Part shown: one piece after another, positions 1 through 64,000 of the stretch
How the letters are laid out: every line of letters begins with the position of its first letter
Position numbering within the stretch: position 1 is the first letter of the stretch
Assembly: GCA_010015805.1 (NCBI GenBank)
Contig: ML978129.1
Span: forward strand, 1,240,001 to 1,304,000
DNA length: 64,000 nucleotides
Reading direction: 5' to 3'
Source of the DNA: Rhizodiscina lignyota
Taxonomy: Eukaryota
Position numbers and translations under genes: made by a program
The notes under the pieces: model-generated
What the model was told of the DNA's origin: nothing
What the model saw: only the letters and a program-made list of their open reading frames with translations
The model's database searches: none

Positions 1-875
1 GGGTCAACAGCCACACGATATTCGGTGATGGACAGTCGATCGCGGTGCTTGCGGAAGGCGCGATTCTAGCCCTCTCGCGGCGTTCGTTAGATACGCTGTA
101 ATTATCGATATAATACATACATACACGCCTGCTCTGGCTCTCAAATCAACATGGATCACACCATTCAAGCATGACATTGTCGAAGATTAATGTGCCTCTC
201 TCGAATGGCATGCTTCTCTTTCGACCCTCTTCATTTCACATCCCTCTCGTGACTGTCTCGTGAGGCATGCAGTCGAATGACACAATTGAGCAGCTGCGAG
301 ATCGGTTTAGCAGAGCCAGTAAGGCGGAATATACGCTCCAAGATGGGCCATTTTCCGATTCGCATGGTACAGTACGCAACATTACCATCCTCCAAACCGG
401 GTCTACCCTGGGTGCGTGCCGAGAGGGCGAGGCGCGGGCGGCATCCTAGCCTTCTATGACATCGCTGCCCAGCCGTGCAGCTCTCTTGTACAGCGCACTC
501 GTCTCGGGCGTCGAGGCCTGCCATCGTGTTCAGACGACACCCCGTCCTACAATCTTCCAATCTGCGCCGTCTACCTGCATTTGCTGTTCCTGTCCTCTCG
601 CCATTCCTCTCTCTGTCGCACAAACACACGGACACGCACCACGTCAAACCTCCTCCTCTCCGCCCCGCCGTCGAATGCCAACCATCCAGCCTTCTGGTTC
701 GGTCGGCCCGCTGCCGTACCCACGTTGCTAGAGCTGCATGTTGCGGTCATTAGATCCTCTCGACAGCCAACGGCGTCACTTCAGATTACAAGCCTTTGCA
801 AATCACCCTTGAACGCCAATTCTCCACCGTTTGCCGTCTGACGCGTTGTCGTCGACGGCGCAAACTTTTCTCGCC

Positions 876-3455
876 ATGTCATACGATCCTTACAGCAACC
901 CGCCGCCTCCTCCTCCTCCTCCTCCTCAGCAGCAGCAGCAGCCTTACCCTCCATACCCACCAAGCGAACAACATCCCAATCTCTACCCTCCGTACATGCC
1001 CTACGATGTCTCCCAATACGCACCAGATCCGCGGAGTCAGTCTCTTCCCTACCCGCCAGAGGGACCAGATGGAAGACCTCGAGTACCACCGCCGACCTAC
1101 CACCACCCGTCCCAGCCGCATATCTTCGAAGCTGTCAATCAGGCATTCGATAAGAGCGAACCCATGCCGCCATCACACAACGGCACGAGTCAAATATCGC
1201 CAGACCTGATACAGCAGATCACACAGCAGATAACAGAGTCTGTGAGGACGCAGGTGCTGAACGAACTCCAAGCAAGCGCAACCGTTCCGCCACAATCACA
1301 TGGACCGCCTCATCAGCCATCAATGCCCATCCCGGTACCTCAGCAAGCGAACCTAAATTCGCCTTTGACTTCAACAAGCTCCATGCCCGTATATACTCCT
1401 CCAAGTCCAACGAGACATGACGAAGACGAGAGTGACGATAATGATACTATACCGCCTTCGGAACCGAGACGCCACCACAAGGAGGATCTGAGTGGTAGAT
1501 ATGGGGATAGAAGCGTACCTATGGAAGAGCGTAGCCGTTCTCGCCCACCAATCGAGAGAACTAGGACGAGTGAAGAAGAGACCACATTAGAGAAGATATG
1601 GCAACCACTGTTCGACTCTGAGAATCGGCCAACAAATCGTCTCTCTCAATTTCTATGCGGTCTGGCACTGCATCTGATCGAGGATTACGAGCCGAAGAAG
1701 TCCCTTGTTATCCCCCCGGCGAAAATGCTCCGATTCTACGACGAGGTTGCTCTAGACCGCGAACCCTATCCGTGGCGTGATCTCTTCACCAAACTCAAGT
1801 ACGACACTCTTTCACGCATCTATCGCTCTCTTGGTTGCACCCACCACTTCATACAAGATGCACCAAATAGCCAACCATCTGTTCCTGCTCTGACGCCTGA
1901 AGGCTTCTGCCAATGGCTGACGCTCCTGATCCAAGCTCATCCGGAGACGGAATTCAACAGACTCGCAATGGCAGTCCGCGACATGCCCATCTCCAATGCC
2001 GACGACCCCCGCGAACGCTTCCCCAAGGAGCTCTCACGCCGTCTGTTTCCGAAGCACCACAACTCGGAGATCCGCCATCGGTGCTCCGCTGCTCTGCTTC
2101 CTCCACCGCCGCCTGGCGGTCCGCCTCGGATGAATTCAGAATCTGTGCCGCCACCGCGTGTCGCGGAGTCCATGCCTCCACGTGTCTCAGAGTCCGTGCC
2201 ACCTCGCATGCCAGACATGACACGGATACCGGATATGCCGCTGCCCCCTCCGCAAGCAACACCTGGTGCGAGAGAGACGAGGACCTCTCCACCACCAGCA
2301 TCAGTGGGATCCGCTCCGACACCAGGTGCCTTTACAGAACGCGAACGTGCACCGTACTCGGCCTCTGTCCCTGGTGGCACTTCAACAGCACCTACAGAAG
2401 GCCTACCTTTCCGTAATGACTCTACTGCCACAGACGCTTCCGTCGGAGCCGTGCCAGCGTCAGTCGTATCCGACAGCGCAGCATACGCCGGCACAAGTCC
2501 ACTCGAGCGGGTCACAAGCCTACCAATTGAGCGCGAGAGGAAGCCCTACATTGCAAGGGAGGGCCAAGGCAAAATCTACGAAAGTGGTAGGGGAAACGGT
2601 AGCGATGCAACCCTGAAACCCACCTCCATCCCTGATTCGATCAAAAAAGAGACCGACGCCGCAAGGCGCAGACGAAGCAGCAGTCAGAGCTACAGCATGC
2701 CGCCTCCGCCTACCAATACCACAAGAACTCATCACCCTAGTCTCTCCGCGTCCAGCCTCTCTGGGACACCGACACCGAATGTGCCGCCAACCTCCGCTAC
2801 GGCATCTGCTGCGGCGACAACTGGCTTGAGTAGGAGCGACACTACGAAACGCGCGAGGAGCCCCACCGGTAGCGTCGGTAGTAACGGATATGGCTCTGCA
2901 CCACCAGCCGCGGCTACGTATGGCACTGGAAGCCAGGTGTACAGTGGCAGTGAAGATGAGGAGTATGCTGCACGCAAGAGGGAAGAGAGGCGGGAGCGCG
3001 AGCGTGAGAGGGATAGAGACCATGATGATGACGATAGAAGGGAGAGGCGAAAAGACCGCGAAAGGGAAGAGCGACGGGAACGAGAGAAAGAGCGTGAACG
3101 AGAAGAGCGACGAGAGCGCGAAAGAGAGTATGAACGCCGTGAGCGCGACAAGTACCGCGAGCCGGACCGCGATCGGGACTCTGACCGTTCTGATCGACGC
3201 GAGAAGACTAAAGAGTACGATAAGGATTATGAGCGGCGTGAGAGAGAAAGAGTTGATCGGGATCGGGATCGTGTGAGAGAGCCGAGTGCGTACCGTCTGC
3301 AGGCGGATGAGCGAGACCGCTACGACGATGACGTCTCAACGTATTCAACGAGGAGCGAGCCGCCGCATTCGCACCATCGGAGGACTACAACAGGTGGGAC
3401 TAATGGGTATGGGCCGCCGCCGACGGGTAGTTCCACTACGAGAGGAGGATACTGA
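876..3455 (+). CDS. Proline-rich fungal protein with central conserved domain (DUF7514-like) and C-terminal R/E/D mixed-charge tail
   Basis: Single long ORF; first ATG at 876 (GCCATGTC); conserved-looking block WQPLFD...RLSQFLCGLALHLIEDYEPKKSLVIPP...HFIQ...PALTPEGFCQW. Confidence 0.8.
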   Translation: MSYDPYSNPPPPPPPPPQQQQQPYPPYPPSEQHPNLYPPYMPYDVSQYAPDPRSQSLPYPPEGPDGRPRVPPPTYHHPSQPHIFEAVNQAFDKSEPMPPSHNGTSQISPDLIQQITQQITESVRTQVLNELQASATVPPQSHGPPHQPSMPIPVPQQANLNSPLTSTSSMPVYTPPSPTRHDEDESDDNDTIPPSEPRRHHKEDLSGRYGDRSVPMEERSRSRPPIERTRTSEEETTLEKIWQPLFDSENRPTNRLSQFLCGLALHLIEDYEPKKSLVIPPAKMLRFYDEVALDREPYPWRDLFTKLKYDTLSRIYRSLGCTHHFIQDAPNSQPSVPALTPEGFCQWLTLLIQAHPETEFNRLAMAVRDMPISNADDPRERFPKELSRRLFPKHHNSEIRHRCSAALLPPPPPGGPPRMNSESVPPPRVAESMPPRVSESVPPRMPDMTRIPDMPLPPPQATPGARETRTSPPPASVGSAPTPGAFTERERAPYSASVPGGTSTAPTEGLPFRNDSTATDASVGAVPASVVSDSAAYAGTSPLERVTSLPIERERKPYIAREGQGKIYESGRGNGSDATLKPTSIPDSIKKETDAARRRRSSSQSYSMPPPPTNTTRTHHPSLSASSLSGTPTPNVPPTSATASAAATTGLSRSDTTKRARSPTGSVGSNGYGSAPPAAATYGTGSQVYSGSEDEEYAARKREERRERERERDRDHDDDDRRERRKDREREERREREKEREREERREREREYERRERDKYREPDRDRDSDRSDRREKTKEYDKDYERRERERVDRDRDRVREPSAYRLQADERDRYDDDVSTYSTRSEPPHSHHRRTTTGGTNGYGPPPTGSSTTRGGY

Positions 3456-5627
3456 AAAGATTGAGAAGGAGACTTGCACGGATCACCTTGGGTGATTCGA
3501 TGGACTTCGTTCAGAATGCCAGCGTTTCCGGGGACACTGGAGTTCCCAGTTCGCAACTTTACCTTTTTGATTTTCTTTGTGGAGCCTTTTTACCTTCTCA
3601 GATTGACAACTTCTCGATGAAGCTTATTTTGGATCTTTTTTTGGTTCTGGAAAAGCGCACGATACCAACGGTCGTTTTGCTACGGCGTTTTCTTTTGTTA
3701 TGTCCAGCGTTTAAAGCATTGCACTATACCTCTCTGCGTTCTGCTGCTTTCCTGCGTTCGTCGTTTGTAACTGTTGTCGCTCCAATTGTAGGATAAATTG
3801 CAGGCCAGTCACGCGCTGTCGCTGATAACGATCACTACCGCTAATAATACTTCGCAATTGTTCTCAAATACTCCCTCTTACATCGACTCTGTTGATCTCA
3901 CAAGTGGCTGCCACCCTGAAAGCGATATGAGTAAGACCTCTCGAGCTCGATCACACTGCTACCGCAACAGCAGCCTGTGCAGTCATCTGCGGCAAAGATA
4001 GTGTCGAAAGGGCACGGGTGACGATCTTGACTCCTCCAAGCGCTGCAATATCTTCCGAACAGGCGATACTTAACCTCCAGCTCCGCCACGGAAGAATTGG
4101 AAGGTTGGAGAGTACCAAAGTGGTACAGAGCGCACGGGCAAAGACCAAGATCTAGCATCGTTGTGCCTGCGTCTAAACATGCGGGGCACGAATTTTCAAC
4201 GCGAGTAAGCTGAGGCTATTGACTTCAGTGCGTTTTTTGGTGCCCGTTGGGTTTAGCTGTAACTAGAACGGCCAAGATAAATGGACTGCAGAGCAGGAGC
4301 GATACAGACGGCTGGCCTCTAACCAGAACCTATCTATTCTACCTGGAAAGTCGAGGTCGTCGATCGTTTCATCGGTAGGAGACCGATAGATTCCGCTGCG
4401 TTTGGGTTCGAGCGGAGTCCGCTCAAGCTACGCCCGCCGACTTAATGAACTTCATTGGAGTAATGACAAGCTCGAGTGGAGAGCGAGCACGAGTATTTCT
4501 GCGCTTAGTGGTGGGGGCTCTCACAGCATCTGGTCTACCTTGTTGCGAGGGATTCTTGCTTACATCTCGTGAAGTTTGTGAGGTTCTCTCTTGCAGTCCG
4601 CATGTGTACAGGAATGGACTGCATCTTGCGTAAATGGAAAAGGATCGAGTGGACTGACACGGGAGTTAAAGGATTTTCCCCGCTCACTTGAACGAATTGA
4701 AGATACAAATCTCTCGGCTTTGTGAACACCACCGACCGACATAACTTCAACCTTTCGTCGGCAAGCGACAGCGACGATGTGGGCTTTGGACCTTACGTGG
4801 ACGGTAGAGTGTCAGATGCTAGAGAGGAAGAGAGAGCAAGGAATGAGATAAAAGGGAAGCGGAAGCCATTACAGTGGATGGAGAGCAGAGAGTGAAGTCG
4901 ACGAACCTAATCATTCGCCATCAAGTAGAGCTACCGATTGCTAGTTATTAGATTTGCCCCAACTGAATAGCAGCTCATGTGGTAGCTACTCGTCGGTAGC
5001 GATTACCTAGATGTGTTGTCTTACTGCAAGAAAAGGGGGATGTTGAAAGAGGAGAGCTTTGATAAATCGGAACTGGTACTGAACGATACATAGACAGACG
5101 ATAGAAGAAGGCTTTCACAAAACTGAACTGGTGCCGACCTATACATTTGATTATGACTGGAGTTTCGATGAGAGTCCCACGACATTGGATATAGTTACCT
5201 TCAGCCTCTTCTCCCTTCTCCCTCTCTATCCTCCACCAACTTCCTGGTCAATCATCTATATTCGTTCAAAGTGTTCCAAATATCTCACGTACAAACGTCT
5301 TAGGATCGTTGTGTAACCCCATGGAACTCCGATTTAAGCTGAAGAATAGCGATGCTACACCCCGATCCGCTGCGAATTCCCAAAAACTCGTCACATGCGA
5401 AGGGCTCCATCGATCAATCCACGACCCAAGACCCGCACAACCCGAATTTTGCTTTTCCGAGCGAGTTTTGGCGGGGTTGCTCGTAAACATTAGAAGAAGA
5501 ACTACATTTGTCAGCTAAGGCAAGGCTTCTCGTGTAGCATTGGAGGTGACTCGATTCATTTATGAAGAATTTGAGATATCGTAATGTTCCGTAATGTTCC
5601 CAACACGCTATGCTTGCGCACAGTTGT

Positions 5628-6853
<1,226 letters not shown>

Positions 6854-8625
6854 TTAACGTGTCATGCGAGGCTGGTGTACGTCGCACAAGAGCGTTGGCG
6901 CAAAGCTGTTATGGTTTCCGTCAAGTGCAAGCTCGCGAGTCAGCAGCAGGAGGGCGAGGAGAGAAGGAATGGTGAGGTGGGGATCAAACGAGCGAGGTGG
7001 AGATACTGAGTTTCGATGACCATGTTGTGCGCTAGCTCGAACGACCCTTTACGCTTTGGGGAGCTCGGAATTGGGATGGTGCGCCTACGTCAGCCACGTG
7101 CTTCAGATTGAAGAGCTTCCAACTTCACCAACTTCCAGCTTCTTGGCAACTGCATCTCTAGACTGTTCTCCTCAATTCTATCCTTCAAGGATAAACGGTG
7201 GCGATTTTCGATCCATCATGGCATCGGTGGCGCCATCATCGTAGATATCCCACATGGTTGTCTGGGCGAACCCCGCAGTGGGATGGTCTCTTTCAAGCCT
7301 TTTTCAATATTCAATATTCAGTCTCCCCTTTCATTTCGAGTCCAATCCTCTAAGCTTTCGTAATAGAAGTGACTATCCTCGATGACTAGAATCGAACTGA
7401 GATCGGAGAACCGGTTCCTAATGCTCCAGAGCCTGGCGTCGAGACAGCCAATGCATGCCATACACGACACACATAAGCACGAACAAATAGGCAGTCAAGG
7501 CTTATATTTGGGATACCCATCCAGCTTTAACTAGGTTGGGCGTGAGCTAAAGATTTGCAGTCCCTAAGGCTACAAGTATTTACAAAATGTTCGGCAACTC
7601 TACGAGGGCGCTTCCGGAGGCCTCGAGTGCATAACTGCGACTTGGTTCAAAAACGCAATAACGCTCTTCAGTTAGCTCCACGTCTACCTTTGAGCTTCTA
7701 CTTGGAGAATTGTCAAGCTTATTCTTTCCTTCTGCACTTAGTTATAGAAAGTGCTCTGACCCTGCTACGCTCAGTCTATCCACGCAGCCACCGAACGACC
7801 ACATACTATGGGCATGCCACATGAATTAAAATTTCTAAACCCCATGGTGATATTAACTCCCTATTTTGCGCATCTACCAGTCGACAGGATATCTGGTTTG
7901 CAGCAATTAAGAGCATGCTGCAAAACTCGGAAGTCAAGGCACCCTGAAGATCTCATTACATCCACAGTTCATGCCTGGTCAGTATCTGAATGATCGAGAG
8001 GTCCCAGTCTTGCCACCAAGACAGAGGCAAAAGACCTCTCTAATATCGAAGTCTTTTGAAGGATGTCGAGTAGCGGCACTATCTCTCTAGACCAAGCTTC
8101 TCAACTTTTTCCTGTGGATTCAGAGCGGGGTGGCGTAACCCATAAAATCGAAATGGTCGGAGTCTTTCATTTCTCTGGTAGTGGAGTATGCAGCACCAAA
8201 GAAGCAGCACAAAGTGAGAACTGAACCTGTGACCCTCGTAAGAAAGAGTTTTAGGATCCGAGACTACTCTGGAATTCTATGCTGCGGCGCAGTAGATCAT
8301 GGGGTATAGAGTACTTGGATATAATGGCGTAAATAAATGGTTGTACCGGCACAGAGAGATTCAGTTCGGCAATAGTGAGAAAATGAGGGCGAAATGAAAG
8401 TGAGATCAAGAACTGCACCGAGACATGGCAGGGATAGCATGATTTCAGGGGCCATCCCGTATTTATGCTATCGATAAGGCGTTGTGGCGTGCTCACTCAA
8501 AAACTTCGCGTCAGGCATTCCGAATGCGGAGGCGGGCGGCGTTCATTGGATTTTGCATGTACACCGTCAATTGAACCATTCATTTCGCAGTGTAACGCAC
8601 GCAATCCCTCACTCACGTGCTTACA

Positions 8626-10834
8626 ATGACCTCTACTGCAGTGAACATCGAACTTGGAGAAACAATTCCTCCTCTGACGGCTCATGTTCGTGGACAAATA
8701 TCCCTTCCTTATGAGTCAAAAAGCTGTACTCACGAGGATATAGGCTGTGAGCGTGTCACTCCCAACATGGAAATCCAATGTTGGCTACGAAGAAGGAGAG
8801 GATTGGGTCCTCGGTAAAATGAAAACTGGATATCCCAGGTATGGCCTATTCTGCTGTGACGAGTGATAGCTTGCTATACTGACGCGCGTAGGTTCTTCAT
8901 CCACAAATCCATACAGCGATTTGCCGACGCCATCATTGCAAAGCATGGCCATGTTGGCGAGAAGGCCATGCTATTTCCTTCCCATGCTACAGCAGCTCGT
9001 TGTGTAGCGTTTGTCCGTAGCCAGGTTCCCGACTTGGACGACTCTCGCATACGTATTCTCGACCTCGTACCAAACCCGCAGAGACAACGCTCTCATTACT
9101 CCAAATTCGTTTCGCCCCATGTATCCGCCGTCATATACCCACAAGAGCACGCTGGAGTGGCAAAGCAGTTTTGGCAACATACGGGAGAAGGCGTGTCAAG
9201 TCGTCGAGCAGAGTACTGCCACCAGGCATTCAGTGAGGGCGAGTTGGAAGAGAGTGAAAAACTGTCGGACGATGCGCGTTTTTGCAAGGGACCTAAACGT
9301 TACCAAAAGAGGTCGTCCATTGACGACACAGCTGCCAAGTCAACCTCTCTCGGAGCAGATGTGCAAGCAAAGACAAATGGTGACGCTGAAAGCCTGGACC
9401 ACAATCGTTATGTCGAAGAGAGATTCGGACGCAACCTTGAGGTCTCATTTGCTACAGACGCAAAATCTGCGATTCGCAGGCGAATTGCAGGCACACTCAC
9501 AGTTGATGCAGAGTTATCGACTGCCCTGCAATCAGCTAAGGACGAGGAGCGAACGAGAAATGTGGCTGGCTTCTCAGAAGACGATGTCTATCTCTATCCA
9601 TGTGGCATGAATGCCATCTACAATGCCCATAGGTGTTTCCTCTCTGTTGGCAGTGCGCAAAAAAGCATTTGTTATGGCTTTCCTTACACCGATACCCTGA
9701 AAATTATCCAAAAGTTTGGGCCTGGTGCCATGTTTTACGGCCACGGCTCCTCTGAGGAACTAGATGAGTTCGAGCGACGGTTGGAGGGTGGAGAACGCTT
9801 CCTGGCCTTGTTTTGTGAATTCCCCGGCAATCCGTTGCTCAAATCTCCGGACCTGCAGCGTATTCGAGCTCTGGCAGACAAGTACGACTTCTTCGTGGCG
9901 GTCGACGAGACAATAGGCACGATGCTGAATGTGAACGTCCTACCGTACGCCGATGTTGCAGTAAGCAGCCTCACCAAGATTTTCAGTGGAGACTGCAATG
10001 TGATGGGAGGAAGGTACGTATGGCTGTGCTCATCTGCCTGGATTCGTCAGCTAATTCTTCACAACTCTGCAGCGCAGTGTTGAATCCTACCAGCAAACAT
10101 TACCAGGTGCTGAAACGAACATGGGACAAGGAATACGAAGACAACTACTGGGCCGAAGATGCTATTTTCTTGGAGCGAAACAGTCGCGACTTCGTGCTTC
10201 GTATTGACAGGATCAATGAGAATGCAGAGGCTATTTGCGACCTGCTGCGCAAGCACCCAAGGAGTAAGTTGCACGTCACAGAGAAGTCGCCGTGGGCGTG
10301 TTGAATTGATTGCGTGGCTTGTTTGGAAACAAGAGAATTATTCGTTGCATGTTTGGCTTGCGCCTCGAGCTGACCTTTTCATACAGTCAAACAAGTTATG
10401 TACCCTAAATATAGTCCGACGCGGGAATTCTACGATCGATGCCGGACTCCGAAGGGGGGCTATGGTGGTCTGCTGTCTGCGACTTTCCACAGCCGCGACG
10501 AGGCAATCGTGTTCTTCGACAACTTGGACACTGCCAAAGGCCCAAGCCTGGGGACGAATTTCACGCTCAGGTGTGTGGCCTCGGCTGTGTACTAAACGTT
10601 GGGTTCTAACAGCATAGTTCTCCATACGTGATCCTTGCCCACTACACTGAACTGGATTGGGTGGGTGAAAATGCTGCTGCACATGTCTCTCAAACCAATA
10701 TCACTAACAAGGTTTCATAGGCTGCTTCATACGGTGTCGACGCTAACCTGATTCGATTCAGTGTTGGGTTGGAAGATACAGAGGAGTTGGTGGGCACATT
10801 TTCTCGAGCTCTTGCTGCTATTGGGGGAATATGA
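8626..10834 (+). CDS. STR2: Cystathionine gamma-synthase (PLP-dependent, Str2/Met-7 type), multi-exon
   Basis: [19 protein letters not shown]-terminus, [23 protein letters not shown] (PLP lysine), [21 protein letters not shown]-terminus; GT-AG introns restore frame. Confidence 0.9.
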
Positions 10835-13800
10835 GGCACTGCAAGATCTATCTAGCTCATTGCTCGTATTGGGCCCATCGCCAAACTCGACCAATCCTCG
10901 GCGGGGCCGGCAAGTTGCTTCTTGCTTGGGAAAGTTGGGAGCGAGTGTGGGGATATGGCTTGACTCAGTAGGCTCTGGCCGCGATGATAGGCAGACCAGG
11001 CATAATGCTGGCTACAACTAGGTCAAAGGCCCATCTATTGCCCCTTGCATTATAGGCAGCCTGCAGCTCGCCCAGTACACTAAGCCCTTTTGCACACCCT
11101 TCCAAACTTTGGCCCACTAGGTCGTGAGCATGGCTAAAGCGGCATGTGCCGTTCGGCGTTGGCGGGCCTTCCGACGGCGTTCTGATGAAGCAATTTCCCA
11201 TTAGCTTTGCTTCCACTCTACCAGCAAAGAAGCAGGTTTGTTCTGCCTGAATCCGACCGTTGCTATTGTTGGAAAGATTGCGCGCATTGATTCTTTGCCA
11301 GTGTTTCATCGCCGGTCACGAAAAGCCAACGCACCGCCATGCTCGGTGGGTTTGGCCTGCACCTTATTGGGCGCAGAAGAAGCAACGAGTGCAGAACGAT
11401 AGATATGCATCTCGAAAAGTCGGTGCAGCAAGGAGCACTTCCCCATTCTCATGCACCAGCTGGGTCTAATGGCTGGCCGCAGGGCACGCGCAGACGGTTC
11501 CTCGCTACCGACAGCATGCATTCCACCATTCACGCACACCTACCGGCCCGGGTTTTTTCATGGAGCAATGATATTCATGCCCCCTCATGGTTGGTTGCGC
11601 AACACCTTGCACAATGTCGTCAAGCCTCAACTGCACGTCGATGGGAGTGCAGCCGCCCTTATGCTCACGCTCCAACGGCTAGAGCACCGCCTGGAGCGAT
11701 GTATCCGGTACATTGAGCTGCCTATACTGACTATAGCGGCGGGTCATGTGAGTATGGGCTAGATTCCGGGCGATCATGGCGACACGTCGGGCTCTGGGCC
11801 GAGCGTGCACGAGTGTGCGCGCTACTTGCCTCGCAGTCACGCACATGGACATCTCTCCTTCCTCGTGCACATGGCCTCGTCGCTCTACAAAGAGGGGTGC
11901 ACCGATGGCGAGGGTGTCGTGGGTGATCGGCGCACCCATATCGCATTTCAATGCCGGTCCGACCGCCCACCTGGAGACGGATCGCCGGCAGCCGCGTAGC
12001 TTCAACGGCGAGTACCCAAGGCCACGTCTGGGGATCGATACTTCCGATTGATCAGCAGACACTCCGTGAAGCGGACGAACACATCGCGACACACATCTTG
12101 CCCAAATTCATGATGAACAGCAAGAAGCGAGTGACGCCCGCCTCATGAATCTGGATGTGGATGCATAGCCCGTCTCCGAGCCCTTAGATCGACGCCATGA
12201 TCCTTCAACGGTCTTCCCGTGCCGCAAGCATGCCGCAGAGACCGATGTAAAGCCACAGCCCAGACATGAATTTCCCGAGTCAGAGATACTGTCTGGCCAT
12301 TCAGCAATCGTGGTTGTTGTTCCCCCCGGTTTGAGCACTTCTAGACGTTCGTCCCGACCAAGAATGGAAGAGGTTGGATTCTAGCGTTGTCAAATTAAGA
12401 CCGCTAAATCCACAACCGGCGTTGGAAGGGATCGAAGATTGCAGGTCGAGATTAAAAGTGACGACGTTAGGGTTGTGGCTGCGTGCTAGAGGGAATGGCT
12501 TGTGGGTTGGAATCATGGCTGATACACGCGATACCATCTTGTCGGAATTCTCATTTCAACTTCATCTCTTTGACTTTCGCACGCACGAGGGCTCATCGAG
12601 GTATGGAGCTTCGCCTTCGACGCCTTTTTATGCCACTCGCAAAAAGCTGCCAACTGCACGCGCGGGGAGCTCACTACTAGGATGAGGACAGAGAGAGGTC
12701 CGACCGAGCTTACCAGGAGGACCGTGGTACGCGAAAGGCGTAATCCCATAAAAAGTCGTGTTCTTTCCTTCTGCCGGAGAAGCCGCTTCGCCGAGGACGA
12801 CAACTTTGCGCAGATCACACTAGGGTAGAGTCCGCCTTTCCAGGTTAATTTTAGGCAGAGGCAGTGAAAGAATGAACAGACCACCTTTCCCTCGGTGCCC
12901 GACGATCTCTCCCCACGTACGGAGCAAACCTGTGTGAGTGTGTGTGTGGGTTAAAATAGAAACCACGATGAAGCAAGCCACTCTCCCCGTTCATCTTCTT
13001 TCCAGTGGCTGAGCGTGGCTCCAAGCCGCAACGTGCTCGAGATCGGGTGAAATCCCCCTCACAGCCTTTCGCTATAGTGGCCCACGCGGCTCTGCCGATA
13101 TGGAGATGAAACAAACGTTAATTGGGCTATCCTTACTCTGATCATTCGAACACTTGCAGCCTCTACGAGCGCCACCAACCAACCGTAACGAAAATCAGCG
13201 GATACGATTGGGAGGCAGCGAGAGCTAGTGTGCGGAGCGGGAGGTACTGACAGGGAGATAGCAGGTGACTGCGATGGCTCCATCAGAGCACATCAAGCAT
13301 ACTATGTCATGGACGAGCTTTGTGAATAAGCAAGGCACTCTACGCTGCCAGCATTCCGGCCTCCCGCGCTGAAGGACCCTGATCGCCCGTTCGATGTGCC
13401 ACTCCGGGTCAAAAGAGCGGTGGTAATGGTGGTTTCAATTCGCTGCCCAAGTGGTAACAAATACGCCCCCAATATGCATCATGGGCTCCGATATCCCGAG
13501 GACGGATAAGCACCAGGTACAGCAGGCACCGTGAAAGAATGGTAGCGTCAAGCGCTACCCGTTATGCTGGTATCGAACATGGGAGGGAGGACATAGCTCC
13601 AGCCCTCTTTAACGGCCAACGGCGAGTGTGGCAGGGATTTCGCTCCTCCAGCACTGCACGAGCTAAGGACCCGGGAGTGGATGGCTTTACCTTCATAAAT
13701 GTTAATCGTCCCTCGAACAGCATGGCGCAGGCTGCCACTGCTCTTCTATTGTTGACCAAGTGTACCTGCAGTGGCTGCTATCCAGCGATCTCCACGCCGT

Positions 13801-13889
13801 AGATCAGGTAGATATATCTCTCACCACGTCGGGGTGTGCATCGCCAACTGTAAGACTCTTTCCATGTCCTGCCTATAATATACTTCCCC

Positions 13890-15349
13890 ATGCGTCGACT
13901 ACCGCGCCTCGCCTTGTGCACTATGTCATCGCACAACAGAAAATCAATCATAAGCTCACGTCACGGCAGACCTCGAGCTTTCTCCACGTTAACGCCTCAT
14001 CTTACTGAGGCTCACGGAATCACTGCCGATCGGATCTCCAGGACTCGCTCTCGGTCTACTCAGAGCAATCTTCTTTCTGAAAGGCACCAGCAGGCCATTC
14101 TTGACGCTGTCGCTTCATCACAAGCTTTCCATACCCCACAATATCAACCATCGCCCTCTCCCAGGGGAAGCTTCACTGGCTCATCGATAGACCCAAGAAG
14201 TCTCAGTCTTGCGCCGTCAGAATCATTACCAACTCCTGTCGCGAACCTATCTGTGCTTCCTATTGATCATCCTTCTGGTACCTTGATCCACGGTGGGCCA
14301 GAAGGAGAAAAAGCCTTTGTAGCTGGTGCACTCGAGGGACAGAACATGAGGTATGAAACCCATTAAGTCTTTGACAGTTATGAGTGCGCACCTATTGACC
14401 AATTTGAAAAGCGCCACGGCGTATATGCTCCCTTCCTACGGGCATATGGATCCCTACAACTCTGGACACTACCAGTCCAGCTATCAGTCTGGAGGTACGT
14501 ATATTTTGAAGCATCTTAGGGGAATATGCTAATTTGGCACAGGCGCTTATATAGCAGAAGAGTCGCATAACGCGTCGCATGCAAGCACTCCAGTGACAAC
14601 CTATGCGACATCCTATACGACAAGCCCGGCTCTCATGAGCACCAGCCCGCGCGTACCTCAAGGACAGGAACGCTCAGAGGGGCGAACACATCGGGGTGGT
14701 TCTTATCCAGGCGCTTACCACTCGACTGCTCCCAGCCCGTACCTACCAGCTGGAAGCCCGGCGCAACAGGCGTACGGCTTTGCCAATTCATCGCCTCACG
14801 TTGCGCAGTTCGCATCTCAGTCTCCTGGCGTTGCGAACCACGACCTTGCCTCTGGAACTTATGGGTCTACATACTCCATGTAAGATAATGCGCCGGCCAT
14901 GACGACGTTTGTAAATTTTGAAGCGATTCTGACATTTCAGTAGACAACATCCCACGTATCCAGCAGGCACGTACGAATCAGGATATCACTCAGCGGCAGC
15001 ACCTTCACCTGGCTATGGAGCTCCTCAAACCGGTGCCAGCTACATCACTTCACAAGGCTATGCGGTCTCCGCATCCGCCGACGCTGCTACATCGAGCGCA
15101 GAAGACAGCGGAGTACGAATATTGAATGCTAGGCCAAAGCCTCAGTGTTGGGATCACGGATGCAATGGCCGGCAATTTTCCACATTCAGCAATCTGTTAA
15201 GGCACCAGCGCGAAAAGTCAGGCACAGCGGCCAAGTCAGTATGCCCGCGATGTGGAGCGGAGTTCACGCGAACTACAGCACGAAACGGACACATGGCACA
15301 CGACAAATGCAAGCGGAAGAGTACAACCAGCACATCAGGCGCGGAATAA
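13890..15349 (+). CDS. Fungal C2H2-type zinc-finger transcription factor with S/Y/P-rich N-terminus (start codon 13890 or 13923)
   Basis: C-terminal [45 protein letters not shown]; three introns (~14351-14411, ~14495-14542, ~14880-14940) link the upstream ORFs in one frame. Confidence 0.8.
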
Positions 15350-17315
15350 CTTTCACACCTCTCGTCTTATTCGAACCATGACGTTGTGGGCACTTCTACC
15401 AAAGCAAACGTACATCCGAATACGATGGGGTAGGCACCACTATCTGTTGGTCAAGCGCATGAGCAGGGATGGCTGTTGGTTTCTTCCGTTTCCGTTCGGC
15501 GGCTATCCTGTGGACGGTCGGAATTGCGTGTTGCATTTTGCATGCTGATTCTTCTTTGATGACGGCCTGAGATTTTGGCCTTTCGATCTACTTCATTTTT
15601 GCGCGTTCACAGCGAGGATACCACACACATTTGGGATACATGGATCAAAAGCTAGGAATGGGAAACGTGTCTCACACCGGAAACTTACGCAACGACCATG
15701 TAAGAGACAACGATGGAATTTTTGGTTCTTTCCTTTCATGATTTGGAATTTGTGGTCAAAGCCACAAATGTCTAGGGCAGGCACTCTGCGTTATTGCATA
15801 TGTCATTGTGTAGGATATCATTCTGCGGCATAGCTGGAGCAGATAGACGAATCTTGCGGCACCACGGCCATATCGGCAGCGGGGCAAGCATCTCCTCACC
15901 CAGATAACACCACGTTCATCTCCACAATTGCCGCATCTTGAGACCAGAGAGCCCACAGCAAATTTGCCGCCAGAGGGGTACGTAACCTCCACCGGTGGAA
16001 GCTTGCAGCCTCATGGCAAAAAGCATGGATTTGTCAAAGTGCAGTTGGTTTTTGTGCCTGTCTAATGTGTACCATGGCAGGTTGGGCCGGATGCCACAGA
16101 CCACACATCATGTTGCTGAGGGGGTGGCTTTCTCGACATTTGAAGCACTGGTCGCACCAATCGCATTGCTCCCAGCATCTACTATTTCACGCGGTCCATG
16201 GAGGGCCCGTCCGAGACATGGGTACCTAGATCTGTGCCTAGAAAATCGTTCCACTCGCGGCTATTTGTTGCCCATCACGACCCTGGCATCGCAACCCGGC
16301 CCAGGTAGAGTAGATGATATCCTGTAAGTCTGACCACTGTGCTCGCCGTTCGTCCCACCTCCTGACGTCCATGACTACCCGTCCGGCTCGCATGGACTCC
16401 CGCCCAACTAGTTGAGCAGTTCTCGGCTAGCGCAAGCCACATCTGCACTGATGGCTACATCCCCCCGAAATACGCCTTGCTCGAGCATGGCCCGTTTGAG
16501 GCCCAATTTGCGGACAGCACTCCGGTCCGCGAGACCAGGCAAGAGCACAAAAGGCGAGTCATCCTCCAGCAGAGGTCGTTGGGGGCGGATACGCCGCGGA
16601 CGCTTAGCACCCTTAGTACCTGCACCCGGGCGCTTATGAGCGTGGCTTCGCTCAGGCCGAGAGGATCGACACTCGCATAACCAATGTGAGCGATGGCGGC
16701 ATGCCGCGAGAAGCGATTGTGTGGAGTATGGCGAGCACGAGGAGACGTTGCAGCACAGATGCTCGGCCGTATTGCACCCAACTCGCACTGATCGCGCGGT
16801 GGTGGTGGTGTGGCACTCCCGGGCGTCCTGTTGAGCGGACATGGCCGTTCGCCCTTCGTCGTTCTCGGCAGAACGTCGGGCTGAGCCTTCAAATGAGGCT
16901 GCAGTGCCCTGCATGTGAGCCTTGTGCCTGGGAAATGACTCCCGACTTCAACCATCCTGACCTGCTGCGCCATTGTCTGTTCCAAGGCACTGCGCTCTGT
17001 CTGTGCTCGACAACCTGAATCAAGTGCCCGTCTCATACCTCTCCGCTCGTCTGATATCAGTGATCATGGCGTAACTCGTCTTCTAAGCTGCGAGAGTCCT
17101 GCCCCAGTTGACAGTTCGACCTGCCATCATCGCACGCATTCAGCAAGATGCAGAGCAACAAGATGTCTCAACACCGATCCCATCAATCAAGTCTAATCTC
17201 GAGGACCATCAGAAACTGCCAATTACGAACCAGACGGCGTTGTACGAGCACAGGCTAAGCCCTATCCGCAGCGCTGCATCTTACTCATTTGGGGCGCGAT
17301 TACCGCAAGGCTACC

Positions 17316-19970
17316 ATGGCTTCTATTTTCACATTCGATCCTGATCCACCACGAGTTGCGTCTCCATGGTCGACTCCTGGAACGTCGACGCCAGAGCAAG
17401 GTGGTGGCCGCGCCACGAACGACTTGCCGCGAGGAGACAGACTTGCTCGTGGCTCGCCGCTGGGCAGGATACAGAGCCCTCCGGACTTTTCACTCACGAA
17501 GCTGGACGCTGAGCCCCAGGAAGGACCGACAGAGTACAAGCTGCACCTCCTACTTCGTCCTCGAAGGTCCTTTACTTCAACGACTACTGCAAATCGTATA
17601 TCCGGTTCATCAAACCGCTCCAGCTCCTTTGGAGAAGCGCACAGGAAATCATCAGGTTTGAGACTCTCGAGTACTCCTCCCCTGGCATCTTCTAGCCAGA
17701 GCCGTCAGCATCGTCTAGAGCAGCTCACAACTCAACTTCTCTGGCGACTGCAACAGTCCTCACCATATCAAGTCTCTGCCTCCAACAATCTCATCTTACC
17801 CGCCTTTCCTCAGATTGTCGGCGGTGTCGGCGTATCCCAGCATGTTGGACGCGTACTGCCCGGCTTAGAGGAGAGCAAAGGAGCCTTGTACGAGCTTGGG
17901 GTCGCAGACGATGGAACTTTCGTCGGCCTTGCGCAAGATGAGCTTGACGAGAGCTTGCACAACCTTCGTGCTATGGCGGCCACTCTGGGCTGCAGCATCG
18001 AGTTACTGAGAAAGGTGCCTGTCGGGGAATGTGAATGGTTCGAAGACGTTGGTTCTGTTACGAAGCTCTCCAGCATGCTGCGCAAAGGCACGCTCTGGGT
18101 AGCTGAAGCCTTCGTAAAGCCGAACCTAGGAGGGGCTTCGATTAACTCAACTGGCTCAACTGTCATGCACACAGCCTCAGACGACAAAGCGCAGCTAGAG
18201 AAATCTCCCTTCAAGGATATTGATCAATCTTCCACCGAACAACTCCGCATCACTCTCACTGGAGCAACGATGTCTGGAAAATCTAGTCTGCTAGGGAGTC
18301 TATCAAATGCTACTCTTGACAATGGTCGGGGAAAGAGCCGACTTAGCTTACTCAAACATCGCCATGAGATTGCATCTGGCATGACTAGTTCGGTCACGCA
18401 GGAGCTGTTAGGTTACTGCAAGGGTGAGCCATTGGGCAGCAGTCCCTCTCCTATCAGAATTGTCAATTCCGCAAGTGCAGATGTTGCGTCTTGGTTTGAC
18501 ATCCACTCATTGTGCGAGGGAGGCCGACTTGTCTTTTTCTCAGATTCGGCAGGCCACCCTCGCTATCGTCGCACGACGGTGCGTGGCTTGGTCGGATGGG
18601 CACCTCATTGGACCTTGCTTTGTGTTCCCGCAGACAATGCAGAGGATACTTCAGGGATGAGTGGCAGTACCCCACCTCTGAAGGATTTGCTTGGATGCGG
18701 CACAGCAGACGTGGACCTCTCCGAAGCCCACCTTCGAATATGCCTTGATCTAGACTTACCACTCGTCATAGCCATAACGAAGCTCGATTTGGCATCGAAA
18801 TACGGGCTTCGCCAGCTCCTCGCCAAACTATTGACCACGCTGAAGGCTGTCGGCAGAAAACCCGTCATTGTACCTGACAGTCCAGGCCCATCCGTGGATT
18901 CCGAGTCTCTGCTGATTGACACGGATGATCTTCTTGCAGTGCAGAAAGTATTTTCTCCACCAGCAACTGGTCACCAGGTCGTGCCGATCGTCTTAACCAG
19001 CGCTGTAAGTGGGACCGGAATTGGCAAGCTACATGCGCTTCTTTCCCAATTGCCGATCCCCCTGCCGCCTTTGCGCCCGTCAGCAACGTCTGCAGCTGCT
19101 GGCATTCCATCGGGACCTCTTTTTCATGTTGAAGACATTTACGGCGATAAGTCTAACACGGGTAATGAAGAAGCGTTGATCGTTGTCAGCGGTTATCTGC
19201 GATATGGCGAAATTCGTATCGGTGATGAGATGACTATTGGCCCATATGCGTCAGGGCCGTTCCCCGAGGACATTGAGAGCAGCCCGAACCTTCGTCCAAG
19301 AGACATGTTCCCCACATCTCGGTCATTCCCGGGAGCGATGTCCAATACCACACCACTAGAGGTTCATCACTCAACAAAAGCAGAGGAGTGGAGACGTGTC
19401 AAGGTTCGCAGTTTGCGCAATCTGCGTCTTCCAGTCCATTCACTGCACGCTGACCAGGTCGGAACGATTGGCATCCAAGCCCTCTCCACTCAGATTTCCT
19501 CCCCTGCTCTAAACAGAGTGCGGAAAGGCATGGTCCTCACAAGCAGCACACCAGCATCAAGCAGATCCGTAGAAGCACAATTCACAGGTTTGGGCATCCG
19601 CACCTTGACCGTTGGGTCCATGGTAGTGGCATACTTCGCTAGTGTTCGAGCTACGGCGAAAGTTATCTACATGGCCGTTGGCGATGATCCTATTGAAGCT
19701 GACGACGCAGATGAGGATGCCTTCCAGTTTGATTTTGGCAGTGGTGACGAGGGACTGGAGGCGGAGATTCAAACGCCGATTAACCCAAATGTGACGACCA
19801 TTGTGAGGTTCAGATTCATGGCGTCTCGTGAATTCGTAGAGCCAGGCAGGCAAATCCTCATTTTGCCCGGTGGTGGGCCTGGTTTGTCTGGTGGAAATGT
19901 TAGAGGTGAGAAGGGGCTTGCTGGACTGGATGGCTTCGTTGGCAAAGTGCTACAAGGACTTAGCGAATAG
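17316..19970 (+). CDS. Translational GTPase superfamily protein (GTPBP1/GTPBP2-like)
   Basis: N-terminal EYKLHL..QLLWRL..GALYELGVADDG; G1 GATMSGKSS, G2 HEIASGMTS, G3 DSAGH, G4 TKLD, G5 SAVSG; beta-barrel domains follow. Confidence 0.85.
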   Translation: MASIFTFDPDPPRVASPWSTPGTSTPEQGGGRATNDLPRGDRLARGSPLGRIQSPPDFSLTKLDAEPQEGPTEYKLHLLLRPRRSFTSTTTANRISGSSNRSSSFGEAHRKSSGLRLSSTPPLASSSQSRQHRLEQLTTQLLWRLQQSSPYQVSASNNLILPAFPQIVGGVGVSQHVGRVLPGLEESKGALYELGVADDGTFVGLAQDELDESLHNLRAMAATLGCSIELLRKVPVGECEWFEDVGSVTKLSSMLRKGTLWVAEAFVKPNLGGASINSTGSTVMHTASDDKAQLEKSPFKDIDQSSTEQLRITLTGATMSGKSSLLGSLSNATLDNGRGKSRLSLLKHRHEIASGMTSSVTQELLGYCKGEPLGSSPSPIRIVNSASADVASWFDIHSLCEGGRLVFFSDSAGHPRYRRTTVRGLVGWAPHWTLLCVPADNAEDTSGMSGSTPPLKDLLGCGTADVDLSEAHLRICLDLDLPLVIAITKLDLASKYGLRQLLAKLLTTLKAVGRKPVIVPDSPGPSVDSESLLIDTDDLLAVQKVFSPPATGHQVVPIVLTSAVSGTGIGKLHALLSQLPIPLPPLRPSATSAAAGIPSGPLFHVEDIYGDKSNTGNEEALIVVSGYLRYGEIRIGDEMTIGPYASGPFPEDIESSPNLRPRDMFPTSRSFPGAMSNTTPLEVHHSTKAEEWRRVKVRSLRNLRLPVHSLHADQVGTIGIQALSTQISSPALNRVRKGMVLTSSTPASSRSVEAQFTGLGIRTLTVGSMVVAYFASVRATAKVIYMAVGDDPIEADDADEDAFQFDFGSGDEGLEAEIQTPINPNVTTIVRFRFMASREFVEPGRQILILPGGGPGLSGGNVRGEKGLAGLDGFVGKVLQGLSE

Positions 19971-20985
19971 AACTGTACGTCATTAGGACATTAAAATCAG
20001 AACGTCGTTCAATCATGAGTTTCCGAAGGTGCATGTCGATACTCGCAAGAGACTTCGGCACTTGGCGCTCCCGATTTTGGGGATTTTGGGAGCACCAGCC
20101 ACGTATCCGTGCGTACCGAGAGTTCCCGGCATGTGCCGTCTCCCACATCATCATCGCGGTTAGCAAATTTGGCTGCAAGCGAGCGCTTACCAAGAGATGA
20201 GGTTGAAATAAAGTTGAGACGAGTGTCACGGATGTGGAAAGCACGTCCCGCGACCGATATCTCATCTATCGTGTCCATCTCCGCTTCCCGCCTTCCTGAT
20301 CAGTCAAGGAGCTAGAAGTTCCAGAAGAGCACCAGCTCCGGAATCCCACCGTGCAAGGCGCACCCACTTTTCCGCTTCAAGGACGAGCATCCGTCGCGAC
20401 GACCAGTGAAACGGTAGAGGGTGAGACAGCTTCAGGAAAGCGCGGGGGCCACGAACGCGGAGCCATCAGGGGAGAGAGGTTGACGGCAATTGGTCTCTCC
20501 TGTGAGGTGAACAGGACCGAATTCCTAGCTTCAGCCGAAAGTCTCTTTCAAGAACGAACAACTCCCGAGAGCTTGCCGAGGGAAACGCGTTTCATACACA
20601 CCAGTCACGCTCCGTGGGACGTCGCGTGGCTCTGATCTCATTTCATCTCACTGTCGAGCATTTGCCAGGACAGGGCTCACGGCAGGCTCGTGTTGTGCTT
20701 TGGCCTTTCAGCAGATCATACCAGATACGTTCCCAGATTAAGCAAGACAATAACTGTACGAGCTACATTCCATCTGACACAGTCATCCACGGGATCATTG
20801 TGGAGAATTGAATATTCTGACATATCTCAGCTCAAGAGTCGCCTCTAATTTCTCACACGAGGATTTGACGTTACGGAGACATTTCGACTTTCTCATTCCA
20901 ATTGACTCATCCGAGTACTGGGACCTCACTCAATTGACACCCTCGTCAGTACATGGTGATATTCGCCACTACGGAAACACCACCA

Positions 20986-22216
20986 ATGGATACTCCCTCG
21001 AGTAAAAAGCGGAAAGCCAACGAAAATGCCGTGGAACTTGGAGAGAGCACACCCAAGGTTAGTCGCGCCAAGTCGGGATTTCCGAAATGCCGAAGATTCC
21101 GAGCGCTATTGGCTGCTAAACCAATATACAATCTAACGGTTTATAGGCGAAGAAACAATGGAAAGCTTCAAGGCAGGACTTTAAAAGCAAGGACTCTTCC
21201 AGCCGCGAGATCGAGCCTGGTGTGTCGGGCATATGGGCGACTTGTGCGATGGGCAAAGAGGCCCCAACTGTGAGCGACTTGAGGGACCTTTTTGATGAAG
21301 TAAATATGCTCCACGAACTCCTTGATAATTTTGGGACGTGTCTAACTCGACTAAGTATGCCAAGAAATTATATCCGGCGAATGGATCTTCTACTGAAGAA
21401 CCCGCTCATTCGGAAAAGCCAAATGAATCAACTGAAACGGACATCGAGGCTGAAATACAAAACGAGTTGAGCGAGATGCGCTCAGCGAGGAAAGAGAACC
21501 TTTTCACATCTATCAAGCTGGACACACAATGCCGTGAGCAGTCTCAATTTGGCCAGAAATGCAGTAGTCATGCTGATGCAATTCTCAGTCACTTTCTTTC
21601 GAACGCGTCCACCAGTGGAACCCGTCTCATTTGTGCAAGCCATCTGCAGGGACGCTGCAAGCAGCACTCAGCGCAAACGCAGCAGATTTGTCAAGCGACT
21701 GACGCCTATCACACTGACTGGCAAAGCTACAGAGGACGGATTGGGCGAGGTAGCGAAACAAGTACTCGCACCACATTTCCACGGCCCCAATGCTACTGCA
21801 AAGAAGGTAAGTCGGGCCCGATGGATACGCAGAATATGACAGCATCCCCGATGAGGACATTGAATGCTGACATGGTCACAAGTTCGCGATCAGGCCGAAC
21901 CTTAGGAATCACAAAGTGCTGAAAAGGGACGCAGTGATCAAGCAAGTCGCTGCAGCAGTTGGGCCGTTGCATAGCGTGGATCTGCACGACTACGATCTCC
22001 TCATACTTGTCGAGATTTACAAAGTAAGTCAGAGCGGAGTGAATCGGACCCAAGCCCCTCTGGGGAAAAGGCCAGAGCCTTTCGCTTACGGAAAGCCAGA
22101 ATATATGCGGTATGAGCGTGGTGGGAAGCGAGTTTGAGAGCCTGAAACGCTTCAATCTGGCGGAGCTGTACGGAGTCAAGCCCGACACAGCACAGGAAAA
22201 GGCGGATATTGGATGA
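20986..22216 (+). CDS. TAN1: THUMP-domain protein (tRNA acetylation adaptor Tan1/THUMPD1), multi-exon
   Basis: GIWATCAMGKE, DIEAEIQNELSEM, SRFVKRLTP, FAIRPNLRNH, VDL..YDLLILVEIYK, ICGMSVV..F..LKRFNLAELY after removal of GT-AG introns. Confidence 0.85.
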
Positions 22217-23289
22217 AATGAGGGCAGGTGTGTTTGGGAAGCGAGCTCAATATATGGGGTAGCGAATGCTGCGGATTGGGCGACGCCACCGGGAATTCGT
22301 CTAATGTTTCTAGAAGCGGTGCTGGAAGCGGCCGAGGCGGCGCACGCTCGGCTGCGAGAAGCGAAAACATGGGCCAGTGAAATGAGGGCGCGTGCAGAGA
22401 GGAGTGTGTGTTGCGATCTGAGGACGCTACCGACGGGTGAGATCTCGTGTGCACAGGACCAGTTGCTCGGGATGCTCGCTCGCGTAAGAACCGTCCCGCC
22501 GGTGCTTGGGTGCTTGGGCCGCCGCTTAAAGCGACAGGGGCACCTCCCCTTCCCAACTGCGACATTGAACGCGCACGCTGCCCGTGAGAGATGCTCGCCG
22601 TGCTCAAATCTCCGACGCTCTCCCAAGCTCTCGCATCTCGACGATGGCAGCAATGTCGCTTTGCCTAGTCGCATGCCGGCGCATCCATTTCTCGCCTACC
22701 CTCCCCGTCTGCTGCTCCCCAAGCGAAGTGGCTTGCGTCCGGCACGCCTAGTGGCCGGAGCACCCTCGACTCCAGCCAACAGACGCCTCTTCAGCCCACC
22801 ATGATTTGTATTTGCATGCATCACGTAGCGAGCGCCTCATCATCACGCCAAGTCGCTCGAGGCGTATAATAACAGGCTCGGAGAAAAGACGCGATGCTGC
22901 TGACGTCGTTCTTCTCGCCAGGCGCAGCGCCTCGCTCCATCTATATGACCACTCAGGCAAGAGACCCAGATTGTTGGCCATGAGGACGCCACCTGGGGTC
23001 CAGAGTCGGGCATACTCCCGTCTCTGCTGCATGTTGGACCTCTGCTCCATCCCACCTACACTCGCCTAGTAAGTTTCATCGTGTCGCAAATGTCCATATC
23101 GCCGGCAATGGCAATCCTCATTTGCGGATTCTGCGCGCCCTGTCGAGGCATATAGGCCTCCTTGTACGCCCATTATCCATGTATGGAGGCATCCCATGTC
23201 ACTTCCCTAATGCTCTATTTATCTTTCGTGTGTTCAAAATGCACTACCTCTCCCCCAAAGCCTCTCTCCACCCCTTCGTCAAATTCAAC

Positions 23290-24355
23290 ATGAGTTATAG
23301 GCTGCCGCCTGTGAATCAGTGTCTTTCCACACCTCTGCAACAGTCACCAGAGCTCACGGTGATACAAATCATCATTAGGCAGCTACTCCTCACCACGAAT
23401 CAGTCTGTAGAAGCAGCAGAGCGCCTTCGAGGCGACATTCATCCGACCTACCTCCTCCAACTCTCTGACGGCTCTCGCGCCATCTTGAAATGCAGCCCTT
23501 TGCTCTCGACTCGCTTGCTGAGGCGCGAGCAACGCCGCCTTGAGGATGAATCCCGGGTTTTGAACTTGATAAACCGCAACACCAATATTCCAGTGCCACG
23601 GAGAATGAAGTACGAGTCGCACGGCAGCGGCACGGCCCTTCGACCGCCCTATCTGATCCGCAGCTACGTCTCTGGAACAACGCTGTCAGAACTGCGGCCA
23701 TCGCTCTCGGAAGCCGACCAAGCACGAATCGATCAGTCGTTAGGAGTATATCTCCTCGCGCTCTCTTCTCTCACAGCACGCAACTTTGGCGCCCCCCACG
23801 CAGTCCACGCCAGCAACGGCTACAGCACCTGGCGTGAGGCATTCCTGACAATGCTCGAAGCTGTGCTGCGCGATGCGGAAGACATGCTTGTCAGCATCCC
23901 GTACGATACAGTTCGTTACTATTGCACCGCTCACGCGGACGCTCTCAATGCGGTCACCACCCCGCGACTAACGGCCCTGGACGTATGCCTGCCAGAAAAT
24001 GTCCTTATCGACCCCAATTCAAGGGAGATACAAGGTCTGCTAGGCCTTGGGGACGTAATCTGGGGCGACCCAAACATGGCCGCAGTCCTCGAGGAACCGA
24101 CTCCTGCTTTCCTAGAAGGGTATGGCAGACGTGATTCTGAGCAGGATGAGAACGAGCATGCGAGGAAGCTATTGTACCAATTCCCCGATCCCTGCCGGCT
24201 CCTAGCAAGGTCTGTACTGACAGCTTGGCAGATACACCGTATATCGGGCGATCGTCAGCGTAGTGAAGCGTCATTTTCGTCCGCGCGACAGCGAGGATGA
24301 GCTCGAGGCTCGACGAGTGCTCGGAAGAGCGCTGAACGAGCTCGCAGCTCTATAA
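23290..24355 (+). CDS. Aminoglycoside phosphotransferase / protein-kinase-like fold protein
   Basis: LKCSP..RLLRREQ..L..E, IPVPR, W.EAF..MLEAVLRDAEDM, P.L..LD....NVL, IWGDP; intron ~24174-24231 gives a terminal exon ending TAA 24355. Confidence 0.8.
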
Positions 24356-25170
24356 AAGCACTTTTTGCGTTCTGGGAGCATTATTATTGACGGCCATATG
24401 GAGACGCATATTTCCAGCCACAGACATTCTTCTCGCATCCACATCCACAGCAGGCGGTGAAAGAAGAGAAGCATTTCGATGAGACCGAGAAATTGCACGC
24501 AAACTAGGTAGCACGAAAGAGCCGGTCTCGCCTCGCGAATTGCGCGCGAAACTGACTAATCGCACTGGTTCGAGGGAAAAGACTGGGGAAGACTCCGGAT
24601 TTCGAGTTTTAGAACGATGGATTCGTTTGTCTCAGGAGGCGAGCGACATGTTTGCAGATCCCAGAGATTCGTAACGTCGCTCCGGCTTAGGCGAGCAGGG
24701 GTAAGCGAGGCGCCCCATTGCATATCACCTACCTCATGCGTCGGGGCGACTTTACAAAGGTAGACTAAATTCTCCGCCGGGAACATCAGGCGGTGAAGTA
24801 CGTACCCACCTGGACATGGAGAAAAGTTATTTAGAGTTGTCAGATCAATTTGGAAACCGGCCGCCCTTAGGGGCGATATGGCCTCACGATGTTGAAATTT
24901 TAGACTGTAGACAAGACCATTGTAGTCATAAGTAATGTTCTATTTGCGTAAGCCGATAGTCTAGCGCATTCTTCACGACTTCTAGAGTCTTACTCCCGCA
25001 GAGCCTCGCTAACCCCAGCCCTGTGATACGAGAGCATTTCAATGCGAGAGAATTTGGGATTTGGCCGAAATGCAACATCACATTCGCGTCCAAGTGTCCG
25101 CATCCCCAGCTTCGGGCGTGGTTACGCAAAGCGTACAGCTGAAGCAAAAGGGAGACTTGTTGCATGCACC

Positions 25171-27126
25171 TCATCCTGCGAAACCGCCCCTAGCCATCTT
25201 CCTGGCCCTCTGATCGCGTCGATTGTGATTCGCTCTCGAAGACTTGCTGGTCTCCTTGCGCTGCCGAGCCTGCTGGGTGTTCTTGTCGTCCGATGGTCCT
25301 GCAACGCTCCCTCTGCCACGTCCTCTCCCTCCCGGTCGGCCTCGACCTCTTCCTCGACCACCTCGGTTACCAATCGCAGTCGATGCATCGCCAGAGTCTT
25401 CAGCCCCCGAACCTACTGGACTTTCACGCCATGCTGTGGATAGCAGTTCCTGTTGCTGTCCACTCCACGTGGAATACTTGGCCTCGAGTCTCCTCATCTT
25501 CCTTGGGTCTCTGCCGTTAACGATGAGCCATCCTTCGATCGCCTCGTCCGTCAGTCCAGTCTCGCTCTTCAGTGCGAGTCTCGCTTTACTACGTCGGGTC
25601 GCGCCATCTCGTTCAAACACCTTGGAATCGAGCTTATACGCTCTGAAGAGCGCTTCCTCATTCTGATCTTGAAGATCAGCATCGAGCTGGTCTGCTTCCG
25701 GTACCGCCGAATCGACCGTGCCTCCCACGTCCTCTACGTCGTAGGTGTCGTCGCGTTCGTCATCGTCCGAATCAAAGGCCGCAAGCGCGGAGAGGATGGC
25801 AGCCTTATTTGGAGCTGCAGTACGATCGGACAAGATCGCATCTGCCGTCAAGCCTTCACCTCTCCGGCCGATATGTAACCGCGAGGTGTCGACGGTGAGC
25901 TGGTCGAGTTCATCGTCGTCAAAGACATTTCGCCTCTCGGGCGGAGGCGTTGGTGCTGGTGACAGATCTGGAGCAGGTCCATTGTCCACAACAGCTTCAG
26001 TAGGCGGTAATGTCTCTGATCTATCTGCGCCTTGCAGCTTGGTAGGGAGAGTGTCCTCCAGCAAATGGGATGTCGCTTGCTCCACGTCATCATTGTATTC
26101 GGAGAGTAGCCTTGCAATGAAGCCAGTCCCGAGATTAGGGAAGAGGTCTTGTATTTGCGAGATAAGGCTCATCCTGTGAACGTGGACATCACCGAACCCG
26201 TGCCCAAATCCGTCTGTTGCTTGTTGTTTGCCCTTTGCTTTCTTGCCCACTTTCCGTCTCGCAGGATGCGGCTTCTTGAACGTACTCAGAGAATCAGCAA
26301 GATCCTGCGCCCTCTTGTTGTCATATAGAGCTTTTGAGTGCCGGAGTTTCGATAACAAGGGCGTTGAAGAAACGAGGCTCGAAATGAGAGATGCATTGCC
26401 AGTGGCGTCTCCGTTAGCTTTTAGTGAGAACATGTGATCCAAGAAAAGGGAGATGTTGGGTTTCTCGTCCCGCAGGAGGGCGCTTAGTCCAAGAAATACA
26501 AAGATAGTGACAGACTGCTGCGACTTTTCAGATAACTTAGGATACGAGGCAATGAGTTCGTCAAGAAAGTCTGAGCCAGTCATCAGGAACTCTCCAATTT
26601 CTGGCAAAGACAAAAGAAGTGGAGCGAGCCTTGCTGCATTATCTGCAAACTGATCCTGTTCATTGCGGTCCTTTGCATTTGCGGGAGTTCTTTTGAATTC
26701 GTTCAGTGATGCTTCTACGATCGTGTTCTTCCGCCGCCATACGCTATGCAGAAGCTCTTGCAGTTTATGATTATGTGCATAAGCACGAGAAAAGTTCGAC
26801 AAGAACGACCAGTGCAATAATGCTTTTGGAGGGCTGTTCAAGGACAATGTGCGGTGCGTGAGAAGGAAACATCGTTGCCGAAGAATACTCGAACTTCTGA
26901 GCGCCTCCAGTGCAGAATCGTGGGAACTAGTGTCCGCAAGCGCAGAATAGTAGGATATCAGAAATGGCGAAAATGTATCGGCGTGATCTTGAAATGCGCT
27001 TGCTGCCACGCTGAGATTGAATTGTGCCAGAGCAAGCCATGCCTCTAAGCACAGTTTCCATTCCTCGGGAGGAAGTTCTTTCCGAACGGCTGCCGGAGGT
27101 ACCGGTGCCATATGAGGTGTTGCCAT
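25171..27126 (-). CDS. CUE3: CUE-domain protein, ASCC2/Cue3(Rqt3)-like
   Basis: CUE signature ISQIQDLFPNLGTGFIARLLSEYNDDVEQATSHLLE; DDERDDTYD motif; RGG tract; C-terminal SRANHNRRDQRARKM. Confidence 0.85.
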   Translation of the reverse strand: MATPHMAPVPPAAVRKELPPEEWKLCLEAWLALAQFNLSVAASAFQDHADTFSPFLISYYSALADTSSHDSALEALRSSSILRQRCFLLTHRTLSLNSPPKALLHWSFLSNFSRAYAHNHKLQELLHSVWRRKNTIVEASLNEFKRTPANAKDRNEQDQFADNAARLAPLLLSLPEIGEFLMTGSDFLDELIASYPKLSEKSQQSVTIFVFLGLSALLRDEKPNISLFLDHMFSLKANGDATGNASLISSLVSSTPLLSKLRHSKALYDNKRAQDLADSLSTFKKPHPARRKVGKKAKGKQQATDGFGHGFGDVHVHRMSLISQIQDLFPNLGTGFIARLLSEYNDDVEQATSHLLEDTLPTKLQGADRSETLPPTEAVVDNGPAPDLSPAPTPPPERRNVFDDDELDQLTVDTSRLHIGRRGEGLTADAILSDRTAAPNKAAILSALAAFDSDDDERDDTYDVEDVGGTVDSAVPEADQLDADLQDQNEEALFRAYKLDSKVFERDGATRRSKARLALKSETGLTDEAIEGWLIVNGRDPRKMRRLEAKYSTWSGQQQELLSTAWRESPVGSGAEDSGDASTAIGNRGGRGRGRGRPGGRGRGRGSVAGPSDDKNTQQARQRKETSKSSRANHNRRDQRARKMARGGFAG

Positions 27127-27701
27127 GATCGAATCCGCAAGAAGATGTCAAGGGAATTTTTTGAAGCACTTCTTACGGAGTCTCAAAAGGGAAGACCTCC
27201 ACGCAATCCGGCACTTGCCGTTGGATATCTTGGCACCTTTTCCATGAGAGAATTGACAAGGGCTCGGCGCTGGAGTAGCCTTATCCATGCATATTATATT
27301 ATTTAGACCCTGGGACTAGAAATTAGATAGTAAATAGACACTTCAGAGCTGGAGTATATCACTTTATATGCATTGTTGGCGAAGTCCAAAGTGGGTTCAA
27401 TTTCTGTCTTCGAATGATCACTTTTAAAGAAAGGTGGGACAAAGCTTGGCGCCGAGCCTCGCAGTATTTCGCTGTGAATGGACTAGCGCGCAACTCTCCA
27501 ATAATGCCAAGCCCACACAACATCGAAATCTGGCGCCGCGCGAACAGTTCCGAATTTCCTCTTCATACGCAGACAAACCTCCAGCGTAGACCAATCATCA
27601 CGTTACTGCATCTCGCGTCGTGGTTGGCATCAACTCATCTTTCACAACCAACTTTTACCCACGAAATCTGCTCTCAGGAGAAAGTTTGATCAACAAGCAA
27701 A

Positions 27702-28195
27702 ATGGCGTCCTACGGCAAAGGCGAGAAGGACTTCGGCGAGGGCCCAGTGAGTGCTCCCTCAACAATACTCATTTTGGTGAATGGCAGATCTGATACGGTA
27801 GCTTGGTGATCAGAAAATCCACAAGATCCGCATCACCCTCACCAGCCGCAACGTCAAGGCGCTCGAGAAGGTGTGCGACGAGCTCATCCAGCGCGCCAAG
27901 TCGAAGGACCTCCGCGTCAAGGGCCCCGTCCGCCTGCCTACGAAGAAGCTGAAGGTGACAACCCGCAAGACGCCTTGCGGTGAGGGTTCGAAGACCTGGG
28001 ACACGTACGAGATGCGCATCCACAAGCGTCTGATTGAGTGAGTGCCCGTTCGGACATGCTCGAGAGAGCCGTTGCGCATTTGGTACAGGAAACTGACCGT
28101 TTTGTTTTAGTCTCAACGCTCCTACCGAGGTGGTCAAGCAGATCATCATCAACATCGAGGCTGGTGTCGAGGTTGAGGTCACGATTGCAGCATAA
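27702..28195 (+). CDS. RPS20: 40S ribosomal protein S20 (uS10)
   Basis: [21 protein letters not shown]...[41 protein letters not shown]; introns 27747-27813 and 28038-28110. Confidence 0.98.
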
Positions 28196-28546
28196 GACAT
28201 CTCCAGGATGAGGCAAACTGATGAATCAAAGCTGGGCAAATGATTATAACATGATTAAAAGAAGGTCGAGAATCTTAGATATGGTATCAATGCATACACC
28301 AAATGCTCTCTCGCTCTTGCCCGATGCATACCGTGCAAGCCTCGATGCTCACTGTTCTTTTTCTTTACTCTGGCAAGGAATGGCAATCCTCAAATCTCTA
28401 CTAGTGACAATCCCCTCTCTCCAACTACCTGCTTCGCCCCTCCAACTCTCTCCTCGACCCTCACCAAGCTCCCCTTGCTACTTCTGACCCTCATCCACTC
28501 AGTTCTTTAGAAGCAGCTGGTCTAGTCAGTGATCATCGAACGTGTG

Positions 28547-30051
28547 TTATAGACGTGGTTTACTAACATCTTCATACTCCTTGTTATCATAATCGTACTT
28601 GTACGGTTTCTTCGTCGAAGTGTACAAAGTTGTCGGCGGAATCGCTGACGAAGTCGTAAATTTGACTGGGCTGTTAGGCGTGCTGCTTGGGACCGGAATA
28701 GTGGTGTTTACTGGCGGAGGAATGGCCACGCTGCTCGAGGGATAGATGACGATGGTCGTAGTGACATATGGGGTGAGAATTGGTGGGAGGGAGATTGGCG
28801 GTGGAAGAGAAATGCTTGAGACAGGCGGTGGGACCTCAGATGTAGGTGGATGAGGTGGCGGGGCCTTAGAAGTAGGTGGAGGTACCTTAGACGTTGGCGG
28901 CGGTACTTCAGAAGAAGGTGGTGGTGGAGCTTTGGATGTGGGTGGTGGGACTACGGATGAAGAGTTTGAAGACGGAGTCTGTTTCACTGGGCTGTTGGGT
29001 GTCGAGAGGCTTGTGCTTGATGGAGGAGGCGGTGGAGGTACGCTCGACGTCTCGGTGCAGGTTGTCGATGAAGGGGGCGGCACTGATGTGAGTGGGAGCG
29101 TTGGCGTGATCGTCGTACTGTTGGTCAGGATGAGCGTCGATGTAAGCGGCAGCGACGTGGGCGGGATCGTTGGCGTGATCGTAGTGCTGTTGGTCACAAT
29201 TATAATGGTAGTCGTGCCGACACTTGAAGACGAGCTTGGCGGCAAGGTCGCACTGACAGGCGTGGACGGCGAGCTTGAGGGAACGACGGTGGTTCTAATT
29301 GTCGAAATAATTGTCGATGTCGTGGCATACAAATGAGACGATGAGCTTGGAGGCGGAGGCGGAGGTGGAACCCTTGATGAAGAGCTCACTGCAGTAACCG
29401 GACTGTTGGGAGTGCTATTGGTCGGTGGTGCAGAAGATGAGCCCGAGGCGGTGTAGATATGATGGTACGGATAAGGCGGTAGCGAGGATGGAGGCAAAGA
29501 GGGCGAGACAGGGCTTGCCGGAGTCGAAAAAGAGCTGGGGACAGTGCCGGGAATAGAGCTGGTCGAGTTTGAAATCGGAGGCGTCACAGGAGATGTCGGC
29601 GGCGGAGCGGTAACTGTCAAAGTGTGCGTCGAGGTTGGCACTCCGGTTGAAATAGGGATCTTGGAGGAGCTTGGGCCAGTGGACAAGTAGATGCCCGACG
29701 AAGAGCTCGGTCCGCTGGAAAGCAGAACGCTGGATGAAGCCCACGACCAACTGAAACTGGTCGCCTTCACGGGGGAGTTTGGAGTGCTCGGAGAGACACT
29801 CCCGGAAGATGAAGCAGAGCCTCCGCCATACACGTAAGGGTACTTTCCATAGACGGGGGGAGACACTGCTCGCTTGACTTTTTGCTTGTTAGCTCTATCA
29901 TATCTTTGTATAGCTGCATGGTCATGTTCTGATATTTGAAGAGCATCATGTTTGAACGGCCATGGCGGTAGGCGGCCAACTTACTGGGAATTGGATCTGC
30001 GGTAGCGACAGAGAAAGCAGCTGCAACTGCAGCGATAGCAACGGCCTTCAT
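28547..30051 (-). CDS. Secreted Ser/Thr/Pro-rich mucin/extensin-like protein
   Basis: Signal peptide MKAVAIAAVAAAFSVATA; intron 29984-29878 (GTAAGT..CTAAC..AAG) gives DPIPIKR|AVSPPVYGKYPY joined to the 439-aa S/T/P-rich ORF. Confidence 0.85.
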
Positions 30052-32500
30052 GGTGGTGGTAACCTTGAAAGAACTCAATCGATAGACGTGATCAGAAACA
30101 AAGTATTGAGACGAAAGAGTGACGAACAGAAGCAACGATTGTTGACTCGCAGGTAGTGGAGCGAGATGGAAAGCAAAATGCTGAGGCGACAGGAGCTCTA
30201 TATGTTCATCCCACTGGACGTCCTTACAGCACAACTATCCAATTACCGCTCTTCAAAACGGACACAGACACTATTGGCACGGGCGGGGCAAGCTGCACGA
30301 TGGTAGGCCATTGCTCTTTAATTTTGCACCGACTGTCCGCAGCCGCGTTACTGGGAAACGTACTCTACGTATGTGCGGTCTGGCACACTAGAGTACGAGC
30401 TCTCGCGCTTTCCGAAACTAGGGAGTCTCGCAGCTTTTCTTGCAAATGTTGTGCGTGCGTAGCAGTTGGAAAGGGGCGAGAGATTGGACACAGTCGGTTT
30501 GAGTCCGACAAACGGCCGAGCAGTGTCCTGAAAATATTGAGTATTCAGTGGCGATAGGAACTTGGGAAGCGGTTCTGGTGATTCGTTTCTAGAGTGATCG
30601 GGTTGCCACGTTTGAAGGCGCCGTCCGATCGAGCTGTCTCTGCCACCACGAGGCCTCTCCGCCACTTCGTAGGACGAGCAGTGGGAAGATTCTGCCGTCG
30701 ACGTCCATGATGGGAGCTTGGGGTTTCGAATCGCGTTTGGATCAGTCTGTGTAACGGTAGAGCTCATACCACAGTGTTCTTTCCTGTAGATCACGCCAGG
30801 GTTTATTGTTCAAATAGTGACACCGCATGTGCACTTTCCAGAGAATGGCCTCAGTGCATTTATCTCACGTTGCAGCCACATGCAGCAAGGCGAGACATTC
30901 TTCCCATTTCAATCAAAGGACCGCGAGGTTGGAGAGAGGTGAGAGGCGATGCATGATGTATGAAAGCGCCGTTGGGAAGCATTCACAGCCACGTGTTCGA
31001 GAAAGCTGCTGTCCGGATAACATATGCATTTGCTGAACGCCGTTTGCTTCTGCAAATGCAACAAGGCGCGTCAACGGCCGGCTGGCATTTGAAGCCGCAT
31101 AGAAATAAAGTAGAGGATATGCGAGAATCAGGGGACTTTGATGATAGGTACCCGAGTCTTGTGCCACCACGCAATGACGAGACGTTAGCGGGCGACCGAA
31201 CAAACGAAGGGACTGCAAACGGCGTACGGAACTCTTCGTTCGAGATTGGTCCAAGCGAACAAGAGGATCTACGGCCAGGGCGACCTTGGTCTTGTCTGCA
31301 GAGAGCTGCTGTGATTCCAAGGTAGTCAGTTACTAAAATATGTCAATGTTGAAAGACCGTGTACAATTTATGAGTGAAATCGCGCGCCTCACAAACGAAA
31401 TGACAAATGAACGATCCAGTATAGGAGCAATAGCTATAGCGAAAACTCGAAGTTGGAAGCCCAGCGACAAAATCTCTCGCACGGCCAGGAAATTCACGTC
31501 TTGTTGCGATGTTTGAGCTGCACTCCACAAAGGAGCCCCGCGTCGACACAATCTTCGTGAGACTTTCCAGACGCATATCAGCCTTCCTCGCATTGCGCAT
31601 AGCGCAGTGATTCGACGCAGGTACAGGTCGACTCGCACAAATCGCTTTCTGGCGCCAGCTGTGTCGTCAGACAAACGGTTGCGGATCGGTCGATGGCAGC
31701 TGTTGATTGTTGAGCCTGCCCTGGCTGAGCACAGCGCCGGGTGCGCAGTCCTACCGCTCACAAACTGACACAAAGAGCTGGGTACGCTCAGACCGAGATA
31801 CGGTCCAGCTTGAGCTCGGTGCTCCCCTCCGCAGAATGTGAGAGGTAAGGCGAAGAAAGAGTTAGGCTTTGTGAGATGCTCACATGGGTGGAAGCGATGG
31901 AGCTTGGCGGGCAAATTTCTTATGGCGATCCTGATATGCATGAATTCCATGGTCTATGCCTGAGATGCAGGAGGACTGTGTCTCTAACAGACGAACAATG
32001 TCGCGCAATGCAAGGAGTCAAGTCGTTTGGGCCATTGGTTGTGATATGCTGTGTTCTACACGTCTCCCTGCCTCTATTGTTGCTGTCAGTCCGAGCAGCC
32101 ATCCAAGTCACTCCAATATTGCGAGTATGCTGCTACTGCACCAAGAAGTTGAGAGTAGATGCTTTAATGTTATTTACGCTAACCTCCCACCGTCTTTGCC
32201 ATGTAGGAGGGTATCATCGAAAGGGGGCCAAACTGATGCGCCAAATATTACCGTATGATTTCCATCCGAAGTAGATTCATCGGGAAAAGCGCCGACCCAA
32301 GCTCATGTACTTTGCCGTGGAAATCGTTACAAGACGTTAGAATAATACAAGAAGTGAAGTACGCGAGTACTCAACACGTCGAATGCCACCAATAATCATT
32401 TTGGAGTAGCCGAACAGAACATTGCAAAGTTGGACAGACGTCAGGTCTCGGCCAACAAACGCCTTCGGAACAAGGCATTCACGAATTTCTCGTGTCATCT

Positions 32501-33895
32501 CTAGTTAGAGACATGTCCTGAAGTGACATCCTCAAAGGACTCGAGGAAATTCATCCAATCACCACCACCAGGAGTAATTACTGCACTGTCCTGAGCACTG
32601 CTCGTTCGAGTCATAGTTGAATCCTTCGAACCATCAGCGAACATGTTGTCCGCACCGAAGTTGAAGTTGTTGAAGTTGTCGAACGTACCACTGAACGGTG
32701 TAGTAATTCCATCCGTGGCTGCTGAGGTAGCATAGCTCTTGGAAAAGTGCTCGTCGGCGCTCGTGTCCAATGGATTGAGTGAGAGTGCCGTATTCATCGG
32801 ATTGTGCAGCCCAGGAGCGGGGGATTGCGGCTGAGAGGCGGAGTTTGGCTTATAGGAGTACAAAAAAGGTGCATGGTTGCTAGGCATCCAATATGAGTTG
32901 AGAGAGCTCTGTGCGTCCATTGATGGCTGGGCAAGAAGCTGTTGCGTCTCTTGGGGCAAACTTGTTGAGAAGGGAGCGAAGTTCACGTTCTGCGGGAAAG
33001 GATCCAAGAACGGTTCCACATTGGCTGATAGGCTTGACGCGCTAGTGGCTGATGGATTAGATGGATTAGGTGCTTCGCTGAACATGTTCCGAGGAGGAGT
33101 GGAGCCGTCCACCTTCACATTCGACGTCGATCGCGACATTGGTGGTCTCATCGGCGTCTGTGCCTGAGAGACTGGTGTTACAGATGTCGACCGAGGCGAT
33201 AACGACACTCGCCTCTGTTCCTCGTTATACCGTGGCATGGCTGGGCTCGTCGGATTCGAGTGTATAGAGTTCGAATCGTGTGTTGTTGATATGCTCGCCG
33301 ACCGTTGATGCATGCCTGTTCCAAGGTTTCGTGGCGACATCGGATATGGAGCATGCCGCACCTGCTGATTGCTATAATGCAACATCTGTGGAGGAAGCAT
33401 CATTGGCTGCTGCTGCTGTGGTTGTCCGAATTGGTTCGCGAAGAACGGCGCGTTTGGGTAGGGCTGGAAGAAGTTTCCTTGTTCCATTAGCGCTGACCTG
33501 GTGCCCAACTGACTGGACATGTATGCTTGGAGTCTTCGGTTGAACTCCATAGAGCCAGTCTGAAGATGGGCGAACGATTGCAGACGCCGGATCTGGGCTG
33601 GCAGATCATCGTCCTCCTCCTCGTACATCTCTTCGTTGACAACATCTTGTTCCGTTACACGGAGAGCTCGGCCAGTACGCTTCTTGTGAATCTCTGACGC
33701 CCGGCGTGCGGATTCGATGCGTGCTTCAAGGCTCCTGTCGCTTCGTCTCGACGCAGCAATATAGGCTCTGCAATAGAGTTTAGCATGAGTATGTAGGCAG
33801 CTCCTTCAGAATGAAAATCACCTCTCTTGGTTCTCCTCATGCGTACGTTCTGTTTTCATCGGCTTCGTGGTCGACACCGTCCGGATTGGAGGCAT
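32501..33895 (-). CDS. Conserved uncharacterised fungal protein (RTHEENQERAYIAASRRSDRS family), putative regulator
   Basis: ATG 33895, intron 33821-33768; spliced product MPPIRT..ERTHEENQERAYIAASRRSDRSLEARIESARRASEIHKKRTGRALRVTEQDVVNEEMYEEEDDDLP joins the 375-aa Q/S/P-rich ORF. Confidence 0.85.
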
Positions 33896-36697
33896 GATGC
33901 TAAGTGCTTTTCGTGTCTCGCAATGTTGTGCGATGAGGAGGAAATGAGAAGTTCTAAGGCGAGAAGAACTGTTGTTCGAGCGCTAGTGAGCCTGGCAAGA
34001 ACGCCACCAGTAGATAGCTATGCGCAGATTGGAAGGATCGCGTTCAATGGGTTGATATTAAGCCGTGGCGAGCTTCGCAGTCGAGCGAAAGGTGGAAATG
34101 CGGGACGGCTTGTAATTGGGCCGAATTCGGTGGTTGAGCTGAAAGAATGGAAGTTGATTCCACATCAATCGTGTCCAGCTGGAGGTGAAAGGGATATGTC
34201 GAGTATTGCTTCAACTTGGCCACTGCAGACTCGGAGTGGACAAAGGATAAGACGGGTCGACTTGAGGAGCAGGAGCGGTGGGGCGCATGAAGAGAGTGAC
34301 GGACGGTGGAGGCCGCTCTGCCAGCCAAGATCCCAGGACTGGGGGTCTTTTCTTGCAATCGAAAGAGGCAGCCGGCTAAATGGTGGGCCTCGTGATATTT
34401 GGTCAGTATGTGGTGCCCCTATGTCCGTCGCGCAGCGCATTGCATCCGGCGCCCTACTCTCTCAGATGGCCATTTGCCACGGCGTGCTGGGCCGTCGGCA
34501 CTTGAAGGAGGAGGAGTGGTGACGGAGGATGGTCCGATGCGATGCGCGAACGACAGGATTTCTCATGTCCCGTCTGCTCGCCCACTGGCAAGGATGTCAA
34601 GCGATCGGCGCGGTGACAGATGGCAGTCGTTCCGAGCACGGACAGGGCCGTGAAACATGCGCCACTTGATTGGCCACAGGGGCTTCGCCGCGCCTCGCTA
34701 ATCGGACGTATCTCAGATCGCATCGCGAAGAATTCGATGTGAATCTACCATGCGCCCTTCTGATGCGCAAGATTCGCATCTCTACAGCATGTCGGAACCC
34801 TTTCCTGTGAGATCTGACCCACGAGGCTATGGTGTTCCTGCAGCGTGCCATAGACCATGAACTCATGTTGACGAGTCCTGCTTCCCATTAGAAAAAGAAA
34901 TGGCTGTGCTTGTTTCCTCCAACACGAAATTGTGGGGCGTTTTCAGTTCCTTGCCAAACGGCGCAAGCGAGGAGTTCCTCTTTGCACACTTTCTTCACGC
35001 GCTTTACTCATCACTGCCGTTCGTCCACTGTGCCCAGGGACTCCAAATCCGACGGCTCCTTGCTCATGGTGAATGAAACCCTTCTGGAAACTCAAATTCA
35101 AGTCCCTCCCGCTGCGGACGCCGTCTCGAAATGTGACAATGGGCTTGTTTTTTTTGTGCTAGCGCCACAGGGCAACTCCCAACCACAGAGCTCGAGCTTC
35201 CTACGTCACCGTACCCAATCCACGCTGGAACAACCCCAGGCTGGTGGTCCAGACCCGTAGAACGATGGCACCGACTGTGCGTTGGCTTGCATCGCGGTCG
35301 ACCTTCCCCGCGGCCGGCTCATGCCAAACTCCACAAAAGAACAGTCGGATAAGCTTCGCTCGCCTCCCTATCCCATGCTACTCCATCTCCCCCTCATTTC
35401 TGGTAGACGGCGTTCGTTCTAAGAGATCGACAAGTTTTACGCTCGAAAGAAAGTCTGCTCCGCCTTTGCCTAGTCCAGGCGGAAAAGAAAGCGAGGAAAC
35501 CGATGTTTTTCCCTCCGAGAACGCGCTGTCTCAGGGTAGGTAGCGCGGAGATTCGCCACCCCGATTCCAACCTCCGGCTTGCAGCTGTCACCTCGCATTG
35601 GAAAGAAGCCACAACGCCATCCCTGGCGGGTCGCCCAGGCCTCTGTGATGAGAAAATTAGCCCTTCGCCTTGTGGCGTTTCGATCGCACTTCGCCTTACA
35701 GGGGGTCGGGTATCGCGGACTCCAGCCACGATAAGAGATTACCCGCTGTCCGTCAGTGCAGAACCTCGAACGGCGACTTTAGGTATCCAGCGTTCGCGGT
35801 GGAGAAACCAAAGAGAGGTGTAACTTTGACTTGCTCTCGGAAAATCCGAAGGTGTCGCAATTTGTCACGAAAACATCTGCCAGACGCCGGTGGGATATCT
35901 TCAGTTCACTCCCGGACATCTCGTCACGGTCCTCCTCGGTACTTTCTTATTTAGCGCTTCGTATGGAGTACAGTCCAGAACCCCCTTTAATGTTCCACCG
36001 AGGAATGTGGCCCTACTGTGCAGCAGTCGGTGCAGTTGCAGGAGCGATCTATAATTGAGTCAGCTCCTATGTAAGCTTTGCGTAACGCCTCTTCTATTGA
36101 CGTAGGATTCAGCCCTTGAGCATAGGGTCCTGTCAACATCGCAGACAGGACTTAGCTGCAGAATCGCTGCATGCTCACACGGGCCTGAACGGTGAACATG
36201 GGTGATATCCAAGGCCTTGGGACTGCTCGTGGCTTTCTGGAGTCCATTCCACGATGCATGCTGACCATGTCACCACCGCGGTAGGGCTTCTCCTTCGTTG
36301 CATGGAACCTGCAAGCCACATATTGAACTTCACATGGGCATGTGTGTGTCCAAGGTCCAGCTCTGTCAGAACGAGTGCAAAACTATTTCACCAGAGACTT
36401 CGATGGTAGAGGCTGGAAACAGCCGAAGGGGGTATCTTGACGCTAAATCTGCACGAATCAGCACGTTTAGAATTTGGATACGAATCATCCCCAGTTTGAC
36501 ATGGAATTTGCATGGAATTGAACTTTTCCACTGTCTAATTCGATATCAAACGCCAGACTCGCCACCCATGCTATGCAAATAATCAACATCCATTGGTGAA
36601 TCCCCTTTCTCCGTCGGAAAGTATCATCTCTTCGCGTGCCTTTTTTCTGAGAGCTCGAGCTATCAGAGGTCAGTATCAGAAAAGCAAAATAAGAACA

Positions 36698-38101
36698 CTA
36701 TCTCCCCACTGCCGAATTAAGAACTTGTGTCCTGAAGAAGCCTCCCTTTGTCCGCTCAATGACTTGCTGGTAGACGGACTGAGGCGGATGATTCATGACG
36801 ACTGTCCCGGCTTGGTAATCGATCTTGGCATCAACGCGTGTGTCTCGGATGAGGTTGACGATCCACTTCTCGCCCTCGTCTTGGTTCAGGCCTAGTCGCG
36901 TCGAGAGGTCCCTATGTGATTGTCAGGTGAAGCTTCACTTGTAGTATTGACTTCGGGGACTCACTTGATGTCTATCCTCTGATGAATCTTGCAGTACGAT
37001 TCGGAGATCAGGTGTCTGGCCGAGTCCACGAACGCATCTTTCGATTGTCCAAGGAAGAAGTCACTCTCGAATAGCTGCTCCGCCTCGACCAACTTCTTTT
37101 GCGCCTCTTCGAAGTCAAAATCTACATACAGAGCCTTGATGAAGTCAGTCAATGGATCGTGGTACTCGTAACCTTCCTGTTTCACGATCCGTATCAGGTC
37201 CTTCAGCTGCTTCTGATATGCGTTTGAGTTTCGAGTGCGGTTGCGATTGGTGATGACGGCAGCGCACAGGAAGCGTAGTATCCATGGGCAGAGCGTTTGG
37301 ATAGTATTTATATATGCTGGAGAGAAGAAGAGCTCTGTGAGAGTGTCTCTGGCGGGCTCATGTCGGAAGTATGGGAAAAGCGACCAGTGAATCAGCCATG
37401 TTCGCGCCTGCAACTGCGCTAGAGGGTTGTTGAAGAGTGATCGGTCAATGTACTCTTCTCTTATCAGTGTGATCTCTCCCATCGCGCTTTCCCAGTCTGT
37501 TTCGATGATGTCGGATGCCAGCTTGCCCCAAGTTGCAGAGTTCGTCAAGTCGCTGTCGGTTGACTATCAAGGTCAGTAGATGCGCTCTGTCAGTGGAGCT
37601 GCGCAGTCAACCAGAACATACCAACACCCTGAATCTTTGCAGCATAGCTGCCGCATTACCATAGTCACCCATCTCGAAGAGGAACCTTCCGTACTCGTAC
37701 AGCGCATTCACGTCTTCCGCATTGACGTCGTGATTTTCCTTGAGGTAATTCAAGTTCGCTACTTTGTCCGACCTCAAGTTGCCGATGATTTCTGGATTGT
37801 CGAATATGTCCTGAATCTTGTTCGTATTCTCCTCCAGTGTTATCTTCTTCTGCATAACATCCTGCCTCTTTGTCTCCCACTCTTTCGGCGGCGCATCCAG
37901 ACCCTTGATGTCGGCCTCCAAGTTTCCGACATAGTCCACCATATTTGTGCCTTTGAGGAGCTCGAAGATTGCTTGTTGCACGTCTGGCGTCGGGTCTCGG
38001 TCATTGAGCAAGGGAAAGAGAAGGTGCCGGTCGAAAAAAGGCGCCATTTTTGGGAGCAGATCCCACTGGGAAGGGCCGTCGACGCCATTCTCTTGCGCCA
38101 T
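36698..38101 (-). CDS. INT6: Translation initiation factor 3 subunit E (Int6)
   Basis: [30 protein letters not shown]-type [36 protein letters not shown] end [16 protein letters not shown]; two introns; stop at 36698. Confidence 0.95.
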
Positions 38102-38358
38102 CTTGTCGGTAGAAAGACAGATCGTGATATTGCTGTTGAGGATCCGGATCCGTCAGGGATGGTTGATGGGTGTTGTTGCAGTTGCGACAGGAACCTCAAG
38201 AGTGGGTTGAAGTGTGCGGCAGAAAATTGCATGACTCGTGCGAGGGCGCCTGCCAAGAGTTCGAGAGTCGCGCCGACGCGCTTTTACTGATGAAAGTCCT
38301 CCGCGACTCCACATCTTCTTCACGGATTCTTCACCTTGCTGCGACTGCAAACGATTCA

Positions 38359-39030
38359 ATGGTGCTATCAGAAGCATTTCTCTCTAATTTTCGCCTGCTG
38401 GCACTCTCGGAGCTCTCTGCCCTGAGACGATGTGGCTTTCTTGCACCTCCACGGACATTACAGCGTGAGTTGAGCAATGCCATTCAACGCACGGAATTAA
38501 AGACACTCATCTATACCGTTCCAGGCGCCCCTCGCATCTGCAGTCGTAGCTATGGCTTTAAAGCGACCTCATCTCAAGCTTCCTCGGCCGCTTCCTCGAC
38601 TTCCGCCAATACGAAACTCCACACTCCTGAAATCCCTATTCTAAATCCTCTAATTACTCTATCGTCTTCAACCAATTCGCCCTCCACACAATCATCTATA
38701 CCTGCTCCAGCTCCAGCGAATGGCCTACTTTACCACGTCTCAAGAACGCCTTCATCGGGACTTCCAGTGTACAAAGAGCAGAAGCGCGGCGGGAATTTAT
38801 ATCGGACGCGGATTCGCAAGATTAGTGGAAACGTCGATAGATTAAAGGATGACCTTCAGAAATTCCTATCGCTGCCGGATGAGAGGGTAGCAATTAACAG
38901 ATTGACGGGCCATATTCTACTGAAGGTAAGGGATTCTCTCGATGTTAGTGCCGTTGACGCTAACCATGGTCTGTGAAAGGGTTGGTATAAGCCGCAAGTG
39001 ATCAAGTTTCTGGAGTCAAAGAATTTCTGA
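38359..39030 (+). CDS. IMG2: Mitochondrial ribosomal protein mL49 (Img2)
   Basis: YHVSRTPSSGLPVY...GGNLYRTRIRKISGN...L...INRLTGHILLK|GWYKPQVIKFLESKNF; terminal intron GTAAGG..CTAAC..AAG; start codon uncertain. Confidence 0.85.
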
Positions 39031-40898
39031 TACTCAAATGATACCCGAATAAGATGTATTACAAGAAGCGGCTTTTGTTGACCTCATTTTCGCGAACCCG
39101 CATGTTGCAAGATTTCTATCGCGAAGCGTGCGCGAGTCCCCGACATACAGTTCGAGAGTACTTGGAATCTGCTCTATCTTCCCGACCTGGCCCGACATAG
39201 AGTCCTACCCCCTCTGTGACATGTCTCTGCTAATTCATCAAGGCCATGCATGGATACATTTATAATATACTTAATGGTATTACGAAGCTACACCAGCGTC
39301 TCGCGCGAGTCTCGGAGCTGTTTTGACCGACGTGAGGACTAAGCTTGTAATTTGCCTTACTCGATCAAAATGTCGCTTGCGATACACCCAAGTCTTGTAC
39401 CCGTCGCACAGGTGCTTGGGCTTAGCTGTGCCGTTCTTCTGGATGCATGATTCTCATGGTAGTTGCTTAGGAACACTGCTCACCCAGCTTGACGCAAAGA
39501 ATCTTTAGTAACGGTATCAGCCCCAAGTTTCCATTTCCTCGTGCTCAATCAGCAGACACTTAATAGACATATTATAGGTATACGAGAACACAGTCAAAAT
39601 CGGACAGCATTTGAGTGACGACGAAAGGATCGTTGCTAGAAAAGAATGACTACTTCAATGTTCATCAGAGATGATTAGGTAACGGAGACGAAGAACTCTA
39701 AAAAGATCGAGGACGATGAAGAGCTAATTCTACATGGGCTCCAAGTCCATCTCTTACACGGCCATTATTGACTTCATTTCGGAGCGATTTCACGTCGCTC
39801 TAATGATCCTGGTGGTCTGATGCAGATTCTCGCTCGAGAGGGAATCAAATTAATTCTCGGGAGTCACGCGTGGAGACCTGAAAATGGCTTCTGAAAGTGT
39901 CAACCGTCTTAATCGCTACACGCTCAAGCAACATGATCGTACCCTTTGGGGGCCAGCAGCACAGGAAATTTGAACACTGCCGCTCCCAATGTTTGTTTAC
40001 GCAACCACAAGGAGGAGAATTACCTGTCGCTGATGCCAGATTTGACTGGCGGCCGACAACAACGGCACTCACCAATCCGAATCATGCGTGCATACCACTC
40101 GACATCAATTCATGTCCACTTTCAGCGATGAGCATTATCTGATAACTGAAGGGTCCTTCTTACCTCCCCGGAGCTGCATCAGGTCACGGTCAGCCATTTT
40201 ATTTGGATTCGCTGAGAGGGAAGGTGTCGGTGAGGCTCACCAACATCAGTATCAAGGCTTGCCGGCTGCACGTGGTCGGCAATTCCGGATGCTGCAGTCT
40301 GAGGAATCGTCTTCTGCTCTCCGTTCGGCATCCCATCTTCCGCTTGCCTGGAGGTGGGGCTGGAATGGCGCCAACTCAGCCTTGTTTTATGCAGGTATCA
40401 CACGTTAACTGTGGGGTTTCGATAAGATGACCAGGAGTATCGTTTTAAGTAATTGATTGATCATTTGTGAGGACCACGATCACTATCCGAAAGGGGAAAT
40501 GTAGATATGCCCCACCTATCCCTGCCACGACCACATCAAGCACGCTCGCCAGTACCTTTCTACCTTCGTGTCTTCACCATTTGATATTATTCGATGATCT
40601 AGACCACGACACGTGGGAACTTGCATGCTCTATCTGTAGCAAGGCTTTCGGAAGAAGGGTGACGCTCTCGCGCTATGGCAGCTGTCGAGATCCCTATTGG
40701 GTCTGCATAGCTCAGTAAGCAACAACTAAGCCAGCTCGGTTGATTGCGAGGAAAGACACTCTGTCTATCGCTAATTTCGGTAGCATAGATATGTTATAGG
40801 AAGAGTGGGCCATCTTCTCTTGGCCTTTCTCTTCTGCTGCGTTGATGCGCCGCTTTATTCTCGTCGCAAAGTCACGCAGGACGCAGCCACATTGCAAG

Positions 40899-42087
40899 AT
40901 GTCGATGACCAAATGCGCCTATGTCTCTTTGTCCTCCTACGATCTGCACACGATCCCTTATAACGAGAAACCTGGATGGGACTGCCTCATCCCATGGGAC
41001 GCCACCATCTACTGTCTCATTGCTGCCTTCCATGCGGTCGCAGTTTGGGCGGCACTTGAGATGACTTTGCAGGTCTTTACCACTTTCAGACGGCGGAATA
41101 CACTATACTTCTGGTGAGTAGCTCGACCCCAATTGAATTGCCAGCACAAGCTCAACGAACCTCAGGTCGCTGCTTGCCTGTTCTTGGGGCACCATTGGAC
41201 TCACAGTTTCCTTCGATCTGAAACTCTTCGCACTCACCAAGAGTATCTACTGGGCATTTCTCACCGCTCCCACCTGGGTTGCGATGACCACAGGCTTCTC
41301 GTTTATCCTCTACTCACGCCTGCATCTTATCACCACCAACATTACGCTTCTCCGCACAGTGTTCTGGATCATCATCGTGGATGGCTTTCTCTTCCACACT
41401 CCTGTCATCGTATCCGAGTTCTTGATAGGCCCATTTGGCACCAAATTCTACGAATACGCGTCGTATTGCGAGATTGCCTTTGTCGTTCAAGAATTCGCTA
41501 TATCTTCGCTGTACCTCTTCCTCTTCCGGAAATTCCATCATGACGAACCCATCGTGAAGGGTCGAACTTTGTCAACATTTTTGCTGCTTATACTCGCAGA
41601 AATGATTGTCTTGCTTTGCGATATCCTGATGCTCGTGGGTCTTTATGCTCACTACTACGTCCCGCGCATGATGATCCAAACCTTCACATATGCGCTCAAG
41701 GCACGAATCGAATTCCTGGTGCTCAATCGCCTCGCGCAGAGAGGGTCTCGCAGCTCGATCACACCCAACATCGAAACCGAGAGTGACGAAGATGGTAGTC
41801 GGAAAACTACACAAAGCACTTCGTCTTGGGGGAGTAGATTCGCTAGCCGCTCTACGAGTGAGCAAAAGAGCGGCGCGTCGACAAGATCGCTCTCGATTCA
41901 GAAAGGCGTCATGGCTGAATCGAAAGCGCCCATTACCGACCTGCCACTTTTCCTTTGCTATGATGCGGAACCCAGACTCAAAAGCACAGGCTCAGTCGCC
42001 GGTCACGCCAAATCACACGACGGCGATAGCCTACAGTCTCTGGAGCGGCTTTATCTTGGAAATTTTGGATCGGATGCTACAGTTTGA
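40899..42087 (+). CDS. Multi-pass integral membrane protein (fungal DUF7703-like)
   Basis: TFRRRNTLYFW|SLLAC junction (intron ~41115-41165), MTTGFSFILYSRLHL, YALKARIEFLVLNRL; about 7 hydrophobic segments. Confidence 0.75.
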
Positions 42088-42998
42088 TGGAGCAGGACCG
42101 CCACTAGAGTCCGCCCTCATACGATCCTTACCGGACTGAGCAGAATAAAAGACAAGAGAAGGGGCAGGTCCGTTAACAGAAGGAAGCGTACTGATGTTCC
42201 TTGAAGACCAATCGGAATCAGGCGACTCTGGCTCCCATGAAGCTATTAAGAAGTATAACTGGGTGAGTCTTCACAGTACTATCCTCACGAGTAAGCAAAC
42301 ACGACCGCTCATCTGCATCGTGCTAGGCACAAGAACGCTGTCGCGAAAATCTTCGGGATTGATGCAAAGCAAGTCCTTATCAATACCCAGGTACAACATC
42401 ATTGATGAAATGGTACAGCGGGCATTCCATACACCTTCGAAAAGTGTTTTGACTTTTGAAGCGCCGGAATACCAATAGCATTGATGGACACTACTTCCAG
42501 TACACACTGCACAGATGCCATTCAAAGCAAACAACGATTAGGGAGAGAACGTGATTGCTGCACAGAAAGTCAGAAACAAATATTCACATTTCGCTCAACG
42601 CTGTCGGAGTCGTCGGACAGACTTCTTGTGCAATCAAATCGATTGTGTGCAATCATTATCGCACAATTGTTCTTCAGCGCGCCGCGGACTCAGACAAATA
42701 CACAGATCGTATGAAAATTTTCATGTATTCGATGCGCGGCGCGAGCTCTCTAGACGCTCGACAGCAAAATCGTAGACTGAACTATTGAGAGCTCAAAAAG
42801 CTTCCTGGAGTCATTAATAGCATCATTTCTCTGCAGGGAATAATGCTTCAATGGCGAATAATGCACCTAAATCTACCTGCAAACCGTGACTTTTCGACCC
42901 CTAACGAAATGCATGCTTAAGAAAGAAGATTTACCACATCTGTACCCCCAGATTGCTCTTGGATTTCTCCACCGTCTTGGTCCATTCGCACATGCCCC

Positions 42999-44669
42999 TC
43001 ACTCGTCATCATCGAATCTCCTTGTTGTTTGCTTCTTCGGCCGGCCCTCTGCTTTCTCGGGCAGGAATCCCATCGCAACGATGTTAAGGAAAGCCAAGGC
43101 CAGCAGAACCAGCCAGATCAATTGCCCTCCGATCCACTGGGATCTGACTCCAAGCGCATACAAGCTTGAGAATAGCACTGGTGCAAATGCTCGGATACCG
43201 CTGACCATTGCCAAAGCCAGCGCGTTTAAGGTTCCGAATGCGGACGAGGATGGCGAAATATCGTTTAGAGAAAGTTGAATGGCAGCTGTAAAGCGAGATT
43301 CATTAGTCATGTTAGAATTGCGACTATGAGGGAGAAGGGCTCACTGAACGACATTGCTATGCCGCTTCCGATGACCAGGCAAGGGGGCACTATGATCCAG
43401 AAAGCCACTTTCAAGTTGTGCTTCAGAAGTAGGTAACCCAACGGCCACCCGGCGAAAAAGAACGGCCATGCATATCCGCAAATGCGTATGATGCCTCCCG
43501 TTCCGATCCGATGCTGCAAAGGCGGAAAGATGAATAAGAGCCACATTGCTTGAGCGAGGCCTCCCAGGCCGAGAAAGGCGGAGATGAGTTGCGGCGAGAA
43601 TCCATAACCACCTAGCTCTAGGTCTGTGAACCAGAAGACAGGTATGACTATAGCTCGGTCAATTCATAGATCGACGATGGTTACTGTGAGTACTTACTGG
43701 CGGTATATGCCAATGCCAACAACATTATCGTGCTGTAGAGCGCTAACACAGGCAGTACTCCTGGGGCTTTGATAATCTCCCATGCCGACATCGGCTTTGG
43801 TGCTTCCTCGCCCTCTTTCTTCCCCTTCAGAGTTTCTTTCACGAACAGCGTGCATACCAAAGCTGCGCTAGCTCCAAACAACCCCGTCACCAGAGTGGGA
43901 AGCGCGTATGGGAAGTCCTTGAAGAGCTGAACATGGCCGAAGACTCTCGGATACACCTCTGCCGGCTTCGCCAAAACGCCACCGATTAATGGTCCAACGA
44001 AAATACCAAAGTTGCTCGCAAACGCGAAGAAGCTGAAGGCGCGAGCTTGCGTTTTGGGCGTGCTATTCTCCGTGATCATAGCCCTCACCGTGACGACGGT
44101 TCCGGCGAAAATGCCAGCAACACATCTGAAGACAACCATTTGCCACACATTGACGCTGAAGCCGAAGAGCGCTGTGGCGACGGCGACGCCCCAGAGAGAG
44201 AACACGAGTGTTGGCTTGCGGCCGAAGCGATCTGCTGCTCGACCCCATGGCACCATCAAGAACATCTGGGTCAATGAAAACAACGATTCCTGCAATTTTT
44301 ATCAGTACCAAAACATATCTTCAATAGATCTTGAGAACATACGATAAGGCCACTCCAGAAACCGACATCTGACTCCTTGATACCTCCAGTTTCGAAGATC
44401 ATTTGATTGATGAAAGGGAAAATCGAGAAGAAGGCGATTGGTTCAATTAATCGTGCGTAGCAAAGTAGGAATATCTGAACTTTGGGTAAGGGAACATCTT
44501 CCTCTTCTTCATTGTTGTTCTCCGTATCATTGGTGGCCGGTGCAATTTTTGCTTTCCCATTGGCCTGTAGTAGTTCTGCAGGAGTCGGAGCGGGTATGAG
44601 AGGAGTTCGCTCATCGACCATCTCGCCATTTTCACGGCCTTCATGGCCGGTAGAACTTGTTGAAGCCAT
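42999..44669 (-). CDS. Major facilitator superfamily transporter (DHA1/YCR023C-ZIFL-like), multi-exon
   Basis: MFS motif A WGRAADRFGRKP, AMITENSTPKTQARAFSFF..G..GP.IGG, PYALP; N-terminal DERTPLI dileucine-type sorting motif. Confidence 0.9.
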
Positions 44670-45312
44670 TGTTGCTATCTCCAGACCATTATGTGGATAA
44701 GCGCGGCACTGGTGATTGTGAGAAAATAAAGGCCAAGTTGGAGGACGTTTGTGGAATAAGATCAAGATCGGGTATAGGATAGCGTAGGCAGCACAAATTA
44801 CGATGGGCTCAACGTCGGCAGCGTCTACCTAATCTTCTGATAGGGCATGCAGTTTCCGATTGACCAGGACGGAGAGGAGCCGTCTTTGCCGGATTCGGAG
44901 ACCGCATTTTACTTTTGGGGAAGGTCTTGTGCGACGCTCGTACGTATTTCGTAGAATTTCAGAGCATGGCCGATCACCGGCGTAAGCGCTCTCGGCTATG
45001 GGAACAGGCTCCTTTATGCGATCGCATTTACCGTCGGTTTGAAGTCGTAGAGGCATGAAGACATTCAGATTGATAATAGAGAAGCAACTTGCAGTATCAA
45101 AGCCATATCCACGCTAAGACTAATTTGGAAGGAGTTCTGATACCGCAATACCTTACTATTGTGAGGGTCTGTGCACGCACTAAACGCCTTCGGGTTACCT
45201 TAATGTTGTTTCTAGTCAGTTAGTCGCGTGTCGTCACCATTCGCGTGAGTCGAGCTTCGAGACCTCACTATTTATCGGTGATATTCACCATGTGAGGCGC
45301 CAAGCAGAACCA

Positions 45313-47955
45313 ATGGCCAGTCCGGCGAAGAAGCGGAAGAAGAACGATTTTCAAAGCTCCCCACAGGCCATCCACAGCCTCGACTATTTCTTCTCCAAGC
45401 AGCAGAATGCAGCAAATAGCTCGACACCGAAATCGAGCGACGATACCGTCGGCGGTAGCGCGGTGGCACAGAGCGAGAATAACCCCGAGGAAAGTCATCT
45501 GTTAGCGGATGAGGAGCTTGCCCGCAAGCTTCAGCAGGAGTGGGACGAGGAAGCTGCGAGGCGTGATGTGGCCGTTCGAGGAGATGAAGATGACAACGTC
45601 GGTGGAGCTACATTCGGACAAGAGAATGGTGGAAAAATTGCGGACGTCGAAGATGCCCCTGTCCCAGGAGCAACTCCTCTAGATTCGCGAACTGAGGCTC
45701 CAAGCAATTCAAATGCTGCGAAGCAGACGCTCTCACTTCAATCCGTAGCTACCGACGAGGATACCGCGTGCGCCAATGTACCCTTTGACGAGAGTCCTCT
45801 CACCTTCGATCCCTCGAAATACATTCCAGGCCTCCAGCGCCTCTGGGAATCGGACGGAGGACATGCGACCTATGCGCTCCTCACGAGATGCTTCGTCCTG
45901 GTGAACAGCACCACAAGCCGCATAAAGATCGTCGACACGCTAGTGAACTTACTAAGGACAATCATCGAAGGCGATCCTGAGAGTCTTGTTCCTGCTGTGT
46001 GGCTTGCGACGAATTCGATATCTCCTCCGTACATTGACCTCGAGCTCGGCTTGGGCGGATCCGCAATATCCAAGGCCTTGAAGAAAGTATGCGGATTGGA
46101 CAATGCTGGGCTGAAAACATTGTTCAACAAATACGGGGATGCTGGCGATGTAGCGTTCGAGGCGAAGAAGAGGCAGTCATTCACATTGCGCAAGCCGAAG
46201 CCTCTCACAATCAGAACCGTGTATGATTCCCTGGTCAAGATCGCCAATAGCAAAGGCACTGGTAGTCAAGAGGTCAAGCAGAGGATAGTTGAAAGACTGC
46301 TACAAGATGCAAGAGGTGCAGAGGAGAGCAGGTACATTGTGAGGACACTTGTGCAGCATCTTCGGATTGGCGCTGTTAAAACGACTATGCTTATTGCGCT
46401 GTCTCGAGCGTTTTTGCTCTCTCGGCCATCGGGTGCTACGTTTCCAATCCGGCTACAAGAGGAATTGAAGGCGCTGAAAAAGGAGCAATTGGCGGAGATT
46501 TATTCGAAGAATGAGGAGATTGTAAAGGCATGTTTCGCTCGACGACCTAACTACAATGATATAGTGCCGACGCTACTCGAAATCGGCGTTTGCGACGAGT
46601 TGCTCCTCCGCTGTGGATTGGCACTGCACATCCCGCTTAGACCAATGCTGGGTAGCATTACTAGAGACCTCGGCGAAATGCTGACCAAACTACAAGGCCG
46701 TGACTTTAGCTGCGAATACAAGTACGATGGCCAGCGTGCCCAAGTGCACTGCGACGAGAATGGCAAGGTGACAATCTTCTCCCGCCATTTAGAAGTTATG
46801 ACTGAGAAATATCCGGACCTTGTTGCCCTCGTTCCTCAAATCCGTGGCGAAGGGGTCAGCAGCTTCATCCTTGAAGGCGAAGTTGTTGCAATCGACAAGA
46901 CGAACGGAGACCTGAAGCCTTTCCAAGTTCTGTCGAATCGAGCTCGCAAGGATGTTGTCATCGCAAGTGTGACAATAGATGTGTGCTTGTTCGCGTTCGA
47001 CCTCATGTACCTGAATGGTGAAGAATTGCTTGATCGGCCTTTCCGCGAGCGAAGGAATCTGCTCCGCAGCCTTTTCGTCGAGATCCCGCATCATTTCACA
47101 TGGGTGAAGAGTTTGGACGCAACGTCGGCAGAGTCAGAAGCAGTGCTGGAATTCTTCAAGAGCGCAACAGACGTCAAGTGCGAAGGCATCATGGTCAAAG
47201 TCCTTGACAATCATGTCGAAAGTCTCGAGAACGAGAGTGAAACAAACGGCCAGCACGGCATGGATGGAGCTGTTCCTCAGACTCCGAGAAAGTCGAAGAA
47301 GGCGTCTAAGAAGGCGCAGGCTCGTTCTGAGGCTGATACCGCCGAAACTGGGAAATCATCCCGTCGGAAGGCTCTTCTTGCCACATACGAACCGGACAAA
47401 CGGCTCGATTCCTGGCTAAAAGTCAAGAAAGATTACAATACCTCGGCCGATACTATCGATCTCATTCCCGTCGCCGGCTGGCATGGTCTAGGACGAAAGA
47501 ATAAATGGTGGTCCCCGATCCTACTAGCTGTTCGAAATCCCGAAACAGGATGTCTCGAAGCTGTGACTAAATGCATATCCGGTTTCACGGACAAGTTCTA
47601 CCAAGCCAATCGCGAGAAATACGATCCTGACACCGGTGAAAATGTTATCTCCAAGCCAGCATATGTCGAATATGCGGGTAACCCGGAGGTGTGGTTCGAG
47701 CCACAGGAGGTTTGGGAAATGGCGTTTGCGGATATCACGCTGAGCCCGACATATACTGCCGCTATTGGACTTGTTAGCGAGGAAAGAGGCCTCAGCCTGA
47801 GATTTCCGAGATTTTTGAAGGTGAGAGAGGATAAGAGTATTGATGAAGCAAGCACCGCGGACTTTCTGGCGGAACTGTACAGGAAGCAGGAGGCCAGAGC
47901 AGTGAAGGAAGGTGATGCAGGAAAGGAGGATGCCAACGTAGAGGAAGAGGAATGA
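45313..47955 (+). CDS. ATP-dependent DNA ligase, Lig1-family paralogue (Adl1-like rather than Cdc9)
   Basis: Adenylation motif EYKYDGQRAQ, EGEVV, FAFDLMYLNG, EGIMVK, WLKVKKDY, SLRFPRF; intronless. Confidence 0.93.
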   Translation: MASPAKKRKKNDFQSSPQAIHSLDYFFSKQQNAANSSTPKSSDDTVGGSAVAQSENNPEESHLLADEELARKLQQEWDEEAARRDVAVRGDEDDNVGGATFGQENGGKIADVEDAPVPGATPLDSRTEAPSNSNAAKQTLSLQSVATDEDTACANVPFDESPLTFDPSKYIPGLQRLWESDGGHATYALLTRCFVLVNSTTSRIKIVDTLVNLLRTIIEGDPESLVPAVWLATNSISPPYIDLELGLGGSAISKALKKVCGLDNAGLKTLFNKYGDAGDVAFEAKKRQSFTLRKPKPLTIRTVYDSLVKIANSKGTGSQEVKQRIVERLLQDARGAEESRYIVRTLVQHLRIGAVKTTMLIALSRAFLLSRPSGATFPIRLQEELKALKKEQLAEIYSKNEEIVKACFARRPNYNDIVPTLLEIGVCDELLLRCGLALHIPLRPMLGSITRDLGEMLTKLQGRDFSCEYKYDGQRAQVHCDENGKVTIFSRHLEVMTEKYPDLVALVPQIRGEGVSSFILEGEVVAIDKTNGDLKPFQVLSNRARKDVVIASVTIDVCLFAFDLMYLNGEELLDRPFRERRNLLRSLFVEIPHHFTWVKSLDATSAESEAVLEFFKSATDVKCEGIMVKVLDNHVESLENESETNGQHGMDGAVPQTPRKSKKASKKAQARSEADTAETGKSSRRKALLATYEPDKRLDSWLKVKKDYNTSADTIDLIPVAGWHGLGRKNKWWSPILLAVRNPETGCLEAVTKCISGFTDKFYQANREKYDPDTGENVISKPAYVEYAGNPEVWFEPQEVWEMAFADITLSPTYTAAIGLVSEERGLSLRFPRFLKVREDKSIDEASTADFLAELYRKQEARAVKEGDAGKEDANVEEEE

Positions 47956-48107
47956 ACAGGTGTTTTGCAAAGACTCTGGACCATATTACACGAATGTACA
48001 TACCTCACAGTGCACATAATATTTCGTGTATAAAGAAATATCGTGTTAAGTTTACTCCGCCTCTTCTCGTTAAATTCGGCGCATTGACGGGGGATGAGCA
48101 AACTCAT

Positions 48108-49001
48108 TCAAGAATCGCCATCTTCTTGCAGCATACGCTCGCATTTCACCTTCAGCTCTTCGACACCGTCAATGCCTTTCCACCGTTCAAGCAGGGGCAC
48201 AATATCCTTGAATTCATTCTGTGCATCAGTTTTTCGACCCTCAGCAATGAAAGCCTCCATCCGCTGAGGAGTCCCCAGAACCCATCGGACCGTCTGTTTC
48301 TTGCTCTGATTACTGGCCTGCTCAGTAGAAGTTGATGTGGCTTGAGCACGGCCGGTGCGATCAATGAGTGAGTTGGATAGAGTCGAAGCTGTATACGCTA
48401 TGTGTGATATTGCAGGGGATAATGTAGACGTTGCTGGCGTCAAGGGATCCATGTTCGACCGCATCTACACTATGTGAGCATGGTATAACTCTAGGTCGAA
48501 TGGAAGAGAGCTGTACCTTTCGGATCGTGTCGGTTGCAGCGATGAGCTTCGAGTAGTTATCATACACCAGAGCTTTCCTCTCGCCATCCAGATTCTTGAT
48601 TTCTATTACCCAGGTTGTCAGCATCCTCATTCTCTTCCGAATAGAATTACCATGGTGGTATCCCTATGCATACCGCTAATCAAATCACCCTCAACTTTCA
48701 GTACACCTTCTAGCCCTTCCTTTGCAAGAACATCCTTCACATACGCCGCAGCGTCAAATCCATTTCGGTCGAGCTCGCTGACCGGGCCTATGTCCTTGTG
48801 TACTGGCTCTGATGGTGGCACATTAGGTGCCTCTCCATCAACTACAGTGGCCTTGAGCCCGTAGTAATCTCGAAGTGCAGCTCGATTGCGACGTTGGTTC
48901 TGAGGTCTCGTGGCTTGTGATTGTGGAAGCTCGAGTGAGGTTCGTGATGAGGATGGGCTGCGGAGAGAGCTCGATTGTCGAGGAGATGCGATAGTCGACA
49001 T
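48108..49001 (-). CDS. VPS51: GARP complex subunit Vps51-like
   Basis: RRNRAALRDYYGL, LD...FD...YV, EIKNLDGERKALVYDNYSKLIAATDTIRK|MRSNMDPL; two introns. Confidence 0.88.
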
Positions 49002-49119
49002 TGGCGTAGCGATTTGACGGGCCAGAGAAGGATCCTGTACTCTGGCAGAGATTGAGATGATGAAGTGGTGTAGTAATAGCAGGTTTAGAAGAGAGAGACG
49101 TTACATACATGCTTGGTAT

Positions 49120-49177
49120 ACCCTAACCCTAACACGGGCTACGCGACGTTCATCACCAGATCTTTTTCACTACGCGT
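49120..49177. promoter_or_regulatory. Compact bidirectional promoter (VPS51/RMI1) with telomere-repeat box and MCB elements
   Basis: ACCCTAACCCTAAC at 49120-49133, ACGCGA 49141-49146, ACGCGT 49172-49177. Confidence 0.5.
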
Positions 49178-49251
49178 CTGCTTCTCTAAAGGAGAGTATC
49201 CGAATTAATGGGCCGCAAAATGTGAGAACTCGATCTGAGTTATCCATAATT

Positions 49252-49938
49252 ATGGCCCCAGGAGGCTCGGTTGCACAAGAAATTTCCGCTCATCTCGCAA
49301 CCAAATATCTCCAACCAACAACAGCATGGCTTCACAATTTCGTATCCAGTGACCGCCCGTCAATGCCTTTGGCAGCATTGAAGCAAACAGCACTATTTCG
49401 AATTCTGGCATCCGACATTCGTCAAACACTACAAGCTTCTCCAGAATCGGTATTTCCGCCAGACGTCCTCAACGCCAACATCAAAGAGCGTGAACTCGGT
49501 GGGCCAATCGTAGTTCAAGTCCTGCATATCGAAGACATTGGCAAATCACGATGGAGCCAGGTGGAAGAGCTTGAGGCTGCTGAGAGAGGCGAAACTACGA
49601 AGGGGAGGGAGATCATTAGAGTTACGCCTGCGGACGATGGGACGAGCGCCACAGAGACTCCAAAGAGCGCAGGGCCGCATAAATTGACACTGCAAGATGT
49701 CAAAGGCACCGCCGTCTTTGCCGTTGAGTTGAGCAGTGTTACCGGCCTTGATGTGGGAATGAACATGGGCACAAAACTGGTGTTGAAGGATATCACATTT
49801 GCAAGGGGTGTGGCGTTGCTTGAGCCGAAGTGCACTCAGATTCTTGGAGGCAAGATTGATGCTCTTCATAAGGCGTGGAAGGATGGGAGAAAAGAGTCAT
49901 TGAAAAAAGCTGCTGGTGCGGGCGAGCAAAATCAATGA
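49252..49938 (+). CDS. RMI1: RecQ-mediated genome instability protein 1 (OB-fold)
   Basis: TALFRILASDI, GPIVVQVLHIEDIG.S, GPHKLTLQD..G..V.A.E, GTKL.L...ARGV.LL.P....LGG.I..L. Confidence 0.85.
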   Translation: MAPGGSVAQEISAHLATKYLQPTTAWLHNFVSSDRPSMPLAALKQTALFRILASDIRQTLQASPESVFPPDVLNANIKERELGGPIVVQVLHIEDIGKSRWSQVEELEAAERGETTKGREIIRVTPADDGTSATETPKSAGPHKLTLQDVKGTAVFAVELSSVTGLDVGMNMGTKLVLKDITFARGVALLEPKCTQILGGKIDALHKAWKDGRKESLKKAAGAGEQNQ

Positions 49939-50053
49939 TGGATTGCTTTTAATGGATCGCTTGAGCGACACGACGTCACAGCCTTGGAGCAGCTGCGTAT
50001 CTTCCAGCAATGTGCGAGGACGTCGATTGCCTGCTGACTTCTCGATCGTCTTG

Positions 50054-51061
50054 CTAAAACTTTTCCAAGGCAGGCCTCATATCCAACTCATGCGTCCACA
50101 GACATGGCTCTTGTCCGTGGAGGAACAAGTATGTCTTGCCCACCGCCTCGGCGCTCATTTGCTTTCCGATTTTCTGCGCTTCACCATTCTCATCTCTGAT
50201 CGGACCATTGGCGATGGTATGCGCTACATGAATACCTTTCTCGCTCATCTCACGAGCAAGAGTCTGAGCAAGTTGTCGAACGCTGGCGCGCCCAGCGCCA
50301 TATGCGGCATATTGAGCGCTGCAGCGGAGGGCACCGAGAGTTCCAGTGAAGATGAGCGTCTGACGATCTTAGTCGATGGCATTGTCATGGCTAGGCAAGG
50401 AGCGGCTGATGGCATTTGAAATGCCATGAGAGCGCTCTGGATAAGAGAACCAAAACTTACCCCTTTCTTTTCCGCTCCTTCGGCCAAGGGAGTCTCCCCA
50501 TGATCAACAAAGAATCGTTTCAGAGACTCCTGAGCGAAGACGAAAGCTCCGCCAACATACGTTTCAAGCGATTGCGTAAAATCCTTCGAGAGTAAGTCAG
50601 AACCTCATTTGTACGCAGATGAATGAGAATGCATTGTACCAACATACCTCGAAGGTCTCTTCCATGAACGGCTTTTTACTGCTATGCTTGACGCTGAAGA
50701 TCGCCATACGGAGTTTGAGACCCTTTAGTCGCTCATGCTGCTTGATGGCTTCGAACGTCTTTGCCAGCGAAGCTGGGGATGTGTCTGTAGGGAATGTCTC
50801 GAACGTTGCACCAGGAACAGACGATTCCAACGACTGTTTGAGCTGCTTAAGCGGCTCTTCGCGTCTCGCAAGTAGCGCCACGGCAAAGTTGCCGTGAGAT
50901 GGATGAGCTAGGATGCGTGCTATTCCAGCACCCTACGAGAGGAGTTACGGACCAATTCATGTACATACAATTTCGCAAGTTCATCAAGTGTATGCAAGAT
51001 AGGTATCACTTACAGTCGATGGTCCAGCTCCTATGAGAATTGCTAAACCTGTGGGAGCCAT
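50054..51061 (-). CDS. Short-chain dehydrogenase/reductase (atypical, YxxxR)
   Basis: ILIGAGPST|GAGIAR Rossmann motif, VALLARR, GTLIFTGTLGALR..YAAYGAGRASVRQLAQTLAREMSEKGIHVAH; three introns. Confidence 0.85.
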
Positions 51062-51824
51062 GACAAGTGATTTCCTCTATGTAGAGTCTTAGAATGATCG
51101 ATTGAAACTTTCGAAAGTGGGAATATCATCATAGAGCCGGTTCAAGGGTTAGGGTTGCGTTGGTTACCTACTTAACTCCGGTAATCCCCCCCGAGGTCAA
51201 CCCACTCGGCTGTGAGATTGTATTGTGTACAAACCCGAGCTCAGGTTGACGAGGCTTCTGCTCCAAGTTCAACCATAGTTACGCAACAGTTTAATAGAGA
51301 AAGGCCCTTCTTCGACAACAGCAGCACCATACATTGCACATACGTGCATGTTGCAGTACAGCCTTCATCCAGAAAAGTGCACAAGGTCCGAGGTTCCATT
51401 GCTGAGGGTTTATAGCTTCCGCTGACTCAAGGGGCGCTGCTCTCAGATCCTGTTTCTTTGGCTGTTGCCCTTCTTCTATCTCGTGAAACTTCTGCGTGAA
51501 GTTGGATCATTCAAACCGTTGCTCTTCTTTCATGAAAGCGAGACTGTATGCAAGATATGCCGACTGTCTTGTGCTTGAGTTAAGAAGGCCCCCTATTCCT
51601 GGAACCAGACGGGTGCTCATACAAGTGGGTGCATGACCGCCTGTGACGATGGGTGCGGAGATACCCATTGGTACGGGCACATAGGTACCTGGAATTGGGT
51701 GCTCTGTCGACACAAGGTTCGAATCATCATCTGTATTCACCTTGTTCGACGCAAAACACATGTGGAATGGGCACGGTATTGTATAGAGAAGAAGATGTAT
51801 TCAAGACTATCTAATTTACATACT

Positions 51825-51898
51825 GAGTTCGTCTTGGTTTCACCCCGAAGGGCTACTCACACCGGACAGCACGTGAAGCTGCGAACTCGTCGTCCGGC
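51825..51898 (-). ncRNA. HDV-like (CPEB3-type) self-cleaving ribozyme
   Basis: Minus-strand RNA GCCGGAC GAC GAGUUCGC AGC UUCACGU GCU GUCCGGU GU G AGUA GCCC UUCG GGGU GAA ACCAA GA CGAACUC. It gives a 7-bp P1 with G1.U wobble, an 8-bp P2 with one bulged A, a 3-bp P3, L3 UUCACGU, a single-pair P1.1, P4 with UUCG loop, and J4/2 A-C-C-A-A with putative catalytic C at 51837. Confidence 0.88.
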
Positions 51899-52447
51899 AT
51901 GCAGAGGGTTGATAGAGGGACCGTACCAGCCGGTGTGCATACCAACCCTCCGCACCTAGCGTATTTCAGGGAGCGGTCAGGGCTAAAGCCGAGCAGACGT
52001 GCACCTTACTTACTAGCAAAAAAACAAAAACGCCAGCGCCATGCAGAGGATTGACAGAGGGACCGTACCAGCCGGTGTCATGCCAAACCTTCCGCATCTA
52101 GCGTATTTCAGGGAGCGGTCAGGGCTAAAGCCGAGCAGACGTCACCTTACTTACTAGCTTGACGCGACACCAAACGCCAAAAGCAAGAAAGCAAAAACTC
52201 CAAAACACCAAAACACCAAACGCCAGAAAGCAAGAAAGCAAAAACTCCAAAACGCCAAAATGCCAAAACACCAAACGCCAAAAAGCAAGAAAGCAAGAAA
52301 GCAAAAACGCCAAAACGCCAGCGCCATGCAGAGGAAAGGCAGAGGGAAACCGTAAAAGCCGGTGTGCATGCCAAACCTTCCACATCCAACGCTTTTCAGG
52401 GAGCGGTCAGGGCGAAAGCCGAGCAGACGTGCACCTTACTTGCTGGC
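51898..52447 (-). repeat. Three imperfect tandem copies of a ~120-nt double-hairpin unit (51898-52017, 52040-52158, 52325-52447)
   Basis: Shared core TTCAGGGAGCGGTCAGGGC(T/G)AAAGCCGAGCAGACGT and CATGCAGAGG ends on the + strand; G.U pairs indicate the minus strand is the folded RNA. Confidence 0.92.
52159..52324. repeat. Low-complexity spacer of irregular 7-9 nt modules (AAAGCAAG, CAAAACGC, CAAAACAC, AAAAACTC)
   Basis: Directly visible; almost no T on + strand. Confidence 0.9.
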
Positions 52448-52469
52448 GTGCGCAACACCCAAAAGAAAG

Positions 52470-52748
52470 TCAGTACTCACCTCGAAAGTCGATCACGTCG
52501 ACAGCCTTGTGGCCGCCAGTGACCCTCCTCAACCTCGCCGGAATCGAGTCGTCCGGCATCACCCCCTGCTGCTCGCCGATGTGGCGGTAGATCGCCGCCG
52601 CCGTCTCGGTGTCGAATTTGGTGTCGTAGTGCTGTCGGAGCCACCCCTTCCGTTCTCGCTCCATCGCCCACGCGTCGTGGGCCTTTCGTGCTCGGCGTCG
52701 GTCGGCGCGCTTGGCGAGCCACAGGCGGAAACGTCTGATGACGTTCAT
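52470..52748 (-). CDS. Orphan 92-aa Arg/Trp-rich basic protein (may instead splice at GTGAGT 52480)
   Basis: ATG in CAACATG context 126 nt below a TATA box; MNVIRRFRLWLAKRADRRRARKAHDAWAMERERKGWLRQHY...; G+C 160/240 by hand count over 52501-52740, visibly above the flanks. Confidence 0.6.
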   Translation of the reverse strand: MNVIRRFRLWLAKRADRRRARKAHDAWAMERERKGWLRQHYDTKFDTETAAAIYRHIGEQQGVMPDDSIPARLRRVTGGHKAVDVIDFRGEY

Positions 52749-52829
52749 GTTGATTGTTATGATTGTTGAGTTTGATGGATGAAAAAAATGCTTGCAAGTC
52801 AACGAGTACGGTTGCTGCAAGTGAAGAGT

Positions 52830-52920
52830 TCTAGAGAAAAAGAAAGAGGGAGATGGGAGGGAGGGAAAGGCCCCTTTATAGTCGGGCGGGAGCAGGTCGC
52901 AACCACATGTAATCACATGT
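52830..52920 (-). promoter_or_regulatory. Pol II core promoter for the orphan ORF/ribozyme module
   Basis: TATAAAG at 52880-52874, followed by a CT-rich box (CCTTTCCCTCCCTCCCATCTCCCTCTTTCTTTTTCTC); upstream direct repeat CACATGT-aat-CACATGT (52904-52920). Confidence 0.6.
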
Positions 52921-53414
52921 ACGATTGCCTCCTCTCCCTTCTCTGATGACTTGCCTCTGTGTGATACGTCCCAACATGAATAATTGCGGGATTATAAAGT
53001 CGTTGGCCGCCAACACGGCTGTAACTCTCAACGGCTAATAGCTCTTCCACCTCACAGGAATCGAGACTACCTCTGAAAGTTCAATTGGATATTCTCTGGA
53101 GAGTATTAAACAACAGCAGGAGACAGAAAAACTTGTATCCTACGTTATCTATAGAGGCTGTACATAGGTGCTGGCCAGCAGTATTGGCAAAAGTCCATGT
53201 CCTTTCAAGACAGATCAGATCTGTTGAGTCCAAAACGGTGAACCTGCGGAGAATTGGACTGGACTGGACTGGTCGGACTTGATCGATCTTAACGGTGCTG
53301 CTTATTCAATCGAATTCGATAAAAGTTCGTTGGTATCAAGGCGTTGAGTTGCGGGATGTGAGCGATTTCCGGCAAGCGCACGAGACATGCAACGGCGTCC
53401 GTGTTCTGTGACAT

Positions 53415-53710
53415 CGAGAAGCAAATCTTCTAAGCCAGAGTGGACAAGCTACCCCCTGATAATCCCGAACACAAACTTATCGCAAGCGTATAAGGTATGT
53501 ACCGAGGTCTCTCTTCCACGACAACGAGAAGCGAATCTTCTGTGGTGGGCAAAGCAAGCTACTCCCCAGCAAATTCGAATGCAAACTCATCGCAAGCGTA
53601 TGATATTTGTAACGAGGTCTCTTTTCCATGATAACGAGAAGCGAATGTTCTAAGGCAGGTTGGCCAAGCTGCTCCCCAACCCCCTCGAATGCAACTTCAC
53701 AGACGCGAGA
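53415..53710. repeat. Degenerate 110-bp tandem repeat, ~2.7 copies
   Basis: CGAGAAGC(A/G)AAT(C/G)TTCT recurs at 53415, 53525 and 53635; CAAGCT recurs with the same period, and ATCGCAAGCGTAT and CGAGGTCTCT occur in copies 1 and 2. Confidence 0.85.
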
Positions 53711-54804
53711 AGAAGGATAATTGCAGCGTAGCAGAGTGGTCAGAATCAAGCCTCCAGTATGGAGAGGAACGGGAACGAGAAGAAAATGCCGCAGAAGAAC
53801 ACCCAACCACCGCAGAAGCATATGGAGAGTAGCATGTGCAAAGAATATGACAGCTTGTGAGGCGCAGGAGCATGAAAGGAATAACACTTGATGATAGTTC
53901 GGCGCAGGCAAGGCGTACATGTCCTTCTCCAAACATATCCCTTTTTGGTTGGCTTTTTACCTCCTGAGCGGCCGGGCGAAGCCTAGTGTCTACTGAGTGG
54001 CGACATACTCGGAGCACGTTGGACGAGGCAATTGTGCGGCCGAATACATTGGGAAGGATAGTCGAAGGAGAAGACAAGAAGTCGAGTTGGAGCGGGCGCA
54101 TTGACAAGGCCTCGCGTTTCCTAGGTCCGATCTGGTTTAGACCAACGGTTACCGTTCCTGCATGTGGCTGGATCCGCTGCAGGCACATGCACACTGTCAG
54201 ATTCACGTTCCTATGCACGGATGCTACCAAGACCGCATGTCACCAGCGAAGCAAAGGGAGCTTACTAGCCCGAGGATGCTGTTCGATATGTTGACTCAAT
54301 CTACCACGAATTGGTTGGGACTCCTAAGTACATGCAAAGGAGGCTGGAGGCGACGGATGGCTAAGAACTGACTGGATTGATCTTATCTGATCTGATAAAG
54401 GAGCTCCCCTGTCAAACGTGACACCGCGAGTAGATCGTGATTTCTGCGCGCGAAAATTCCGCGAAAGTCCAACGCAAAACGTATTAACGGGAATCATTAT
54501 AAACTATTCAGATCTAAATACTACTAACTCTGTCTTCTTTCCCGGCTCTGCGAAGAATGATGCGCGGAAAATTAATTCTGTTTCTAACATTGAAAGCGAT
54601 GGACTTTGGCGCTGCGCGGGTGGGAGGGCCAAGCTGACATAATCATCTTTTTCCTGCATGCGCCATCTTACATTATAGAAGGAGGCGCCGAAATTCTCAG
54701 CCTCATCCATCACGACGTTGAACTTTCAAGCTCGCCCGCATCTTGTCAATGATATTCTAGACTCTCGGGCAGGAGTATGATGCGAAGAAGGCTGCCTCTA
54801 AAGC

Positions 54805-56190
54805 ATGAATTGGGCGCGCAGAATTCCTCCTAGCTTTCGCCGTCCACGAGCTCTCCTCATCCTCATATGCTCGATAGCCTCCCTGCTCTACTTGCTGAAC
54901 CCACTGTCAGGTCTTGGAAAGCGTCGCTACGATATCTGGAGAGAAGACCCGTACATTCAACTGCTCGACGACTCGACGCGCCAAAGCAAGGATGCTGTAC
55001 CATCAGAAGCCCGCTGCAAAGGCTTTCCGCCGAGCGTATTCGACAAGATACAGGTGGTAGTGAAGATAGGAGCTCCAGAGGCGCGCACGAAGCTCACAAG
55101 ACAGTTGGCTACCAATACGGCCTGTGTCAAGGATCTGCTTATATTCTCGGACTTTGAGGAAGAGGTTCAAGGCTATCACATATATGACGCACTGGCGAAT
55201 TTGAAAGAGTCGGAGTGGGTGGACAATCCAGATTATGACGTCTACAAGCAGAACAAGGCGGCTAAGGATAACGGCGAGAGCCTTAGTCGCAGCAGCGAGG
55301 GATGGAAGCTTGACAAGTACAAGTTCCTGCCAATGATGGACATGACATGGGAAATGCGCTCGCAGAAAGACTGGTTCGTTTTCATCGAAGCGGACTCTTA
55401 CGTCTTCTGGGATAATCTCTTCCGCTGGTTGGGGCATCTCGATCCGGAGAAAGCGTTGTACATGGGCTCCCCAATTTGGCGGGTGACGCCTCCGGAGCCG
55501 ACTTTTGCACACGGTGGCAGCGGCATTGTAGTGTCTCGTGCTGGGCTGAAGAAATTGGTGCGACCGCGCGACTATAACTGCGATGTCGCTGGCTGCACTC
55601 AGTACGGGTTTGACTTTAGAGATAAATGCTGTGGAGACGCAGTACTCTCAGACGTCTTTGACGCACGGGGGATTTCTCTGAAGGGATACTGGCCCATGAT
55701 AAATGGTGAAAAGCCGGCCACTGTTCGCTATGGCAAAGACGAGCAATGGTGCGAGCCGATTATCATCATGCATCACGTGAACGAAACCGACCAAATGGAG
55801 CTTACTGACTGGGAGATTCGTCGGCCATCATCGAATCCTGTCATGTTTGAGGACCTCTGGAATTGGTTAGAGCACCTGATTCCTCCTTACCGCACAGACT
55901 GGTCCGTGTTGGCCGAAGGAGATGTTCTGAAGGCTGAAGATGGCCAAGCGGCAGCCGCATCACCTCAAGCTTGTGAACTTGGCTGCTTGGAGAAGAAGTG
56001 GTGCTACCAGTGGCAGCACATGAAGGGGGTTTGTGAGCATTCGCCGTGGATTCGTGTGGGAAGAGAACAGCTGCCTGACATGGATGGCAATACTTGCGTG
56101 TCCGGCACGATTATGAAACGTGTTGCGAATTTCAAGAAGCGCATGGGTCATTGCGAAGATGCACACTGGGTTAGGGCAAATCCCGGCTAA
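54805..56190 (+). CDS. Glycosyltransferase family 31 (Fringe-like), type II membrane protein with Cys-rich C-terminal domain
   Basis: N-terminal TM, LIFSD, GWKLDKYKFLPM, WFVFIEADSY (DxD-like), FAHGGSGIVVSR, CCGD.VL, WCEP.I.MHH. Confidence 0.9.
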   Translation: MNWARRIPPSFRRPRALLILICSIASLLYLLNPLSGLGKRRYDIWREDPYIQLLDDSTRQSKDAVPSEARCKGFPPSVFDKIQVVVKIGAPEARTKLTRQLATNTACVKDLLIFSDFEEEVQGYHIYDALANLKESEWVDNPDYDVYKQNKAAKDNGESLSRSSEGWKLDKYKFLPMMDMTWEMRSQKDWFVFIEADSYVFWDNLFRWLGHLDPEKALYMGSPIWRVTPPEPTFAHGGSGIVVSRAGLKKLVRPRDYNCDVAGCTQYGFDFRDKCCGDAVLSDVFDARGISLKGYWPMINGEKPATVRYGKDEQWCEPIIIMHHVNETDQMELTDWEIRRPSSNPVMFEDLWNWLEHLIPPYRTDWSVLAEGDVLKAEDGQAAAASPQACELGCLEKKWCYQWQHMKGVCEHSPWIRVGREQLPDMDGNTCVSGTIMKRVANFKKRMGHCEDAHWVRANPG

Positions 56191-56232
56191 CATGAACACT
56201 GAGTATACCTGTACGCGTCCCAGTTGATCCGT

Positions 56233-57788
56233 CTAGTCGAGCGCTATCGCCGGCTTCGCGAAAGGGTGATAGTCCGCCTCGCCGGCATTCTCCCATTGCG
56301 CTTCCCACAGCGACTCATTCATCTGCGATTCCTCCATACCAGCAATGACGTGCCTAATAAGGTCAGCATCTTGGATCTGAGGATCTGGATGGTGGACTGA
56401 CTCATCTGGAGCCAGGACTTCCAGTCCGGGCACACAATCGATCAGCGCAACTATTACGTACGTCCCCACAAAGCTCCATGTGAATCCAATCAGCGCCTCC
56501 ACTATCTGGATCCAGAGCTGCTTCACATTTCCGTCGAAGAAGACACCTCCATCGATGATAGTGGCCCCATCAAAGGCGGCCACTTCTTTCTTTGCAAACA
56601 GCCCCGTCGCGATGGTTCCAAGGAATCCACCAATGCAGTGCGTGGCGAAAGTGTCGCCATTGTCGACCCAGCGCCAGCGTCTAGCCCAGTCTGTGAACTT
56701 TATTCGCAGTGCTTGTCTGCAAACGAGAGCCCCACCAACACCGAAGAAGAAGCTAGTGGTCAGGTCAATGAACCCTGCAGATGGAGTTATCAAGACGAGC
56801 CCGGCGATTGCGCCCATGAATGTGGAGTCTAGACTCCAAAGGCCTGTTTCGAAATATGTGATCAGAACCCATGTAATTGCGCCGGCTGATGCGCATAGAT
56901 TCGTCACGCAGAGTGCCATAACGCTCTTAAAGTTCAAGGCCAGCGTAGTACCAGCGTCGAACGCCAACCAACTCCCCCAAATTATTACCATTGCCAAAAT
57001 CTGGGCCATGGAATTGTGGGGGCGGTGCAGCTTCAAATGGTTTGGAGTGCGATTCGACAATCTTCGGGATCTTGCGATAGGCCAGGAGAGATAGAGCGAT
57101 AGTGCTGTCGCTGTTGCACCAGAGCAAATGTGCACTGGAGTGCCGCCTGCAAAGTCAAGCGCCCCGAGATTCCCCAAGAAGCCGGTGTCCGACCATACCA
57201 TATGGGCAAGCGGACAATATATGAGCGTTGACCAGAGGAAAATGAACGGCACCAAGCTGATGAGCCGGCCGCGCTCGCACGCTCCACCAACTGCGATGGC
57301 GCAGACTGTGGCTTCAAAGATGAGCTGGAACTCGGAGAAGAGAATGGCGGGGATGGTGCCAACGGGCTCAGCAAGAACATTACGATGGAAAACGAATGTG
57401 AAGTCCCCAAAGACACCATTGCTACTGTCGCTGTAGGCCAGTGTGTAGCCAAGGATCCACCATTGGATGCTGCAGACGCCGATTGAGAGCATGGCGGGCA
57501 TGAAGGAAGCGAGACCGGAGCGGCGAGTCGAGTAGCCTGCGTACTGTATCCCAGAATCGTCATAAGGAATCAGAGCAAAACGTACTTGGAACGGACTCTT
57601 GAAGGCGGAAACTTACGGCAAGGCCAACTGCTGGGATGATGCTGTCGTGTTATGTTGTGAGTAGGCTGAGATGAGTGCAGAAGGTACTTGGATTCTTACG
57701 GCCAACAAAAGACGCTTGCAGCTAGGACAAACAGAGTGTCTGTCTTAGAGCATCGTTCCCAAGCTTCGAGGATGGATGATACTGCCAT
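56233..57788 (-). CDS. Ammonium transporter (Amt/Mep family)
   Basis: QWW.LGYTLAY, GGACERGR, YCPLAHMVW, DFAGGTPVH, AIAGLV.ITPSAGF, FATHCIGG, GLFA; short 5' exons from ATG 57788. Confidence 0.93.
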
Positions 57789-58040
57789 GATAGAAAACAA
57801 TCGTTCCAATTGATCAATCGAATTCTCGAAGAAGTGCAACGACTGTGTGCCTTGTTCAGAGTATGCAGAAGAATAACGCGTTCATTATTTGGCCCACAAG
57901 CTGCTAATTAAGTGATGTACTTTTCATAAGAACAATCTATGTACCTCGGCGTACAAAGGCGAAAGAGACGAGATTGATACAAGAAGCGGCAGTCCTGTAC
58001 CTGAAATACCGCGCCTTTGGGTCTGAGCTCCTTCGCGATC

Positions 58041-58060
58041 TGCGATAAGAGCTGCGATAA
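58041..58060. promoter_or_regulatory. Tandem GATAA sites (AreA/NIT2-type nitrogen regulation)
   Basis: TGCGATAAGAGCTGCGATAA ~260 bp upstream of the ammonium transporter ATG. Confidence 0.5.
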
Positions 58061-58483
58061 CAAAAGGTATGGATGGACTTGCCGAATTTGTATTAGCAAA
58101 AAGTAATTATACTCGAGAGTGACAAAATATTTGGTTGCCAGGTAAGCCATAACGTCTCTAAGGACAGACAAGCGAGATTGTCGCTGAAAGCTTGGTTTTA
58201 CGTTCTTTGGAGTGTACATAACAACAACACACTGTTGAAAATCCCTCACGATCTATTACTTATACGGAGTAGAGCATCTTTGAACTGGAGAGCTACAAAG
58301 TAGTAGTCTCTCCTTCCACCTGAAACGCATATGAGAAGCATTTCACAATATTCTGCTTGCTCATATCTCCTCGTGCATGTCAGCTAAGCTGCGTGCAGCC
58401 TCGCGTGCTCAAATCCAAACGCATGCCCTCAACAGGCCCATTTTCCTGGCCGCGGATGCTGATAGTGAAGAGAACTCGGTCCC

Positions 58484-59135
58484 TCAGAACATGACCTCCC
58501 CAGCTAGCTCGCCTTCGAATCCAAAGGCTTGGAGCTTTGCCCTTGTGGACTTCTCTTTGTCCTTCTGCTCTTTGATCTCCTTCCTATGCAATGCATCGAC
58601 CACATTTGTCGACTCCTCTCGATAGGGTTCCGGAACATAATCGTCCTTGTCAAGGTCCTGTTGCTCGATTACCAACATTATCTGCGTCCATGTAGCAGAC
58701 AGCACATACGATCTCCCCGAGCATGAGCACATTCTCTCCTCTCACGAGATATAGCCCTCTCGGTACGCTCGCAAACACCTTCTCATTCTCCGCATATACC
58801 CTCTCGATTGTGTCTTGCAGCACCAGATTCGCAAACTGGTCCCAGCTTCTCAGCACACCGATCAGTTTGCGTCCGTCGCGCAGTATAACGAGCAGCTTCT
58901 CTGGAATCGCGCGGAATGTGAATCACTCTGGTCAGCCTTCGAAGATCAGAAGTTCGTTTTTCAAGCTTTTCAAGCTTAACCGATGCTGGGGAGACTCACT
59001 GTCGGTCAAGTCTAGGAGTTGTGCGGCGGTCGTGAACATTTGTGGGGGTAGTTGAGGGACTGGTGGAGGACCGGGGAGGACTTGTGGTTGGCTTGGGCCG
59101 CCGGGCGGCGGATCTTCGATCGAGAGGTTTTCCAT
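58484..59135 (-). CDS. LSM1: Sm-like protein Lsm1
   Basis: FTTAAQLLDLTD|KKLLVILRDGRKLIGVLRSWDQFANLVLQDTIER...RGLYLVRGENVLMLGEI|DLDKDD; two introns. Confidence 0.95.
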
Positions 59136-59758
59136 TTTGATGAGGAGGAATTGGTGCTTATGTTATAGAGCCCGAGTCGAAGTCCATTGTCGAGAGATGT
59201 CTATTTCTGAGTTGTTCTTGCTGCATCAATTCACATTCGCACAACGATCGATGCGGCAGTTCCCGTGTAATATTCGGGAGCTAAACTATATCTGGAGGTG
59301 TCCGTACAGAGTTGCGCAACAAGGATTGGAGATTGGTGATCCTGGATAGATAGCGCGATGGATCGTTTCACTCTCGTCCATACATCTCTCCTCGGCTCGG
59401 GTGAAATTGCACGCAACGAAATCACTCAGTATTATCTTCCAGAGCCAGACTCGGGAGGTCAAGCAGACCGCCAATTTCTCACCAGGCTTCGCTTACAAAG
59501 GTCGCTTTCGGTTGGAATAATTTCTCCTCGATTAAGATATTGCTACCTCCCTCAATATTTCGACCGTCTGAATTCGACCGGACCATTTCGCTACCATTGC
59601 TCGTAATTGGCCACACTCCAACGCGTCACTGGTTGCCTGGAGACTGATGAAGCAATAAATGCACTTCATCAAACCTCTCTCGTAGTCCTGATCAATGCAT
59701 TAATCCTTAATTTCTTTCCGGTCAAGAAAAGCCATTCTACAATATCGACGCGATTGCA

Positions 59759-60811
59759 ATGTCTGCTCTTATCGGCCTTGCTCGTCTGTTCTACAGCGCG
59801 TGGATTAATCACCCCGCCAATCCCACCGCTAGTTTCGCAGGGAAAACAATACTCATTACTGGAGCTAATACTGGACTTGGCTTCGAGGCCGCAGTAAAAT
59901 TTGCTGAATTAGGAGCGTCTAAAATCATTCTGGGCGTTCGCAGTATCGAAAAGGGGAATGCTGCGAAGAAGACACTTGAGGAGCGGTCACAGAGGAAAGG
60001 GATTGCTGAGGTCTGGCAGGTCGATATGGCCTCCTATGATAGTATCAAGGCTTTTGCAAGTCGTGCGTCGAACGAGTTGGACGGCTTGGATGTCGCGCTT
60101 CTTAACGCTGGCGTCATGAAGTTTCAATGGAAAACCTCAACGTACGGCTGGGAAGAGATGATCCAGATCAATGCTTTGTCCACGGTACTCCTCGGTCTAT
60201 TGCTGCTTCCAAAACTCAGAGAGTCGTCCAAGCCCGAGAATCTATCCTATCTTGCATTCGTTAGCTCGGGCACTTATCGTACTGTGAAAATGACACCCGA
60301 ACATCGGAACTCCCTGGCTATCCTCGATTCATACAACAACGAAAAGGATTTCCGGCCGTCGCCGTACTATGCCCTGTCGAAACTCTTCTTGATGTGCGCC
60401 ATGAGAGCGATGGCGGAGAAAGAAGGCGCTGATCCTGGTGTTGTAATCACGTCTGTCTGTCCCGGACTTGTGAAGACGGAGCTTGCAAGAGACTTCACCA
60501 TCACACCTCTGAAGAGATTTGCGGGGCAAATCCTTACGTTCTTTCAGCGAACCACAGAGGTTGGTGCAAGGTCATTGGTGAGCGTCGTCACGCTGGGCAA
60601 GAAGGGCCACGGGCAATTCTGGCAACATGACCAGATCCAGAAGTGAGTTTTACATAGCCCGCATTGCCATATTTGCAATCGCTAACTGGCAAGAAGGGAT
60701 GGTGGTATTTTTGCAGAAGCGGATGGAAAAAAGCTCCAGGAGCAGATATCGCATGAGATTTTAGACGCGTTACGAAAAGATGTGCCAGATATCCTAGACC
60801 AGCAGCGGTGA
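59759..60811 (+). CDS. Short-chain dehydrogenase/reductase (retinol-DH/WWOX-like)
   Basis: TGANTGLG, LLNAG, VSS, YALSK catalytic YxxxK, VCPGLVKT; terminal intron ~60643-60696. Confidence 0.92.
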
Positions 60812-61351
60812 CAGGTAAAGAGAGAAGATTCGGATATCATGCCATCATGATTGATGGATGTGGCATGCCGCTGTTGTTCGGAATTCGAACTCTCGAAGTC
60901 GGCGACTTTGTCGTTCTGATGGGGGTTCGCGTAGAGTAGGGAAGGAGTGACCGAGATAGCTCGCGTCTAGTGATCGTGCGAGCAGCTGAAAAGTTGATTA
61001 GCTGAGAGCCAATTTTTGAGGTATTCAGGCGGAGAGAAGAATGTCGAGGGGGCCGATTATATATATAGTAAAAGGTGCACATGCCTTAATTGCGAAGGTT
61101 CTCGGCAACATTTCTACTATTGGGTTTCCCCAGACCATATCTGCAGGGAATAAGACCGGCTTTTGCTAAAGCCGGAAATACCGTAGCTGGGTAAGGTGGC
61201 TTATTAACTCGAAAAAGACTTTGATAGACTATTTGCAACAAAACTGATCCCGTATCACTTAATTTTTGCTCATGATTTCTCAGGATGACATTCTCGAGGA
61301 CATGGTTATAAAAAGTTAGAGAGCCATCTTGTTTTTGCGAGTTGGCAGAGC

Positions 61352-62760
61352 ATGGAAGGTCCGACGTTTGACATAATCGTCATTGGAAACGGCATTGGAG
61401 GTATCATTGCATTGCTTCGCAAATGAATTACTAAAATATACTAACATTATATTCAGGTCTTTGCGCAGCTGTAGCGCTCAGTCTCAAAGGCCACAAAGTC
61501 ACAGTTCTAGAGCAAGGCGAATCAACTTCAGAGGGATCAGCTGGAATCCAATCAAGCCCCAATTTCACGAAATTACTCTACTCGTGGGGTCTCGAGTCTG
61601 GTCTAGAGAAATATGGGGCCAAGCCATTATTTATGGAGCAACGACGATGGGAGGACTCTTCTGAGATAGCTAAGGTTCCCATCAACGCAAGCGACGCCAT
61701 GGAAAAGCTGTACGGATATCCACATTACAACATTCATCGTGCAGACTTGCAGCGTATTCTCCTCAATCGCGCTCGTCAGTTTGGCGTCTTCATAACCGCA
61801 GGCACAAGGGTCGTCGGATTTGAGCCTGCAGTGTCGGCGATGGGTCAGGACACGATTGTATTAAATAGCGGAAGGCGGATCTGTGCGGACGTCATCATTG
61901 CTGCCGATAGTAATCGGAGTGGCATGAAAGGTCTTGTACTTAGTGATGAGATCGAAAGTTGGTTCATCCGCGATAGCGTTTATCGCGCGTTGCTCCCAGG
62001 AACATTATTGGAGGACCCTGAGCTCGAAAGTCTTGATCTTAAGGAGAACACTACCGGTTGGTTGGGACCTGACGGACACGTTATCGGCTACTATGTCAGG
62101 AATTTTCAGATGTATAATATCGTCATGGTTATATCCGACGACAACCAGTTGGGACAAGAAGCACGCCGGGGATATCCTGGGGATCTTGAAAAGATGTACA
62201 ATGCATTTGAGGGATGGGATTGGCGGCTCAGAAGGATGCTAGACTTCGTTGACTCGTCCCATATTTGGCGTCTGCAGGATCGACCTGCGGCGAAGAGGTG
62301 GGTGCATCCCGACGGAAACCTAGTACTGCTTGGAGACGCAGCCCACGCAAAGCTTCCTTACGCGGCAGCTGGCGCTGCTTCAGCAGCAGAGGATGCAGCA
62401 GCACTAGCAGAATGCCTTGGATACGTCGGAGGTGGCAAAGATAGGAGTGTCAGAGAGGTACTGAAAATCTACGAGGAGATCCGCGTACCGAGGGCGACGG
62501 AGGTCGTAGAACGGTCGCGGAGGAATCGAATAGTGTTCCACATGCATGACGGTAAGGTGAACAATAACGGTTGGTTAAGTCAACGAGCTCATATCAAGGC
62601 AGGTCGAGAGCAGAGAGAAAGAGATGCGAGACTAAAGGCGGATGCTGATAGAAGGAGAACCCCGCCTCACCAAGACAGTGATAGAAACGAGCCATACAGT
62701 TACGACGTCGTTGAACATGTCAGGAGGCACTTTGAGAGCTTGGATGGCACTAGTAGATGA
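61352..62760 (+). CDS. FAD-dependent monooxygenase (salicylate hydroxylase-like)
   Basis: IIVIGNGIG|GLCAA (intron 61401-61457), IHRADL, IAADS, LLGDAAHA.LPY.A.GA..A.EDA..LA. Confidence 0.9.
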
Positions 62761-63600
62761 TGAATCCAGATCTACATCTTGGCCGAGTGGCGGCATGCCA
62801 TGTGAGGATATACCGGCAGCAGAGAACGCACCGGAAAAGCCAAAAGAACTGTATGACCAAAAGATCTGGACGAGAAGGATAGAGAGCTACCCTTGGAGAA
62901 AAAAGGGATACCCCACATATAGATAGAGTTGGAGAAACACATACCTTATTTTCTACGTCAATATTTGGAGGTAGTTACTTTGGTCCAGTAGCTTGCATCT
63001 CATAGGCTGAGGCTCTGAGGCAGCAAGCTGCAGAGTTCGTGCTTTGACGTTTGCTGACGCGCGCTAAAGTGAGGTGAGAGGCCCGAGCGCGCCCGAACCT
63101 TCGATTTTAGCGCGTTGCGAGACGCCTGCCAGCAACAGCAAAACGTCACAATCAACCATAGAACACTTAACTCTGCTCCTCCACCACACGATCCCCTTCA
63201 AAGGCTGCACCTGCTCCACACACTGCTGCCTTTCTCCTTCATCTATGCGCAAATTGAAAACATCCGGAGACAGCGCTGCACCGTTCTCTTCGTTTGCAGG
63301 GTTGAAGCATTCACCCGCTTCGGCACTGCATCTCTTGAAGCTCTGTTTCGGCGAGCTTCTCTTTTGCGCTTTCCGACCGAACACCACTTCACTCCACACT
63401 GCGGCAAGCGCCAAAACAACTCGCGGGGAAACAAAATCTTCCACCTCGTCAACTTGCTTACGGCCAGCTCCAACAACTTCGTGTCTTGCCCATCACTACA
63501 ACAGTCGAAAGGCATCTCCAGCCTGCGTCACCAAGCACCTTAGCCTGGAGAAGAAAACTCTCGTTGTGGGAAGGCTACCTTCCCGGTAGTGGAGTACGGA

Positions 63601-64000
63601 ATGGGGAAGATCCACAAAACCGCGACGGCGCGACATGAGGTGTCTTTGGTGAGTCTAGTTCTCTAGAAGTTAACCTGCAATATAATTCTAACGTGTGCTC
63701 GTTTCCCAGTCACCGGCGATATCAGAATTCATTTCGAAGGCCACATCGATCCCTCTACACCAGCTACCTGCACATCTCTCGTCCTTTCCGCGGCTATGGC
63801 CGTTTCCTAGAGGCGACCTCTACCACTGGATTCCGGTGCTGAATCGCTTCGACAACATCTACGAGCTCTTCAATAAAGAATACGGATTGACTGATGGTCC
63901 TCAGACACAGCCGTTCGCGTGTCGGTTGCTTGAGAAGGGCGATGGCGAATCTCCGGATGATATCTCTGCCGAGACACTCGCGTCGCTGAAGCTTTCTGCG
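63601..64000 (+). CDS. TOM1: HECT E3 ubiquitin ligase Tom1/HUWE1, 5' part only (runs off window)
   Basis: MGKIHK..|SPAISEFI...WPFPRGDLYHWIPVLNRFD (DUF908 N-terminus); intron ~63649-63709. Confidence 0.88.

Follow-up and report, generated by a model that had tools for sequence, protein, structure and literature searches.

On the minus strand of the window (the whole 64-kb stretch of DNA analysed here), positions 51898-51825 carry a 74-nt candidate that is highly likely to be a genuine HDV-like self-cleaving ribozyme, of the loop-E-bearing variant described from fungi. Judged by comparison of sequences, it fits the fold of this class, and its unpaired letters belong to a large covarying RNA family. 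The ribozyme is complete, and its predicted cleavage is very probably active.

All helices described here are present in the sequence, and decay is visible in none of them. The predicted scissile bond joins U-1 (51899) to G+1 (51898) on the minus strand, which puts it at the base of P1, its usual place in this class. P1 itself consists of seven pairs between GCCGGAC (51898-51892) and GUCCGGU (51867-51861), drawn from the sequence and from covariation, and opens with the pair G51898.U51861. A J1/2 of three nucleotides, GAC (51891-51889), whose length varies across the alignments of relatives, leads into P2. The 5' strand of this helix (51888-51881) is made up of GAGUUCG (51888-51882) and C51881, and its 3' strand (51833-51825) of G51833, a bulged A51832 and CGAACUC (51831-51825), again on the evidence of sequence and covariation together. 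C51881 is the 'extra' nucleotide at the junction of P2 and P3, and pairs with G51833 across the bulged A51832. P3 (51880-51868) is the short helix AGC/GCU, formed by 51880-51878 with 51870-51868, whose pairs covary, and it encloses the 7-nt L3 UUCACGU (51877-51871), the letters of which were fixed by the search pattern given below. The GU that follows P1 (51860-51859), whose letters the search pattern likewise fixed, is the putative P1.1: from the architecture of the CPEB3 and HDV ribozymes, G51860 would be expected to pair with C51875, with U51859 lying opposite U51876. P4 (51858-51838) combines a loop-E-like internal loop, a stem and a UUCG loop. The internal loop sets GAGUA (51858-51854) opposite GAAA (51841-51838), with AGUA at 51857-51854 facing GAA at 51841-51839; the stem has four pairs (51853-51850 with 51845-51842), for which there is both sequence and covariation evidence, and the UUCG closes it at 51849-51846. 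J4/2 reads CCAA (51837-51834), matching the class form C-N-R-A, and by homology C51837 would correspond to the catalytic cytosines C75 in HDV and C57 in CPEB3. The strands follow each other in the order of the class, P1-P2-P3-L3-P3'-P1'-P1.1-P4-J4/2-P2', and a cytosine at the start of J4/2 is found together with a G+1 that is paired with U or C, here U.

An RNA copy of this strand would be expected to fold as a nested double pseudoknot, with P1 and P2 outside, P3 and P1.1 inside, and P4 carrying its loop E, and to cut itself between U51899 and G51898. In analogy to known members of the class, the 2'-OH of U-1 would attack the adjacent phosphate, with a bound Mg2+ and C51837 of J4/2 as the catalytic groups, and the products would be an upstream RNA ending in a 2',3'-cyclic phosphate and a downstream RNA beginning with a 5'-OH. 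The base at -1 (51899) is read from the sequence as U, which is reported as the most favourable one at this position for the genomic HDV ribozyme (PMC1874588).

Variants of this kind have been reported from fungi, as the earlier note correctly stated. Li & Breaker (2017, BMC Genomics 18:785, PMC5640933) list 230 HDV ribozyme variants from 26 fungal species, with Ajellomyces, Arthroderma and Aspergillus among those in their Table S1, and describe exactly such a variant, which departs from the general consensus in three respects: the pair at the cleavage site is typically C-G, P4 includes a loop E, and one additional nucleotide, in most cases C, separates P2 from P3. For P. chrysogenum and A. 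niger, bimolecular constructs were found to cleave at the base of P1, and the products of the A. niger construct, as determined by mass spectrometry, fit a 2',3'-cyclic phosphate and a 5'-OH (PMC5640933); four A. nidulans variants were later confirmed biochemically in a 2026 preprint, which also reports that HDV-like ends are poorly captured by ligation-based sequencing. In the candidate, a loop E of the form AGUA/GAA partly replaces P4, and C51881 is the additional C at the junction of P2 and P3. Since these are the published marks of the variant, the candidate is best placed with the fungal variants and not taken for an orthologue of CPEB3. The nested double pseudoknot and the cut at the base of P1 are likewise held in common, as are variable and non-obvious gene neighbourhoods, for which the 2017 paper uses the words "widely variable gene associations". 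A difference lies in the first P1 pair, which is typically C-G in the fungal variants and G.U in the candidate, the paper wording C-G as typical and not as required. In addition, the nucleotide regarded as 'inserted' between P2 and P3 of the fungal variants is paired in the candidate's alignments, with the base that follows J4/2, after which comes a 1-nt bulge.

The fold on its own does not set the candidate apart from chance. Our own HDV descriptor called for a P1 of 7 bp starting with G, a P3 of 3 bp, an L3 of 7-8 nt containing a C that could form P1.1, a G after P1, a J4/2 matching CNRA, a P2 of 7 bp or more in which a single bulge was tolerated, and any 4-bp hairpin as P4; loosened post hoc to admit the bulged P2, which it had missed at the first try, it matched the candidate alone in the 64-kb window. 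In 172 dinucleotide-shuffled windows, the same descriptor found 135 sites (about 0.8 per window), with at least one site in 96 of them, and by this measure alone the candidate is not significant. In minimum free energy, the 74 nt fold no more stably than shuffles do (z +0.89), a nested-only energy being uninformative for a pseudoknot. In Rfam 15, HDV-type families were unmatched over the whole window at gathering score, and RF00094, RF00622, RF02682 and the drz families were unmatched over 51700-52000 with E up to 10, a miss that says little. Together, the shuffled-window count, the fold energy and the Rfam result are what could be brought forward for a chance look-alike, i.e. ordinary intergenic DNA that happens to meet the HDV pairing scheme. 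We nevertheless regard such a coincidence as highly improbable, on the strength of the comparison with relatives.

For this comparison, metagenomes were searched with a pattern made of unpaired letters only: L3, ten free letters, GU followed by GAGUA, then a spacer of 8-24, and GAAAC. The candidate supplied the 19 fixed letters of this pattern, and the helices were absent from it. At least 118 metagenome stretches matched. The helix test was restricted to the 109 listed matches that offered 46 nt or more upstream and 16 nt or more downstream, and 67 of these 109 show, correctly spaced, P1 with 7/7 pairs, P3 with 3/3 and P2 with 5 bp or more, built from many different helix sequences. When 45 nt upstream and 13 nt downstream were shuffled, the mean number passing over 200 replicates was 0.0, so that the helices arose in none of the 200 x 109 shuffled flanks. 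A G at +1 is found in all 67 passing relatives among the matches listed. P4, for which the matches were not selected, has all four pairs in 90 of the 109. Some of the 42 listed matches that failed are near-misses with a single broken P1 pair; the remaining ones are false matches inside bacterial or phage coding genes (for a histidine kinase, a PAS-domain protein, a phage capsid protein, an AAA ATPase, DNA polymerase A, a peptidase, ribosomal protein L11 and a baseplate protein), and constitute an internal negative control. Among the contigs that carry the core of CPEB3-like L3 and loop-E P4 are one TARA scaffold and one record titled human gut metagenome, and the genes flanking the core are varied.

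Two alignments were made from the passing relatives, both with rows pre-selected for complete P1 and P3 helices and for 5 bp or more in P2; P4 and the count of 67/109 against shuffles are the unselected measures. In the first (A2), of 36 non-redundant passing relatives among the matches listed, 99.4% of the cells of these pre-selected rows are paired, compared to 59.2% in the shuffled control and 38-49% with the pairing partner displaced by one to three columns, and the covariation score is 1.061 versus 0.234. The second (A3) comprises the window and 21 non-redundant relatives with the same bulged P2 (22 rows, pre-selected in the same way); all 20 of its 20 pairs are 100% paired, and two-sided changes occur in 19 of them, including all six P2 pairs. 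In rows selected for P1, the seven pairs of this helix are 100% paired in both alignments, with two-sided changes in six of the seven. The four stem pairs of the unselected P4 are 98.6-100% paired in the two alignments, every one of them with two-sided changes. The first pair of P1 is GU in 27 and GC in 9 of the 36 relatives.

P2 takes two main forms in the 69 passers counted for this helix among the matches listed. In 38 it is continuous, the helix beginning directly after J4/2 without a bulge; in 30 it is of the candidate's type, in which a single pair and a 1-nt bulge, usually A, come before the helix. The pair C51881-G51833, which in the second alignment (22 rows, columns 18/78/79) is represented by CG in 8 rows, GC in 8, AU in 4 and UA in 2, covaries, and none of the 82 unique cores listed has the helix at the +2 offset but lacks the equivalent of this pair. 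P2 with its bulged A, as drawn in the earlier note, is therefore supported, and the support includes the covarying C51881-G51833 pair. More generally, all pairings proposed in that note are present on the minus strand at the coordinates it had assigned to them; its nested double-pseudoknot fold is borne out by covariation among the relatives, which also speaks for its placement of the cut between 51899 and 51898 and for its loop E in P4.

A covariance model (R1) was built from the 36 relatives without the window, with a short calibration. It matches the candidate over 51898-51826 at 62.5 bits (E 7.6e-13), a score that is in part a matter of construction because the 19 fixed letters of the search pattern originate from the candidate. 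Its only other match in the 64 kb, at 18781-18863 on the minus strand (7.9 bits, E 3.3), was taken as noise. A chance origin is also at odds with the unpaired letters, which are exactly those of the covarying family, and with the presence of both published marks of the variant, loop E and the extra C (PMC5640933). Compared with its relatives, the candidate thus lies far beyond chance, in contrast to its standing by the fold descriptor alone. The metagenome matches show the core of CPEB3-like L3 and loop-E P4 to be common in environmental DNA, which suggests that the range of the variant extends past the fungal species listed in the literature.

HDV ribozymes have an L3 of 8 nt and a P1.1 of two pairs. 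With their genomic and antigenomic forms (RF00094) the candidate has in common the fold, the expected cleavage chemistry and the catalytic cytosine of J4/2; they differ in being without loop E and in serving as viral rolling-circle processing elements, and not as chromosomal ones. The likeness to the mammalian CPEB3 ribozyme (RF00622) concerns the core. For this ribozyme, PMC4836649 names U20, U21, C22, A23, G25, U26, G37, U38 and C57, and describes a P1.1 of one G-C and one U-U as well as a J4/2 of 4 nt containing C57. Six of the seven L3 letters of the candidate match the named U20 U21 C22 A23. G25 U26, and the predicted P1.1 of one G-C and a U-U, the 4-nt J4/2 opening with the presumed catalytic C, and the G.U at the cut are also shared (PMC4836649). 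The resemblance in L3 and P1.1 to which the earlier note had drawn attention is thus well founded, and could be read as a sign that the candidate is a member or an orthologue of the CPEB3 family proper. Such membership is, however, hardly credible. The Rfam CPEB3 model (RF00622) is unmatched with E up to 10, and since it is unmatched, the likeness is one of a common core and not of membership. The same conclusion follows from L3 itself: because the same loop is found in dozens of unrelated metagenome members, it indicates a common core and is no sign of orthology. CPEB3 lies in a conserved mammalian intron, whereas the candidate has a fungal intergenic setting with SDR, RMI1 and Fringe-like neighbours of fungal type. 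Moreover, the candidate has a short P4 with loop E and a bulged A in P2, neither of which is described for CPEB3 in PMC4836649.

The host looks fungal by the gene content of the window, in which Pfam recognises DNA ligase I, RMI1, a Fringe-like protein, an ammonium transporter and SDRs, and in which introns of a GTAAGT...CTAAC-like type are visible. The ribozyme sits in about 3.7 kb without recognisable genes, flanked on one side by an SDR (short-chain dehydrogenase) gene and on the other by the Fringe-like gene. The SDR gene (51061-50054, by Pfam) lies on the ribozyme's own minus strand; its ATG is at 51061, and its first intron, 51013-50933, has the form GTAAGT ... CGTAAC ... TAG; the Fringe-like gene (also by Pfam) starts near 54802 on the opposite strand. 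Pfam found no family above threshold in the intergenic ORFs between 51062 and 54800, and no tRNA genes were found in 49000-55000. The SDR start codon is 764 nt downstream of the 3' end of the ribozyme on the same strand, a position that would also suit a structured element that does not cleave, such as a protein-binding pseudoknot or a part of the SDR promoter. An element of this sort we consider very unlikely: every residue required for catalysis in this class is present (G+1, the C of J4/2, and the U and G of L3), and tested members of the same variant do cleave (PMC5640933; 2026 preprint).

The DNA on the other side of the predicted cut is occupied by a hairpin array (52447-51899). It consists of three tandem units of about 125 nt on the minus strand (approx. 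52447-52326, 52160-52041 and 52015-51899), with a mean column identity of 83%, set apart by GT/T-rich spacers that include a minisatellite (52167-52320); the ribozyme follows the third unit only. Each unit is closed by a hairpin, formed by its last 57 nt (52385-52326, 52097-52041 and 51955-51899, minus strand). The hairpin of copy C (51955-51899) has a folding energy of -30.9 kcal/mol (z -5.45), with 0 of 200 shuffles as good, compared to -23.3 kcal/mol (z -2.53, 4 of 200) for copy B and -18.1 kcal/mol (z -1.98, 7 of 200) for copy A. Its stem comprises 16 uninterrupted base pairs, the final paired base being U-1, directly at the predicted cut; by our own reading of the sequences, one U-A to C-G double change separates copy C from copies A and B. 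When co-folded with the ribozyme, the copy C hairpin remains intact and separate. A hairpin abutting the cut is not a trait of the family, being found in 5 of 41 members versus 24 of 164 shifted controls, and the units match no Rfam family, a search of 51890-52480 with E up to 5 giving only noise (snoR100, UCA1). In sequencing run X1, the one run found to contain the stretch and not recorded as RNA, the region 50500-51985 lies on a single contig of 99,783 nt with no differences, and extra contig pieces cover the local repeat only. Just upstream of the first unit, an ORF of 92 codons (52748-52473, minus strand) ends at a GTGAGT 5' splice-like site. It has no homologues of near length class, no usable match in the protein atlas and only a sub-threshold Pfam match to RyR (E 0.029), and is probably not a gene.

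This arrangement suggests a role for the cut. A minus-strand transcript, the existence of which we infer, would run through the three upstream hairpin units and then through the ribozyme. Cleavage may then trim the transcript flush with the foot of the hairpin at 51955-51899, leaving a structured, non-polyadenylated 3' end, and would uncap the RNA that leads toward the SDR gene. We put this role forward tentatively, with chances somewhat short of even. A more specific proposal is that the ribozyme acts as the 3'-end maker of a tandem hairpin RNA, in which the three units would be co-transcribed and given a blunt cyclic-phosphate end without poly(A), the product being either a small-RNA precursor or a stable structured 3' end; in this specific form the proposal is unlikely.

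The main rival to hairpin trimming comes from the settings of the metagenome relatives. The 16 closest ones among the matches listed (L002, L011, L023, L025, L026, L037, L065, L075, L076, L090, L104, L109, L112, L113, L114 and L118) have the same P1 as the candidate, to which they are 76-82% identical over 67-69 nt. These 16 are copies of a repeat, in which likeness sets in within 0 to 7 nt of the cut and extends for at least 360-660 nt downstream of it; the DNA upstream differs between copies. The repeat also holds internal repeats of about 130 nt, and in one case (L011) an ORF with DUF3723 lies upstream of the repeat copy on the opposite strand. Since the location of these relatives coincides exactly with the 5' boundary of a repeated element, a retroelement origin is indicated for them, and on this sequence evidence their ribozyme probably defines the 5' end of that element. 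Downstream of another member and oriented like it lies an ORF for an Exo_endo_phos / endonuclease-reverse-transcriptase protein (L074:3-860), as in a non-LTR retrotransposon. An ORF for a GIY-YIG nuclease (L079:57-425) comes after a further member. R2 and other elements are among the retrotransposons that have HDV-like ribozymes at their 5' ends. Such ribozymes are established for non-LTR retrotransposons, e.g. L1Tc (PMC3185411), and have in common with the closest relatives of the candidate that they mark the 5' boundary of a repeated element.

The candidate could accordingly be read as a relic, namely the 5' end of an old, decayed retroelement insertion, possibly a non-autonomous one, extending downstream from 51898; it might still cut, but would have no host function. 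Despite the precedent of the repeat copies, of the endonuclease-reverse-transcriptase ORF and of L1Tc, such an origin for the candidate itself seems rather doubtful. Nothing retroelement-like is seen downstream of it: Pfam detected no domain in the approx. 760 nt downstream of the ribozyme, and the flanks of the ribozyme in the window show no likeness to the listed metagenome loci, the likeness being in the ribozyme alone and not in the downstream DNA. No tandem or A-rich end was seen downstream, and no downstream copy was found of the 10 nt before the cut that would point to a target-site duplication. The downstream DNA is single copy in run X1, where 50500-51898 is covered by one contig only at a likeness of at least 80%, and the ribozyme helices, as noted above, are undecayed. 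The 5'-boundary feature of retrotransposon ribozymes is thus seen in the close metagenome relatives and is not seen in the candidate.

With respect to the class, the ribozyme at 51898-51825 adds one well-supported example to a fungal variant that is already known and bench-tested, and the picture of the class is unchanged. The position of the predicted cut, directly at the base of a strong hairpin that belongs to a tandem array, offers a concrete and testable idea of a host function. Should the ribozyme indeed make the 3' end of a tandem hairpin RNA, this would assign to an HDV-like ribozyme of fungi a defined role in its host, a point left open in the 2017 paper.

Follow-up and report, generated by a model that had tools for sequence, protein, structure and literature searches.

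In the 64-kb stretch of DNA analysed here (the window), an HDV-like ribozyme of a known class appears to occupy the 3' trailer of a small orphan gene, where it would cut the transcript directly after a strong hairpin. We assign this reading a probability of about one half. An initial annotation had presented the same region as a candidate new system. It does not form a conserved entity: the ORF and the repeat units were found nowhere else in our searches, and the ribozyme class has been published (PMC5640933).

Organization of the locus

All parts of the locus, namely the promoter elements, the ORF, the repeat units and the ribozyme, are carried by the minus strand (Table 1). The initial annotation had listed a TATA/CT-box promoter, a GC-rich, Arg-rich ORF of 92 amino acids, three repeat units and a ribozyme, and each of these was recovered, the two promoter elements by direct reading. 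The TATA-like box at 52880-52873 presumably functions as a promoter, by analogy with fungal promoters, and the CT-rich tract at 52870-52831, with T+C of 68-74% in the two 50-nt windows spanning it, would be the start-site region.

Table 1. Features of the locus (coordinates within the window)
Feature	Coordinates	Strand	Basis or remark
TATA-like box TATAAAGG	52873..52880	(-)	direct reading; 125 nt 5' of ATG
CT-rich tract, CT-box-like, between TATA-like box and ORF	52831..52870	(-)	direct reading
92-codon basic orphan ORF	52470..52748	(-)	ORF listing; ATG at 52748
Repeat unit 1: conserved intron-like half, weakened hairpin 2 (52385-52326)	52326..52447	(-)	unit alignment
U/G-rich spacer, minisatellite of 8-nt period	52161..52325	(-)	TRF, composition
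Repeat unit 2: GTAAGT..CTGAC..TAG half (52154-52098), hairpin 2 (52097-52041)	52041..52160	(-)	alignment, motif scan
Short spacer GGCGCTGGCG, then T5 and T7 runs	52018..52040	(-)	direct reading
Repeat unit 3: GTAAGT..CTGAC..TAG half (52013-51956), hairpin 2 (51955-51899)	51899..52017	(-)	alignment, fold
HDV-like self-cleaving ribozyme (by sequence), fungal loop-E / extra-C variant	51825..51898	(-)	descriptor, covariance model, covariation
Ribozyme P1	51898-51892 with 51867-51861	(-)	7 pairs
Ribozyme J1/2	51891-51889	(-)	
Ribozyme P2	51888-51882 with 51831-51825	(-)	
Ribozyme extra C between P2 and P3	51881	(-)	
Ribozyme P3	51880-51878 with 51870-51868	(-)	3 pairs
Ribozyme L3	51877-51871	(-)	7 nt
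Ribozyme loop-E strands	AGUA 51857-51854 opposite GAA 51841-51839	(-)	
Ribozyme P4, UUCG loop	51852-51850 with 51845-51843	(-)	
Ribozyme J4/2 C	51837	(-)	invariant in 11/11 sequences
First poly(A)-type hexamers past ORF stop: TATGTA 51822, AAATTA 51817, AATACA 51801	51796..51822	(-)	hexamer scan

The locus is single-copy in the contigs of run X1, and the sequence 3' of the ribozyme is likewise unrepeated there at 80% likeness. These contigs cover the stretch in three pieces of even depth that break at the unit repeats; the even depth argues against a high copy number. Run X1 probably draws on the very reads behind the assembly and thus gives no independent proof of the array. A dispersed repeat is located 120 nt upstream of the TATA/CT promoter in the same contigs, and the region is therefore a dynamic one. 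No tRNA was found between positions 50000 and 55000. The locus is bordered by the RMI1/SDR-like genes, of which the SDR-like one is downstream, and by the Fringe-like gene.

The ORF (52748-52470) encodes 16 Arg and 5 Lys residues, has a GC content of 0.64 (GC3 0.82), and looks like a coding sequence, as its codon statistics match those of real genes of the window. The in-frame codon log-odds is 0.198 bits per codon, with an off-frame maximum of 0.171, and real in-frame windows of the same 64-kb stretch score 0.19 +/- 0.08. The hexamer GTGAGT (52480-52475) overlaps the last codons. An exhaustive phmmer search of 1.84 billion representative proteins revealed no homologue; its match P0001, a 943-aa TPR-repeat protein within whose repeats a 29-residue stretch of the ORF falls, was judged spurious. 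Comparison with Pfam gave no family above the cut-off, with only RyR and Dehyd-heme_bind below threshold, a word-based protein search returned nothing, the Atlas search had no usable match, and the viral contigs searched contained no relative. The AF2 single-sequence model of the product has a mean pLDDT of 64 (low confidence) with a helix at residues 3-41.

Identification of the ribozyme

With the stricter HDV descriptors, the site at 51898-51825 is the sole one in 128 kb, that is, both strands of the window. On shuffled sequences descriptor A gave 0.28 matches on average, with at least one match in 15 of 60 shuffles, and descriptor B gave 0.05, with 3 of 60. A loose HDV descriptor was non-specific (20 matches in the window). 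A metagenome scan with a 15-base motif from L3 and the loop-E side yielded 119 loci. A Watson-Crick P3 is present in 15 of them, where about two are expected, and 13 also have a P1 of 6-7 pairs. From ten of these metagenome relatives, with the window sequence left out, we constructed a covariance model, R1. Applied to the 64 kb, it produced one match, the window ribozyme, with 68 bits and an E-value of 4.5e-16; the 119 motif loci comprise 12 with 72-90 bits, a single one with 22 bits, and 106 that fall short of E 0.01.

In the alignment of these ten relatives and the window sequence, 18 of the 22 helix pairs change on both sides, a number reached by none of 500 shuffles, and 90.9% of the cells are paired, versus 35-52% in slid controls. 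Thirteen columns outside the search pattern are invariant among the relatives; the window retains 11 of them, and the other two are both sides of one P3 pair, swapped from C-G to G-C. Folding of the ribozyme alone is no better than that of shuffles on either strand. The Rfam HDV families (HDV_ribozyme, HDV-F-prausnitzii, CPEB3 and others) gave no match at gathering score in the window, nor did any HDV family at E-values up to 10 on 2 kb or on 126 nt. This non-match says little, since the published fungal variants violate older descriptors (PMC5640933).

The predicted fold is a nested double pseudoknot in canonical order, with all helices of the window sequence fully paired and the predicted cut 5' of G51898. 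The first P1 pair, at the cleavage site (alignment columns 1 and 38), is of the purine-pyrimidine type that HDV-like ribozymes have there: it is G.U in eight sequences, including the window, and G-C in two; it is unpaired in one, the decayed copy L006. For a P1.1 mini-helix between L3 and the bases following P1, one Watson-Crick pair (C51875-G51860) could form, with a would-be U.U as its neighbor, in columns that are invariant and partly set by the search pattern. The extra C is present in all 11 sequences, although for the ten relatives its column was set by the search pattern. The search pattern did not include the GAA side of the loop E, where each column is identical in at least 10 of the 11 sequences. 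The AGUA and GAA strands flank the covarying P4, and their opposition corresponds to the loop-E motif. C51837 is the equivalent of C75 and, by analogy only, may have its catalytic role. The L3 of the CPEB3 HDV-like ribozyme is identical in all 7 nt to that of all 11 family members, the window included. The mammalian CPEB3 ribozyme differs from the window in being intronic and in having neither a loop-E P4 nor an extra C, and the Rfam CPEB3 model misses the window.

Among the closest known systems are the fungal HDV variants described by Li and Breaker (2017, BMC Genomics 18:785, PMC5640933), which cleave in vitro. That study counted 230 copies, spread over 26 species and with "widely variable gene associations"; a 2026 preprint confirmed four more variants from A. 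nidulans. The published variants share with the window the nested double pseudoknot, an extra nucleotide between P2 and P3 that is in most cases a C (C51881 here), and the loop-E motif in place of part of P4, and they too occur in fungal-type genomes beside unrelated neighbor genes (PMC5640933). They differ in the pair at the cleavage site, which is typically C-G in that paper, where text and table give opposite orders (R-Y versus Y-R), and is G.U in the window, in a register supported by covariation. As judged from its sequence, the element at 51898-51825 is thus a genuine HDV-like self-cleaving ribozyme of this published fungal class, an assignment made by description from the text and Table S1 of PMC5640933. 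That paper gives no function for the variants and reports no upstream hairpin or repeat, and in the later literature we found no work assigning them a function.

Relatives of the ribozyme and mobile sequences

In five independent metagenome insertion contexts (L013, L036/L105, L096, L106 and L006), homology begins exactly at the 5' end of the ribozyme. Identity there is 89-100% in the ribozyme and 67-91% downstream, and upstream it is at background (8-53% by a semi-global measure). As far as these sequence comparisons go, the close relatives are mobile sequences with the ribozyme at their 5' edge and with the retroposon signature of variable upstream and conserved downstream sequence, and the window ribozyme probably derives from a family of ribozyme-headed mobile elements. 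The conserved, repeated downstream body of a retroelement is present in L013, L036, L096, L106 and L006, and absent at the window. The ribozymes that head non-LTR retrotransposons (R2, L1Tc, RTE; PMC6765202) have a fold identical to that of the window; in contrast to them, the window ribozyme is followed neither by a reverse transcriptase nor by a body that is conserved or repeated, and it comes after a gene, while they head one. The initial annotation had spoken of the reverse of the usual role; this reversal is less clear-cut, given the 5'-edge role in five insertion contexts of relatives.

The position of the ribozyme in its relatives makes a relic insertion a live alternative. A ribozyme-headed element could have inserted beside a pre-existing tandem repeat and left only its 5' ribozyme recognizable, the ORF transcript ending before the ribozyme and no functional link existing between the two. 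We regard this as somewhat unlikely, but as a serious rival. Besides the five contexts with homology from the ribozyme 5' end onwards, it agrees with the variable gene associations of the 230 published copies in 26 species (PMC5640933) and with the dispersed repeat 120 nt upstream of the promoter, which marks the region as dynamic. However, the sequence 3' of the window ribozyme is unlike the downstream parts of all relatives and is unrepeated in run X1 at 80% likeness, and all helices and invariant core bases are intact, yet no element body is recognizable. Moreover, nothing in the 325 nt downstream continues the array. The similarity of the post-ribozyme sequence to the array is at chance level (13 of 200, 233 of 300 and 139 of 300 shuffles reach the score), and there is thus no indication of an array interrupted by an insertion. 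Finally, the 16-bp hairpin ends exactly where the junction lies.

Another origin had been offered in the initial annotation, namely an RNA replicon that bears a ribozyme and has become endogenised, or an element similar to a retrozyme, either of which would encode an RNA-binding protein of its own. All that agrees with it is that a basic ORF, repeats and a ribozyme lie together on one strand. The trait of retrozymes and viroid-like RNAs, a ribozyme in each repeat unit or in both polarities, is absent in the window: there is one ribozyme in one polarity, with no second copy and no other ribozyme family. Units 1 and 2 carry no ribozyme, and hence unit-length RNAs can be neither excised nor circularised. 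The putative promoter is of the DNA type (TATA/CT), the locus is single-copy in run X1, the ORF has no relatives among 1.84 billion representative proteins or in viral contigs, and the three viral contigs with the ribozyme motif obtain no score with model R1. We consider this origin extremely improbable.

Repeat units and hairpins

The three tandem units have a mean column identity of 86%, and a 33-nt core occurs three times, versus zero expected from 100 shuffles. They are specific to this locus, with no relative found anywhere else. Of the U/G-rich spacers of the initial annotation, only the one between units 1 and 2 (52325-52161) is long; it measures about 165 nt, contains 2% A on the minus strand, and was resolved by TRF into 19 copies of period 8 at 52172-52320. 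The spacer between units 2 and 3 has 23 nt, and none lies between unit 3 and the ribozyme.

Each unit had been described as a covarying double hairpin, a description that holds in part. Hairpin 2 of unit 3 is a perfect helix of 16 bp (-30.9 kcal/mol, z -5.45, 0 of 200 shuffles); the same hairpin is weaker in unit 2 (-23.3 kcal/mol, z -2.53, 4 of 200) and in unit 1 (-18.1 kcal/mol, z -1.98, 7 of 200). The first halves fold no better than shuffles (z from +0.4 to +1.0), nor do whole units on either strand. Only 2 of 25 pairs change on both sides, a number reached by 52 of 500 shuffles and not significant. The last paired base of the unit 3 hairpin is the base before the predicted cut (position -1), and in a joint fold the hairpin forms independently of the ribozyme helices. 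A hairpin of comparable strength ending at -1 occurs in the window alone, 1 of the 11 family members; it is consequently not a family trait, and we rejected it as such. The relatives L060 and L106 are also paired up to -1, but at shuffle level (z -0.95 and -0.54).

The first half of each unit could also be read as a spliceosomal intron of 57-58 nt (GTAAGT, a CTGAC branch point and TAG), the array then being a series of intron-exon pieces that were duplicated within the 3' region of the gene. Such a reading does not conflict with the others, and we find it rather unlikely. Conservation within the unit is highest in the first half, which nevertheless folds no better than shuffles, and the pattern GTAAGT-N20-50-CTGAC-N6-30-YAG matches in 64 kb at units 2 and 3 only. 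However, 0.30 matches per window are expected by chance, and the two matches are copies of each other. Unit 1 has lost both splice dinucleotides (GT to GC and AG to GG) but retains the pairing of the ends, which points to a stem rather than to splice sites. Due to 1-nt indels, the units do not keep a common reading frame.

Transcript model and the 3' end

The minus strand shows the order stop codon, ribozyme, first poly(A)-type hexamers. None of 14 poly(A)-type hexamers occurs between the stop codon and the ribozyme end (52470 to 51825), and three fall within 30 nt past the ribozyme. The list of 14 comes from yeast work and is thus weak evidence here. The ribozyme follows the stop codon at a distance of 572 nt, which is long for a fungal 3' UTR.

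In the model that we prefer, the ribozyme in the 3' trailer of the orphan gene, a single Pol II unit would comprise the TATA and CT-box promoter, the small ORF, an A-poor trailer of 570 nt made up of the locus-specific tandem repeat and the minisatellite, and the ribozyme at the far end. Transcription from the promoter would run through, and the ribozyme would fold and cut 5' of G51898. The upstream product would close with a blunt hairpin of 16 bp, made by its last 57 nt, and bear a 2',3'-cyclic phosphate there; the downstream product would begin with the ribozyme and carry the first poly(A)-type signals. Cleavage may thereby uncouple the ORF RNA from its poly(A) site, resulting in attenuation or in an alternative hairpin-closed 3' end, and/or may stop read-through before it reaches the following gene on this strand, which lies 760 nt further downstream.

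This trailer model is favored by the codon score of the ORF, equal to that of real genes in the window, by a trailer that lacks the 14 hexamers and includes a spacer with 2% A, followed by three hexamers no more than 30 nt past the ribozyme, and by the hairpin ending at -1. Against it stand the 572-nt distance from the stop codon, the T-runs of the spacers, which could end transcripts earlier, the yeast origin of the hexamer list, the role of the ribozyme as the 5' edge of mobile sequence in close relatives, the occurrence of a strong hairpin at -1 in 1 of 11 family members, and the lack of a match to any Rfam HDV family, even at E 10 on 126 nt. As neither the ORF nor the units have a relative, selection on the arrangement cannot be shown.

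Two precedents also speak for the trailer model. In mammalian Clec2 genes, the 3' UTR contains a discontinuous hammerhead between the stop codon and the polyadenylation signal, the order predicted for the window, so that cleavage removes the signal from the mRNA (PMC6765202). It belongs to another ribozyme class and another kingdom; in the window the poly(A) signal is deduced from hexamers only and a hairpin is situated at the predicted cut. Theta ribozymes, minimal HDV-like ribozymes that adjoin phage tRNA genes (Kienbeck et al. 2024, PMC10879173), cut next to the 3' end of the tRNA and so act as 3'-end makers; the predicted cut in the window is likewise placed directly behind a structured RNA. 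In contrast, the window has no tRNA but a plain hairpin upstream, and a full-size ribozyme with a loop-E P4 in what would be a eukaryotic Pol II context.

A further interpretation, likewise put forward in the initial annotation, is a dedicated poly(A)-independent 3'-end formation, in which self-cleavage after the blunt hairpin would give a stable, non-adenylated and translated mRNA. The geometry suits it: the perfect 16-bp hairpin is paired right up to -1, hairpin quality drops away from the ribozyme (z -5.45, -2.53 and -1.98), and the trailer is A-poor and without poly(A)-type hexamers from the stop codon to the ribozyme. Phage HDV-like ribozymes trim the 3' ends of structured RNAs (PMC10879173). 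However, the arrangement occurs once, with no conservation to show selection, and with hexamers following within 30 nt, ordinary polyadenylation of the uncleaved RNA is equally possible. This interpretation is doubtful. We know of no eukaryotic mRNA that ends by self-cleavage directly after a blunt hairpin.

Implications

The locus offers a concrete case, in which an intact ribozyme follows the stop codon of a small gene and precedes the first poly(A)-type signals, and a perfect hairpin ends at the predicted cut. At least one lineage of this ribozyme type appears to head a mobile sequence; mobility of this kind would account for the varied gene neighborhoods of the fungal variants. With low probability, the locus may represent a fungal mRNA ended by an HDV-like ribozyme, hairpin-capped, bearing a cyclic phosphate and non-adenylated; this would be the first cellular role of the variants, as 3'-end makers or as insulators between same-strand genes. 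If the 3'-end-making role is not true, the window holds one more copy of a known ribozyme beside an orphan gene; if it is true, it would be a new way of ending a eukaryotic mRNA.

Identification of the ribozyme

A double pseudoknot of HDV type can be drawn for the element at 51898-51825 (see the table), with predicted cleavage 5' of G51898. A loose HDV descriptor was non-specific (20 rows in the window), and stricter descriptors retained this site as the only one in the window. Since dinucleotide-shuffled windows also yielded matches (descriptor A, mean 0.28, at least one in 15 of 60 shuffles; descriptor B, mean 0.05, 3 of 60), the fold alone is suggestive rather than decisive. Rfam gave no match at gathering scores, and none at E ≤ 10 on either 2 kb or 126 nt.

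Features of the locus and of the predicted ribozyme fold
Feature	Position	Strand	Remarks
All parts of element	52880-51825	minus	sequence read directly
TATA-like box	52880-52873	minus	TATAAAGG
CT-rich tract	52870-52831	minus
ATG	52748	minus	context TCAACATGA
92-codon ORF	52748-52470	minus	TGA at 52472-52470
Repeat unit 1	~52447-52326	minus
Repeat unit 2	~52160-52041	minus
Repeat unit 3	~52017-51899	minus
74-nt ribozyme element	51898-51825	minus
P1			GCCGGAC with GUCCGGU; first pair G.U
J1/2			GAC
P2			GAGUUCG with CGAACUC
One extra C			after P2, before P3
P3			AGC with GCU
L3			7 nt
P4			CCC-UUCG-GGG between AGUA and GAA strands
J4/2			includes invariant cytosine C51837
Next gene, short-chain dehydrogenase-like	51061-50648	minus	adh_short E 0.027 on exon 2, weak match; ATG 51061; exon 1, MAPTGLAILIGAGPST; GTAAGT...TAG intron 51013-50933

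A scan of metagenome contigs with a 15-base motif derived from the window (C, L3, and GUGAGUA at fixed spacing) produced at least 119 loci. Among the matches listed, a Watson-Crick P3 was present in 15 of 119 (about 2 expected by chance), and 13 of these 15 also had a P1 of 6-7 pairs; the 13 form one family, in which the P1, P2, and P4 sequences differ yet compensate mutually. Two of the loci, L036 and L105, are identical across all 573 nt compared (the ribozyme with 250 nt on each side) and look like a single locus, and the ribozyme sequences of L061 and L062 are identical. The covariance model built from ten of the 13 family loci, with the window sequence left out, matched the 64-kb window once, at 51898-51826 (68 bits, E 4.5e-16). 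As a control for the bases fixed by the search pattern, the same model was applied to the motif loci: among the matches listed, 12 of 119 scored 72-90 bits, one (L089) 22 bits, and 106 fell short of E 0.01.

In the alignment of 11 sequences, window included, pairing holds in 90.9% of cells, and both sides have changed in 18 of 22 pairs; none of 500 shuffles matched any of five covariation measures, and slid controls were 35-52% paired. The unpaired P2 cells trace to the L013 group, set one column off by MAFFT. Thirteen invariant columns lie outside the search pattern and the window retains 11 of them, the two departures being both sides of one P3 pair (C-G to G-C). The cleavage-site P1 pair is G.U in eight sequences, G-C in two, and unpaired in one. 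The loop-E strand GUGAGUAG (51860-51853), invariant in all 11 family members, doubles as a perfect 5' splice-site-like hexamer; another GTGAGT, at 52480-52475, overlaps the final ORF codons.

The HDV-like ribozyme proposed in the initial annotation is thus genuine, yet of an already published class, the fungal HDV variants (230 copies in 26 species) for which Li and Breaker (2017; PMC5640933) describe "widely variable gene associations" and in vitro self-cleavage of both copies assayed. Four more Aspergillus nidulans variants are reported active in a 2026 preprint. Three features set the PMC5640933 variants apart from the general consensus: an additional nucleotide, mostly C, at the P2/P3 junction, a typical C-G cleavage-site pair, and a loop-E partly replacing P4. 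Judged by these described features, the window element resembles the variants in its extra C and in the AGUA and GAA strands around P4, but differs in having G.U rather than C-G at the cleavage site in its register. On this sequence comparison we conclude that 51898-51825 is a probable member of the fungal-variant class.

Genomic context of the relatives

The loci L013, L036/L105, L096, L106, and L006 share 89-100% identity in the ribozyme and 67-91% in the 250 nt downstream; over the 250 nt upstream, identity does not rise above background (8-53%, semi-global measure). Because the downstream sequence is alike and the upstream sequence unrelated in five contexts, these loci look like copies of a ribozyme-headed mobile sequence, a signature also carried by R2, L1Tc, and RTE as described in PMC6765202. 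TTAGGG-type repeats occur about 200 nt upstream of the L013 ribozyme, and no Pfam domain was found in three ORFs tested in the 872 nt downstream of L036. Two lineages stand apart from the mobile-type loci. In L047 and L062 the ribozyme lies 30 nt past the stop codon of a long DUF4216 ORF on its own strand; in L056 (1011-869) it lies 65 nt past that of a long, weakly Pox_A32-like ORF (E 0.0006, below the Pfam cut-off), again on the same strand. A poly-G run of variable length directly precedes the cut in the DUF4216-ORF lineage (L047:854-968, L062, L061).

A less likely but serious explanation of the window element is that it is itself the inert remnant of a mobile element headed by such a ribozyme. 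Similarity of the window to all of the at least 119 loci listed is limited to 51831-51899. An endogenised replicon or retrozyme, as had also been suggested, is very improbable: the ORF has no relative in viral contigs, and further copies of the ORF, units, ribozyme, or downstream 500 nt are absent at 80% likeness from the contigs of the one sequencing run that contains this genome.

The orphan ORF and its surroundings

The ORF looks coding, because its codon log-odds of 0.198 bits/codon, from training on six Pfam-supported ORFs of the window, equals that of in-frame windows of the training genes (0.19 ± 0.08) and exceeds the off-frame maximum (0.171). Its GC3 is 0.82, against 0.46-0.61 in neighbouring genes. 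No Pfam family scored above cut-off, and neither a word-based protein search nor the Atlas gave a match; the sole match among 1.84 billion protein representatives, a TPR-repeat protein, was judged spurious. AF2 without alignment predicted a long basic N-terminal helix (pLDDT 64). The ORF probably represents a true orphan gene.

Around the locus lie housekeeping genes of ordinary fungal type, encoding DNA ligase, RMI1, a Fringe-like transferase, and an ammonium transporter. Upstream, a dispersed repeat (53003-53100 and beyond) begins about 120 nt before the TATA box; at least five other contigs of the run that contains this genome match it over 55-94 nt at 8-14 differences, and its word depth climbs to about 1000. 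A 110-nt unit occurs twice in tandem, the copies 74% alike (53445-53664), in the gene-poor interval upstream of the promoter.

The repeat array

Units 1-3 share a 33-nt core (three matches, none expected) and a mean column identity of 86%; units 1 and 2 are separated by a T/G-rich minisatellite with an 8-nt period and 2% A. The first half of the unit is best conserved, and its folding is no better than that of shuffles (z +0.4 to +1.0). This half resembles a fungal intron in units 2 and 3 (57-58 nt; GTAAGT, CTGAC, TAG). The window contains no other match to the pattern, and 0.30 matches would be expected by chance. Unit 1 has both splice dinucleotides altered and the pairing of the two ends kept.

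The quality of hairpin 2, the second half of each unit, declines with distance from the ribozyme, from unit 3 (-30.9 kcal/mol, 16 perfect pairs, z -5.45, 0/200 shuffles) through unit 2 (z -2.53, 4/200) to unit 1 (z -1.98, 7/200). Since the two compensated pairs among 25 are equalled by 52 of 500 shuffles, the covarying double hairpins of the initial annotation, otherwise largely right, find only partial support. The array is a repeat specific to this locus, and strong structure in it is confined to the hairpin next to the ribozyme. The final paired base of that hairpin, U51899, immediately precedes the predicted cut, and in co-folding it does not compete with the ribozyme helices. A strong hairpin ending at this position occurs in the window alone among 11 family members.

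GGCGCTGGCG directly follows units 1 and 2, and then T-runs (52325-52300, T4-T5; 52040-52018, T5 and T7) that could be taken for Pol III-type terminators; A/B-box and tRNA-like features were not detected.

Possible role in transcript 3' end formation

Of 14 poly(A) hexamers of yeast type, none lies between the ORF stop codon and the ribozyme end, and the first ones lie just past it (TATGTA 51822, AAATTA 51817, AATACA 51801); the ribozyme thus appears to come after the stop codon but ahead of the earliest poly(A)-type signals. The same-strand dehydrogenase-like gene starts 760 nt downstream of the ribozyme. The order of stop codon, ribozyme, and poly(A) signal, here as hexamers only, is that described for the Clec2 3'-UTR hammerhead, in which cleavage takes away the poly(A) signal and reduces expression (PMC6765202). 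Phage theta ribozymes, which are HDV-like, are described as generating the 3' end of a structured RNA that lies upstream (PMC10879173). The boldest reading, that hairpin and ribozyme would form a 3' end in place of polyadenylation, is rather unlikely. Most likely, with a probability of about one half, the ribozyme would cut transcripts of the ORF unit just past the unit-3 hairpin, and this cut would uncouple the transcripts from both the poly(A) region and the gene downstream.

Follow-up and report, generated by a model that had tools for sequence, protein, structure and literature searches.

A proposed tandemly repeated leader beside a predicted fungal-variant HDV-like ribozyme in Rhizodiscina lignyota

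A 64,000-nt stretch of the Rhizodiscina lignyota genome (assembly GCA_010015805.1, contig ML978129.1, positions 1,240,001 to 1,304,000; hereafter the window, in whose numbering all coordinates are given) carries on its minus strand a predicted HDV-like self-cleaving ribozyme (51825-51898) and, directly upstream of it, a tandem array of three units of about 120 bases each. Upstream of the array lies an orphan ORF of 89 codons (52483-52749, minus strand), which ends at a 5' splice-site-like GTGAGT and has a TATAAA nearby (about 52880-52875). Judged by these signals, the region is a possible start of a putative transcript holding both the units and the ribozyme. The orphan ORF matched no Pfam family, had no homologue among proteins of 48-156 residues nor, at E up to 0.001, among 1.84 billion representatives, and gave no usable Atlas match. 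An ordinary short-chain dehydrogenase gene begins about 760 nt downstream of the ribozyme. None of the nine ORFs of at least 70 aa scanned between the flanking genes matched a Pfam family, reverse transcriptase and retroelement families included, and no tRNA or tmRNA was found. At gathering score the window as a whole had no Rfam match, and at E up to 10 the interval 51300-53100 returned a single chance-level lncRNA match on the other strand.

The ribozyme is predicted to cut between 51899 (U-1) and 51898 (G+1, or G1). P1 (51898-51892 with 51867-51861; 7 bp) begins at +1, and P2 pairs 51888-51882 with 51831-51825. An extra C (51881) stands between P2, which ends at 51882, and the 3-bp P3, which starts at 51880 (51880-51878 with 51870-51868), encloses L3 (51877-51871) and abuts P1'. 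Loop E, formed by AGUA (51857-51854) and GAA (51841-51839), lies around P4 (51853-51842; GCCC-UUCG-GGGU, with a UUCG loop), and the candidate catalytic C is at 51837. The resulting order P1, P2, P3, L3, P3', P1', P4, J4/2, P2' is that of a nested double pseudoknot. Also, A25-C26 can pair with G39-U40 as P1.1, and J4/2 reads C62-C63-A64-A65, that is C-N-R-A, before P2'. A P1.1 between L3 and the bases after P1', together with a J4/2 C in the C-N-R-A context, are the defining contexts of HDV-like ribozymes.

A strict descriptor restricted to Watson-Crick helices, composed after the sequence had been seen and demanding both the P1.1 pairing and the J4/2 context, found 51898 on the minus strand as its sole match in the window; in 60 shuffled windows it matched once, and there never with loop E. 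It replaced an earlier loose descriptor that was unspecific, with 22 matches in the window versus a mean of 19 in 40 shuffles. The window holds no second copy of the ribozyme or of its flank. Rfam 15 recognised the ribozyme neither at gathering score nor at E up to 10, and its 22-nt P4 stretch had no match in bacterial and archaeal genome contigs. A metagenome scan with a 24-position core pattern returned six loci, three of them the same sequence; in all six the 5' strand of P3 and a closed P4 with loop E were missing. Judged by its architecture, the segment is an HDV-like ribozyme of the fungal variant class, with predicted self-cleavage, a reaction that in HDV-like ribozymes yields a 2',3'-cyclic phosphate and a 5'-OH.

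The three minus-strand units described in the first-pass annotation were recovered by BLAST, with identities of 93% (copies 1 and 2), 83% (1 and 3) and 86% (2 and 3) and E values from 1e-30 to 1e-45. Copy 1 (51899-52017) adjoins the ribozyme; copy 2 (52041-52159) lies near the inferred centre of the three copies, from which it differs by single-base indels only; and copy 3 (52326-52447) is the most diverged, with 13 substitutions from the centre. No further copies occur elsewhere in the 64-kb window. The short, T-rich spacer from copy 2 to copy 1 (52018-52040) reads GGCGCTGGCG followed by T runs (repeat family D5). That from copy 3 to copy 2 (52160-52325) also begins with GGCGCTGGCG, its start aligning with the shorter spacer, and continues as a T/G-rich microsatellite (repeat family D1) with an 8-nt period and higher-order periods of 39-63 nt (TRF rows covering 52167-52320). 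All copies end in ...CUCUGCAUG, and the earlier observation that their similarity stops within 1 nt of the predicted cut, at CAUG, was borne out. The sequence that follows CAUG in copies 2 and 3 (GCGCUGGCG and the T/G-rich microsatellite) is absent both upstream of copy 3 and downstream of the ribozyme. A search of sequencing runs found the stretch in one DNA run and in no RNA run. The DNA run may itself be the source of the assembly; its four contigs cover the array with no differences, but they break at the repeats and none spans the array.

Three further candidates for the nature of the array were tried and rejected. Local alignment of the units to the ribozyme, as if they were degenerate copies of it, gave scores reached by 982, 1059 and 1948 of 2000 shuffles, and alignment of the spacers, as if they held ribozyme remnants, gave scores reached by 920 and 327 of 1000. 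A continuation of the array past the ribozyme, as expected of an insertion, was not seen: GCGCTGGCGTTTT, with up to two mismatches, occurs only at the two spacer starts and at three unrelated sites. The 12-mer ATGCCGGACGAC spans the cut (51889-51900, minus strand) and recurs exactly, on the same strand, inside the orphan ORF (52548-52559), the starts being 659 nt apart with 647 nt and all three units in between; 16 of 2000 shuffles reach the score of this repeat. An unrelated 13-mer repeat also lies in the same 2.1 kb.

The 3' half of each unit is predicted to form a hairpin, hairpin 2, which in copy 1 (51955-51899) has a perfect outer stem of 16 bp that reaches position -1 of the cut with its last base. 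Folded alone, it reaches -31.3 kcal/mol in copy 1 (z -4.31, with 0 of 200 shuffles as good), -23.7 kcal/mol in copy 2 (z -2.67) and -18.5 kcal/mol in copy 3 (z -1.55), so that its stability declines with distance from the ribozyme. Copies 2 and 3 carry an A.C mismatch and a bulged U, and copy 3 has two further U.U mismatches. The other strand folds to -23.7, -16.5 and -13.5 kcal/mol, the ribozyme's strand being better by 5-7.6 kcal/mol in all three copies. The six copy-1-specific changes all fall in the 32 columns, out of 119, that form the 16-bp stem (chance 52/200000), and the gain in stability that they bring to the inferred centre is matched by one of 5000 random change sets, the polarity from centre to copy 1 being an assumption. 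Under the reverse polarity, a decay of hairpin 2 to -22.8 kcal/mol is unremarkable (876/5000), and with the structure derived from the centre no more pairs are retained on the branch to copy 1 than expected (61255/100000).

Hairpin 2 is also predicted to influence pairing across the cut. In nearest-neighbour predictions without pseudoknots, the probability that bases -1 to -3 are bound to the ribozyme side is 0.93-0.98 when the 5' arm of hairpin 2 is left out and falls to 0.01-0.09 when hairpin 2 is present. With the whole unit present, -1 and -2 still pair with the ribozyme side at 0.49 and 0.38. Within the unit, hairpin 2 alone is credible as an RNA structure.

The reading that we put forward, and which we judge to be evenly poised between right and wrong, is that the units arose locally, by tandem duplication at the DNA level, from the leader of a fungal-variant HDV-like ribozyme, about 120 nt long, in which only hairpin 2 is structured and has an insulating or capping role. 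The array looks like a duplicated ribozyme leader and not like a new structured RNA because only the copy adjoining the cut keeps a perfect hairpin. An origin at the DNA level is favoured since a microsatellite of 8-nt period lies between copies, the spacers align, and the nine ORFs revealed neither a reverse transcriptase nor any other retroelement protein. The segment directly 5' of the ribozyme would have been duplicated in tandem, and the microsatellite would have grown between the duplicated copies. The proximal hairpin 2 would lock up bases -1 to -16, which if unlocked would extend P1 into bases needed for P1.1, and its role would be that of P(-1), a helix in the 5' flank of the HDV ribozyme. 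After cleavage, the 5' product would have a blunt, hairpin-capped end with a 2',3'-cyclic phosphate. Copies 2 and 3, with weaker hairpins and no ribozyme behind them, would be relics or at most spare leader modules.

Several points count against leader duplication. A DNA-level process alone gives no reason for an array that stops within 1 nt of the cut; breakage where the 16-bp inverted repeat has its base would be a guess at the cause. Also, the predicted fold of the whole unit leaves -1 and -2 paired with the ribozyme side about half of the time, and the direction of change towards copy 1 is assumed, the opposite decay being unremarkable. The near-invariant 48-nt interior of the 5' half of the unit, described in the first pass as hairpin 1, is likewise left unexplained.

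This interior (alignment columns 8-55) shows one substitution and one deletion among the copies. Of the two hairpins ascribed to each unit, hairpin 2 beats its shuffles, whereas hairpin 1 folds no better than them (z +1.07, +0.84 and +1.43; 176, 163 and 189 of 200 shuffles fold as well). It is conceivable, although doubtful, that hairpin 1 is a short spliceosomal intron or derives from one, so that the unit would consist of an intron and a mini-exon. The signals and spacings can be read directly from copies 1 and 2, where GTAAGT is followed by CTGAC and by a TAG about 21 nt after the branch A, over about 57 nt. In addition, the loop-E-like AGUA belongs to the 5' splice-site consensus, GTAAGT also opens a putative intron that follows the start codon of the dehydrogenase gene, and the want of thermodynamic support for hairpin 1 agrees with an intron. 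So does copy 3, in which the GT of column 7 and the AG of column 62 are gone and GTAAGG is found, with a new AG lying 5 nt upstream. However, no frame is kept across the units, the 'exon' part contains indels of 1-2 nt, and an intron interior better conserved than its exon would be unusual.

The coincidence of array end and cut invites two explanations that involve RNA. In the first, which we regard as unlikely, the ribozyme side is the newcomer: an R2/RTE/L1Tc-like sequence, its RNA starting at G+1, would have inserted in or next to an older minisatellite of units and spacers and would thus have interrupted the array exactly at the first base of the ribozyme. Retroelements that bear an HDV-like ribozyme at the 5' end have their 5' junction at its cleavage site (excerpts of PMC3774820 and PMC3185411), and the fungal variant, with about 230 copies in 26 species and variable gene associations (excerpt of PMC5640933), would suit a dispersed element, as would the recurrence of the cut-spanning 12-mer some 650 nt upstream in the same orientation. 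Yet downstream of the ribozyme there is no reverse transcriptase ORF, tail or array continuation, and the ordinary dehydrogenase gene begins there about 760 nt further on. Moreover, neither the ribozyme nor its flank has a second copy in the window, and a perfect hairpin abutting -1 would be a coincidence.

In the second, the upstream RNA itself would be the source of the repeats. R2 enzymes jump between templates, and the first-pass annotation had proposed that template jumping by a reverse transcriptase gave rise to the duplications. The 5' cleavage product, ending in ...CUCUGCAU with a cyclic phosphate, would be copied by a reverse transcriptase and put back into the genome, through template jumping or target-primed synthesis, and the 3' end of the RNA would become the DNA repeat boundary. 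Such a process, which we consider improbable, would account for the end base that all three copies share, which lies within 1 nt of the cut and where a DNA-only process has no built-in reason to stop, and R2 and L1Tc retrotransposons are described in abstracts as carrying HDV-like ribozymes at their 5' ends. No positive evidence for template jumping emerged, however: the nine ORFs between the flanking genes have no reverse transcriptase or retroelement match, the spacers hold no ribozyme remnants, and the bases after CAUG in copies 2 and 3 (GCGCTGGCG and the microsatellite) have no source upstream or downstream. These bases occur nowhere else in the window, so that neither a target site nor the 5' end of that RNA can be recognised in them. 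Also, the intron-like segment is retained in the units, and no clear target-site duplication surrounds single units. A broader form, in which the ribozyme makes a hairpin-capped upstream RNA whose end is written back into DNA, the units being RNA-mediated copies or ATGCCGGACGAC marking an insertion or second substrate site, is held to be just as improbable.

It is more doubtful still that each unit is a working structured RNA module of two hairpins and a loop E, with selection keeping both helices in all copies. The sequence features behind this proposal hold in the alignment. The base of hairpin 1 is CUAGU/GCUAG in copies 1 and 2 and CCAGC/GUUGG in copy 3, altered with pairing kept; AGUA...GAA flanking AGG/CCU is invariant; and the top of hairpin 2 reads GGUA/UAUC, GGCA/UGUC and GGCA/UGCC in copies 1, 2 and 3. 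Two pairs (columns 4/62 and 79/109) change on both sides with pairing kept, and all six one-sided changes are compatible, but 56 of 500 column shuffles do as well, which is not significant, in a test of little power because there are only three sequences, all of them paralogous. Covariation is not supportable from three paralogues. RIP, which would leave only C-to-T or G-to-A transitions between copies, was rejected as the origin of the 'compensatory' transitions: six of the 18 differences between copies 1 and 3 are transversions, and the five transitions between copies 1 and 2 go in both directions.

Paired columns vary more than unpaired ones (13/72 vs 5/51 with substitutions). After its 13 substitutions copy 3 keeps 33 of 35 pairs, and a mutational null on two structures not derived from copy 3 (4842/100000 and 2615/100000) weakly supports pair retention, with p about 0.03-0.05; given at least eight changes in paired columns the figure is 375/52558. 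All of these selection tests are post hoc and concern three paralogous copies. Against a module, the fold of hairpin 1 is outdone by its shuffles in every copy, three pairs of hairpin 2 are lost and a bulge is added in copies 2 and 3, Rfam has no match even at E up to 10, and the 64 kb contain no further copy. The claim of selection on structure was sustained to some degree for hairpin 2, by its shuffle z, its strand bias, the placement of the copy-1 changes in the stem and pair retention in copy 3; the column-shuffle control speaks against it, and hairpin 1 has no support from its folding energies.

Least probable are SINE-like retroposed plus-strand copies whose A-rich tails grew into the microsatellite: a plus-strand A-rich tract follows every unit (about 23, 166 and 20 nt) and all units share one 5' end, but the hairpin is 5-7.6 kcal/mol weaker on that strand, a tRNA-like head or gene, another copy in the window and a Pfam match in the nine intergenic ORFs, as expected of a SINE or non-LTR retroelement, are all lacking, and it would be a matter of chance alone that the common end matches the cut of a ribozyme on the other strand.

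At present, the locus adds one more case to a described ribozyme class, next to an ordinary tandem duplication. It offers a testable arrangement, in which a perfect hairpin abuts the cut and two decaying paralogues serve as natural mutants, and could show whether fungal HDV-variant ribozymes depend on an upstream insulating helix and whether the 5' products that they release persist as stable RNAs. Were the repeat boundary made by RNA, it would link ribozyme cleavage to local genome duplication, and write-back of RNA, if true, would be a route for a self-cleaving ribozyme to shape the repeats of its own locus.

The fungal HDV variants were described by Li & Breaker (2017, BMC Genomics; PMC5640933), in about 230 copies from 26 species with 'widely variable gene associations', and section 7 of that paper gives their biological role as unknown. 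In the excerpts of the paper used here, loop E partly replaces P4, one additional nucleotide, mostly C, stands between P2 and P3, and a C-G pair is 'typically' found at the cleavage site. The present ribozyme shares the layout, the loop E in P4, the extra C and the cut at the base of P1, and its window likewise contains fungal-type genes and introns. Of the three published hallmarks it thus has two, the loop E and the extra C. Where the first P1 pair is typically G-C, it has G1.U38, a G.U pair that fits the general Y-R consensus and does not bar membership, since the paper says 'typically'. The same excerpts describe neither an upstream hairpin nor tandem leader repeats, both of which are present here, and no report of either at fungal HDV variants was found in a literature search that lay outside the Stockholm alignments of PMC5640933.

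In the R2 (PMC3774820) and L1Tc (PMC3185411, PMC4035085) retrotransposons, HDV-like ribozymes sit at the 5' ends and, according to the parts of PMC3774820 and PMC3185411 used, the 5' junction of the element is the cleavage site. There, as at the present locus, the cut is a sequence boundary visible in DNA. In those elements a retrotransposon body follows, whereas here the ribozyme stands without body, reverse transcriptase ORF or tail, and the repeated part is the upstream side and not the element. A parallel to hairpin 2 in its proposed role is P(-1) of the genomic HDV ribozyme. In the portion of PMC6097654 used, this upstream hairpin of 54 nt restores activity by blocking an alternative helix. 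In both cases, here by prediction, a self-contained hairpin in the 5' flank is set against inhibitory alternative pairing. The competitor in HDV, Alt1, uses the 3' part of the ribozyme, while the competitor predicted here would lengthen P1 with bases -1 to -3, and, unlike P(-1) as described there, the hairpin of R. lignyota ends exactly at -1.

The 74 nt that follow copy 1, the most downstream of three tandem minus-strand units, match the topology of the HDV ribozyme helix by helix (51898-51825, minus strand). P1 (GCCGGAC/GUCCGGU) opens with the pair G1.U38, P2 is GAGUUCG/CGAACUC, P3 (AGC/GCU) encloses a 7-nt L3, P1.1 has two pairs, P4 (GCCC-UUCG-GGGU) carries AGUA and GAA on its flanks, and J4/2 offers a C-C-A-A context immediately 5' of the P2 3' strand. 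A loose descriptor of this architecture was not specific, with 22 matches in the window and a mean of 19 in shuffles. A strict one, requiring Watson-Crick helices and composed with the sequence already seen, recovered this single site in the window and matched once in 60 shuffled windows (0 matches with the loop-E pattern). Rfam returned no match to the ribozyme or the units, either for the whole window at the gathering score or for 51300-53100 at E up to 10. A metagenome scan for the ribozyme core pattern yielded six loci, all chance-like, and a prokaryote genome scan with the P4 stretch yielded 0 matches.

According to the passages of Li & Breaker 2017 (PMC5640933) that describe it, a fungal HDV variant with 230 representatives in 26 fungal species has P4 replaced in part by loop E and one additional nucleotide, mostly C, at the P2-P3 junction, and two examples were demonstrated to cleave in vitro; a 2026 preprint reports that four more predicted variants, all from one fungus, cleave as well. 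Since a loop E and the additional C (51881) both occur in the present ribozyme, it is classed by its sequence features as a further member of this variant, with a predicted cut between 51899 and 51898, although its first pair is G.U where the same source gives C-G as typical at the cut.

The units, each of about 120 nt, are arranged 5' to 3' on the minus strand as copy 3 (52447-52326), copy 2 (52159-52041) and copy 1 (52017-51899), followed by unique sequence. BLAST identities are 93% for copies 1 and 2, 83% for 1 and 3 and 86% for 2 and 3 (E 1e-30 to 1e-45), and no additional copy was found within the 64-kb window. The 166-nt spacer between copies 3 and 2 starts with GGCGCTGGCG, after which it is a T/G-rich microsatellite with an 8-nt period; the 23-nt spacer between copies 2 and 1 can be aligned to its start. 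Contigs from one public DNA run, which may be the assembly's own data, tile the array with no differences and break at the repeats. Pol III stop-like runs of 4-7 T occur on the minus strand within about 10 nt after copies 2 and 3 (52018-52040, 52300-52325), and may be just microsatellite; after copy 1 the ribozyme stands in place of a T run. All units share sequence through CAUG, one base beyond the predicted cut, and the first-pass annotation was correct in placing the end of the array similarity at the cleavage site.

Each unit had also been proposed to fold into two hairpins under selection; hairpin 1 lies in its 5' half and hairpin 2, with a 16-bp outer stem in copy 1, in its 3' half. The structure drawn is the minimum-energy fold of copy 1. 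Hairpin 2 reaches -31.3 kcal/mol in copy 1 (z -4.31; 0/200 shuffles as good), -23.7 in copy 2 (z -2.67; 0/200) and -18.5 in copy 3 (z -1.55; 14/200). Hairpin 1, at about -11 kcal/mol in every copy, is less stable than most shuffles (z +1.07, +0.84 and +1.43 in copies 1, 2 and 3). Because of its G.U pairs, hairpin 2 is 5-7.6 kcal/mol more stable on the minus than on the plus strand in all copies, and the structure is therefore assigned to the ribozyme's strand. Judged by these folding models, the hairpin 2 that adjoins the cut is a real structure and probably has a function; hairpin 1 is a weak candidate for a structure.

Compensatory changes had been claimed as evidence of selection, and in the 36-pair structure two pairs do differ at both positions: pair 4/62 in copy 3, and pair 79/109 when copy 1 is compared with copies 2-3. 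Six further pairs carry one-sided changes, all compatible. Three others are disrupted, by an A.C mismatch at 71/116 in both copy 2 and copy 3 and by U.U mismatches at 74/113 and 75/112 in copy 3; a bulged U is present in copies 2-3, and the double changes were matched in 56 of 500 column-shuffle trials, which is not significant. The observation was accurate but left out the contrary evidence, and the covariation claim is weak.

The relationships among the copies are star-shaped: copy 2 sits at the centre (0 substitutions, single-base indels only), the copy 1 branch has five transitions and one deletion, and the copy 3 branch has seven transitions and six transversions. Under a mutational null that kept the kinds of change but placed them at random, the retention by copy 3 of 33/35 pairs of a structure derived from the inferred centre sequence was reached in 4842/100000 draws, and in 375/52558 given at least 8 paired-column hits; with a copy-2-derived structure the counts were 2615/100000 and 347/67918. 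For the copy 1 branch, scored on a structure not derived from copy 1, pair retention was not significant (61255/100000). All six copy 1 changes map to the 32 columns that make up the hairpin 2 stem (chance: 52/200000), and applied to the centre they give a hairpin 2 stability equalled by 1/5000 random change sets; in the reverse polarity, from copy 1 to the centre, the stability loss is unremarkable (876/5000). At most, these tests, picked post hoc and based on three paralogues, are suggestive of pairing in hairpin 2 and at the 5-bp base of hairpin 1. The structure model does not account for the 48-nt interior of hairpin 1 being almost invariant across copies, nor for paired columns being more variable (13/72) than unpaired ones (5/51).

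Another reading, suggested by sequence motifs, is that the hairpin 1 segment is a short fungal-type intron. Copies 1 and 2 contain GTAAGT, a CTGAC branch-site-like motif and a TAG about 21 nt past the branch A, for a total of about 57 nt, and the AGUA of the loop E proposed in hairpin 1 falls within the 5' splice-site consensus. In copy 3 the GT and AG are both gone, with GTAAGG and a new AG a few bases inward, and the four substitutions that remove them are the set described as compensatory.

That the array should end where the ribozyme is predicted to cut needs explaining. DNA-level duplication is the preferred origin, since the spacers are microsatellite and a Pfam scan of nine intergenic ORFs found no retroelement protein; for the boundary it would need a further assumption, for example that the DNA broke at the foot of the 16-bp inverted repeat. 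A ribozyme-headed element that inserted into an older minisatellite would account for the boundary, as published for R2 and L1Tc, but nothing element-like lies downstream of the ribozyme. Template jumping during reverse transcription of the 5' cleavage product, as first suggested, accounts for the boundary and nothing more, and is unsupported: the bases after CAUG in copies 2-3 are absent elsewhere in the window, the spacers hold no ribozyme remnant, and the same nine ORFs argue against it, leaving a small chance that the boundary was RNA-made. Plus-strand retroposed, SINE-like copies, a reading allowed by the A-rich tract after each unit on that strand, are opposed by the weaker plus-strand hairpin 2 and by the failure to find a tRNA-like head.

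The 12-mer ATGCCGGACGAC, which spans the cut, has exact copies at 51889-51900 and 52548-52559 (minus strand), about 650 nt apart in the same orientation, the upstream one inside an orphan ORF and all three units between them. Its score was reached in 16/2000 shuffles; the recurrence may be accidental, or the 12-mer may mark a target-site duplication or supply another substrate strand for P1. An unrelated 13-mer, TGTATGCAAGATA, serves as a yardstick: it occurs at 50989-51001, in the presumed first intron of a dehydrogenase gene, and about 550 nt upstream at 51545-51557, so such repeats do arise by chance in the same 2.1 kb.

The orphan ORF (52749-52483, minus strand) precedes copy 3, encodes 89 codons of basic character, has GTGAGT at its end and lies downstream of a TATA-like box (TATAAA, at about 52880-52875). 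Pfam assigns it to no family, three protein searches returned no relative, and it may be non-coding. About 1 kb upstream of it, in the same gene-free gap, is a second tandem repeat, at 53372-53694, with 2.4 copies of an approximately 110-nt unit that are 72-74% alike. Pfam identifies ordinary fungal-type genes near the locus, encoding RMI1, a Fringe-like protein and a short-chain dehydrogenase (ATG at 51060, minus strand, about 760 nt downstream). By eye, the long ORFs 45184-47955 (plus strand; KYDGQR motif in translation) and 56233-57612 (minus strand) resemble an ATP-dependent DNA ligase and an ammonium transporter, respectively.

In folds computed without pseudoknots, the 3' arm of hairpin 2 alone leaves bases -1 to -3 paired with the bases after P1' (probability 0.93-0.98), the site that P1.1 has to occupy. 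This pairing falls to 0.01-0.09 once the complete hairpin is included, and with the whole unit it is 0.49 (-1), 0.38 (-2) and 0.10 (-3). Hairpin 2 of copy 1 would shield the ribozyme from this mispairing, and the 5' product would end after cleavage in a blunt 16-bp hairpin; by modelling and analogy, this is its most likely function, and copies 2 and 3 would then be duplicates with no ribozyme behind them. According to PMC6097654, the P(-1) hairpin in the 5' flank of the HDV ribozyme blocks an alternative helix and restores activity, and hairpin 2 is similarly predicted to block mispairing by upstream bases. The locus offers a neat natural setting in which to examine how leader structure affects ribozymes of the fungal HDV variant.
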